64,000 nucleotides of DNA, from contig OX597818.1 in the NCBI GenBank assembly GCA_951406725.2, positions 80,290,001 to 80,354,000 on the forward strand. The letters run 5' to 3'. Position numbers and translations under genes: made by a program. The notes under the pieces were generated by a model that ran no database searches, had not been told where the DNA came from, and saw nothing but the letters and a program-made list of their open reading frames with translations. This document shows positions 1 to 64,000 of this stretch, one piece after another. Numbering within the stretch: the stretch's first letter is position 1; each line of letters opens with the position of its first letter. Source of the stretch: Octopus vulgaris. Taxonomy: Eukaryota.

Positions 1-241
1 ATTAGAGTAAAAAGTTGACTGTCACAAGCATCACTGACCTGGGGTTAAATAAACATGCACGCACACACAGATATACATATATGGCGACAACCATCATCAA
101 AACTATTATTATAATCGTCATCACCATCGTTGTCATCAAGGTCAAGATGACTTTAACCATAAAATATTCAATCGCTAAACGGCATCACTTTCTTAGAACA
201 CAAGCATCAAACCATTTTCGTTTGCTGCCATTGATTCAGTT

Positions 242-1560
<1,319 letters not shown>

Positions 1561-2309
1561 GTATTTATGCCTAAACTCGGAGTTTCATATACGTATATAT
1601 CCATGTAATAAAGAAACATTATGGCGGGCAAGCTATTCTTGTAATACGGGTAGGATATATGAGAACTTTATACTTAAATAATTATTTTCGAAAATCACAA
1701 AGCGAAATACTGAGTGCATCAAAAAACCAAAAAAAAAAACCCCCCCCAAAAAACGTTTTTCCACCATTTTGGATAAAAGTTTCAACACCAAACGCATGAT
1801 CTGCACAAGTTCAAATCATAATGATAACTAAAAATAACAACGGTGAAACATTAGCTATATGAAGATATTATTACCACCTGCCTAACTTCAATAGTGCGAC
1901 ATCAATGGCTGTGTAAAATATGAGCGATTTTTCTATTTCAACCTTATACGTAGTAGCAAGCCTCTAACTGAATTTGAGACCGACACGCAAATTCAATCAA
2001 ACGTTTTTTGATAGTTAACTGGACGTATGAGATAGACTGATGTCAGATAGAAGCTCACTTCTAGCATGTTTCAATAGCACATGATCAAATAAACTAATGG
2101 TATCATCATTAAGGTTTCTAATTGCGAATTTGTGAGTCATAATAGAAGGTTGATTATTAAGGCACAGGAGAAATGAGAAAAGAGAAATGAGCGAAGCCAA
2201 ACGTTGTAGTTGGTCGCGGTTCAGCTATCAGTTGTTTGCTTAGACCAGAGGTCGGCGAACCGGGGTAAATTACCCTAAGTGGAGTAACTGATTAGACTCA
2301 TTCGACATA

Positions 2310-3259
2310 CCGTATTTGACGGCATATTAGACGCACTGGCATATTAGACGCACCCTCATTTCAGCAGGTCAAATTCAGGAAAAAAAGTTTTAAGTGTATT
2401 TAAGCATATATTGTTGAAAGCAGTCTAGCAGCACATTACAAAAGCAGAAAACATTGCTGTATAAAAGCAAGCATACAAAAGGAAAGCATACAAATTACAA
2501 TAGTAATCATCTTTAATCATCTTTTTAACCAGAAAACTCTTCATCATCTTCTACACCAGAAAAGTCTTCATAATCAGCAGGCATTTTTTGAGCAATGGAT
2601 GTTTTTGTACGCATTGATAAACCCTTCCGTTTCATAAACCTGTAACACCAACCTTCTGTTCATGCAAAGTTCTGTATCCCTCGTTGTTCTGATACTCTCA
2701 TGGCCTCATGAATTATCATTTTGGTAGATACACTTCTCCCTGAGTTTCTCTCATCAAGCACCCACGTTTTTATATCATCCTCAAGTTCTGGCCAATGTGG
2801 GGCTGGGCAACGAAGGTTATGTTTACCTTTCTGTGCTCTCATCAGCTGCTCTTCTTGCTGTCGCCAGACACGTATCATTTTTTCTGTAGGTGGTGGCCCC
2901 AAAACCCTTGCTGCTGCTCTATTTCCATGCTCCTTGGCATAATCTACCACTCGTAGTTTGTAGGAGATTTTGTAGCTTGATCTTTTTGCTTCCATAGCTG
3001 TGAGGGTGCTTGTACTGTTGTAGTGTGTTTTGTTATGATCATAAATTTTGTTGTACCAAGATATCCAACCTACCTCCGTATATACACGAACTCGCAACGA
3101 TCATGTGCATTCCGTAGTTTTACTCCTCACCGTCAGATGGCATCGAGTTAGGGTTCCGATCAGCTGATATTAGTAAACGTGTATCATGGATCGCAGCCTA
3201 ACAAATTACGGTAGATTGCTTTGATTTTTACGATAATTCGTATTTTAAAGTAATAATAC

Positions 3260-3317
<58 letters not shown>

Positions 3318-3520
3318 AGCAATAAAATAATGATGCATGAGTACGGAAAATATCATTAAGGCGTTAGCGTAGGTAGAAATACTTATCGTAAGTTCGGTTA
3401 GTGAGCGTCTGGGAGAAGATTAGCCTACGGGAGGGTCTTGACTTCGCATATTAGACGCAGGGCGATTTTTTGAGCCAAACTTTTTGGAAAAAAGTGCGTC
3501 CTATATGCCGTCAAATACGG
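2310..3520 (-). mobile_element. pogo/Tc2-like DNA transposon, internal-deletion derivative
   Basis: 28-bp TIRs CCGTATTTGACGGCATATTAGACGCACT (2 mismatches), TA TSD on both sides, subterminal GCATATTAGACGCA repeats. Confidence 0.9.
2526..2995 (-). pseudogene. POGK-like transposase N-terminus (Brinker-type HTH + CENP-B HTH); DDE domain deleted
   Basis: MEAKRSSYKISYKLRVVDYAKEHGNRAAAR..WPELEDDIKTWVLDERNSG..NFA*TEGWCYRFMKRKGLSMRTKTSIAQKMPADYE, then directly an acidic C-terminal tail; stop at 2660-2662. Confidence 0.8.
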
Positions 3521-4310
3521 TAAGTAAAATTACATAAAAAATGTTCCTTGTTACGATAGAAATTTTTCTTCACTGCATGTGTCCAATGTAATCGATGTGT
3601 TCAAATGTCACGTCATTTTCTGCTACAAACAATTTGGTTGCTAAAGCGTTGCCAAGTGACTAAACAGATGTTATTTTTCAGTTGTCTATTACCCACCTTA
3701 AACTTATTTTTTGATATACGTGGTTTTGCTTTGTTTAAGTAGATTTAAGTAGTTATTCAATTCAACCCTTTAACAATATCGACTGGACCCCGAAGACTGT
3801 ATTCAAATTGCTCTGGCATCAAAATGCCCCAACTTTGATGTAATTCTAACAAAAAGGAAACATCATTTCTCCAAAATCTGAAATGAAAATGTTTCTAGAA
3901 AAATCCTTTTGTTTCATAACGAGGATATTAATTTATTTCATTACATTTGTTTCATGATTCTTTTATATTTATAATTGTATTCTCTATATAAATTGATTCA
4001 ATAAACCTTTTGAATTCAAAGAATCTATGATTTTTTCCCTTTCAAATCAAGGGGTGTAAAGTCGGCGTAAATAAGTATATTTTGGAGTAATTGATTTAAA
4101 AGTTCCTCGATTCCTGGCTTAGACAGTTAGGTGTGTTAACAATGAGATTTTGCACCATGGACAATCTGAGTTGCTATCAACTTTACTATGGTAGAGGACA
4201 TTCGCAATCCACTCATTCTTTCATTTTCTCTGACTCTGTCTGTCTGTCTCTGTCTCTCTGTCTCTCTCTGTATCTGTCTGTCTGTCTGTCTTTCTTTCTC
4301 TGTATGTATT

Positions 4311-4356
<46 letters not shown>

Positions 4357-5349
4357 ACGTCCTTGCATTAACTGGCTAAGTCAAATTGACTACAATCGCC
4401 TACTAAGCATAACTATAGAACTAATCAACAATATCAATGTATGGAAAAGGAATTTATATCCTTCTTCCCCCTTGTTCTCTAACGAGCCGTCATGTCCAAT
4501 ATGCTGTCTTTACCAGCGTATAAGATGCATTACTATTTTACAAGCATACTTTGTGAAAAAAAGAAAAAACGTGTTTCATCATACATATGTTGAAAAACTT
4601 TTTTAAAGGGTATTGCTGGGGAAAATGTAGAACTTTGTTCATGTAAATGCTTTGTGACAGTATACTGAAATAAAGTATGAAACTATAAATTTATTATAAA
4701 TAAAATACGTTATAGGACTACTGTGTCTCAAGTTTATCTTCCTTCAGATCAAATGTAAGGTTATTTATACTCTGGTCAAGTGAATTGTCAAACAAGATGT
4801 GGGACTCGTATTTCTGGTGCTGATACATTATATAACTGCTATTGGTCGTTGTCATCCATTCATTGCGAGTAGCTAACAAGTAGGTGCAAGTGTATTAGGA
4901 TTCCTTTCATCTTTAATGAGAATTTTTCCCTTTCTTAAAAGTAATACAGTTACTAAATAATATAAGACACCTATCAAGTATGGGTTATGTATTCTGAGAC
5001 AGGAGGTATACTGAGAAGTTGTAACCTACCCATATAACTGTCGACGTATCGTAAGCAAATTTTCGTACTTTTGCGCTGACAGTTTATGATAGTTTGGCTC
5101 ATTTTCAATATTTTATCATTCGTAACAAATATTGCGCCTAACGGATTAATGTTCATCCGGCTCTGTAGCCTACAACACTCAGTCTCCCATCCATTATACG
5201 GCTGCAATTTTGATGTATTAAAAAAGAAAGCGCGTCTTACACGCCTACATATACGGTTATCATTTTAAAAATAAACATATTTTGATGAACTGAAACCACA
5301 ACTCCTCTTACATCTACTTTCAATTCGTCTTATAGTTAAAAACATGACG

Positions 5350-6510
5350 AGGCCAGAATCTTTGAGGAGCATTGGTTAGTGATGAAATCAACTCCAGTAT
5401 ATGATTAGTATTTTATTTTATCAACCACTAATAAATGAAAGTCAAGGCTGTCTAGGTAGAATTTGAAATCGGAATATAAAATGTCTGAACAAATATAGCA
5501 TTTTTCTGGTGTTTTAGCGGTTCTGCTAATCCACTGCCCTAATTTAATAATAATCCCTTTCTTCTATTAGCACAAGGCCTGAAATTTTGGGGGACGGAAC
5601 TAGTCGATTACATCGACTAAAGTGCTTGACTGGTACTTATCTAATCGACCCCGAAAAAATGAAAGGTAAAGTTGACCTCGGCAGAATTTGATCTCAGAAC
5701 GCGAAGCCGCTAAATATTTTATCAGGCGCTCATGATTCTGCCAGCTCGCCACTTTAGTAACAATAATTTCCGATTTAGGCACAAGGACAAGTCGATACCA
5801 TCGACCCAAGCTCTTGACCGGTACTTCACTTTATCAACATTGGAAGTTAACCTCGGTCGGATTTGAACTCAAAGCGTAAAGTAACGGAACAAATAGCAGG
5901 GAATGAGTAAATGAACGCTACACAGACACAGTGAGAAACAAAACACTTCACTTCAAGTTGCTCCAGGCCACTCAGCTGCAAACGTGTAACTCTGCGACGG
6001 ACTGGCGTTTCCGTTCAGAGGGATTGTCGGCCTGCCTGCCTAACTAATGAGATGACGTCATACGAAAGCCACAACTATGCAAGGAAGCGCATTGTGACCA
6101 GCGGTGTATAGAAACATCCGATAGTTTAGTAGATAGAGGCACGCATACACACACACACACACACAGAATCAAACATACACACGCACACACTCTCACAGAA
6201 TGTGGGGTAGTGTGTGAATTTCCATTATATAAAAAATCAACAGAGAGTAATTTTGTTTTCATTTGTTTATTTTACTTTTTGTATATTGTTTTATCTAGTC
6301 TTATATCTTAGATGTATCGGAAGTAATAAACACGTGACAGCGAGCAGGCAGAATCGTTAGCACACCATGGAAAATGCTTGGTGGCATTTCTTTACACTCT
6401 GAGTTCAAATCCTGCCGAGATCGCTTTAGCCTTTCGGGATTGAGTAATTAAGTACCAGTCAAGCACTGGAGGTCTATGTAATCGACTATCTCCCTCCACA
6501 CAAATTCCAG
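5350..6510. mobile_element. Cluster of decayed tRNA-derived SINE fragments
   Basis: Partial matches to the SINE families seen intact elsewhere in the window (GAAAGG.AAAGT.GACCTCGGC.GAATTTGA; GTTGCTCCAG..CACTCAGCTG). Confidence 0.7.
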
Positions 6511-6619
6511 GATATTAAGTTAATTAATATTTATCGTTTGAAAATTAGTATTTATTTCATCATTTTGTATAAGCACAAAGAAATTTAATAAAAGTTAAAC
6601 TATAATTACACTGGTTCAG

Positions 6620-6925
6620 TGTCATCGGGCTGACAATCGTGGGGTTGTGAGTTCGATTCCTGGACCAGTTCTTGAGCAAGACACTTTATTTCGCGTTGCT
6701 CCAGTTCACTCAGCTGTGGAAATGAGTTGCGATGTCACAGGTGCCAAGCTGTATCGGTCTTTGCCTTTCCCTTGGATAACATCGGTGGAATGGAGAAGGA
6801 AGCCTGGTATGCATGGGCGACTGCTGGTCTTCCGTAAACAACCTTACCCGGACTTGTGCCTAGGAGGGGAACTTTCTAAGTGCAATCCCATGGTCATTCG
6901 TGATTGAAGGTGGTCTTTACCCTTT
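6620..6925 (+). mobile_element. tRNA-derived SINE (Deu/Nin-domain-like body)
   Basis: B-box GAGTTCGATTCC, then TTCTTGAGCAAGACACTT and GTTGCTCCAGTTCACTCAGCTG shared with the 9478 copy. Confidence 0.7.
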
Positions 6926-6998
6926 AACACTGTAACAAAATGTTTGCTTATTTTTTTATTATCTTTGGTCAGTAAGTTTTATTTCCGGTGGACCTGGC

Positions 6999-9110
6999 GC
7001 ACAGTCCCCCCCCCCACCTTCCTAAAACCGACCTTTCCGATTTTTTGTCAGCGAATTCCTATGTCTTCGATGACGGAGATTCCGAATATGCAAAAAACCA
7101 CGTTTTCAAAACTTTAAATTAAAAAATTTTGATTTTTGACTTTTTTTTAATAAATTTCCTTTTTCAATCTACGTAAAAAATACGGAGATTAAGAATAGGG
7201 GGGGGATTAATAGGGTTACGATTAGGGTTAGTATTTGGTGTGTATGGTACTATTGTAAATAATTACTAATTTTTTATACAGTTACAATTTTGTTTATCAA
7301 CAACCAACCTTTGTGTGAAAGTGTTTGTGTGAATGCACGCGCAACAGGACCGTACACAGAAATTTTGTTTCAGAAAAATACTTCTTAAATACCTTGCCGT
7401 CAATTCGTTGGATTAATACTACAAGTTTAGGCATTGGCTCAGCACCTATGTTTGTGTTCTTTATTTAAAAATGATAAAAACCTCAACATAATTCCAAAAT
7501 GGGACTTCATCCATGTGTATCCGCGTGCGTATATGTGCAGGTGTGTCTGTGTGTGTGTGGGGGGTGTAGAGGTTAGTGCTCAAGAAAAACTTTTACGGAA
7601 ATGTACTTATAAAAATTATTTAAAAATAAGTTATCTTTATATGCCGTGTTTGCAATTCTCCATATAGATGATAGGAAAGTGTGTATCAAATGAAATGAAA
7701 ATCTTGGTTCAGTGACAGATCGATCAAGTTAGTAAAGTTTTAACGTTTTTGGTAACAACATATTCTCTCTTCTATAGAAAACAAGAGAAAATGCTACCCT
7801 CTCTTTTGCAGGAGAAATTAATTTTGGCAGTAGGAGCTGAACTGCTTTTTTCTTACCCTCCTGAACCTCAAATTTTCACATCTATGTTAGTTTTAATGCC
7901 AAGCGCCAACTTATTTTCGTGTTGTGTTTATATACAAGTTTTAAAGTTTAAACTTTTACTGACTTGATCGATCTGTCACTGAACCAGGATTTTAATTTCA
8001 TTTGATACATACTTTGCTATCATTTATATGGAGAATTGCAAACATGGCATATAAAGATAACTTATTTTAATAGAATTTTTATGAGTACATTTCCGTAAAT
8101 GTTTTTCTTGCGCACTAACCTCCCCACCACATACACCTGCACATATACGCACGCGAATACACATAGATGAAGTCCTATTTTTAAAATTATTTTTTATTAT
8201 TTTGGAATGAAGGATGCAAACATAAGTGCTGAGCCAGTGACTAAAATTGTAGCATCTTGTTGGGGTTAATCCAATGAATTGACAGCGAGGTATGTAAGAA
8301 GTACTTTTCTGAAGCAAAATTTCAATAACACCATACTCGCTAAATACTAACCATAATCGTAACCCTAAACCTTAAATTCGTTTACAGCACATCCAATAAC
8401 ATAAAAATCACGCTTCAAAATAGTGTTTAGCGCGTATGGTGTAATTGTAAATAATTACCCAAAAATTTCATGATTTTAGCGGGTGCAGAGTTTATCTTTA
8501 CTTTAAAAAATGTGGAGAGGTGGATGGGTCGTAGATGTATGACGGAGAATTATTCAATATCGTGTTTGCTTCTATCAGAATCGTTTACCTTTAAAGCGAA
8601 AAAACAAAACCGACGTATACGAATAAGTATATAAAACATATTTCTGTGTACTTTCTCTGTTCATTCGGATTAGGTGTAGAAATTGCTGCGCGTGCGCTCA
8701 CACAAATCTCCAGACATTTAGCTGTTAATTTTAGCATATCGAGTTGCGTGGTGAGGGCTTCACATGCCGTGATCCTTTTGTTGTTTCACTATAAATCTGC
8801 GCATGCGCAAACAATCGTTCATTTTCACCGGGATGGAGTGGCGAGGGGTGTGTAGACTAATTTTGAAGTTCTTCATAGAAAATTTGAAATTAATTTTTTT
8901 TTCTATATTCTTAATCTCTATTTTTCCTCGTAGATTGAAAGAGAAAATTTCTAAAAAAAAGTTTAAAATTAAAAATTTGGTGGGAGCAGGAAATTAAAAA
9001 TTTAGAAAACGTTATTTCTTGTATATTCGGAATCTCCGTCATCGAAGACATAGGAATTTGCTGGAAAAAAATCGCAATCGTCGGATTTGGTGGGGTGGGG
9101 GTGACTGTGC
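6999..9110. mobile_element. Foldback-type non-autonomous DNA element with nested inverted arms
   Basis: Ends GCACAGTC/GACTGTGC; outer arms ~6999-7200 vs ~8890-9110; inner arms ~7360-7744 vs ~7950-8322; ORFs 7434+ and 8024- share the C-terminus YLYMPCLQFSI. Confidence 0.85.
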
Positions 9111-9477
9111 CTTATTTCTTATTTGTTTCAAACGACATGACTTTTATTCCCTTCAAACTTTGCTTTTGTGACTTGGACATCAATGTTTTGAAACTGAACT
9201 ATTTTCCATTACATTTCTGACAGATTCAACATTGAGTTGAAACAGAAATATCGTTATAACAAATATTCTGCTCAATACCACAGATTTGCTTGTTAGTTGC
9301 TTGACCATAACCACTTGAGCCATGTCCCTTCGTGTGTAATAATATGTACATCTCTGGTTATGAGCAGGGGTAGTGGGGGTGCAACATAGCCATGTGTTGG
9401 GAGAGATTTTTTGGGGTTTGAATAAATATAGCAAAAGCAAAATTCGAAGGAAATATTCATAATTTATAATACTTTCT

Positions 9478-9736
9478 GTGGAAGCGCGTGGCTTAGTGGT
9501 TAGCGTGTCAGCACCATGATCGCAAGATTGTGGTTTCGATTCCTGGACCGGGCAACGCGTTGTGTTCTTGAGCAAAACACTTCATTTCATGTTGCTCCAG
9601 TCCACTCAGCTGGCAAAAGTGAGTAGCGTTGCGATGGACTGGCGTTCCGTCCAGCTGGGGAACATATACGCCATAGAAACAGGGAAACCGGGCCCATGAG
9701 TCTAGTTAGGCTTTAAAAGGGCGCATTTATTTTTAT
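9478..9736 (+). mobile_element. Full-length tRNA-derived SINE (Deu/Nin-like)
   Basis: A-box TGGCTTAGTGG, B-box GTTTCGATTCC, 15-bp TSD TTTATAATACTTTCT (9463-9477; 9737-9751). Confidence 0.9.
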
Positions 9737-10145
9737 TTTATAATACTTTCTAGGGGTAAGCAAATGACAGTTGCTATCCAAGGACAAACATCGTGTAACA
9801 CAGTGTTGGTATACGTATGTCATATTTTCTTAAAATACCCATGTCGGTAAAAGTATACTTCCAAAGTTGACCGTTTTTATGACGAGTAATATGTTAGTAA
9901 TTAAAAAAGTAGACACCAGCTGCCTGACTTAAAACTTTAAAAAAGACGACATCGGTAGCAGCACACACCATACCCAACTCTGCTCGATACATTTTTTTTA
10001 GTTGTAAAAATACCACAGAAACAGATGAAAGTCTTGCTTAGAATAAAACACAATAGAATGAACTGGAATGCAAGAGGAGTGATGATATTGAAAATCTATA
10101 TGTTATTGGTGATATTGAATGCCGATTTCTTATCTAACGCCCTGA

Positions 10146-10760
<615 letters not shown>

Positions 10761-11192
10761 TATGTGTACATACAGACATACACTAAAGCACCTATTTATA
10801 AATATACGCTTTTTATGAATCTCGTTTGATCTTCAATCGAGTAAAAAAAAATATATAAAAAAAAACGAAACAAAACAAAGCAAAAAAAATTACCTCAGTT
10901 ATTGGATAATACTGAATATTACTAGATATTGATGATAGATATTTGAAGACGGCCATACTTGTTTTCTCTTATAAAACGGAGGCCTTAAATATATCATTAT
11001 TAAGCAAGAAAATTTCTTTGCTATTCTAGGGATATTCATGGAATTATTGGCATACATACATGAACAGGCATTTATTCCCACGCATACATAAACACGTGAA
11101 CACATATACACACATGCACACAGAGTACATAAAAATGTGCACAAATTCAAGCGCCTCTGTCTTCGTGCACATTTTTTCAGATGCGTCTCACT

Positions 11193-11257
<65 letters not shown>

Positions 11258-11455
11258 GGGGATGCGTTGGATTCAGGGTCTTAGAAGTAAAAGAGCCCAA
11301 GTTATACTTATCCATAAAGCTACGTTCGACGATTGTTAATTTACCTCTCCCCATTTGGATGGTTCTTCCAAGATATGTGTGAGTGTGTGTGTGTCTGTGT
11401 GTGTGCATGTGTGTGTGTATGTGTGTGTATGTATGTGTATGTGTGTGTGTGTACG

Positions 11456-11495
<40 letters not shown>

Positions 11496-11518
11496 TGTAT
11501 ATCTGTAACATATGTATA

Positions 11519-12933
11519 CGAGGGTCAGCTGAAAAGTTCATAGGCTGACCAAGATACTCTTATGAAATGTTACCAAATGAGGCTTATTTTTCAATATAGT
11601 CCCCCTTGAGCTCCCTGCACTACTTCCAATGGTGTTGCAGTGCTTGGATCCTATTGATGAAGAAATTTTCATCCTGAGGGTAAAAAGAAAGTTATCAACA
11701 TCAAATATGAAATCATCCTCACTGAGATACTGGTTCCCAGCCAAGTGTTTTTCCATGACGGGAAACAGATGATAATCAGACAATGTTCAATCAGCTTAAA
11801 GCCACAGTCACGCACAGTAGTCATTGAAACCAACGATTTGTGTACTGGAGCATTGTCTTGATGAAACATGATCCCTTTCGTCAGTTTTCCTAGGCATTTA
11901 GTCTTGACAGCCTTTCGTAACTGCCTCAACAAGTTGGCATCGTACTCTCCATTGATGGTGTGGCCTTTTTCAAGTTATTCAATAAACGCAATGTTTTTTG
12001 CATCCCAAAAAACTGAGGCCATCACCTTCTCTGAATATGAAACGACCCTAGCCTACTTTAGAACAGGTGAGGAAGGATGCCTCCACTGCATAGATTGTCT
12101 GTTTGTCTCTGGCTCAAACTGATGAAGCCAACACTCAGCCTGGGTTAGGAAACGTTCGAGGAAACCAGCTGGATCTGCCTGAAACAATGTCAGATTTTCC
12201 CATGATGTGATCAAGTGTCAGAAGACGTGGCACTGTTATATCGCAATACTACACAGTGGTTGTGTGAGCTACGAAATCCTCGTCGCCACTGTTATGTCGC
12301 ACATTCGGATGCCTTCTACTCAACTCTACTCTCATCGCTACTCTACTGTGCTCTGTGCTCTCACCGCTACTCTGCTTCTACTCTCCGACGCCTAGGCTTC
12401 TCCTACTATATCTACGTATTGGGCTAGCCTACTTCATCGTCTGGGGCGTCACACAACAGGCACCCACTGAGATAAACCTTCGTCATGTCAAGCTCATTGA
12501 GCAGAATATTCTCAACTCTCTCATAGGATATACTAACAGCATTGGATATTTTATCTATAGTCAATTGCCTCTCATTGATCACCATGGGATGAACACAATC
12601 AATGTTTTCCTCGGTGGTGACAGTTGCAGAACGTCCAAGACTCCCATTTTCTCTTAAATTCAAGTGCCTCCTTTTGCACTGTTGGTAAGCCTGGAGTGTC
12701 ATCCCTTAATGTAGCAACATTGTCAGTATAAACGTCGTTGGGGGCTGAACCCTTTTCCAACAGGTACTTGATAACATGACGATGCCAAATTCTGTCCATT
12801 TTCAAGAGTCGTTAATAGTTTCTTTTGAGGTGTTCTTTAAACTGTCAGATGTCAGTTTACCTGGCAAGAAACAATGCAGTTATTCATAAGAACTGTTGAA
12901 ATTAATGCATGCAAGATTTCATAGCTCTAGTAT
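11519..12933 (-). mobile_element. Decayed mariner (DD34D) element
   Basis: TA-CGAGGGTCAGCTGAAAAGTTC terminus; fragments MDRIWHRHVIKYL, QWVPRLLT, SVFWDAK, FHQDNAPVHKS, SDYHLFP, KGDYIEK*; other end lost at a SINE. Confidence 0.9.
12234..12458. mobile_element. Solo LTR (225 bp) inserted in the mariner WVPRLL motif
   Basis: TGTT...AACA termini, 5-bp TSD GGCAC (12229-12233; 12459-12463); removing it restores QWVPRLLT. Confidence 0.8.
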
Positions 12934-13053
12934 CATGGTTCCGGGTTCAGTCCCGCTGCGTGGCACCTTGGCCTAGTGTCTTCTACTATAGCCTCGGGCC
13001 GACCAAAGCCTTATGAGTGGATTAGGTAGATGGAAACTGAAAGAAGCCCGTCG

Positions 13054-13098
<45 letters not shown>

Positions 13099-13272
13099 TT
13101 GACAACCGATGTTGGTGTGTTCACGTCACCGTAACATAGCGGTTCGGCTAAAGAGACCGATAGAATAGGCACTAAGCTTACAAAGAATAAGTCCTGAGGT
13201 CGATTTGTTCGACTAAAGGCGGTGCTCCAGCATGGCCACAGTAAAATGACTGAAACAAATAAAACAAAAGAA
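12934..13272 (+). mobile_element. CORE-type tRNA SINE with central microsatellite, 5'-truncated
   Basis: GGGTTCAGTCCC..CACCTTGG..ACGGAAACTGAAAGAAGCCCGTCG-(TA/TG)n-..GCTCCAGCATGGCC..TGACTGAAAC, matching other copies in the window. Confidence 0.85.
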
Positions 13273-13870
13273 TAAAAAAATATATTTACATATATGTATG
13301 TGTGTGTATGCATATACACGTATTACATATATGCATATGCACACACGCGTATATATGCATACATATATGTATATACTTATATAACTGTTCATATACGTAT
13401 ACATTTATGTATATATATATCTATAATTATGTATATAATAATGTTCACAGATACTCTTTAACAAATCAATTATTCCTTCTCTATCAGAACCAGTAAGTTG
13501 AGTAATAGTCAAGCAGTTCACTGATCTCTACTGTATCTGACGTACACCTGACCAGAGTTGACTGGACAGGTGACAAGCTTATGACGAAAGTCTATAACAT
13601 CAATAGCTAACTAAAATAGGAAATAACTGCGTCATAATTAATTAACAGTGCAGCGATTTCTATTGGATAATTGTCAAAAGAATGACATTGGCAACGCCGT
13701 CTGAAGTGTATGTTGTTGAAAGTTTGAGATGAACTTCAAACGAAATTCTATCTCTATAAATAACACTTTCTACTGTGTATATAAGAATATAACACTTTCT
13801 GGTTTGTTTGCTTGTTTGTTAGTTTATTTGTTTGTTTGTTTGTTTGTATGTTTGTATGTATGTATGTATG

Positions 13871-16183
13871 TCTCTTCTACTTTTTGATTATCATAAATTT
13901 TCCACTTAAGAGGGAGCCGGTTTCCAACAAAGATACAAGGTTCCATCTCTGGGATGTAGTTAACACAGACAAACTCACATTTGGAACTTAAGAAAAGTCT
14001 TGCATATTTTTACTGTTTCACTCAGCTTATACTTGAAATGTACGAATCAGCCGGTCTATTTCTCTTTCTGAAAACCCCAGCTTTTCCAGATTCTCCTTTA
14101 AGAATTTACTAACAAAACCTAGTGCTCCAATTATTATTGATACCAGGGGCGGACTGAGCCGTCGGTCAATCGGACACTGCCCAAAGGGACGGAGCTCTGA
14201 GAGGCTCGCACTCTACATGTAAACTCTACTAAAACACACATTCAACGGGGCCCGGTAAATAGTTATGTTCGAGGGCCCTTAATACTCTCAGTCCGTCCCT
14301 GATTGGTATGAATATGAATTCAGTCTGGATACAGAAGCTGAACGTTTCGAAGCAGTTCTGGATAGAGAAGCTGGAGCTTTTGAAGCAGGTGTTTTCGAAG
14401 TAGTTTTTCTTTGATTTTCAAAGAGATATTTATATCTGCAGGGCAGCTGACCTCTATGATGGTACATACCTTTGCTCCGCTGTCCCAAACAACAATATCC
14501 GGCCTGTTATGCTTACATCTGACAGAAGTTTTGATGGAAATATTCCACCAGTATTCCTTGAGTTGATGTTTATGAATGTATTCCATAACAGAGGGATTTT
14601 CAGTTTATTTCAGGGCAGTCTTTTTTGTAGATGGTATTGTAAACTGTTTTAGCAACAACATCGTGCCGCATAAGGAGGTAGTACCGTGACGACATTTTAG
14701 GACAGCTGCTAATCACATGCGTGATATCTTCCACAGAAACATGACATAGCCTACACATGCGTTTGCAGCTTGAGATTACAAGAGCGTCACTGTCTCTCTT
14801 GTTCACGAGGTACTTTGTGGCAATCTCCTGTACCTGGATTTTAAACGCATAGCCTTCAAAGTGTAATGTGATGTAGTGGTCTTGTGCCCAAGAGAGGCTG
14901 CGTTTCGTGTCAGTTCTACTGTCTTCTTCAAGCTTCCGGGCAACATACCCATGCATAGTCTTTTTTTGTATGCTGAGTGCTTTCCATCCAAGTCTTCTCT
15001 GAGGTGAGAGAGCCCTGCTGTTTTGGGGCTGTCCAGGAGATCATCAGGTAGAGAGTGTTTCTTGAGGATCTCACTGCCAACTAGTACAATGTTGCTCACT
15101 TCACTTTTCAGCACTACATTTATATATTTATTTTTGTTGCAGTCGTTTAGCAGGAGTTGCCTTAGTGACACCATACGGCATTCAAAGCCCGTCTGCACTG
15201 ATCTCAGGCCTATACCACCTTCATTTCTTTTTAGGTAGAGCCTGTCAACATCACTGTTGCTGTGGAAGTTCCCAGCTGTTGTCAGGATTTTGCAGGTTTT
15301 TATATCTATGGAGTGGATTTCCTATACAGACCAATCAGGTATCCCAAATGTTGGGATCAACACTGGTACTGTAAATGCATTGTGGGATATTGTTTTGTTG
15401 TAAGGGGAGAGTTCCGACTGCCATATTTTCCTAAGTCTGGTGTAATATTCTCGGGTCTCTCTATCTTTATTCACAGTGCCTTCATATGATACATTTTCGT
15501 CTATGCCCAGGTACTTATAACATTCTTTGTGTGGAATGGGGTAGATAGAGATACCGTTGATGCACAGGTTTGGGGTTTGGGAACTGAGGTTCTGCGATCT
15601 TTAACCAAATATGAACATTTCTTTTGGCCAAATTCCATACCTATATCAGCTGAAAATGTTGCTATCAATTCCAGTTGCTTTTTGGCATTGTTAACACTTT
15701 TAGAATACACCTTGAGGTCGTCTACAAAGAAATTATGAGTTACATTGATATTTCTAGCAGTTGAAGATCCTAGCATGTAACCATTTATTTTCTGCAGTAA
15801 GAACGATAATGGATTCAGTGCCAAAATGAAAAGAAGAACAGTAAGACTATCTCCCTGGAATATTCCCTTTGAAATGCCTATATTATCAGAAACAATTATT
15901 CTCTTCTCAGTTGTAAGGGTAAGAACTGTTGTCCATGTCTTTGTGAGTTTCTCTATAACAGCAATTAAAGTAGTAGGTACTTTTGCCAGATGAAGGCACT
16001 TCAACAGCTATGAATGAAGGATAAATTCGAACGCCTTTCTACAGTCAAGCCATACTGTCACAAGGTTTCTACGTAGTTTTCTTACTTCAGATAGTACAAC
16101 TTTGTTTATCAAATGTTGTTCGGCACATCCCCATATTCCCTTCTTTCCACCAGCCTGTTCATCAGTCATAATGTTGTTCGACT
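13871..16183 (-). mobile_element. 5'-truncated R4/Dong-like non-LTR retrotransposon (RT, CCHC, restriction-like endonuclease), pseudogenised
   Basis: EQAGGKKGIWGCAEQ; GIFQGDSL; HNFFVDDLK; CRLC..EDITHVISSC..RHD; RPDIVVWD..IIEVSCP; ends in (CATA)n. Confidence 0.88.
14144..14301. mobile_element. hAT-type MITE (158 bp) inside the LINE
   Basis: TIR CAGGGGCGGACTGAG / CTCAGTCCGTCCCTG; 8-bp TSD ATTGATAC/ATTGGTAT. Confidence 0.85.
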
Positions 16184-16813
16184 CACATATCCTTCAAAGT
16201 GTAATGTGATGTAGTGATCGTGTGTCCAAGAGAGGCTGCACTTCGTATCAATTCTACTATCTTCTTCAAGCTTTCGGGCAACATACCCATACATAGTCTT
16301 TTTTGTTTTTTACATTCTGAGTGCTTTCCATTCAGGTCTTCTCTGAGGTAGGAGAGCCCAGCTGTTCTGGGGCTGTACAGGAGATCATCAGGAAGAGAGT
16401 GCTTATGTATGTATGTATGTATGTATGTATGTATGTATGTATGTATGTATGTATGTATGTATGTATGTATGTATGTATGTATGTATGTCATTGTTCAGCT
16501 TTATTTCAAGATTTATAACCAATAGAGAAAGAGCCGGTTTCTAACATAGATTCAAGTTTCCTTCATTGGAATTTCAACATCAACAACAGAGTAATTTGTT
16601 TGTATGTATGTATATGTGCAGATCTGTATGTTTTGTTTTATGTATGTATTTTTATGCATCTGTATGCCTATCTAGACATGCTCATATGTATTTAAATGAT
16701 AAACTTTTGGAAGGTTTTACAGATTTTTACAGTTCCAGTGATGGATTGGATCTGTAGTCTTCGAATTAGCTTACTCCTTTCTGGTTTTGAGAAGCCTAAT
16801 TTCTTAAGATTAT
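16184..16813 (-). mobile_element. Further fragments of the same LINE group separated by (TATG)n
   Basis: 16184-16404 is a diverged copy of ~14848-15060; 16489-16590 resembles the 3' UTR (GAGCCGGTTTC.AACA); 16692-16813 encodes LQIQSITGTVKICKTFQKF. Confidence 0.8.
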
Positions 16814-16994
16814 GCATACATACATGCATGTATGTATGTATGTATGTATGTATGTATGTATGTATGTATGTATGTATGTATGTATGTATGTATGTATGTA
16901 TGTATGTATGTATGTATGTATGTATGTATGTATTTGTATACATATATATGAATATATATGCATTTATATATATATATATATATGTATATATATA

Positions 16995-17320
16995 CTAGCA
17001 GCATAGCCCAGTGTTGCCCGGGTATGTAAGAACCCCTAGTAGGCAACGATTTGCGGCTGCAGCTGCGATTAGCAGAAGTATGCTAAGGTTATGTTGTCTA
17101 GTCATGTTTTCTCTCGTTGACTGCTTGAAGTGGCGGAATTTATAATTTTTTTCAGAACTGGGGGAACTTTTCAAAATTTTCGCTGCGTTAGTTTTGAATT
17201 ATGACATTGGGCTATGTGTGTGTCAAGTTGCATCAGAATCTGTTGAAAGCCGTGGTCAGGGTGAGGGTACAACCTGACAGACACACAGACAGACAACCTG
17301 TCTTTTATTATATAGAGAAG

Positions 17321-17321
<1 letters not shown>
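16995..17321 (-). mobile_element. Non-autonomous Helitron
   Basis: 5' TCTTCTCTATATAATAAAA; 3' hairpin CCCGGGCAACACTGGG then CTAG; inserted between A and T in (TA)n. Confidence 0.85.
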
Positions 17322-17352
<31 letters not shown>

Positions 17353-17380
17353 TATATATATATACATATGCATACATATG

Positions 17381-17423
<43 letters not shown>

Positions 17424-17438
17424 GCATACATATGTATG

Positions 17439-17476
<38 letters not shown>

Positions 17477-17488
17477 TATATGTATATA

Positions 17489-18053
17489 TTGGGTTGTCCG
17501 GAAAGTTTGTGCCGATTTATAGTAGCTTATCTTTCGACTTATTTTAGAACATGGTTGAGTCCACAAAATAGGATTTGACTACACCTCCATTTAGAGCACA
17601 GTTTAAGCTATCTTTTCGTGGAAGAAAGTTTATGTTCCTATAACCTGTGTTAATTCTGTAACCCTTTAAATTGGTAGATTAGAAAGTTCATTTTCGGCAC
17701 TTGATGCTTTGGGAACCAGACAAAAATTGCTGCAGCTCAGCTGGGATGTGTTACCCCACCCTCCATATTCACCAGATATTGCTCCTTCGGATTTCCACTT
17801 ATTCAGGTCTCTGCAGAATAGTCTTAATAGTAAAAATTTCAATTCCGTGGATGACGTAAAAAGATACTTTGATGAATTATTTGCCATGAAACCACCTTAA
17901 TTCTGGGAAGAGAGTATTTTCAAGTTAAAGGAAAGATGGGGATGCATTGTGCAACAAAATGGTTCATATTTGGTTGATTAAAAATGTAATGGCAAGTATT
18001 TATTGACCTTTTCTTTCCTTTAAAATTCGGCACGAACTTTCCGGTCAACCCAA
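17489..18053 (+). mobile_element. mariner internal-deletion derivative
   Basis: TIRs TTGGGTTGTCCGGAAAGTT / AACTTTCCGGTCAACCCAA, TA TSD; WDVLPHPPYSPDIAPSDFHLF. Confidence 0.92.
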
Positions 18054-18070
18054 TATATATATATATATAT

Positions 18071-20301
18071 AACCTAAACCTGTCGACACCACAAATAAAA
18101 ATCCTTTCAAGAGGACTAAAATTCACCCCAACTCCACAATACCCTAACCTGAGGGAAATACAGGATGACATCTCACACTTTTGCAGAAAATTACGCCTCA
18201 CAGAGGAATTTTTTGACAGGAAAACTAATAATAACGACGAATCAATGGTCTGTAACAAAAGCAACTATAATCCCATAAAAGGCAAAAACAAAACCTTAGA
18301 CAAATTTTGCGATTACATCTCCAACTTCCCTTATGGTGAACTCCCACAACCTAAACTCAAGCCCAACACCAGTAAAAGAGAATGGGAAATCATCCATACG
18401 CTACGAGACAATCATGACGTCACAATAAAGGAAGCTGATAAGGGTAGTACGGTCGTTGTTATGAATACTGAGCAATATAAAAACTCTGTATCTCTCCTTT
18501 TAGAGGATACCACATACTACGAAAGAGTAGTCGACTACCAGCAATCCAAAACAATGACCAAACTGAAGGCACTCATTTACCAACACCGGAATGACTTGAC
18601 AGCAAAGGAATGCGACTACATTACTAAATTTAATTGCAAAACCAGCACACTCTATGGGCTTCCAAAAATACACAAGAGTCAAATTATCACAGAAGCTTGC
18701 AAAAAGTCCACTTCAACCTGCATCACTATACCACATCCCACTGATCTCAAACTGAGACCAATAGTGGCAGGCCCAAGTTGTGAAACACACAGACTTAGCA
18801 ACTTTATAGATATCATCTTAAAGCCAAAACTGAAACACATTCCAAGTATTGTAAGAGATGACCTGGACCTATTAAATCATCTCCCCAAACATGCCGATAA
18901 AGACACCTTAATCGTTTCTTTTGATGTTATTAATCTTTACACCACAATCCCACATGAATATGGACTGGAAGCCATTAAATTCTGGCTGGATAAATATCCC
19001 AATGAGATCCCGGAAAGAATTAAAAAAGAATTCATAATTGAGGGCCTCAAATTTATTCTGCAAAACAACTTCATGTATTTCCACAACAACACTTACAGAC
19101 AGGTCTCAGGAACTGCAATGGGTACGAAAGTTGCACCTACCTATGCAAACCTGGTGATGGCCTACCTGGAATCACATATCTATGAAAAATCCAAATATAA
19201 GTACGGCCAGTCTTTCCACAAATACCTGTTGGAGAACTGGAAACGCTACTTAGATGATTGCCTCATCCTATGGTCCCACACACTCGACCAACTTATAGAC
19301 TTCAAAAACCTTATCAACAGTGTAAATAACAACATTCAATTCACAATGGAATATAGTCAGGACCAACTCCCTTTTCTTGACATCCTAATCATTAAAAAAG
19401 GCGTCAACATTGAAACTGACATCCATTACAAACCCACTGACTCTAAACAATACCTTCTATTCACCTCCAATCACCCAAAACACACAAAGACAAATATCCC
19501 CTTCAACCTAGCGAGAAGAATCTGCACTATTGTCTCAAATGACACAACACGAAATAGAAGACTCCGGGAACTAAGGGCAATTCTTCTCGAAAGACATTAC
19601 CCGGCATCACTAGTAGACAACGGAATAGAACGGGCCAAATCAATCAACATTCAAGACCTACGAAAACCCAAACACATCCACAGTACAGTAAATAGCCTCC
19701 CCTATCTCTCAACACACAACCCAAGGAATGCAGAAGCTTACACTATTATATACAACAACATTCCACAACTAAATCAAGACCCACGCCTGAAAAAAATACT
19801 GGCAGCTCATAAAATAATAAAAAGTAAGAGACAACCTAAATCCCTAAAAAACCTCTCACCAACGCAAAATTACACAACACAAACCCACCGCCCACCATCA
19901 AAAAATGTGGTCGCCCCAACTGAAAGACCTGCATCCACCTCATTGAGGGATCGTCGTACAAGTTCCACTCGGGACACACATTCATCATAAAAAATAATTT
20001 CACGTGCGCATCAAAAAATTTACTCTACGTCATAAGGTGTGAAGGATGCCACGAAGACTACATAGGGCAAACGAGCCTTACCCTCAGAGAAAGAATGACA
20101 GTTCACCGACAACAACTGAGGGACCCCTCCACAAGACAGATACCACTAAGTGGACACTTAGACCTTTGTGCACACAATAAGTCCCCCAAATTCTTAGTCT
20201 TCCCACTATACCAATGCTCGGACAACACCACAGACCAAACACGAATAAATAAGGAAAGTAATCTTATTCAAAAATACAGACCACAACTAAACATACTCTA
20301 A
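18071..20301 (+). pseudogene. PLE reverse transcriptase + zinc-finger linker + GIY-YIG endonuclease; one frameshift (~19850) and an in-frame TGA (19921)
   Basis: Frame is open from 18071: LSRGLKFTPT, ADKGSTVVV, YGLPKIHK, LRPIV, SFDVINLYT, GTAMGTKVAP, RYLDD, LPFLD, HYKPTD; after the shift CGRPN*KTC..FTCASKNLLYVIRCEGCHEDYIGQT..R..H..E..LN. Confidence 0.92.
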
Positions 20302-20454
20302 CATACCCCCTGGAAACACATCCAGAGCAAGCACACAGGGACACGCGCACGCTCACAGCATATCGTGCGGGCGGGCACATGCACGCATCGGCACGCATAG
20401 GACACACTAGCGGGCATTGACCGCACACATACGTGGCATACACACGCATGCATT

Positions 20455-20714
20455 ATATATATGTAGGTTATGTATGTGTGTGAGTGTTGTGTGTGTGTGC
20501 ACGTTGTGTGTGTGTGTGCGCGTGTGTATATATGTGTGTGTGTGTGTGTGCACTGTGTGCGTGTGTGTGTGTATGTGTGTGTGTGTGCGCGCGTTGTGTG
20601 TGTGTGTGCACGTGTGTATATATGTGTGTGTGTGTGTGCACTGTGTGCGTGTGTGTGTGTATGTGTGTGTGTGTGTGAGCATTGTATACGTGTGTATGTA
20701 TTTACATGTGTATT

Positions 20715-20753
<39 letters not shown>

Positions 20754-20955
20754 AGTGTTGTGTGTGTATATGCATGGTATGTGTGTATATGTGAGTACAT
20801 TGTTTGTGTGTGTGTGCGGTATGTAGAGATATATTTGAGTGTGTACGCTATAGGTTTGTAATTTGTGTGTGTGGGTGTGTGTGTGAATTTTTTTTATATA
20901 TACATGTGTGTGTATGTGTGTGAAAAAATATATGTATGTGCATGTATGTGTGTAT

Positions 20956-20993
<38 letters not shown>

Positions 20994-21568
20994 GTATATA
21001 TATATGTGTATGTATATGTGTGTGTGTGTATATTTATTTGCATGTTTATGCGTGTATAAACATGAGCATTATTTGCATGCGCATTGTGTATATGTATATT
21101 GTATGTATGTGTATTGTATATGTATGTGTACAATTAAGTGTATATATGTGTGTGTATGTGTGCATTGTATATATGTATATTGTATGTGTGCCATATGTGC
21201 ATGAATACATGTATATGCATTGCGTGTATATATATGTATGCATTGTGTATGTATGTTATGTGTGTGTGTGTTTATATATATTATATGTATGCGTACGTGT
21301 ATGTGTATGCATTGTATGTATGTATATTGTGTGTATATGTGGTATATCTATGTATGTGTATGTGAACACTATTTATATGTATACATGTATATATGTATAT
21401 GCATTGTCTATATATATATATATATTATATGTATGTATTGCGTACGTATATTGCATGCATATATTGTGTATGTGCATTATATACATGCTGTATTTGTATA
21501 TTGTATGTGTATATATATGCTAGGTGTATTTGTGTGATATTTATATTATGTATGGATGTGTGCGTGTG

Positions 21569-21623
<55 letters not shown>

Positions 21624-21786
21624 TTATATATATGTGTGTATATTATATATAAATACATGTTATATTTGTGTGTTGTGTGTATATATTATATATGTGGGTG
21701 CGTTGTGTGTGTGTGTGTTCTGTGTGTGTGTGTGTGTTGTGTGTATGTGGTGTGTGTTTGTATACTATGTGTGTGTGTGTGTGTTG

Positions 21787-21846
<60 letters not shown>

Positions 21847-21850
21847 GTGT
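20455..21850. repeat. Degenerate (TG)/(TATG) satellite inside the PLE 3' UTR
   Basis: Directly visible low-complexity block. Confidence 0.9.
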
Positions 21851-22281
21851 GACAAACAGACGCTGCTTGACCAGCAGGCACGGACACATCTATTCACACC
21901 CACATACTAACCTCCTGATAACCCCAAAACCATTGATGCTTGAAGGGGAAGTATACACCACACTGGGTACAACCTTTTTTCTCTCAATTCAACCTTTCTG
22001 CTAAAACAAACAGGTCAGTAACAACATATTCTCGCCTTCAACTTAAAATATTCTGAGATGTATAAAAAATCCATTTTAATTTTTGCTGTCAAAAGATTGT
22101 GTATATATATATACCAAAGACTGTATATATATACATGTAATGTGACAATTTGCGACAACCAATAATTAACGCAACCAAATTTCCAATAATATATTTGTTT
22201 TATCCTTTTCTGCCAATTTTTCCAAATATTCTCATCACACTATTGAACTTCTCTGTTACCAAACACTATATTTATACATGT

Positions 22282-22420
22282 AATGTGACAATTTTGTATA
22301 AAAAAACATTTTTGAATTCATAATATCCAATGTGACAATTATGTAAAAAACTTTTTTGAATGCATAATATTCAATGTGACAATTATGTAAAAAACTTTTT
22401 TGAACCCATATTATTCAATG
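22282..22420 (+). repeat. Three ~44-47 bp tandem units in the PLE 3' end
   Basis: AATGTGACAATT at 22282, 22329 and 22373, each followed by an A-run/T-run and TGAA. Confidence 0.85.
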
Positions 22421-22465
22421 TTACTTTTGACAATCTTTTACCAAAGAGTGAAACCGGTTAAGTAA
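22421..22465 (+). ncRNA. Decayed type-I hammerhead ribozyme of the PLE
   Basis: TTACTT-tTGACaA-TCTTT(TACC)AAAGA-GT-GAAA-CCGG-TT-AAGTAA: stems I/II/III intact, two core substitutions relative to CTGACGA. Confidence 0.7.
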
Positions 22466-22539
22466 ATAAACATCGTTTAAATTGCATTTTCAAACCTTTT
22501 TTCTTATATAATCCCACTCGTGCGATACCCCACAACTCA

Positions 22540-22577
<38 letters not shown>

Positions 22578-23100
22578 TAAGGGAGAGTGTATTTAATTAG
22601 GTGAAAGTTCTTTTTTTAAACAAAAAAGAGAAAAATTGGGTTAGAACACAATGTTCATTTTTTGTGGATGATTTCAGTGTATAAGAAAAAAAAGTAAGAG
22701 TCTTTTACAGTGTTCTGTTTCAGAATAAGATATTTAGTAAAAGCGTGTAATATACAGTTTTTTGTGGAAAAGTTCAATGTCAGATTTCAGTGTAGAATAA
22801 AAAAAGTAAGAGTTTACCGGTTGCGCATTTGTTATGCTTATCAAAAGGTATTTTGAGTGAGATATATCAGCTACTTACCACACAGCCACACACACATTCT
22901 TCGGACATATATCTGCATCTGACTCCAAGATAAACAATAACTTGTGAAAAAAGCGCACACTATGCAGACGTTGGGCATGCTAGTAATAGCGGTAAAACTC
23001 CCAAACTTCATACATCAATACCACAGTAACAACAAATACAGAAGTATATTCTTTATCCAAATAGATTTCGTCTAACCTACACACATAGCCTTGTCTAAAT

Positions 23101-23922
23101 ATATATATTCTTTTCTACTCAATGTACAAAGCCCGAAATTTGGGGGGAGGGGGCCAGTCGATTAGATTGACTCCAGGACGCAGCTGGTACTTAATTTATC
23201 AACCCCAAAAGGATGAAAGGCAAAATCGACCTCGGCAGAATTTGAACTCAGAACATAAAGACAGACGAAATACCGCTAAGCATTTCGCCCGGTGTGCTAA
23301 CGTTTCTTATTTCTTTACTGCCCACAAGGGGCTACACACAGAGGGGACAAACAAGGACAGACAAACGGATTAAGTCGGTTATATCAACCCCAGTGCGTAA
23401 CTGGTATTTATTTAAACGACCCCAAAAGGATGAAAGGCAAAGTCGACCTCGGCGGAATTTGAACTCACAACGTAACGGCAGACGAAATACCGCTAAGCAT
23501 TTCGCCCGGCGTGCTAACGTATCTACCAGCTAACCGCCTTTCTAAACATGTATATTATATAGTCCCTGACCAGCAAGAAACAGTAGGCACATCTCCGGTA
23601 AAGCTCACTCTTCGGTCTGACATGAAGGAACATATATGGAACTAGAAATACTGTGCCTGCAGAAGAGTGGGGTGATCAGAAATGGAACGTCTATGGTCAT
23701 ATATTTGCTACATCAGTGATTACCTGATGCTATAAACAACAATAATAAGCCTTTCTGCTATTGGCACAAAGCCAGAAATTTTGTGGGTGGGGCTAGTTGA
23801 CTATATCGAAGTCTGTGCTTGACAAGTGCTTATTTCATGGACCCCGGAAGAATGAAAGGCAAAGTCAGCCTCGGCAGAATTGGAACTCAGAACGTAAAGA
23901 CAGACGAAACAACAACAACAAC

Positions 23923-23955
<33 letters not shown>

Positions 23956-24634
23956 TCTCTCAACTATAGGTGCAAAGTCTGAATTCTTTTGGTGATGGGA
24001 CTAATCGATTACATCGATCCCAGTGATTAACTGGTACTTATTTTATCGACGCCGAAAGGATGAAAGGCAAAAGCAACGTCGGCGGATTTTGAACTCAGAA
24101 CGTAAGTACGAAAGAAAAGTCGCTAAGAATTTTGCCCCTACATGTAATCGATTTTGTCAGTTCGCCGCCTTGCAAATACTAATAATATTGGTTTCAGATT
24201 TTGGAAGAAGTCCAGCACGTTCGGGGAAGGGGTTAACTCGATTACATCGACCTAAGTGTTCAAATGGTGCTTTTTTTTTTTAACCCTAGAAGGTTGAAAT
24301 CGACCTCGGCGGATTTTGAACATGGAACGTAATGCCGGAAGAAATGACACCAAGCGTTTGATCCAGCGTGCTAGCGATTCTGCAAGCTCGTAGCCTTTGC
24401 AACAATAATGGCTTCAAATTTTGGCACAAAGCCAGCAATTTTGGGGGAGTGAGTAAGTCAATGACATCGTCCTCAGTGCTCAACTGGTTCTCAATTTATT
24501 GACCTCGAAAGAATGAAAGACAAAGTTGACCTCAACGGAATTTGAACTCAGAATGTAAGGACGATACACCGCTAAGTATTTTGCTCGGTCTGCTAAAGAT
24601 TTTGCCATCTCGCTGCCTTAATAATAATAATAAT

Positions 24635-24683
<49 letters not shown>

Positions 24684-24970
24684 GCAACAACAACAACAGC
24701 AACAACAACAACAACAACAGCAACAACAACAGCAACAACAACAACAGCAACAACAACAACAACAACAACAACCACACCACCACCAACAACAATAATAATA
24801 AAAATTGTTTTAATTTTTGCCACAAGGCCAGGAGTTTTTCGGGGGAGGGTGCTAGTCGATTACATCGACCCCAGTGTTCAACTGGTACTTAATTTATCGA
24901 CCCCGAAAGGATGAAAAGCAAAGTTGGCCTCGGTGGATTTTGAACTAATGATTGTGCCAGCTCGCCGCCT
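23101..24970 (-). mobile_element. Head-to-tail array of Meta-domain-like tRNA SINEs with (AAT)/(AAC) spacers
   Basis: Repeated ACTGGTACTTA..ATCGACCCCGAAAGGATGAAAGGCAAAGTCGACCTCGGCGGAATTTGAACTCAGAACGTA units in one orientation. Confidence 0.9.
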
Positions 24971-24980
24971 TAATAATAAT

Positions 24981-26076
24981 AGGAAAATGTACACAGGCTC
25001 TACATGAAGAGAGGGAATGGTGGACGTGGGCTGACTAGCGTACGGGAACGCATCAACAGTGAAAGAAGACATATGGCAGAATATTTGGTAAACAGCAAAC
25101 AAGACCTGCTACAGTATGCTGCTAGTGCAGAAGGAGTTAACAAAAATGGACTTAAGAGTGCTCATGAATTCCGAACAAGAACAGCCAACGAAAGGGAAGA
25201 AACCCTACTCTGTATGGAATTAGATGGTCAGTTCCACCGTGAAACAAACAAACTAAAAGACCAGGAAGCATCATGGAGGTGACTCAATAAGGGGGACCTA
25301 AAAAAGAAAACTGAAAGCCTAATAATCGCGGTCCAGGACCAGGCATTAAATACCAACTCAGTGAAAAAGAATATGTACCGCACAAGTGCATCGGACCTCT
25401 ATAGAATGTGTGGAAAGAGGGTCGAAAGTGTGACTCACATTGTTAGTGTTTGTGAAAGTCTTGCGCAGAAAGAGTACAAGCGTAAAGAGGGAAAAGTAAC
25501 CCCAAACCATCACTGGTTACTATGCCGTAAGTATGGATATGAGGTTACGAGTACTTGGTACCAACATGCACTGGAAAAGGTAATGGACGAAAAGGGGAAG
25601 GCAAAAATCCTCTGGGACTTTGATTTCCAGACAGACAAAGTGTTAGAGCACCGATGGCCGGATATAGAAACCTTTAGGAGGGACAAACAAGAGTGCCTAA
25701 TAATCGACGAAGCAGTGCCAGAATCAACACATCGTCATGAAAGAAAGAAAGAGAAAAAGTTGATAAATATGGAGACCGGAGAATTGAGATCGATAAGATG
25801 TGGCAGCTACGAGAGTCGAACATAAAGGTTATCCCTATTGTCATCGGAACACTGGGTTCAATATCACCCAAAATTAAAAAAAAAAACATCTGAAAACCTT
25901 AGAAATACCCTACAATCTAGGTGTATTGCAAAAGTCGGCATTATTTGGAACTGCACGCATATTGCGTAAAGTACTGTCTGTCTAAGGTCCTTGTGACTTG
26001 ACAAACAGTACAAACCCCCGGTAAACGCAATATCTTCAATCAACAACCTCACGATATTGTATACTGTGCCACGTCG

Positions 26077-26077
<1 letters not shown>
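24981..26077 (+). mobile_element. Dong/R4-like LINE 3' fragment in (TAA)n
   Basis: RLYMKRGNGGRGL; ESLIIAVQDQAL; RMCGKRVESVTHIVSVC; ILWDFDFQTDKVLEHRWPDI; VIPIVIGTLG; TAATAATAAT on the 5' side and long (TAA)n on the 3' side. Confidence 0.88.
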
Positions 26078-26131
<54 letters not shown>

Positions 26132-26153
26132 TAAAGATAATAATAATAATGAA

Positions 26154-26213
<60 letters not shown>

Positions 26214-26425
26214 CCTTTCTACTGGAGGCACAAGGCCTCAAATTGGTGGGGTGGGGACTAGTCAATTATATCGACACCAGTGTTTCGCTGGTACTTAATT
26301 TATCAACTCCGAAAGGATGAAAGGCAAAGTCGACCTCGGCGGAATTTGAACTTAGAATGTAGGACGGGTGAAATACTGCTAAGCATTTCCTCCAGCGCGC
26401 TACCAATTCTGCCAGCTCGCCGCCT

Positions 26426-26427
<2 letters not shown>
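26214..26427 (-). mobile_element. Meta-domain-like tRNA SINE
   Basis: Same family as the 23101-24970 array. Confidence 0.88.
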
Positions 26428-26473
<46 letters not shown>

Positions 26474-26515
26474 AACAACTACTACTACTACTACTACCGC
26501 CACCTCCACCACCAT

Positions 26516-26556
<41 letters not shown>

Positions 26557-26985
26557 ATAATAATGATGATGAAAATGATGTTCTATTTCTTCTTATTTCT
26601 TCTTTTACATTCTACCCGTAGAGCAATTGCACCGCCACCACCAACAGCAACACCAACTACAAGATCACTACCAGCAGCAGCACCAGCACCACCACGACCA
26701 ACAACACCCTAACCCTAACACCAGCACCACCAAGAACAACGACACCAACAAGAATGACTCACCGCCATGACCAAGAACAACACCACCAACAGCAACACCA
26801 TCACCACCACCAACAACAACAACACTATAAACAACGGTAGCAACACCACCACCATCACTACCAACGCCAACACCAACACCACCAACAACAACAACACTCT
26901 AAACAACGGCAGCAACACCATCACCACCACCACCACCACCACCACCATCACTACCAACGCCAACACCACCAACAACAACAATCAC
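26427..26985. repeat. (CTA)n and (ACC/AAC)n low-complexity tract
   Basis: Directly visible trinucleotide repeats. Confidence 0.9.
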
Positions 26986-27583
26986 AGTAAAAAGGGTTAT
27001 GTTTGATGTGTAATTCTCTCACCCATTCAGTTAGATAATCAATAAGAAATATTTAACCCAATATTTTAAACAAAAAAAAAAAAAAAATTTAAGAAACGAA
27101 AGAAAAAGCTGCAAAACAAAAGGATATTTCTTTGCATTTGTAGTCAATATCTGAATACATTTTGTACAGCTATTATAGTCACCAATATCTGAAAATATTG
27201 TATTGGGGTTTCAAAGTACATTTATCTATTGTATTTAGTTGTTCGTGTAACGGATTTCATTTGTTTCCATGTAACCCAGAGGTCGTCCAGCATATGAGAT
27301 ATTGAATAGATGCTATCCGCTTACTTAATATCTAAATAACTTGCTAAAAATCGAATCAAATATTCGTTATTTTTTTTCTTTTTCTTTTGTATAGAAATCA
27401 CAAAGGCGGCGAATTAGCAAAGTCGTTAAAGCGTTGGAACAAATGTTTTGCTGTATTTAGCCCGGCCTTCTACACTCTGAGTTAAAAATTTTACCATGGC
27501 TAACTTAGTCTTTCATCCTTTTCCCGGTCCGACAAAAAGCATTGTGAGTGGATATGGTAGTCGGAAACTGAAAGAAGCCCATC

Positions 27584-27650
<67 letters not shown>

Positions 27651-27657
<7 letters not shown>

Positions 27658-27887
27658 ATATGTTACATTACTCGATAGTCAAGATAAAACTCTGAGTTTC
27701 AGATGCCGAAGTGGGAATCCACGCCGCCATAACCGAAGAGATGGCGGCGTGGATTCCCACTTCGGCATCTGAAACTCAGAGTTTTATCTTGACTATCGAG
27801 TAATGTAACATATTATTTTATAGATAAATTTCCTCTATTTACACAATATTGAGGTATCTTTCTTTCTTTTGTTATCTTACCGTTTTA

Positions 27888-27890
<3 letters not shown>
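27651..27890 (+). mobile_element. PLE-type terminal remnant with a perfect 80-bp inverted duplication, in (TA)n
   Basis: 27651-27730 is the exact reverse complement of 27741-27820; 10-nt loop; 3' tail to 27890. Confidence 0.85.
27729..27787 (+). ncRNA. Type-I hammerhead-like motif (U4C core variant)
   Basis: ATAA-CCGAAGA-[13-bp stem II, 11 paired]-T-GAAA-CTCAGAG-TT^TTAT. Confidence 0.65.
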
Positions 27891-27955
<65 letters not shown>

Positions 27956-28474
27956 TATAGCTATGTGTGCATGTCTTTCTGTTTGTATTTGTTCAACCCC
28001 ACCCGCGCTACGTAACAACCGATGTCGACTTGTTTACGTCCACCCAACTTAGCTGTTCGGCAAAAGAAAACCGATGGAATAAGCTCCCGGCTTTAAAAAT
28101 GAAAACTGGGATCGATTCGTTCGACAAACGTCACTGCAGTCCAGTGACTGAAACGTGTGTGTGTGCGCGCGCGTGTGTGTGTATGTTTAACCTCACAAAC
28201 GCTTGATGACCGGTGCTGGTTTGTTTAGATCCCTGTAACTTAGCGCTTCGACGAAAGGACTCGAAGGACAGGTATCAATCTAGGGGGCGACAGTTTAGCA
28301 GAATTGTTTGAGCGTTAGATTGGGATACATGTATTTGTTTTGGTTCTTTGCTTCTGTGCTCAAATTCTCTTCACTGTGAACGGAGATGGTTCCTTTGACC
28401 GTCGAGAAACGCAGCGATGGATAAGTATAAGGGTCGGTTTCGGTTTCGCTGTTGAATTTACCAATGGGGATTTA

Positions 28475-28794
28475 CATTATTTACATTTGACGGATATTTG
28501 TCCTCATCTTGTTTGTTGTTAACGCAACATTTCGGCTGATATGCCCTCCAGGCTTCATCAGGTGTCTTGGGGAAATTTCGAACTTGGGTTCTCATTCCTA
28601 AGGTATTTTTCGATGTTGTTGTTGTTATTATTATTATTATTACTATTATTATTATTACTATTATTATTCAGGTCACTGCTTGGAATGGAACTCGGAATCC
28701 TGAGGTGAGTAGCCCGCGCTCTTAACCACTATGCCACATGCCCGTCAAATGTAAACAATGTAAATAATGTACATAATTCCTCATCTCTTAAATA
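28475..28794 (-). mobile_element. tRNA-headed SINE-like element with hammerhead tail and inverted terminal duplication
   Basis: A-box TGGCATAGTGG (28726-28736), B-box-like GAGTTCCATTCC, (AAT)n, HHR; inverted CCGTCAAATGTAAA at 28742; TSD GGGATTTA (28467-28474; 28795-28802). Confidence 0.8.
28522..28565 (-). ncRNA. Type-I hammerhead motif, partly mutated stems
   Basis: ACAC-CTGATGA-A-GCCTG(GAGGGCATAT)CAGCC-GAAA-TG-TT^GCGT. Confidence 0.7.
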
Positions 28795-28984
28795 GGGATT
28801 TAGTTCTCTGTATAATAAAGAAGACATTTTCATTTTGCTTCTTAACATGTCTGTGTTTTCACGTCCACGAGACGTACACATACATAAACAAATAATGAGG
28901 TCTTATATAGTATAAGGTTGTATAGCACGGTATATATGCTGGACATTCTCTTGGTTACGATAGCAAGCGTTCCAGTGTTTGTGA

Positions 28985-29233
28985 CAGTAACATGTAAGTG
29001 GCTGAGCACTCCACAGACATGCGTACCATTAACGTAGTTTTCGGGGAGATTCAACGTGGCACAGAATGTGACAAAAAATTTGAATTACAAGTACAACTAA
29101 TTTTGGACATCCGAGAGAATGGAGTAACGACAAATATAAATACTAAAAAAAAAACAACGTGCAGCCTGGAATCGAACCTATGATTTTACAAACGCGATTC
29201 GAATACCCCTAACCACTAAGCCATGCGCCTTCA
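28985..29233 (-). mobile_element. Decayed tRNA SINE
   Basis: Minus strand GAAGGCGCATGGCTTAGTGGTTAGGG..GGTTCGATTCC. Confidence 0.7.
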
Positions 29234-29263
29234 CTATTACAGCATGATACAGAGTATTATGAT

Positions 29264-29870
29264 ATATATTTCTTTATTGCCCACAGGGGGCTTAACACAG
29301 AGGACAGACAAAGGGATTGAGACGATAACATCGACCCCAGTGCGTAACTGGTACTTATTTAATCGACCTCGAAAGGATGAAAGGTAAAGCCGACCTCGGC
29401 GGAGTTCGAACTCAGAACGTAACGGCAGACGAAATACCGCTAACGATTCTTACTTCTTTATTGCCCACAAGGGGCTAAACATAGAGGGGACAAACAAGGA
29501 CAGACAAAGGTATTAAGTAGATTATATCGACCCCAGTGCATAACTGGTATTTAATTTATCGACTCCGAAAGGATGAAAGGCAAAGTTGACCTCGGCGGAA
29601 TTTTTAACTCAGAACGTAGCGGCCGACGCAATACCTATTTCTTTACTACCCACAAGGGGCTAAACACAGAGGGGACAAACAAGGACAGAAAAACGGATTA
29701 AGTCGATTATATCGACTCCAGTGCGCAACTGGTACTTATTTAATCGACCCCGAAACGATGAAAGGCAGAGTTGACCTCGGCGGAATTTGAACTCAGAACG
29801 TAGCGGCAGACGAAATATCGCTAAGCATTTCGCCCGGCGTGCTAACGATTCTGCCAGCTCGCTGCTCTAA
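29264..29870 (-). mobile_element. SINE trimer (one head, three bodies) inside a single TSD
   Basis: 15-bp TSD ACAGAGTATTATGAT (29249-29263; 29871-29885). Confidence 0.85.
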
Positions 29871-29909
29871 ACAGAGTATTATGATTTAATATAAGGTTGT
29901 ATAGCATAC

Positions 29910-30712
29910 TGTGCAGCAGAGCTTAGCTTAGTGTTGAGTATAGTATAATACAGAGTTTATTTTCGTGTATAATGTATTGTAGCATAAATAGCTTGTCGTC
30001 GTCGGCTTTGTCTCGTACTCGAGTATTTATTTTCTTCTTTGCTGAACGTTTCGTTTATGATGGAGTTGATGACGACAATTCTTGCATAGAATAGTCGATG
30101 GCATAGACTATATTGGTGGAGGACGAGGTTGATTTTGCCGAGCATTTCTTTCCTATCGTTTGACTTATTCCTTGTAATGGTTTTGTATAGATAGCTATAG
30201 TAATATCCATACTGAAGGGTAGAAAAATGTAGTTAAATAAATGGCTTAGTGAGAAATAGTGTATTGTGTATTTGTATTTATGTATAACGATAAACGTCGC
30301 CCTTTTCAAGCCTAGCCAGGCTCATGGACCCGGTTTCCCGGTTTCTGTGGCGTATGTGTTCCCCACCAGCTGGAGGGGACGCCAATCAATCGCAGCTCAA
30401 AAAACAGGAAGAGAAAGTGAGAGAAAGTTGTGGCGAAAGAGTACAACAGAAGTCGCCACCACCCCCTACCGGATCCTCGGGGAGCTTCGAGATGTTTTCG
30501 CTCAATTAACACACACAACGCTCGGTCTGGGAATCGAAACCGCGATACCCCGACCGCGATACCCCGACCGCGAGTCCGGTGCCCTCACCACTGGGCCATT
30601 GCGCCTCCACGTATTTAAGTATACTATAAGTTAATTTTAGCGGAAGTTAGTAGAGCATGGTAGAGTGAAGTGCAGTATGATATAGTTAATTGTAGTGTTG
30701 TATACTTTGGTA
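29910..30712 (-). mobile_element. Possible solo LTR interrupted by a SINE
   Basis: CATAC direct repeats at 29905-29909 and 30713-30717; TG at one end but TA rather than CA at the other; minus-strand AATAAA ~45 bp from the end. Confidence 0.4.
30295..30610 (-). mobile_element. tRNA SINE sharing its 3' tail with the 9478 SINE
   Basis: A-box TGGCCCAGTGG, B-box GTTTCGATTCC, internal 14-bp duplication CCGCGATACCCCGA. Confidence 0.85.
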
Positions 30713-31141
30713 CATACTATATTCAACATCACGTGCAATAGACCGTGTGCGGCAAAAACCCCATTACACTCACACTTTTTTGATAAGCATTTTCAACAGA
30801 CGGCGTATATTGGTTCCTGCCATGATGGTAACTTTAATAAACAACAAAACATTTGCAACATGAAAATATCATTGCTATTTGCCTAACTTTATAAGCGTCT
30901 CATTAATGGTCGTGTAAAATATGGGCGATTTTTCTGCCGGGCGATCTATCTATCTATCTATCTATCTATCGATGTGAGTGCGCACGCGCGTGCGTGTATC
31001 CAGTCCAACAGACAATACTACTACAGTTGGTGTATATAATTAAAACCTCAAACGTCGAGTTGTTATGAGCAGACATTGATCTTTCAGTTACAGACAGTTA
31101 AGTCGTTAATCATTTCTCTACAGTTCAAGTATTTCTCATGT

Positions 31142-31178
<37 letters not shown>

Positions 31179-31225
31179 AACAAGTACACAGAAACACAAA
31201 TAGATACGCACAGATATACATACAC

Positions 31226-31276
<51 letters not shown>

Positions 31277-31440
31277 CACACACACACACACATATATATT
31301 CAAATATATACACATAATAATACGTAAAGACTGTGTAAAGATACAGAAATAAAACACACCGAGATTCGGACTCAAACGCAGACAAATATAGATGTACAAA
31401 TATAACAAATTCATAAATATACACATTCACATACAATAAT

Positions 31441-31674
31441 ATATTTCTTTACTACCCAGAAGGGGCTAAACACAGAGGGGCCAAAGAAGGACAGACAAAC
31501 GGATTAAGTCGATTACATCGACCCCAGTGCGTAACTGGTACTTAATTTATCGACCCCGAAAGGATGAAAGGCAAAGTCGACCTCGGCGGAATTTGAACCC
31601 AGAACGTAACGGCAGACGAAATACGGCTACGCATTTCGCCCGGCGCGCTAACGCTTCTGCCAGCTCGCCGCCTT
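31441..31674 (-). mobile_element. Full-length Meta-domain-like tRNA SINE
   Basis: Minus strand AAGGCGGCGAGCTGGCAGAAGCGTTAGC..GGGTTCAAATTCC.. Confidence 0.9.
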
Positions 31675-31890
31675 ATATACTTATAACAATAATAAGCTTA
31701 TTGTATACAGTGGTCAGGTGCGTGACTCGTTGGAAAAGGGTTAAAAGGAGGAACAAAAAGCAGCCGTATATGTCAAGTAAAGAAGGACAGTAATGAAAGC
31801 TAGAAGTACGTGCATAGTACACTGAATAAAACACAAAACAGGAAAGTGAATAGATAAAGAGGGAAGCGTACGCAGGCATATCAGGAGTAT

Positions 31891-32325
31891 TACTCTTTTA
31901 CTTGTTTCAGTCATTTTGACTGCGGCCATGCTGGAGCACCGCCTTCAGTCGAGCAAATCGACCCCAGGACTTATACTTTTGTAAGCCTAGTACTTATTCT
32001 ATCGGTCTGTTTTGCAGAACCGCTAAGTTACGGGGACGTAAACACACCACCATCGGTTGTCAAGCGATGTTGGGCGGACAAACACAGACACACACAAACA
32101 CACACACAGACACACAAACACACACAAACACACACACAGACACACACACACACATATATATACGACGGGCTTCTTTCAGTTTCCACCTACCAAATCCACT
32201 CATAAGGCTTTGGTCGGCCCGAGGCTATAGTAGAAGACACTTGCCCAAGGTGCCACACAGTGGGAATGAACCCGGAACTATGTGATTGGTAAGCAAGCTA
32301 CTTACCACACAGCCACTCCTGCGCC
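31891..32325 (-). mobile_element. Full-length CORE-type SINE
   Basis: Minus strand GGCGCAGGAGTGGCTGTGTGGTAAG..; central (CA)n; tail TGACTGAAACAAGTAAAAGAGTA. Confidence 0.9.
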
Positions 32326-32619
32326 TATTGTTGATGAATTTTGGAAAAACTAGAATTGTCGAAGGGGCCAGGGTCCAGGCAGCTAAAAACCGATAAGGTT
32401 AGTTTATTTCAATGCTTCGAGAATTGTGCTTTAAAAAAACGTTTGCGAAAGTTATGAGTGTTGCACTGTTTTTTATTTTAATTTTATAAGCATGACGATG
32501 AGAGGTAGAGATATTGAAAGAAAAAAGAAATGGTGGCCAAAATTGTTGTTGGAGTAATTGTTGGTGGATAATCTTGTGGGATTCTAACAAGTCAGCTGCT
32601 AGACATCTAAACCTTAGTA

Positions 32620-32949
32620 CAGGGTTTCTCAACTATTTTGATTACTATTTTATTCTGGTGAACCCCCATAGCTATTCGATGCTTAAAAACTAGTTTTATA
32701 GAAGCTTCTTTCAAAATTTCATTTCTTTCCCCACACATTAACTTGTGTAGGTTGAACTATGTAAAATATTAGAGAAAGAAATCTAGCTGTTTCTCGCAAT
32801 ACATACCAATACATACATCTAAGGCAAAATCTTTTCTGGGGCTGTTAGAATATTATTGTAGATTGTTAATTTACTGTTTGGTTGCATGGATCCCCAAAAG
32901 TGTTATATGGACCATCAGGGGCCATATTGGCCCCGGTTGAGGACCACTG
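32620..32949. mobile_element. hAT/Charlie-like MITE
   Basis: CAGGGTTTCTCAAC / GTTGAGGACCACTG ends; 8-bp TSD CCTTAGTA/CTTTAGTG. Confidence 0.75.
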
Positions 32950-33192
32950 CTTTAGTGTGTCGATATCCAGAGAAGCAGGACATTTTTGCATGCATTTACA
33001 TTTCAAGATATGGTAAGTAACTGGCGGAGAGTATTTGTTACATGTATCTGGACGGCTTCAAGTGGATCGATATTCTGGACAAAACAGGAGTTCCATAGAA
33101 ACTGTAAGAAAAGACGTTACAACAATGTATAGCTTTACACAGATAGACATAGATAATTATCCTCATATAATATAAACGAGCACACACACATT

Positions 33193-33605
33193 TACTCTTT
33201 TACTCTTTTACTTGTTTCAGTCTTGTGACTGTGGCCATGCTGGAGCACCGCCTTTAGTCGAGCAAATCGGCCCCAGGACTTATTCTTTGTAAGCCTAGTA
33301 CTTATTCTATCGATCTCTTTGGTCGAACCACTAAGTTACGGGGACGTAAACACACCAACATCGGTTGTCAAGCGATGTTGGTGGTGGGGGGACAAACACA
33401 GACATACAAATATACACACACACATACATATATACATATATACGACGGGCTTCTTTCAGTTTTCGTCTACCAAAACTACTCACAAGGCTTTGGTCGGCCC
33501 GAGGCTATAGTAGAAGACACTTGCCCAAGGTGCCACGCAGTGGGACTGAACCCAGAACCATGTGGTTGGTAAGCAAACTATTTATCACACAGTCACTCCT
33601 ACGCC
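33193..33605 (-). mobile_element. Full-length CORE-type SINE
   Basis: Closely similar to 31891-32325. Confidence 0.9.
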
Positions 33606-33657
33606 TACATTATAAGTTTAGGAATAAATTTTCAAAAAATTTTCTGAATTAAAAAGT

Positions 33658-33724
<67 letters not shown>

Positions 33725-34159
33725 ATCAAGTAGAATAAATCAAAGTGAATTAAAACATTTTAAGTATAAAAGGATAAAATATCCAATAAGTCTAAATATA
33801 TCATATGTAAAGTGTCTTACACTGAAAACTTAAATTTTTTGTTACTATTTTTATGTTAATTTTCCTTATTTCTTGAATACTGAAGATATTGTTTCGTTTA
33901 AATGTCTATAATAAACAACCATCTCATGCTTTTAGTTAATTAACAACAACAATCAACAGTTAAAATCTCTTGTTTACCATTTACAAGTGAGACTGTTCTT
34001 TCTCTTGATTTAGTACAGTTTGGCAAAGTTTAAGATACATCATTATAAGTTATGATTTACAACCATAGATTTTAGATTGAAATGTAGATAAAAAAAATAT
34101 TCGGAATTACACTCAAGAATTCTGTGGATATATTTTTCTCGTATATGAACACCTATTCA

Positions 34160-34203
<44 letters not shown>

Positions 34204-34244
34204 ACACACACACATATCTTTTTTTCATTGAAACTGAATGACTG

Positions 34245-34287
34245 TCTCGCGACATGTGTTTCACGCCACTGCAGTCTTCAGGCGAGA
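34245..34287 (-). ncRNA. Type-I hammerhead motif
   Basis: TCTCGC-CTGAAGA-CTGCAGTGGCGT-GAAA-CACATG-TC^GCGAGA; 6-bp stem I; palindromic ACATGT in stem III. Confidence 0.75.
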
Positions 34288-34628
34288 GCTTTTGTGCGAA
34301 ACACGAGTTGCAAGACAAATATTCAGTACAGTTTTAAAGAAACATAAAACATATACTCTACAATGTATATTGAGTACTCCTCATTCATCTGATATAAACT
34401 AACGTATGTGTGCAAGTGTCAGTGTGTGCGTGCGTGTGTGCGTGCGTGTGTGTGTGTGTGTGTGCGGGTGTGTGTGTGTGTGCATGCACGCGCATGTCTG
34501 TATGAGTCTTGGTGTATGCATGAGTGTGTAGTAAAGTTCAGGTGTATAAGTTTCTGTATATAAAAATATGTGAACCTATATGTAAGGGTGTTTTGGATTT
34601 TCATTATATCTATCTCTAAATCTATCTA

Positions 34629-34713
<85 letters not shown>

Positions 34714-34717
<4 letters not shown>

Positions 34718-34934
34718 TAAATAACAAGGGTAGAAATTGATGTTAATAAATAAAACCAGTGGCTTAACATATCTAAAAAACCCGAAGATTAAAAATTGCG
34801 ATACATACAAAATTTAGAGGAATGACCACTAAAGAATGTTCTTGAGAATACATTCTTCGCGGTAATAGCGCTTTGACGTCTATGTTTAGCATATAGGGTG
34901 TCCACTTTAGTGGTCATTCCTCTAAATTTTGTAT
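34714..34934. mobile_element. Short (TA)n-flanked element with a 30-bp perfect inverted repeat
   Basis: 34805-34834 is the reverse complement of 34905-34934; AAAACCAGTGGCTTAACATA resembles the end of the 45589 element. Confidence 0.65.
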
Positions 34935-35761
34935 ATATATATAAACACATATATATCTCAAAAATTGATTGAGAACCACTACCTAACCCATGGGTCTGTT
35001 TTGGATAGTCGTTAGTTGTGAGAGTTTTACGAGGTGGAAGTGCAAATCCTACCCCAACCAATTTCAGTCGCTTTTCACGACACACAGAGGAAAGGTTGGG
35101 TCTATTCTTTCATATATTGAACTCCACAGTGCAACATGCTGTTATATAACACTATAATTTCATAATTAGCGAGGACAGATTAAGTTCAAGACATAAGAAC
35201 GAATTCTTGACAGATTTACCTTGTGGTATCTTCAGCCGTTATTAATATTCGAAGACAGAATTACCGAGAAGCCATATCATAGAGAGGAATTGTCATAACC
35301 TCCTGCAGAATCTGATCGCGCTCATTTAAAAAAAAAATTATTTGATTTGCCCACTGCTTTATTTATCGTCGGCAAAATGTTCTAGAGCATTCTATAAGAC
35401 ATTTGTCAGGAAGATTTCAGCTCACCAGTCGATCTGATTGACTGATCCACAGTCGTGTGAGTTCAATGCCTTTTACGGAAGCCGTGGTACGAAGCTAGGA
35501 AAAATGAATGCGATGGTTGAAGACACATTGCCATTTTACTACAAGATTTTACACACACACACGCACACACACACAAATATACACATACACTCAAATAGAG
35601 AAATGGATGCCTACAAACATGTTTCAATCATATACATATAAACCCTTACACACACACTCTCTCTCTCCCTCTCTTTCTCTCTCTCTCTACATATACACAC
35701 ATATCTACGTGTATGGAACACACAAGAGATCTTGCTTTATAGTTCTAAGATAAATTGGTAT

Positions 35762-36283
35762 CGGCGAGCTGGCAGAAACGTTAGCACGCCGGGCGAAATG
35801 CGTAGCCAAATTTCGTCTGCCGTTACGTTCTGAGTTCAAATTCCGCCGAGGTCGACTTTACCTTTCATCCTTTCGGGGTCGATAAATTAAGTACCAGTTA
35901 CGCACTGGGGTCGATGTAATCGACTTAATCCGTTTGTTTGTCCCCTCTGTGTTTAGCCCCTTGTGGGTAGTAAGGAAATAGGTATACCACGTAGAGCTCT
36001 TATTAACTATACCACTCCTACCTGCTGCCGGCATATCCATCAACGCCACCGCCGAGTAACCAACAATAAGCATCAATATTATTTTCAAATTTTGGCACAA
36101 GGCCAGCAATTTCGGGGATGTACCAGTTGAAAACAGCGATTCAACTGGTACTAATTTATTGACCCCAAAAGGTCGAAAGGCGAAGTTGACTTCGGCGGAA
36201 TTTGAACTAAGAACGTAAAGACAGACGAAATAGTGTTAAGCATTTCGCCCGGCGTGCTAACGTTTCTGCCAGTTCGCCGCCTT
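35762..36283. mobile_element. Two Meta-like SINEs in convergent orientation (+35762-35981; -36085-36283)
   Basis: Family motifs on opposite strands. Confidence 0.85.
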
Positions 36284-36913
36284 ATATATATAACGAATAA
36301 ATATTAATACCAATGTCAGTAGCAACACCTACGCAACAAATTATACAACCACCAACAACAATAACAACGAGACTAATATCACCAGAAACAGTTATATCAC
36401 CGTAAGTACCAATGCCATTATCACTATCACAGCAACCACACCATTACTAATACAAACACTATCACCTCAACCGTAACAGCCACACCAGCGGCACTAACAC
36501 GACTACTAATACTACCACCATTATCACGACTACTACTTCCATCATTATCATCATCGTTATGACCATTATAACCCTTATCAATTATAACCCTTATCAATTG
36601 CTCTCTTAATATTGTCCCTATGTACACGCGCGCGCACACACACGCATACGCACACACACACAAACACACTCATGCACATCAGTGTAATTAAGCTAACTTT
36701 TTACACTGGCACCATATCAATTCATCTACACACATTTCTATAAATTACATTTGTATGTGTGTGTGTGTGTGTGTGTGTATGTGTGTGTGTGTTTGCGTGT
36801 GTGTGTACGTGTGCACCTTTGGTATTTTTCATTTCTAAATGTGCACATCAATATTTTTCTTGATTTCTTTGTATGCACATATACTCTCATTTTCACTTGC
36901 TCTCACATAAGTA

Positions 36914-37002
<89 letters not shown>

Positions 37003-37295
37003 GCTTCTGTCTATTTGTCTATGTTTGATATATGTATTTATCTACCATTTTCTTTCTGCCGGATCTCTAAGTTACGAGGACGTAAGCAAACCAACACCGT
37101 TAGTTAAGAAGTGGTGGGCGGACACACACACACACACGCACGCACACCCACACTCACACAATGAACACCCACATATATACAAATGTATATAGACACATGT
37201 ATATACACATATGCATACAAACATATACATATGTACACACACACATACACATACACATATACACTGTATATACATATGTATGTGTGTGTGCGTGT

Positions 37296-37335
<40 letters not shown>

Positions 37336-37397
37336 ATGTATGTTAAATGCCAATATCATCGTCTCTTAGAGGACAGCCACATTAAATTGGCTACAGG

Positions 37398-37450
<53 letters not shown>

Positions 37451-38586
37451 CGAGAAAGAGAGAGGGAGAGAAAGAGGGAAGAGATATACATATGGAGTGA
37501 GAAAGAAGAGTGAGAAGGTGAGAGAGAGAGAGAGAAAAGAGCAAGGAACAAAGAAAGAAAGAAAGCAATCAGAACGCGCTTGTATAGAAAACCACCAGAC
37601 ATATCTCCCATATCTCCAAGAAGGAACATTCAAAGAAAATACAGCCAGTTTAATTCCAAGAATTATAGCTGATAAAACTATTAACGTGGAAGAAGAAAGC
37701 GACTGACCTTTGGCTAACATATTTGGTTGGCTGGTTAGCAGTTTGGAATGAATGGGCAAAGCTTTTCTGAAATGTCCAGGAGATTTCTTCAAATGTCTAA
37801 CTATATTGAATAAACGGATGTCGCTTTTTTTTTGTTTTTTCTTTTACTTGACTGTCCAGAAGGTTTTTGGTGGAGCGGTGGGGTTGAATGTCCAGTTATA
37901 TTGGATAAATGACCGGCTGCTTTCTTGCTACTGCTCAATGGTCGTAGTTGAATGTCTATATCTATATTAAATCATTCAAAGACTGATCAATTGGTTTGTT
38001 AGACTGTCCGCTTTCGACAGCATGTCTTTTATCTTTTACACATTTCAGGAATTTTACCACTGCGGCCATGCTGCACCACCGCCTTGAAGAGTTTTGGTTG
38101 AATAAATCAATCCTGGCACTCGTGTTCTTTTTTTACAAAGTCTGGTGATTATTCTATCGGTCTCTTTTTGCCGAATCTCTAAGTTACGAGAATGTAAACA
38201 AACCAACACCGTTAGTTAAGAAGTGGTGGGAAGACACACACACACATCCTCTACATGATACATTTGTTTCAACACACGAGTTACACACCAGTAACCTTGC
38301 TAACCAAATACAAATACGAAATTGAATAATTTAGTATTACACACACACATATACACACAAACACACATACACGCACCCACGCACACATACACACACAAAC
38401 ACAGACACACACACACGCACAAACACACACGCACATGCACGCACACATGCACACACACATACATGTGTGTATGCATATATATTATGTATGCATGCACATA
38501 TGTATGCATGCACACACGTCTTCATATACGCATGTGTACGTTCACACATGTCATGTATGAATGGCATTGCGCATATGTAGATGTAA

Positions 38587-39030
38587 TTACATGCTGAACT
38601 TCATGAATTTTTTGCATATTTTGACCGTGCCTTTGTCAAAGTGTAGCTGTAATCTTCTGAATAACCGAGTTTTCTTTTTAATGCCTGAAACCCAGTTAGC
38701 AGTGAGGTAGATATTTGCATAGCTAAGATTTCCAATAATTATTAGTAGAAATCTAAAATTGTAGTCCGGATTGTGTAACAGCAGATTTCTTATCAGTTCC
38801 ACACGTATGCATGTTTTCTTTTTCTGACATCTTCTAGGTAAATGATTTCAACAACTGTTCATCGTTTCTTTTTCAGTTTCGAGTCATGATGTCCGGTATG
38901 TTAGGCTTGCATTTTATCAAAGTTTTGACAACGACATTCCCGCATTATTCTTTCAACCTGCATGTGGTTATATCCTTCACATCACATTTGCTTATGTTTG
39001 TCTCCTTTCCTTTCAATAGATTTCATTATA
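38587..39030 (-). mobile_element. Old R4/Dong-like LINE C-terminal fragment
   Basis: ELIRNL..PDYNF..IIIG.L..GTVKICKKFMKF, homologous to the end of the 13871 element. Confidence 0.7.
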
Positions 39031-39129
39031 TAATGTTCTAACCACGACATCGTGTCTCAGAAGTAGGTAATACCATGAAGACATTTTCGGGCAGTTGCTT
39101 ATGATAGGAGCATCCTGAAATATTAGTTA

Positions 39130-39580
39130 CAAATTTTGGCACAGGGCTAGTAATTTTAGTTTGTGTGTTTGTGTGTGTGTGTATGTGTGCGTGTGTGTGT
39201 ATGGAATGGGGGTCATTTACATCAACCCCAGTGTTCAACTGGTTCTTATTCTATCGACCCCGAAAGGATGAAAGGCAAAGTGGGCCTCGGCGGAATTCGA
39301 ACATAAAACGTAAGGACGGACAAAATGCCGCTAAGCATTTTGCCCAGGATGCTACCGATTCTGCCAGCTTGTTGACTTTGGTTTCAAATTTGAGTTCAAG
39401 GCCCGCAAATTCAGGTGAAGTGGTAAGTCGAATACATCGACTGGTAATTACTTTATTGAACTCGAAAGGATGAAAAGCAAAGTCGATCTTGACGGAATTT
39501 GAACTCGGAATGTGAAGACGGATGGAATGCCGCTAAGAATCTTGCCCGGCGTGATAACGATTCTGCCAGCTCGCCGCCTT
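39130..39580 (-). mobile_element. Meta-like SINE dimer
   Basis: Family motifs. Confidence 0.8.
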
Positions 39581-39935
39581 GACTTAAACTCTTCAAATAC
39601 AGCCATCTTATGTCATTCACTAGGATTGTACCAATTCTTCCCCACTTTTATTCCCCCTTGCCTTGTCTATTACGAACCCCTGTAATTGCCATTTCTATCC
39701 GCGTTTCGTTACATCCATCGACCAACAAAAATTCGAACTATACATCCAAATGCAGCTACCCAACCAATCCGAAAAAAACGTGCAACAAGGACTTCTAAAA
39801 ACATGTCTTTTATTTTAAGCTAGCTGTGTGGTTAAGAAGCTCATTCTGTAGCAAAGTGGTTGTGGGTTCAGTCCCACTGCGCGGTTCCTCGGGCAAGGGA
39901 ATGAATTTGATAGACGGAAACTGTGTGGAAGCCCG

Positions 39936-39971
<36 letters not shown>

Positions 39972-40535
39972 GTATATATATGTATGTATATGTATATATG
40001 TATACATTCTCTTTTTCTCCCTCTACCTCCTTCATAGTTTTCTATCTGTCTGTCTCTCTCTCGTTACTCACACGTGACCATCGTCCATCTTTTTGTTCCT
40101 CACGCGACCATCTTTTCCTGCACGGACGTTTAAAGCACGGACGTGTTTCCCTCTCTCTCTCTCTCTCTTCTATCTTTTCTCTTTTTAAAAAATGTTTCTC
40201 CCGGTGTTCAATATTTTCCATTCGTTCTGGTGTAACGACCCTCCATGCTTCTTTTCACTCGGTTTCCTTGAATGTCTCCACTGTCATTTTCTTGTTCCCT
40301 ATTTTGACTCTCCATAAATCCTAAATTTTATTTTAGAATTTATGGGAGCAACTGTCTTTGAAGACTCATATTGCCGCTGAAAGCTCGAAATGAGAAGTGG
40401 ATAGACAGCCGAAAACTGATGAAGGGTCGTTCTCTGTGTTTACTTGTCCTGTTTTCCATTTTTTCTCGTTGTTTACGTATTTCATGTTATTGGGACCGTT
40501 GTTGACGTCCTGTACATATATATGCATATTTGCAT

Positions 40536-40589
<54 letters not shown>

Positions 40590-40591
<2 letters not shown>

Positions 40592-40799
40592 GTGATCTCT
40601 TGAGCACCACCAGCAAAAATATTTTTTTCCTCTGTCTTCCCTTCTCGGGATCTTTCCTTCTCCTTTGTTTCCGACGAAGAGCTCCGCTCGAAACGTTAAA
40701 CCCTCCTTCCCTTCTTTACTGAGCGTCAAATAATACTTTAATTGTTCCACGTCCTCGCGTTGCTGTGTTTTTTTCTGTGTTTTCTTGTTTGGATTAACT
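40590..40799 (+). mobile_element. Short hammerhead-bearing PLE-type element in (TA)n
   Basis: HHR 40667-40701 GTTT-CCGACGA-A-GAGC(TCC)GCTC-GAAA-CG-TT^AAAC; homologous to 56660-56865 on the minus strand. Confidence 0.75.
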
Positions 40800-40824
40800 A
40801 TATATATATATATATATATATATA

Positions 40825-41224
40825 GGTACAGGAGTGGCTGTGTGGTAAGTAGCTTGCTTACCAACCACATTGTTTCGGGTTCATTCCCACTGTGTGACTG
40901 TGTGGCACCTTGGGCAAGTGTCTTCTACTATAGCCTCGGGTTATAGTAGTGGATTTGGTAGGCGGAAACTGAAAGAAGCCCGTCGTATATATGTACATAT
41001 ATATATGTGTGTGTATATGTTTGTGTGTCTGTGTTTGTCCCCCCCCCCAACATAGCTTGACAACCGATACTGGTGTGTTTACGCCCCCGTAACTTAGCGG
41101 TTCGTCAAAATAGACCGATAGAATAAGTACTAGGCTTACAAAGAATAAGTCCTGAGGTCGATTTGCTCGACTAAAGGCGGTGCTTCAGCATAGCCGCAGT
41201 CAAATAACTGAAGCAAGTAAAGAG
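40825..41224 (+). mobile_element. CORE-type SINE
   Basis: Family motifs. Confidence 0.88.
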
Positions 41225-41319
41225 TATATATATACATACACACAGATATATACATACATATACGTATACGTATATATATGTATATGTATATATAAATATA
41301 TGTTTTATATATATATCTA

Positions 41320-42926
41320 CAGTGGGGGGAAATATATATTCGTACACGTCAAAATTATTTATTTAATTTCTAATGAACATAAATGGGATATACCAATACT
41401 ATATTTGCATACACATGCATAAACTAAGAATATGCGAAAGAAACTAATAAATTATTGTAACTAAGGAATTTATATACAATCATAAATATTTAGAGGTAAA
41501 AAAAGTATTCGTACAGAATAAATTTATGATTTTCTAAGCCACAAAATACTGTTAAAATAATTTTTTTTTTTACTAGAACTTTCTCGTTTGTTCCAATAAT
41601 CTTATCAGTTGTCATTTTTAAGTGTCAAAATGCTAGCTTCTTCATTCAGCACTGAGACAACATAAAGTAGTATCATAATAATGGCGAAAAGTAAAGAACT
41701 CAGAAATACAGTGAAAAACTTAATTATTGAACAGCGGAAAGCAGGTAAAAGTTACAGGAAAATATCAGAGACCCTTTGTATTCTATTTTCTACCATATCT
41801 TCATTTATTCAAAGATATAAAAATTCGGGAACTGTTGAAAACAGAATAAGATCCAGTGCACCATGCAAGATTTCCCCGAGATCTTTAAGAAAAATGAAGT
41901 GAAGAATCGAAAAAAAAATGCAATGATCACCAGAAAGGAGTTGCAAGAAGATTTGTTAGCTTCAATGACTAGTGTTACACTATGAACAATCAGCAATGAA
42001 CTTCATAGGAATGAACTGAGGTCACGCTCTCCTAGAAAAACTCCGCTGTTGACTAAAAGGCATAGAGATGCCCGTTTAAAATTTGTTTATGAACATAAAG
42101 ATAAACCTGATACATTCTGGGAAAATGTTTTATGGACAGACGAGTCGAAAATTGAATTGTTTGGAAGAAATTCGCGTAGCTATGTTTGGAGGAAAGATGG
42201 TACTACCTATTCGCCGAAAAACACAATTCCTATCATAAAGTTTGGAGGTGGTAACATCATGGAGTGGGGGTGTTTCTCTGCAAATGGTACTGGCAATTTA
42301 CATGTGATAGATGGTAGAATGAATGCAGAGATGTACCAAAATATTTTGAACAATGATTTATGGGACTCTGTAGAAAAGCTCCAGCTTTGTGAAGGGTGGG
42401 TTTTACAACAGGTTAACGACCCTAAGCACACGGCGAAGTCTACCAAAAAATGGATTGTCGATCACAATATAAAATTATTAGAATGGCCAAGCCAGTCACC
42501 TGACTTGAGCCCCATTGAAAATTTGGGGCGTTATTTGGAAATTAAAATTCATTCAAGAGCTCCAACGTGCATTCCAGATTTGAAGAAAATTTGTCAAGAA
42601 GAATGGGAAAAAATTCCTAAAGAAACATGCGAGTCGTTGATTAAAAACTACAAGAAGTGATTGGTTGAAGTGGAACTGAATAATGGTTATGCTACGATGT
42701 ATTAAATCAGAATTATCAGTTGTTTATGTTCTGTACGAATACTTTTTCACCCATAAATATTTATAATTGTATATAAATTCCTTAGTAACTATAATTTATT
42801 AGCTTCTTTTGCATATTCTTAGTTTATGCATGTGTTAGCAAATATAGTATTGGTATATCTTATTTATGTTCATTAGAAATTAGAAAAATAAAGAATTTTG
42901 ACATGTACGAATATTTATTTCCCCCA

Positions 42927-42929
<3 letters not shown>
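41320..42929 (+). mobile_element. Full-length Tc1 (DD34E) element with ~200-bp IR/DR-type TIRs
   Basis: TA-CAGTGGGGG..CCCCCACTG-TA; TATTCGTACA repeated at both ends of the TIR. Confidence 0.95.
41681..42705 (+). pseudogene. Tc1 transposase pseudogene
   Basis: MAKSKEL..; VLWTDESKIELFG; KFGGGNIM; QQVNDPKH (catalytic D to V); WPSQSPDLSPIE; frameshift and stops. Confidence 0.93.
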
Positions 42930-42999
<70 letters not shown>

Positions 43000-43629
43000 C
43001 GTATATATGTGTGTGCTTGTGCTTGTTTAGACAACTGGAGTTGGTTTGTTTACGTCCTCGTAACTTACAGGTTCGGCAAAAGTCATCGATAGAATAAGTA
43101 CCAAATATATAAATATTTACTGTTTAAATGCAAGTACTGGAGTCGATTTGTTCGACAAAACCCCTCACGACGCCCCCCCCCCATGGATGCATTCCAATAA
43201 CTGAAACAAGTAAAAAGAAAACGACAAAAATATATTTAAAAAAAACAAAACAAGAACAAAACAATGAAAAGCAAGATCAGGGCATACATTACTGCAACCA
43301 GAAATAGAAACCAATGACAAATTCAGTACCGTAACAAATTACCACTTATTCAATGATGCAGCCGAGACAGATGCTGCTTGTATGAAACCCCAAGCGAGAA
43401 CTTCTTATCTTACATGCAGTTCACCATGCATATGATGCAATGCAACGCAGTCGCTACACTATCGTTTGTCACTTATATATTTTTTTCACAATTGGAATTT
43501 AGACTAAATTTAGTTAGGTGTGAAATATTAGGTTTCTTACTTACTTACTTACGCACGTAGACACCTATATGAAGTTTGTATGTATGTATATGTATATGCA
43601 CGTGTGTGTGAGTATATATATATACACAC

Positions 43630-43664
<35 letters not shown>

Positions 43665-43770
43665 CACATGTATGTATATATATGTATATATATATGTATA
43701 TATGTGTGTATAAATATATATACATACACAAACACATATATGTATATGTATGTGTATATACATATATATA

Positions 43771-44120
<350 letters not shown>

Positions 44121-44729
44121 TGTATGTATATATGTATGTGTATATAAAATTAGCAATGGTTAGGAAAAATCGAAAGTGAAATAATGGAAATTTAATCATT
44201 AGAATAAAAAAAGTATAAAGGATGAAAATCGATGAAAGGGAGACGAAAATGCATGTGTATGTCTGTCTTTATGCGTATGTGCTTTTGAGTGTATGCATGT
44301 GGAGAGAGAGAGAGAGAGAGGAGAGGAGAGGGAGGGAGGGAGGGAGAGAGAGGACAATGTGAGGGGAGGGCGAGATAGGGATGTAACTGAAACCTATAGC
44401 TAATGTATACATTTACAGAACTCTGTGATTTTAATTAAAATCTATTTCAAGTGCACAGAGTGTGATTGGAGACAGAGAAGATGAAAATAGACCTATTTAC
44501 TTATCCACATACATACATACATACATACATACATACATACATACATACATACATACATACATACATACATAAGAATTTAAAAAAATTCGATATAACATGA
44601 AATATTTTGTGGGGAACAGTGGATCTCCAAGCATATAACGCTACTAAAAATAGCATGTAAGTATTGGGTTACGTGTTTACATACTATATCTTTATAACTT
44701 TATGTGCTCCGAGAACCACTGTCCCCACA

Positions 44730-44839
<110 letters not shown>

Positions 44840-45213
44840 AATATATATATAAAAGTCTCCAAGTGCTAGGTGTCTGGCATGGTTTGTCCGATGTTACAGA
44901 TATCGGACGGGTATGTTTGATTCTTAGTATTTTCAAATCTAAATCAGAAGAAATCTCTGAGCTGATGAAGGAAAAGTGGCGTTTTACCCACAAATCCAGA
45001 AACAGACTGTCCTCGGGTATCTTATATGGATGTGATCTTTCATTGTTTTTCCCTTATACCTATGTGAGTTATTTTCTGAGTATGCATTGTCTGGAGACTT
45101 TTATTTGCAGTTGAAGAAATAGCCAAATTTTTGGCTGCTATTTCTGAAAAGTTCGGTATGTGGTAAAGTGAATTTTTTTACTTTACCATATTTTTATAAA
45201 TTAATACTTTAAA

Positions 45214-45316
<103 letters not shown>

Positions 45317-45535
45317 ATGTATGTATGTGTGTGTGTGTGCGTGTATGTGTATATATATATATATAATCATATCAAAGGGAAATGGAAATTAATTAAAATT
45401 TACATTTCCAGTGGTCTAACGTGTAAAAAAATTTATATACATATATATGTATATAAATTGTGAAAATGTTATGGACAAGGTGTCTAATTTCGGCATATTT
45501 GGCATTAGAAATTTTTTCATTTGCCCTTATTTATG

Positions 45536-45588
<53 letters not shown>

Positions 45589-45593
<5 letters not shown>

Positions 45594-46368
45594 GAGGGAG
45601 ATAAGTTAATATTAATTTTAATATCAATTTAAAACCAGTAGTCTAGCATACAAAAATTCTGAGAAGTCAGAGAAAATTCTAATATATGTGTATATTGGCA
45701 GGGCAAGACTGCTAGGTAGTCGGCCGTATGCTAGAAATAGATCATCAACGATCAAACTACAAAGAAAGTTCTCTAGAGCAAAAATTCAGCGAACACCATA
45801 ACCAAATTTGGCGGGCAGGACAGATGAAAATTTATATAAAAAAAACAGAATCAATTGCATACCTCGGTTTCGGCCTTTAACAAAAGAATTACTTACATAA
45901 TTCAAATGTCCGTGGCTTCATCAGTACAATCGTTCAGTGTAAATGCAATCTACAAAACTAACCCCGGCTTTCTGTGCCAAGACAGACACATGCTTAGTTT
46001 TACCGATTACATTAGGGATAAAATTTCAAATGTCTTGGTTTCGGCGCGCTAAGAAATTCCTGAAGCGAAGAACTGCAGTAAATAATTCACTGCGGTTAGC
46101 GCTTGCTACTAGAGAACGTATTTATTTCAATATTTAAATAATGAGGGAGATAAATTAATATTAATTTTAATATCAATTTAAAACCAGTAGTCTAGCATAC
46201 AAAAAATCTGAGAAGTCAGAGAAAATTCTAATATATGTGTATATTGGCAGGGCAAGACTGCTAGGTAGTCGGCCGTATGCTAGAAATTTGTAGTTTGATC
46301 GTTGATGATCTATTTCTAGCATACGGCCGACTACCTAGCAGTCTTGCCCTGCCAATATACACATATAT
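45589..46368 (-). mobile_element. Non-coding retrozyme-like element: 549-bp monomer + 150-bp direct repeat + ~80-bp inverted copy, in (TA)n
   Basis: 45589-45738 repeats at 46138-46287 (2 mismatches); 46287-46368 is the reverse complement of ~45682-45763; contains an HHR. Confidence 0.85.
45854..45930 (-). ncRNA. Type-I hammerhead ribozyme, intact core, extended stem II
   Basis: ATTGTA-CTGATGA-AGCC..GAATTA(TGTAAG)TAATTC..GGCC-GAAA-CCGAGG-TA^TGCAAT. Confidence 0.8.
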
Positions 46369-46384
46369 ATATATATACATATAC

Positions 46385-46546
46385 AGCCACTACACACATT
46401 TTTTTCTCTCCTTATTTTTTCTGTGTACCTTTCTGTAGAAGACCGTAGGCTCAAAACGTAAAAGACTTTTTTTATTCCTGAGCGTTATACTAATACATCT
46501 GTTTGTTTGTACACCACCTGTCTTCGTCTTTTGTTTTTTTCGTAAA

Positions 46547-46548
<2 letters not shown>
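46385..46548 (+). mobile_element. Short PLE-type element with decayed hammerhead (46429-46464)
   Basis: CTTT-CTGTAGA-A-GACC(GTAG)GCTC-AAAA-CG-TA-AAAG followed by CCTGAGCG as in the 40590/56660 family. Confidence 0.6.
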
Positions 46549-46596
<48 letters not shown>

Positions 46597-46597
<1 letters not shown>

Positions 46598-47250
46598 TAG
46601 ATGTACCCGCCGCGACCCGTTGGTCACAACTTCTCCAAGCTAAAAATGTCGAACGTGCGGTAGCAAAGGAAAAATATACTAATTCGAACTTCATGCAATA
46701 AAATTCTTAAATAATACAGTTTTCCTGCCTTTAGTGTAACAACATAAACATGACCAAGTGTTTCTTCTTTGAAAACGTTCAAATGGGCTTTAACTTCTTT
46801 CCTCGCTCTCTTCTTTGCCATTCTTTATTACCATAGTTCCAATTGAAATACATGAGTACTTCAGCATAAAGTAATGTTTTTGCAAAGTCGTCATTGATAC
46901 ACAATGAAAAGAATTCTGTCTGTGTTGTTCTCATATGTCGTTCATTGACAGCCATTTTTATATCCTCATTGTTTCTGAGCAATATTTTTTGTTCATCTGG
47001 TAGACGAACTTGTAGTATCTGTACTGCAGGTGCTCTTTCATGAATCGAAAATCCTAAAATGGACGCAACTGCTGCGAATGATTCAATATCTCTACTCATT
47101 AGATTTTGACTAATATCACTGTTTATTTGAACGGCAGCTTGGTCATTGACTTTCAGCGTGTACTTAATGACGTACTTCACTGACCTCCACCACCGAGGCA
47201 ACGATTTCAACATTGCAGTGGCATTTGAATGCTCTTAAATGAGTTTCATT
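46597..47250 (-). mobile_element. Helitron deletion derivative with a RepHel fragment
   Basis: LRAFKCHCNVEI; SVKYVIKYTLK; FSIHERAPAV; LYAEV..YF.W; LYYLRILLHEVR; 3' hairpin + CTAG. Confidence 0.85.
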
Positions 47251-47274
47251 ATAAAGTACATATATAATAAGTAC

Positions 47275-47305
<31 letters not shown>

Positions 47306-48384
47306 TGTATGTATGTATGTATGTATGTATGTATATATGTATGTGTGTGTGTTTGTATTCATATATATATATTTACATATACATACATACATACATATAT
47401 ATATATACATATATATATATATACATATATACATATGTATATATATATACATATATACATGTATATATACATACACGCATACATACATGCATACATACAT
47501 ACATATATATATATACATACACACACACATACATACGTACGTACATACACAAATTTGTGAGTTTTGTTTTGTGTAGAACATACTTTTCCATAAAGCAAAC
47601 CGTTTACAATTCTTTAATTCTCCGTAGTTGCTTTTCTTGTGTATCTAACTTATAGAAACTAGGTTCCACGGGAAGACTCACCAAAGAAACGAAAGACTCT
47701 CTCAAATCTAATCTGAAAATAAAGAAAAAACAAAACAAACAATGAAATAAATACAATATTCATATAAGACGTTTGGTAAAAATGCAGTTTAATGCACATG
47801 ATGGAAAAAAAAAAGGAAAAAGAATTCTATGTATATAATCAACCATAAAAGATTCATGCTAAATATGAAATATTTAAATCAGATGCAGGGAAACGAAGCC
47901 CTGTTATTATTTGTAATCCCTTCAAATGATCTGCTTGTAATAGATTTGGCCTTTTTAAAGGCTGGTCTGGGGAACCTCTCAGTTATATATATTAACGAAA
48001 AGAAGCTAAAATCAGATCATCGTCATTTAGAGGAATATATATCAACTGTGAATATGAGAATAAACTGTTCGGGAACAAATCACTGGTGGCCCTTTTGGCA
48101 AGACCTCGCACCCGGTAACGACCCGAGCCAAGGTCACGTTAAAATCGAGGGATGCAGCATGGCGGATGCGAACTATTTTAGTTAATTGGCTTGTTGAGTT
48201 AATGGTCAATATCACAAGATGCTAAGTGGATGAGCAGTCAACAAATTGTCAACGGCCAGGGTCAACCAATTCATTTAGCAAACTACTGCAATCATCTACG
48301 GCATTAATGTCAATCGCGTTCAACAAATAAATTATAATTTGTCTCTGTCTCCCTCTCATTTTTGATCTGTGTGTGTGCCAATTC

Positions 48385-48726
48385 TTATTTCTTTATTGCC
48401 CACAAACAGGTATTTAATTTATCGACCCCGAAAGGATGAACGGCAAAGTCGACCTCGGCGAAATTTGAACTCAGAACGTAGCGGCAGACGAAATACCTCT
48501 TTCTTTATTACCCACAAGGGGCTAAACATAGAGGGCACAAACAAGGACAGACAAAGGGATTAAGTCGATTACATCGACCCCAGTGCGTAACTGGTACTTA
48601 TTTAATCGACCCCGAAAGGATGAAAAGCAAAGTCGACCTCGGCGGAATTTGAACACAGAACGTAACGGCAGACGAAATGTCGCTAAGCATTTCGCCCGGC
48701 GTGCTAACGTTGCTGCCAGCTCGCCG
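48385..48726 (-). mobile_element. Meta-like SINE dimer
   Basis: Two bodies, one head; imperfect flanking repeat GTGTGCCAATTCT/GTGTACCAGTTCT. Confidence 0.85.
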
Positions 48727-48773
48727 TGTACCAGTTCTGTGTGCACACATACATACATACATACATACATACA

Positions 48774-48804
<31 letters not shown>

Positions 48805-48810
48805 TTACAT

Positions 48811-48841
<31 letters not shown>

Positions 48842-49875
48842 TATACACATATGTAAATATATACACACCTATATACACACATATATATATGCACACACAT
48901 ACATATGCATGCATCTATATACATAATCATCATGCTGATGATGGTTATTGACCGGGAAACAGGTGTTCGCGAATGTCCTCTTCATGACATGTTAACTTTG
49001 GAGAATCCTTCAATCTTGAGATTATCTCCCCAACTCACATGAAGCTGGTATTAATTGCCATTTGTTAATTATAATATCTTCTAGAGTGGGAGAATGATGT
49101 ATGGTACTTGATATACTTGTATCTATCTATGTTGATCAATTGCTTATAAGTTTTTTTCTTAATTTCGAAATATGTTATCATTAAATGGTTTTGTATAATT
49201 TCAAAATACAATGGAAAATAAAGGTTGTCACAGTTCTTTTCTACCGGTTTCATCTCTAATTAAATATCTTTAGAATCATTAACTGTTTATCTTTTTAAAA
49301 TACAATGTCATTAGATGATTTTGCATAATTCCAAACACAATGCAAAACAATAAGGGTAGTGTTGAGAATGTAAACACGTTAGTAACAATTAGTAACAAGT
49401 GACACAATATCATTCCATGGGACAAATTTATCTCAAAGGGCGTAATATAATCATAACTTTTGAAAGAATGCATTTAATTTCCGTTGATATATTTTTCTAA
49501 AATATAGAAAATATAGAAAGAACACACCACCAGTGTTCTTTCATTATTGTTGTTGAGTCGCAACTCTTAAAAACAAGGAAAATAATCAAATCCAGCTGAA
49601 CATGCTTTTCACAATATCTTAAATGCTGATTCTGTCGAAAATTGTTTTGTTTATGGCTGCTTTATTTGCTATGGATGTTAGATGTTGTATCACTCTTCTA
49701 TTGAGTGTCAGGCTAGTTTAACCAATATCATTTCTCAACTACCTTTATTAAAACATTAAATTTTGGGAGCAACATGGAAAACTATTTCTAATTTTAAAAA
49801 GACGCTCAATAAATCGTTACATTTTTCATAGTTAAGTTGGTTATATTTACTTTCTTTTACATTAAGTTTTGTATG

Positions 49876-50255
49876 GGCGCAGGTATGATTGTGTAGTTAA
49901 GAAGCTTCGTATGTAACTACGGGGTTTCAAGTTCGGTCCCATTGCGTACATTGAGCAAGTGTCTTCTACTACTACCGTGGACCGACCAATGCGTTGTAAG
50001 TAAATTTGGGAGACGGAAGTTGTGAGGAAATCAGTCGCATGTATATATGTGTGTATACATATTTGTGTCTTTGTGTCTATGTTTGTTTCCCTAACCCCAT
50101 CTGACAATTGATGTTGGTTGTTTATCTCCCCGTAAGTTAGCAGTTCGGCAAACAAGAGTGTGATAGATTTAAAAATAAATACTGGAGCAGATTTGTCCGC
50201 TTTCAATATAGTGCTCCAGCATGACCGCATTTCAGTGACCGAAACAAATACAAGA
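49876..50255 (+). mobile_element. Diverged CORE-type SINE
   Basis: Family motifs. Confidence 0.8.
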
Positions 50256-50257
50256 TA

Positions 50258-51549
50258 CGAGGGGCGTTCAATAAGTAATGCCTCTGACCCACTTGCCTTT
50301 GTTTGATCTAGCTGAAATTTTGCATGTGCAATTATTAATATCTCTATAGATTAAGTGGCAAATTACAGCTCCGAACTAATTGTGGTTTCTGATTTATAGG
50401 TGTTTGAAATGAGTCAAGTGGGAAATGGAGCATGTTGAGTGTCGAGCAGTGATCTGGTTTTTGTATTTGAAATGACGCACACCACAGGAGACTTTTAATG
50501 AAATGAAAGTAACTTATGGTGATGATGCCCCATCATATGACCTTGTAAAACGCTGGCATCGTAAATTCAAACATGGTCGGAACTCTGTGGAAACAGCTCC
50601 CAGATCTGGTCGCACCCCTTCTGCCATTGATGAGGCATCTGTCCGTCAAGTTGAGGCTGCCATTTTGGAAGATCGACGCATAACTATTCGCCAAATAGCC
50701 CATGAGGTCAAGATTAGTACCGGGTCTGTGGAAACTATCATTCATGACCATTTGCATATGCAAAAGGTGCCTGCCAGATGGATTTCCAGGCTGCTCACAC
50801 CTTTCCAGAAGCAAGAACGCAAGAATTCCAGAAGCAAGAATTTAGGGATGTGCCAAGAAGATGAGTCAAAATTTTTCAAAAGACTGATTACACAGGATGA
50901 GACCTGGGTCCATCACTATGATCCAGAGACCAAAGCCCAGTCAATGCAGTGGAAGCACCATGACTCACCTCCTCCAAAGAAGGCAAGGGTGCAGCCCTCC
51001 GCTGGCAAGGTCATGCTCACAATCTTCTGGGACCAGGACGGAGTAGTGATGACAGATTTCCTGGCAAAGGGTACCACAATTACAGGAGCCTATCATGTTT
51101 CACTTTTGAGGAAATTAAGAGAAGCTATCGAAACCAAGAGGCGGGGCAAGATCAGCAAAGGCATCCTCCTCCTGCAGGACAACGCTCCGGTCCACAACTC
51201 GCGTGTTGCCAGATCAGAAGCACAGGCGTGCGGCTATGAACTCTTCCCCCATCCCCCTACTCTCCTGACCTTGCACCCTCTGATTTTCACTTCTTCCCAG
51301 CCATGGAGTTGATTTTGAAAGGAAAGCGTTTCCCAGATGATGCAGCCTTGATTTCTGAAGTCACGTCGTGGTTGGAGGACCAAGCTGGGGTCTTCTACGA
51401 AAACGGTCTCCAGAACTGCATCAAACGATGGGAGAAATGCGTACCTCTGGGTTGTTCCTATGTAGAAAAAGACTAATAACTGTGCCAAGTTTCGTTGCTC
51501 TACTGCTATGGGAAGTGGGTCAGGGGCATTACTTATTGAACGCCCCTCG
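50258..51549 (+). mobile_element. Full-length mariner element
   Basis: TIRs CGAGGGGCGTTCAATAAGTAATGCC.CTGACCC; TA TSD. Confidence 0.95.
50425..51476 (+). pseudogene. mariner DD34D transposase pseudogene
   Basis: ARWISRLLT; ITQDETWVHHYDPE; IFWDQDG; LLQDNAPVH; frameshift at HPP/YSPDLAPSD; early TGA. Confidence 0.93.
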
Positions 51550-52710
51550 TAACGAACCAGTTTTGCGTCACAAACATTTAATTTTTTTCACTTTTAAATG
51601 AATGAATATTTTTCTTTAGCTTTCTTTTTTCATCTTTTGATCTCCGAGTGATACAGGCAGGTATTGATCTTAGGCTGATGTAGGTAGGTTTTGACGATTG
51701 TTTACTCCGACGTTCTTTAGGTGAAGAGTTGACTCATGCGATATAACATTTTTCGTCTTTGTTTTATGCTTTTCAAAAGTTTCTGAATATCAATTTTTTC
51801 GTTCTTTGAATCCTGTTATTGATTAAATTCAAAGAACATTTTCGTTTTTTTCCAGCAGTCTATAATCTTTAATTGAAGTTTTCGAGAATGTTTTCTCTTA
51901 TAACTTTTACTAGTTTCGCTCATTGGACTGCGGCCAGGCTGGGGCACCACCTTATCATTCGCAGCTTCCCAGCTAGATCAGTACGTCAATTCATGCAGAA
52001 GACCTAGAACTCAGACAACTGAAGAAAACCACCAAAGAGATAGGCAAGGTGGATGAAACTAGCTCAAAGTGACTATGAGTGATAAGCGACTGCAAGCGGG
52101 ACCCTTTCGAAGATGAAGACTAGTTCAGTCCTCGCTATCCCGCTCAGGTGAAACGAAATATACACGTCATTGATTGGTTGAAATTACCGAATACGACAAC
52201 TTTAACAACAAATAACTTCCAAAATACAGAATTTTCTCAACAACGCCAAGAGTAAAAGATATTTTATGTGACACATTCTACAAGTATACGAAGTTTGAAA
52301 GTGTTTAGTAACAAAAAATTATTTTTTTTAATCTGTCGGTCAAAAGGTAAAGATCCTCATTATCATTTAGCGTCCTCTTTTTCCATGTTTGTATGGTCCA
52401 GACGAAATTTATTTTGGCAGATTATCGACAACCGGATGCCCTTCCTATCACAAACCTTCACCTATTTCCAGGCAAAGTAATCCATGACAGGACTAGTTTC
52501 TCACTGAAGATTGGAGCCAGAATGTGATGCTTGTTTACAACCATAACATGATGTCGAGACAAGAGGACACACACATACGACTAACTTCTTCCAGTTTCTG
52601 TCAAACAAATCAACTCACAAAGCTTTAGTCGGTCCGGTGCTACAGTAGAAGTGAGACTGAACACGAGATCACATTGTTAGGCAGAGAGCTTCTTAACCAT
52701 ATAGCTCCTG

Positions 52711-53679
52711 GATGTATTTGACACCGTTCAAGTTACCGTCAATTTTAACCATCTTTCTTGAACCATCACATTTTATGTATCCCCAAAGCATCAGACTCTC
52801 ACCCTCAAATTCCACTGTTTTCGTCGTGTAACGTGGATAGTTTCACTTTCTAATAAGTGAGAATTTGTCAGAAAGCCTCCAGGAAAGCGAAACAACCCAT
52901 GTTACACGACGATAACAGTGAAGTTTGGGGCTAAGAGTCTGATGCTTTGGGAATGCGTAAAAAGTGATGGTTCAAGAAAGCTGGTTAAATTTGTCGGTAA
53001 CTTGAATAGTGCCATATACATCAAGTTGCTGAAGGGCAATTTGATACCAGACTTGGATGAAGGTGAGATTTTTCAGCATGACGGAGCTCCATGTCACAGA
53101 TTGCGTGCAATACAACAGAGTCTTGTTGATGAAGGTGTTGTCGTATTGAAAGATTGACCAGCTCAGAGCCCTGACTTAAATATCATCGAGCAAATGTGTA
53201 CACTAAAGAGAAGAATTCGTCAGAAGAATCTACGCAATCTTAAAGAGTTGTGGGAACTCAACCACAGAGAATGGCATCTCATACCTGTGAAGACAGTGAA
53301 AGATTTGTACTTATCTCTTCCCAGGCGCACTGAAGTAATTATTCAAGCTAAGGGAAGCCACACGAAATATTAACAATGTACAGTAACTTCTTGAAATGAA
53401 TATTATGTAATAAATTTTCATTATATCCCTTTTTCTGTTTTAAAATACTGTATCTTGATTGGTTTATGTGAGGTGGCTGAAAACATTTGCACGGCCATTT
53501 TTGGTGGTCGTCTCGCATCTTCCTCTCTCATTCAGAACCCCTACTACAAAATATAATCATTAGGTATGGAAATGGCTCCAATAGGGCCATCTGTAAAAAA
53601 CGCAATACGCAACATCCAGTTGGTAATTAATAGAAATTTCCAATAGTTTAAAGTGGCCGAAGACTTTTGCATTGTACTG
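52711..53679 (+). mobile_element. Tc1 3' half with an inverted duplication of transposase sequence
   Basis: KFGAKSLMLW; FQHDGAPCH; PAQSPDLNIIE; KGSHTKY*; right TIR ..TTTTGCATTGTACTG-TA; 52711-52851 inverted vs 52882-53022. Confidence 0.85.
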
Positions 53680-54257
53680 TATATATCTGTGTGGGTATGT
53701 GTGAATATACACATACTATGTAAAAGGCCCTTAAAAGGCCTCTTTATTATTAATATATACCGGCCAACATCTGAGTTTGATTGAACATTATAATGTACAT
53801 CTCGATCCCCTCGCCCCTATTCTACCCATATTTACAACATGTCTCTCCTCAATGATTTGATTATTGCTCATCAGATCCCATGTACCATGTCGACGGTCAC
53901 GATTCAGGGATCCCAGGATAAAATGTTCTACTGCTCTGCCCTTTATACAGTCACCTACGAGGATTATTCCATTAAGCTGAAGTACGTATCTCCGGATAAT
54001 TGAACACGATTTACTATTATATTCTGCCTCTTTTATTACGATATTCTCTCAGTTTTGACAAGGGCATATTTTCCTTGTACACGCACGCACGCACGCACGC
54101 ACGCACGCACACACACACGCACACACACACACACACACACGCACTCACACACAAACGCACACATACACACACACATACTCACACACATACACAAACTAGC
54201 AAAGATAGTGTTAAATATGTGCGCGTGCTTCTCTTTCTATTCCTCTTTCTCTGTCTC

Positions 54258-54314
<57 letters not shown>

Positions 54315-54384
54315 GCATGTATATATATGTATGTATATATATGTACACATATATAAACGTGTGCATACACACACACATATATGT

Positions 54385-54456
<72 letters not shown>

Positions 54457-54509
54457 GTGTATGTGTGTGTGTGTGTGTGTATCTGTCTAAAAAGCCATCT
54501 ACCTCTTTT

Positions 54510-54546
<37 letters not shown>

Positions 54547-54588
54547 GCACGCAAGCACAAAGACACGCGTGCACATACACATACTGAG

Positions 54589-54646
<58 letters not shown>

Positions 54647-54961
54647 ACCCACACACATACACTTACACTTACACGCAAACATACGTCGTACGTCAATGAA
54701 GAACCGAACCGAAGATTGAAAGATATGACATGCGGCGTAAGAAATCTTCTATTGTTGCCGCATGAATTGCTGTGAAATTATTGGAATTGGAGCCAGGATG
54801 GCAATATAGAATCTATTGGCAATTAAATGGGAACATTACACGGATTCGTCGAGTTAACTGCTTCCATTTCCTCCTTCCCCACACTCATAAACATGATAGC
54901 TGCTCAGATTGCCTTCTTCAATTACATTCTCATTTATTATGTATGGATGCAGGCATATACA

Positions 54962-55034
<73 letters not shown>

Positions 55035-55129
55035 CATGTGAGTGTGTATGAGTGCAACTGTGGGAGTGTGTTATTGTATATATGTGCATAAAATGTATGT
55101 ATGTATTTATACATGCATGCATACATATA

Positions 55130-55254
<125 letters not shown>

Positions 55255-55624
55255 TACATATATATATGTGCGTACGTATGTGTGTATGCATGTATATGTG
55301 TGCCTGTGTGTTTATATTTTGTGTATGTGATGCGTGTGTATTCGTTTTCATTTTTGTCTTTGGATTCGTGTGTAAGATTGTATATGTGCTGTAGAGACAC
55401 ACAAATACATTCATTCATACATACAAGTATGTGTAAATCTGTCATATTTATTATATGTGAATATATGTCAGTTTATGAGAGCTTGCATATATATTTTGTT
55501 TGTGTGTGTGTGTATGCATATTACGAACACATGATACATATACGCATGCACATCATGTATGTATGTGTATTATCTTTTATGCTTATAAATGTGACTATAT
55601 CACTCTCACCATGAGATTATGTAT

Positions 55625-55667
<43 letters not shown>

Positions 55668-56002
55668 TGTGCGCGCGTGTGTGTATTTTCTTTCTCTCTT
55701 CATGTCTCTAAACCAGTTGCACGCTCTCCTACTGCTATTTATTTTCAGTTTGCCTCGAGGACTTTACTTTCTTCATGGCTGCCAGGGGAGCCGTTGTGAC
55801 ATCTGACGTGACTCGGACGTTTTTAGACTAAGCGGAACCTATCCCTCTTCAGATCGGACCACAGTCGATTTCTTCCAGAAAAAAAGAAAGATAAATAAAC
55901 GGAGAGGGTGGGGGGGGAGACAAAGGAAGGGAGAGAAAGAGAATGAGAGAGAGGGGGAGAGAGACGGGGAGATAGAGAGATAGATAGATTGATAGATAGA
56001 TT

Positions 56003-56084
<82 letters not shown>

Positions 56085-56418
56085 CAAACAGACAGGCACA
56101 TAGTCAGACAGGGAGTGAGAGCGAGTAACGAAGAGATGAAACGACGACAAAACGGGATTGGTATTTTATGTATTGACTCCGAAATGATGAAAAGCAGATT
56201 TGACCACTCGTGATTTGAACTCTGAACGTTGAGAGCCGGAACATGTACGTACGAGTATGTGTGTGTATGTGTGTGTGTGCGCGCGCGTGTGTATATGAAT
56301 ATGCACATATGCATTTTATGTATATATGAATACACAATACACGTGCATATATATATATATATATATATACATACAAATACACACACATACACACACACAT
56401 ATATATATACATACAAAT

Positions 56419-56471
<53 letters not shown>

Positions 56472-56489
56472 TCTATATACATATATATA

Positions 56490-56862
56490 GATATATGTAT
56501 AGAACACACTCACACACATATATATCTATGTATATGTATATTGTGAGGGTCTTTTGGTCGATAACTGACGAGGAATTAGTAACGTCTTGTTTTCTGTGTG
56601 TATTTTTCGTTTGTTCTTTTATTGTGTTTTCGTTTAAATTCTGTTACATATAATTATACGTAATCCAAACATGAAAACACAAAGAGAAATACAACAACGC
56701 GAGGACGTGGAACAAGTATAGTATTATTGGACGCTCAGGAAAGAAGGAAAGAAGGAGGGTTTAACGTTTCGAGCGGGGCTCTTCGTCAGAAACATAGGAA
56801 AAGGGAAGATTCAAAGAAGGGAAGACGGAGGAAAACAAATCGCCAACGGCACACACGCGGTC

Positions 56863-56921
<59 letters not shown>

Positions 56922-57105
56922 GTATACATATATCTATATACATATATATATGTATAGAACACACTCACACACATATATATCTATGTATATGCATATTGTG
57001 AGGGTCTTTTGGTTGATAACTGACGAGGATTTAGTAACGTCTTGTTTTCTGTGTGTATTTTCTGTTTTTTCTTTTATTGTGTGTTTGTTTAAATTCTGTT
57101 ACATA
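56490..57105. repeat. ~160-bp direct repeats (period ~455) bracketing an HHR element
   Basis: GTGAGGGTCTTTTGGT.GATAACTGACGAGGA.TTAGTAACGTCTTG occurs twice. Confidence 0.85.
56759..56793 (-). ncRNA. Minimal type-I hammerhead ribozyme, intact core, in element 56660-56865
   Basis: GTTT-CTGACGA-A-GAGC(CCC)GCTC-GAAA-CG-TT^AAAC. Confidence 0.8.
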
Positions 57106-57141
57106 TATATATATATATATATATACGTATGTATGCATGTG

Positions 57142-57191
<50 letters not shown>

Positions 57192-57257
57192 TGTACATAA
57201 AGATCTAATTATTAAAGTGGAAAAATTAACGCAAAAGCCATTTCTATTCATTTTTCC

Positions 57258-57298
<41 letters not shown>

Positions 57299-57299
57299 G

Positions 57300-58103
57300 T
57301 GTGTATTGGTTTTTTTCTCTTGAATAGCCGTGTTGAGTCATTCCATGTGTTGAACATAGAGTTCCGCGTTAACCGTTTGGTTCCGTTCAGGAAATTCGTA
57401 ATGGATAATTCCTTTCCAGTCCCACCATACGCACAACATCGGTGTCGCTTGTTTACCGGGGCTAAGCCATTCCTTACGCTGCTTCATATTAATGTACAGG
57501 CACCACTTTTCGTCGCCAGTAACGATTCGGTAAAGAAATCGTTGCTTGTGTCCATGAGCTGAGCGGTGACGAGCAAGCAAAGCAGAGGAGATTGTGGCTC
57601 GTTGATTTTTGTCGTTGTCACTTAAAGCATGCGGAAGCCATGGTCCATACTTCTGAACCTTTCCCATCGAGTGAAGATGCTTTCCTATAGAAGTGTGGGA
57701 GCATTCCATTTTCTCTGCCAGTTCCCTTGTCGTTTGACGAGAATTTTCGTGCAAAAGTTGGTTTAATCGCTCTTCATCGAACTCAACTAGACGGTCAGAA
57801 CAAGGTGTGTCTTTGAGGTCAACATTTCCGTTTTTGAATTTGGCATACTAATCACGAGCAGTTCTTTCAGCTATGGGACCCTCTCCCATACATAGCACAA
57901 ATGTCGCGAGCAGCTTTTGCGGCCTTAGAACCTCGATTAAAAGCAAAAAGAGGGAGGTGTCGAAAATGCTCGTTTTTCTTAACTTGACATTCCATTTTAA
58001 TGATCTGAAAATAAACAAAAATTAACTAAAATTAACTAGAAAAAAAAAGATTCAAAAAATTTAAAAACGCAATAAATTCCAAAATTTAAAAAAACGGCGG
58101 AAA

Positions 58104-58107
<4 letters not shown>
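57300..58107 (-). mobile_element. mariner 5' fragment
   Basis: MECQVKKNEHFRH; RQTTRELAEK; WLPHAL; RIVTGDEKW; CVWWDWKG. Confidence 0.9.
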
Positions 58108-58154
<47 letters not shown>

Positions 58155-58302
58155 CGTTTTGCAAGATTCTTGATGTGAATTCGTGTGTTTAAACAGACAT
58201 TGTTGCATTTGGGGATGGTCATGCTGCCAGTTTTGCTCCAGCTTTGTTTTATATTAATTGTATTTCTGACAGAGTTCTTTCATCACACTTCTGTGACCTT
58301 AT

Positions 58303-58402
58303 NNNNNNNNNNNNNNNNNNNNNNNNNNNNNNNNNNNNNNNNNNNNNNNNNNNNNNNNNNNNNNNNNNNNNNNNNNNNNNNNNNNNNNNNNNNNNNNNNN
58401 NN
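58303..58402. other. Assembly gap (100 N)
   Basis: Run of N. Confidence 1.
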
Positions 58403-59805
58403 ATCAGTGGTCCTTTGCTTTCTTCTGTCTTCTTTGTCTCTCCTTACTAACGATCTGCCATATTGTATTCCTGTTGTATGTGTCTCTTTATTTGTGCATA
58501 CGTATATCTCTGTGTGTGTCTATGTTTAATAAATGTGCATGTGTGAATGTGTATGGTACCTACATTAACAATATCCCCTCTTTATCTACGTTCGTTTAAT
58601 TTACTTTTATTTATTTTATTCCTTTGTTTTTATCAACTTACTTTTTCATTTCTTTCTTTTTTTGTATTAATCTAATTTATTTTATTTTGTTTAGGTATAT
58701 AATTATTTAATTCCACGATATATTAGACAAACGTTTCTAGGTCCAAAACGTTACTTTTTCAGAAAACGAAAAAATAGTTTCGCTTTGACAATTTTTGATA
58801 TTTTGGCATCCGAAGCAGCTGGAGATACGATAGTTTGACCAAAAGAACCGACTATTGCAAGCAAAAATAAATATCGAAGAAAACGCATTTGGCCAAATTT
58901 GGACATACGACAATTTAACATAATAGCAACGATATATAACTACATGTGTGTGTGTGTGCGTAATATATGTGAAGGGTACCGAACAATATTGTATTTTTAA
59001 GTAAATAGTCTGATAGAATGCTACAAACAGTTTGCAAATCAATAAAAGGTGCCCTTGCATTCCACCTTTCAGCATAGAGATAATGACTAACCGTTTATGT
59101 GGAACAGCGGTGCAGAGGATATACGGTACATATGCTTACCTCTGCACTTGTTGCAATGTTGTCCTTGCAAAATTCTTGAAGTATGTAACAGGTGATTTGG
59201 TGTGAGATTCTTAATTTAGGAAGGTGGAATGCAAAAAGAGTTAGAAATGCAAAAAAAGATGCAAAAATAATATTTTAATTTAATTTCTTGGCAGTATCAT
59301 CTTATTAGTTTCTTTCATTAATCAGTCTGCAGATTCAGACAGTTGTTTGGTTCGTTCAAACGGTGAAAAGTTTGTTCACTATGGCACAAACCGTAATAAA
59401 TTAGATGGGATAAACTTGTGTTGGGTCGCTTCAGCTGCCAAAAGCATAACCAATAATAAGGATTAATGACTTGAAGGTACACGGTGTTTTGTTATGCAAT
59501 CATAATATGCTATGCAATATATTATACGTCTTTATAATCCAATACTGTGTACTTAACATATTATAAAGAGTTATGGGCTTAGGGGAAGATAGAGAGAGTG
59601 GGAATGACGCGAAAGTATAAAATAAAAGTGACCCAGGTCATAGGAAAAAGCCTAAGAAGTATTAGTGGAATTGTTTAAAAGCACACGCTCATATATATAT
59701 TTATAAATATACACTTACATACACATATACGTATACATAAATATATTTCCATATACACCTACATATCCATACATACAAATTCATATCCATTCATCCATCC
59801 ATCCA

Positions 59806-59874
<69 letters not shown>

Positions 59875-59930
59875 TACATACATATATAAACATACATACA
59901 CACACTATCACATACATATCCATCCATCCA

Positions 59931-59980
<50 letters not shown>

Positions 59981-60077
59981 AAGCTAGCATGGAAAACGGA
60001 CGCTAAACGATGATGATGATGATGATGATGATGATGATATATATATATATATATAATATATATACATACATACATAA

Positions 60078-60695
60078 ATAATCAAAATAAGCAACAAGGA
60101 TATCCAGAGGTAATGTAGTACGATCGTTTCATGCGACTCCATTTAATTGAACAATCCAAACATTACATCAATTTAAAGTGTAGAGCAATCTTCAGCCGCA
60201 CAAAGGACATAGAATCTAATTAAATTTGAAGGACACATTAGTATAATTTTATCCAAAATCTCCAAGAGGATAAGGAGATAGACGAAGAACATGCTTTACC
60301 AACAACATCACAGTTGTAACTGAAATTTTTCTTAAAAAAAAAAACTTTTGAAAAAAATTTCGGTTACAACTGTGATGTTGTTGGTAAAACATATTCTTTG
60401 TCTATCTCCTTATCCTCTTGGAGATTTTGGATAAAAGTATACTAATGTGTCCTTCAAATTTAATTAAATTCTATGTTTTTTGTGCGGCTGAAGATTGCTT
60501 TACTTTTTAAATTGATGTAATGTTTGCATTGTTCAGTTAAATGGAGTCACATGAAACGATCGTACTGCATTACCTCTGGATATCCTTGTTGCTTATTTTG
60601 ATTATAATCACCTTATTTTAAATTGTATGGATAATACCATACTAAATTCTGGTGTCTCAACTTAAATACCATATTCATCTGAATCTAAATTTTTA
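60078..60695 (+). mobile_element. PLE-type terminal remnant with a ~250-bp inverted duplication
   Basis: 60078-60330 is the reverse complement of ~60353-60605 with scattered mismatches; tail to ~60695. Confidence 0.85.
60482..60570 (+). ncRNA. Type-I hammerhead motif with long stem-II insert (mirror copy ~60115-60200, minus strand)
   Basis: GTGCGG-CTGAAGA-[~58 nt]-GAAA-CGATCG-TA^CTGCAT. Confidence 0.7.
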
Positions 60696-61043
60696 CATAT
60701 TTACATATATAAACACACACACGCACATTATCACATACATGAATATTAACACATATAGCAATCTTTATATCCTACTCAATGTGGATATATTATTAGAAAG
60801 CTATATGCTACACTATTCGCCTTGATGTACGGTACTAAGAGTAGACATATATCGCTAGCAGACAAGAATCGTCTGGTATGGGTACTGGAACTGTCATATC
60901 TCGTGATTTTAGTATACATGCGCTTCTTTAGTGGTAAGCATCCGCTTGCCACATGCCAGCTAAATCTCACTGCTAACGATATATAGAATAACAACGAATG
61001 TTCAATCACTGACGTCGAAAACAACCAGCAAACACACAGATAC

Positions 61044-61105
<62 letters not shown>

Positions 61106-61420
61106 GACGCACACACACAGTCATACACACCCTTATACATTCACACACTTATACACGCATGTATATATAATCATAAAAAATAGATAAAAACACAAGTTTA
61201 TACACTCATGTACTTATACTCGCACACACATTTCCCCCCACACACATACATATATATATATGTATGTATGTGTATATATATAAATATATGTGTGTATGCA
61301 TGTTCATAACCACCTTATATACATGCACACATGAACGCACACACATACCTCTATACACACACACACACATACACACACACATACACACACACATACACAC
61401 ACACATACACACACACACAT

Positions 61421-61810
61421 TCTTTTCTTTTCGTTGTTTCAGTCATTTGACAGTGGCCATCCTGGAGCACCGCCTTTAGTCGAACAAATCGGCCACAGTA
61501 CTTATTCTTTGTAAGCCTAGTACTTATTCTATCGGGCTCTTTTGCCGAACCGGTAAGTTACGGGGACGTAAACACGCCAACATTGGTTGTCAAGCGATGG
61601 TGGGGGGGAGAGACAAACACAAACATACACACACACATACATATAAGTGTGTGTGACGGGCTTCATTCAGTTTCCGTCTACCAAATTCACTCACAAGGCT
61701 TTGGTTAGCCCGAGATTATAGTAGAAAACACTTGTCCAAGATGCCACACAGTGGAACTGAACCCGGAACCATGTGTTTGGTAAGCAAGCTACTTGCAACA
61801 CAGCCACTCC
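61421..61810 (-). mobile_element. CORE-type SINE
   Basis: Family motifs. Confidence 0.88.
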
Positions 61811-61814
61811 ATAA

Positions 61815-62160
61815 GGATATTACTGTTAACAATTAACAATATCAGTGGCTAGCATGGGTAAAAGAATCATAAAGGCAAAATTATCAATTAATAACGAAGG
61901 GTACTACTTGTAGCACTAGCATGCTAAAGATAGCAGTCAAAACGACTCAAAACCACAGTTTTCACTTGTTCATAAGGGCAAAATGGAGGGAACGGGTGCA
62001 AAATTTTTAGACCCCTTACCATAGACGAAAAGAATCGGATCACAGTGAGTTCGAATTTTGTGAATGATCACTTTGTTCGTTGACTGATCAGTGAGTAAAA
62101 CTGTGGTTTTGAGTCGTTTTGACTGCTATCTTTAGCATACTAGTGCTACAAGTAGTACCC
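61815..62160. mobile_element. Element with a 64-bp inverted repeat
   Basis: 61899-61962 vs 62097-62160, 1 mismatch; CAGTGGCTAGCAT and ATGCTAAAGATAG resemble the 45589 element. Confidence 0.7.
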
Positions 62161-62179
62161 CTCAATATTTATGTACACA

Positions 62180-62412
62180 AGAGCGGCGAGCTGGCAGAAT
62201 CGTTAGCACGTCGGGCGAAATGCCTTGCGGTATTTCGTCTGGCGTTACGTTCTGAGTTCAAATTGCGCCGAGGTCGACTTTGCCTTTCATCCTTTCGGGA
62301 TCGATAAATTAAGTACCAATCACGCACTGGGGTCGATGTAATCGACTTAATTCCTTTGTCTGTCCTTGTTTGTCCCCTCTATGTTTAGCCCCTTGTGGGC
62401 AATAAAGAAATA
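62180..62412 (+). mobile_element. Full-length Meta-like SINE
   Basis: 16-bp TSD AATATTTATG(T/C)ACACA (62164-62179; 62413-62428). Confidence 0.9.
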
Positions 62413-62740
62413 AATATTTATGCACACACACACACATATTTATATGATATATACCTATCTAAACACACGTACAAAATATAGAGATGTAATCATATATAAA
62501 CATACTCATACCTATAAACGTTCATATATACATACATAAATACATGTACGCACATATACTATCATATGTACACACGTTTGCTCATATATATGTTTGTGTG
62601 TGTGTATTGTATTAATAACATTTTCCACCAAAATATTAACTTACGTTATAAGGTGAAAGTAATAAAACTGATCATGTCTGGCTAACTGTATATATGTGTG
62701 CATTCATATATATGTATAAATACACACACGCACATATATA

Positions 62741-62792
<52 letters not shown>

Positions 62793-62843
62793 ATAAATAC
62801 ACACATACATATATACTTATAAATATTATAGCTTTTGTCAATA

Positions 62844-62915
<72 letters not shown>

Positions 62916-63249
62916 CAAATGGTTTTATTTGCCAAAAAATGAATTCTTTATCAATGTCAAAGAACTAATTAAACAAAAATATAATCAATTAAATAACAAA
63001 GAAATGAACAATGGGGATAATGAGTGCGTAGGTTCATTATTGGCAAATATGACTCTTCTTAAATACAGACAATATCCGTTTTAACATAGACAAAAAGTCT
63101 TGCCAAACACACACATATACACACATATATCATACATCACGCACACACATAATTGTCCAGGTTGTTATAGTACAAAAAACTAAAAGTGCACAATACACCC
63201 ATGTATTTGAAGTGTGTCGAGGTTGATCTACATTTGTCATATCTTGTAC

Positions 63250-63930
63250 TTGTGTCAGTCATTGGACGGCGGCCATACTCGAATATCATCTTGAGTGGTT
63301 TTAGTAGAACAAATCAACGTAGTTTGTTTCGATTATATTTTTACTACCATGTATCTTTTGTTTCAATGAATGGACTGAATCGAAGAAATTGACCCAGTAC
63401 TTTTTTGTTGATGCTTAGTATTTACTTTGTCGGTTTCTCTTGTTGAACTGCTAAGTTACAGGATATAAGCAAACCAACGCCGGTTGTCAAGCGAAGGACA
63501 AACACAGACACACAGACACATACACATATATGTATACAGACAGGCATACGACGGACTTCCACACAGTTTCCGTCTACCAAGTTCACTCACAAAATATTAG
63601 TCGACGTGGGGCTCTGATGTAAGAGACTTGCCTAAGGTACTGCACAATTGAACTGGATCCGAAACCATGTGGCTGCAAAGCTTGAACCAATTTTCATATG
63701 TAAAGAAATTAGGATTATCTGCTGGAGTTGATGTTTCATTCTTTCAACCCGCCAGACGACAATAAAGGATGGTTGTGTGGGTAAGATGCGCGCTTTGCAA
63801 CTATGTAGCTTCGGGTTCAGTCTTACTGTACGGCACCTGAGGTAAGTGTCTTCTACTATAGTCCCGGTCCGTCAAATGCCTTGTGTGTGAATTTGGTAGG
63901 TGAGAACTCTGTGGAAGCCCGTTATGCATA
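63250..63930. mobile_element. Two diverged CORE-type SINEs (-63250-63685; +63770-63930)
   Basis: Family motifs. Confidence 0.75.
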
Positions 63931-64000
63931 TGTATATATATATCACATACACATGCACACATACTTACGCACACGCACGCACACACACACACACACACAC

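Follow-up and report, generated by a model that had tools for sequence, protein, structure and literature searches.

The 64-kb window, by which we mean the whole stretch of likely octopod DNA analysed here, contains an insertion (45528-46375) that reads, from left to right, as a (TA)n run, a 549-bp unit, a repeat of the first 150 bp of that unit, an 82-bp inverted copy and a short (AT) run. Self-comparison bore out this arrangement, which a first-pass annotation of the sequence had described: the direct repeat carries two mismatches, the inverted arm, put there at about 80 bp, is 82 nt long at 100% identity, and the right-hand run is short, (AT)6A. The features of the insertion are the following.

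45528-45591, no strand: (TA)n run detected by TRF; the element's 3' end, and the likely first target nick and priming site
45589-46137, minus strand: full unit of 549 nt, non-coding, 35.5% GC, from self-comparison
45589-45738, minus strand: first repeat copy, equal to the 3' 150 nt of unit 1, from self-comparison
46138-46287, minus strand: 5'-truncated second unit (pseudo-LTR), 148 of 150 positions identical, from self-comparison
46287-46368, plus strand: 82-nt inverted copy, spanning unit positions 94-175, 100% identical, from self-comparison
46363-46375, no strand: short (AT)6A run, the likely second priming site, with 6 nt common to the element's internal AUAUACACAUAUAU hairpin

The two copies of the direct repeat (45589-45738 and 46138-46287) lie at an offset of 549 and match everywhere except at 45605 and 45657. 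Unit position 150 is the last one present in the second unit, which would need another 121 nt to reach a second cleavage site, the cut being at 271; this unit overlaps by 1 nt with the inverted copy, which is the exact reverse complement of 45682-45763. The first six letters of the (AT)6A run on the right also belong to the element itself. Self-comparison of the unit with the rest of the window found no other match except TA runs.

The claim that no credible ORF lies within the element held as well. Judged by frame length alone and read round the junction, the longest Met-started frames of the unit are 24 aa on the hammerhead (minus) strand and 64 aa on the opposite (plus) strand. The RT plus GIY-YIG ORF of an autonomous Penelope-like element (PLE) is absent from the unit, and a PLE-type tail of 30-40 bp is absent at this locus. 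No tRNA was detected in 45000-47000, and two simple patterns found no polymerase III A or B box. To the right of the insert, between two TA runs, lies a repeat-like stretch (46383-46546) that is single-copy in the window and holds, near 46436-46465, a decayed string resembling a minimal hammerhead; this stretch is possibly an older pLTR whose flank took the element.

The unit carries a single type I hammerhead

The minus strand of the unit contains a hammerhead motif with the following parts.

45852-45932, minus strand: type I hammerhead, made up of an 8-bp helix I, CUGAUGA, an extended helix II with a GUAA-capped hairpin, GAAA and a short helix III
45859-45862, minus strand: GUA triplet; cleavage is predicted between 45860 and 45859, at a distance of 271 nt from the 3' end of the element
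45861-45868, minus strand: helix III ACCGAGGU (ACC-GA-GGU), self-complementary and predicted to form, as a dimer, a duplex that contains two G.A pairs (-6.6 kcal/mol)

Helix I joins 45932-45925 to 45859-45852 through 8 bp, two of them G-U, and the core strings CUGAUGA and GAAA lie at 45924-45918 and 45871-45868. Helix II is prolonged by GACA/UGUU plus a 7-bp hairpin with a GUAA loop. The first-pass annotation had described this motif as an intact hammerhead (45854-45930, GUA site). The core and the GUA triplet are present as described, yet helix II has an irregular first pair, and helix III has no fold alone, as a single motif, in the energy computation. That first pair is either A.C or an extra A followed by a G-C pair and a bulged C. 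The energy model favours the A.C base (-17.3, versus -13.9 for the extra-A form); an extra base plus bulge, like the extra-A reading, is among the features reported for PLE motifs in PMC4209133.

A hand-written type I descriptor matched the unit once, compared with none of 20,000 base shuffles when both strands were considered, and gave two matches on the minus strand of the whole window. Within the unit it found the hammerhead on one strand only. Rfam gave no match over the window at gathering score and did not score the hammerhead; the 21 weak matches it gave close to the locus fall on hairpins or TA runs, and no ribozyme is among them. A second GCCGAAAC at 46045-46038 was considered as a second hammerhead and rejected, as no core precedes it and 46041/46042 are variable.

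With one hammerhead, a dimer-type helix III and an irregular base of helix II, this copy is predicted to be unable to release a monomer. Because the hammerhead at the locus is single, a monomer would not be excisable from it, and the copy would be an offspring copy and a dead end for monomer release. Loci called active in the preprint of Li, Clavereau and Pollet (2026; bioRxiv 10.64898/2026.07.22.740005) have two consecutive units with complete hammerheads, an arrangement that is lacking here.

The unit belongs to a divergent many-copy family

Sequence words of the unit are present in 20 of 24 listed sequencing runs (three organism labels, eight studies). Four runs (X1, X2, X3 and X7) were compared with a permuted unit, 45739-46287, which places the head-to-tail junction in its interior. 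X1 may be the window's own sample and X2 and X3 carry other organism labels; X7 is only guessed to be RNA, and its 129 matching contigs were left out of any inference about expression. The DNA-type runs yielded 1,308, 715 and 610 matching contigs. Many contigs are at 90-95% identity, and all 29 bins of the unit are covered in each of the four runs, summed depth not being equivalent to copy number. With 610-1,308 contigs per DNA-type run, the unit is thus not single-copy, and it represents a divergent many-copy family. Few of the contigs run on into unlike sequence (share 0-0.03), and two contigs of X2 contain opposite-strand joints.

Loose ends consisting of (TA)n form two groups. One, at 46130 (4 contigs, X2), stops 8 nt past the junction; the other, at 46231 (7 contigs, X3), lies at the place equivalent to where the inverted arm of this copy meets the target. 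The loose ends at 46231, with a median length of 9, could instead be an internal TA expansion.

This copy is not typical of the family. Six of its positions (45779, 45799, 45852, 45966, 45990 and 46041) have letters that account for <2% of the depth in X1-X3, so that the copy has either aged or comes from a minor subfamily. At 45706 all three copies at the locus share one allele that accounts for about 12% of depth in X1-X3; the common allele fits a single template and is no proof of one.

One X3 contig, with a depth of 283, skips 45878-45973, a 96-nt segment that comprises most of the hammerhead, and possibly represents a ribozyme-less subfamily. An intron was rejected as the source of the skip, which has no GT-AG ends. 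RNA editing was also considered and rejected, A>G and T>C changes being as common in the DNA-type runs as in X7.

Beyond these runs, viral pattern scans returned 0 and 28 stretches and a metagenome pattern scan 64; none of these 28 and 64 loci matches over more than about 30 letters, and all were taken as chance. The pattern scan of prokaryote genomes returned 0, and phages gave no match.

Pair-keeping changes in a predicted rod-like fold

The whole unit is predicted to fold better than shuffled sequences, with z -4.6 for the linear form and, against 40 shuffles, z -4.2 for the circular form, and shows two prominent features.

45643-45734, minus strand: predicted four-way junction near the 3' end, closed by CUAGCAUAC/GUAUGCUAG and repeated at 46192-46283
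45768-46117, minus strand: predicted long-range helices (46117-46109/45776-45768; 46052-46018/45786-45835; 46013-45994/45942-45961) with the hammerhead at the tip of the rod

Half of the four extra helices claimed for the unit survive in this fold: GCAGT/ACTGC and CTAGCATAC/GTATGCTAG form with a pair probability of about 1.0, but GCGCTAA/TTAGCGC (0.02) and CCAAGACA/TGTCTTGG (about 0) are outcompeted by the long-range helices.

Among family members, double changes that keep a pair were found at 45855/45929 and 45850/45933 in helix I and its extension, at 45874/45915 in helix II and at 45956/45999 in a long-range helix. These four position pairs compare with 0.46 expected (P 0.00065) among the 40 variant rows listed (33 further), a P value that is based on unphased rows and treats the copies as unrelated, ignoring subfamily kinship. 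The one hint of phase is at 45956/45999, the only positions that share the depth value of one X7 contig. Variants at 46041/45799 turn an A.A mismatch of this copy into G-C. Leaving out six rows seen only in X7 reduces the count, on the same assumptions, to two pairs (P 0.052), or to three when the mismatch pair is included (P 0.005). Seven listed variants break a predicted pair without a listed change in the partner, and the sole core variant among the rows listed falls at the free position N7 (45920). Under the predicted fold, the compensatory changes point to selection on RNA structure.

The insertion resembles the products of PLE retrotransposition

The published PLE signature consists of a partial tandem, an adjacent inverted 5'-truncated copy and a (TA)n target (PMC8557442, as far as described there), and a (TA)n bias is given for the Neptune, Hydra and Naiad clades (PMC8557442; PMC8969392). 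All three parts of the signature are found at the locus, where the insert reads on the hammerhead strand as inverted truncated piece, truncated unit (the pLTR), full unit and target. Because the layout is that of the published signature, it suggests that this copy was pasted in by a Penelope-type retrotransposon. We favour, as the likely explanation, a many-copy non-coding hammerhead repeat that travels in an octopod as the non-autonomous passenger (a non-LTR retrozyme) of a PLE. The first-pass annotation had arrived at a non-LTR retrozyme copied by a PLE RT; the non-coding hammerhead unit, its many copies and the PLE-type layout agree with that proposal, although the locus itself has one hammerhead.

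Such an insertion could arise as follows. Source loci with at least two units would be transcribed on the minus strand, and two hammerheads would pair via the self-complementary helix III and cut at GUA, yielding 549-nt monomers that are perhaps circularised. A PLE endonuclease would nick (TA)n, the free end would prime at the AU-ending 3' site of the unit, and RT would copy 699 nt, either in going once around a circle or in following an uncut multimer. The other target strand would prime at the internal AU hairpin (unit position 94) and copy 82 nt, and this copy would be joined to the first cDNA with a 1-nt overlap, producing the inverted arm. The arm in fact begins at unit position 94, where the AU hairpin and the target have six letters in common, and runs to 175, so that 57 nt of it lie within the range of the first cDNA. 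The proposed second-strand priming resembles twin priming in L1.

Since 271 nt separate the cut from the 3' end, a linear cleaved monomer would need internal priming and a jump to give this copy; a circle or an uncut multimer is the simpler template, and between these two we see about even odds. A circular RNA template has been proposed for PLEs (PMC4209133). The 1.27 tandem copies had been ascribed to reverse transcription around a 549-nt circle or to a template jump, and the tandem layout fits, but a linear multimeric transcript explains it equally well. The joint from 46287 to 45739, found in all four runs, was rejected as evidence for a circle: it is a product of the permuted cut and attests internal continuity only.

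A bolder version, which we put forward tentatively and consider rather doubtful, is that the unit is an abundant octopod circular RNA of 549 nt, the largest invertebrate retrozyme circle to date, whose rod fold is kept by compensatory change and which a Neptune-type PLE copies from two fixed AU-rich sites pairing with (TA)n. If this were true, thousands of short copies would record the formation of pseudo-LTR and inverted arm directly.

Alternatively, the unit might be no more than a long 3' terminus, the pLTR region, of an autonomous PLE, two 5'-truncated cDNAs having been joined by a template jump, so that the figure of 549 is accidental. PLE copies are usually 5'-truncated and their hammerheads lie near the 3' end, according to PMC8557442 and PMC4209133, and the 3' 150 nt show elevated summed depth. 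We nevertheless regard this explanation as unlikely, in the first place on account of X2 record 14 (46054-46171, nine other letters), a divergent contig under another organism label that bridges the same head-to-tail junction with 84 and 34 letters on its sides. It is the one contig to bridge the junction by a 31-letter rule among the 32 listed (2,775 further), and three more cross it with 7-11 letters. Because a contig from a divergent copy bridges the same junction, the 549 period is probably a family trait and not a local accident. In the second place, copies continuing past 46137 into a PLE ORF, which the annotation had named as one of three observations that would speak against its reading, did not appear: no listed contig enters foreign sequence there, and none of the 24 loose ends listed (of 271) falls at 46137. 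Summed depth in the bin just left of the junction (46119-46137) reaches the level seen over the hammerhead, the minus strand has no coding remnant, and the predicted long-range helices join the 5' part of the unit with sequence beyond the hammerhead, as would suit a closed unit. Among the contigs listed, none spans the whole unit, and neither an array with two hammerheads nor a dimer was seen.

We consider it quite improbable that the family, born as a terminal piece of a PLE, now spreads at the DNA level, whether by unequal exchange of the satellite type or through rolling-circle DNA, and that its hammerhead is a decaying relic. Local tandem amplification of PLE ends has been proposed (bioRxiv 10.64898/2026.07.22.740005), and the X3 contig without 45878-45973 has lost most of its hammerhead; however, a solitary 1.27-mer that has an inverted arm and sits in (TA)n is the footprint of an insertion, and the compensatory changes argue, within the predicted fold, for selection at the RNA level. 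Finally, a viroid-like circular RNA that replicates from RNA to RNA in octopus cells and is occasionally reverse transcribed into the genome would suit the rod-like predicted fold (z -4.2), the dimer-type hammerhead and the high sequence variety, but it is highly improbable, since the hammerhead occurs on one strand only and the very large summed depth of the DNA-type runs is in keeping with a genomic repeat. The label "viroid-like", taken in this sense, is not borne out.

Other hammerhead-like and mobile sequences nearby

A broken, frameshifted PLE with RT and GIY-YIG domains by Pfam lies on the plus strand at 17990-20301 and ends in simple repeats. Its protein has its best named relative in Octopus bimaculoides (83%, over 62% of the query), which makes an octopod host likely, and a CxxC remnant before the nuclease suggests that the element is of Neptune type. 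Self-comparison found no sequence in common between this PLE and the 549-bp unit. The presence of a PLE in the same window counts in favour of a PLE-driven origin, the lack of common sequence against it.

At 60078-60605 we observed a 528-bp fold-back with 92% arms and two hammerhead-like motifs on opposite strands; their cores lie at 60195 on the minus and at 60488 on the plus strand, and they have the helix III AC-GAUC-GU and a GUA site. In sequence the fold-back has nothing in common with the 549-bp unit, and its appearance is that of another PLE-type family in which an inverted copy is present. Strings of the form CUGANGA...GAAA that have one additional base ahead of helix II occur at 56789, 34281 and 28561 on the minus strand and at 12119 on the plus strand; all four are like minimal PLE hammerheads, with helix I support ranging from 2 to 6 pairs. 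Broken frames at 41986-42660, 50476-51312, 57338-57847, 2660-3100 and 14600-16007 resemble what we take to be Tc1/mariner or pogo transposases and LINE RT.

Comparison with known systems

The unit shares with non-LTR retrozymes a type I hammerhead, the lack of protein coding, a GC content <50% (35.5%) and a self-paired predicted monomer. It is not a plant LTR retrozyme, defined by a type III hammerhead in each LTR, as its hammerhead is of type I and lies outside the 150-bp repeats. The metazoan non-LTR retrozymes presented by Cervera and de la Pena (2020; PMC7229834) are similar in having a non-coding low-GC unit, one type I hammerhead and a head-to-tail junction, as well as a strongly self-paired fold (predicted in our case) and mollusc hosts, and PLEs are named there as likely drivers. 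By contrast, the unit sizes given in that paper are 170-400 nt compared with 549 nt here, and the long branched helix II with its irregular first pair brings the present hammerhead nearer to PLE variants than to the canonical ones described there. The main text of that paper makes no mention of an inverted arm or a (TA)n microsatellite target, both of which are present at this locus.

The length of 549 falls within the 51-972 bp given by Li et al. (bioRxiv 10.64898/2026.07.22.740005), who describe solo monomers as common and propose a PLE origin. Their set of 35 species, as described, includes no mollusc, whereas the present locus is likely octopod, and their evidence consists of co-occurrence and pLTR homology, whereas ours is an insertion footprint. 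In the same preprint, 8 of 9 predicted dimers are reported to have failed to cleave in vitro.

Among PLEs, the closest parallels in layout are the endonuclease-positive elements of Neptune/Hydra type, with a partial tandem, an inverted truncated copy and (TA)n bias (Craig et al. 2021, PMC8557442, as described there); unlike these, the unit has no RT or endonuclease ORF. Its hammerhead resembles the PLE hammerheads of Cervera and de la Pena (2014; PMC4209133) in its 3' position, its short self-complementary helix III and the possible extra base after A9; the dimer-type helix III is described there for metazoan hammerheads too. Naiads are described as sharing the (TA)n target; they lack hammerheads of canonical form and, in cephalopods, are said to survive as remnants. 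The non-autonomous Chlamys elements of algae are described as making the same kind of pLTRs.

In the literature searched, we found no description of this family from a cephalopod, although Repbase, Dfam, the consensus set of the O. vulgaris repeat paper and the supplements of the preprint by Li et al. may contain its sequence. The giant squid paper, in the part seen, counts 235 Rfam hammerheads without detail, and the word "ribozyme" is absent from the text of the O. vulgaris repeat paper and from its one supplement.

Craig et al. (PMC8557442) present as unsolved how tandem and inverted PLE ends originate and where the microsatellite bias comes from. A template that is short, abundant and non-coding and whose end points recur would be a handy substrate for mapping priming sites and for tests of the circle model. 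The family would extend hammerhead retrozymes to cephalopods and would tie retrozymes to PLE enzymes via an insertion footprint instead of co-occurrence. What is new here is one more non-LTR retrozyme, of a kind already described in other animals; this member leaves knowledge of the kind as such unchanged, and contributes a large unit, a clear footprint of a PLE and a hint that a second priming site recurs.
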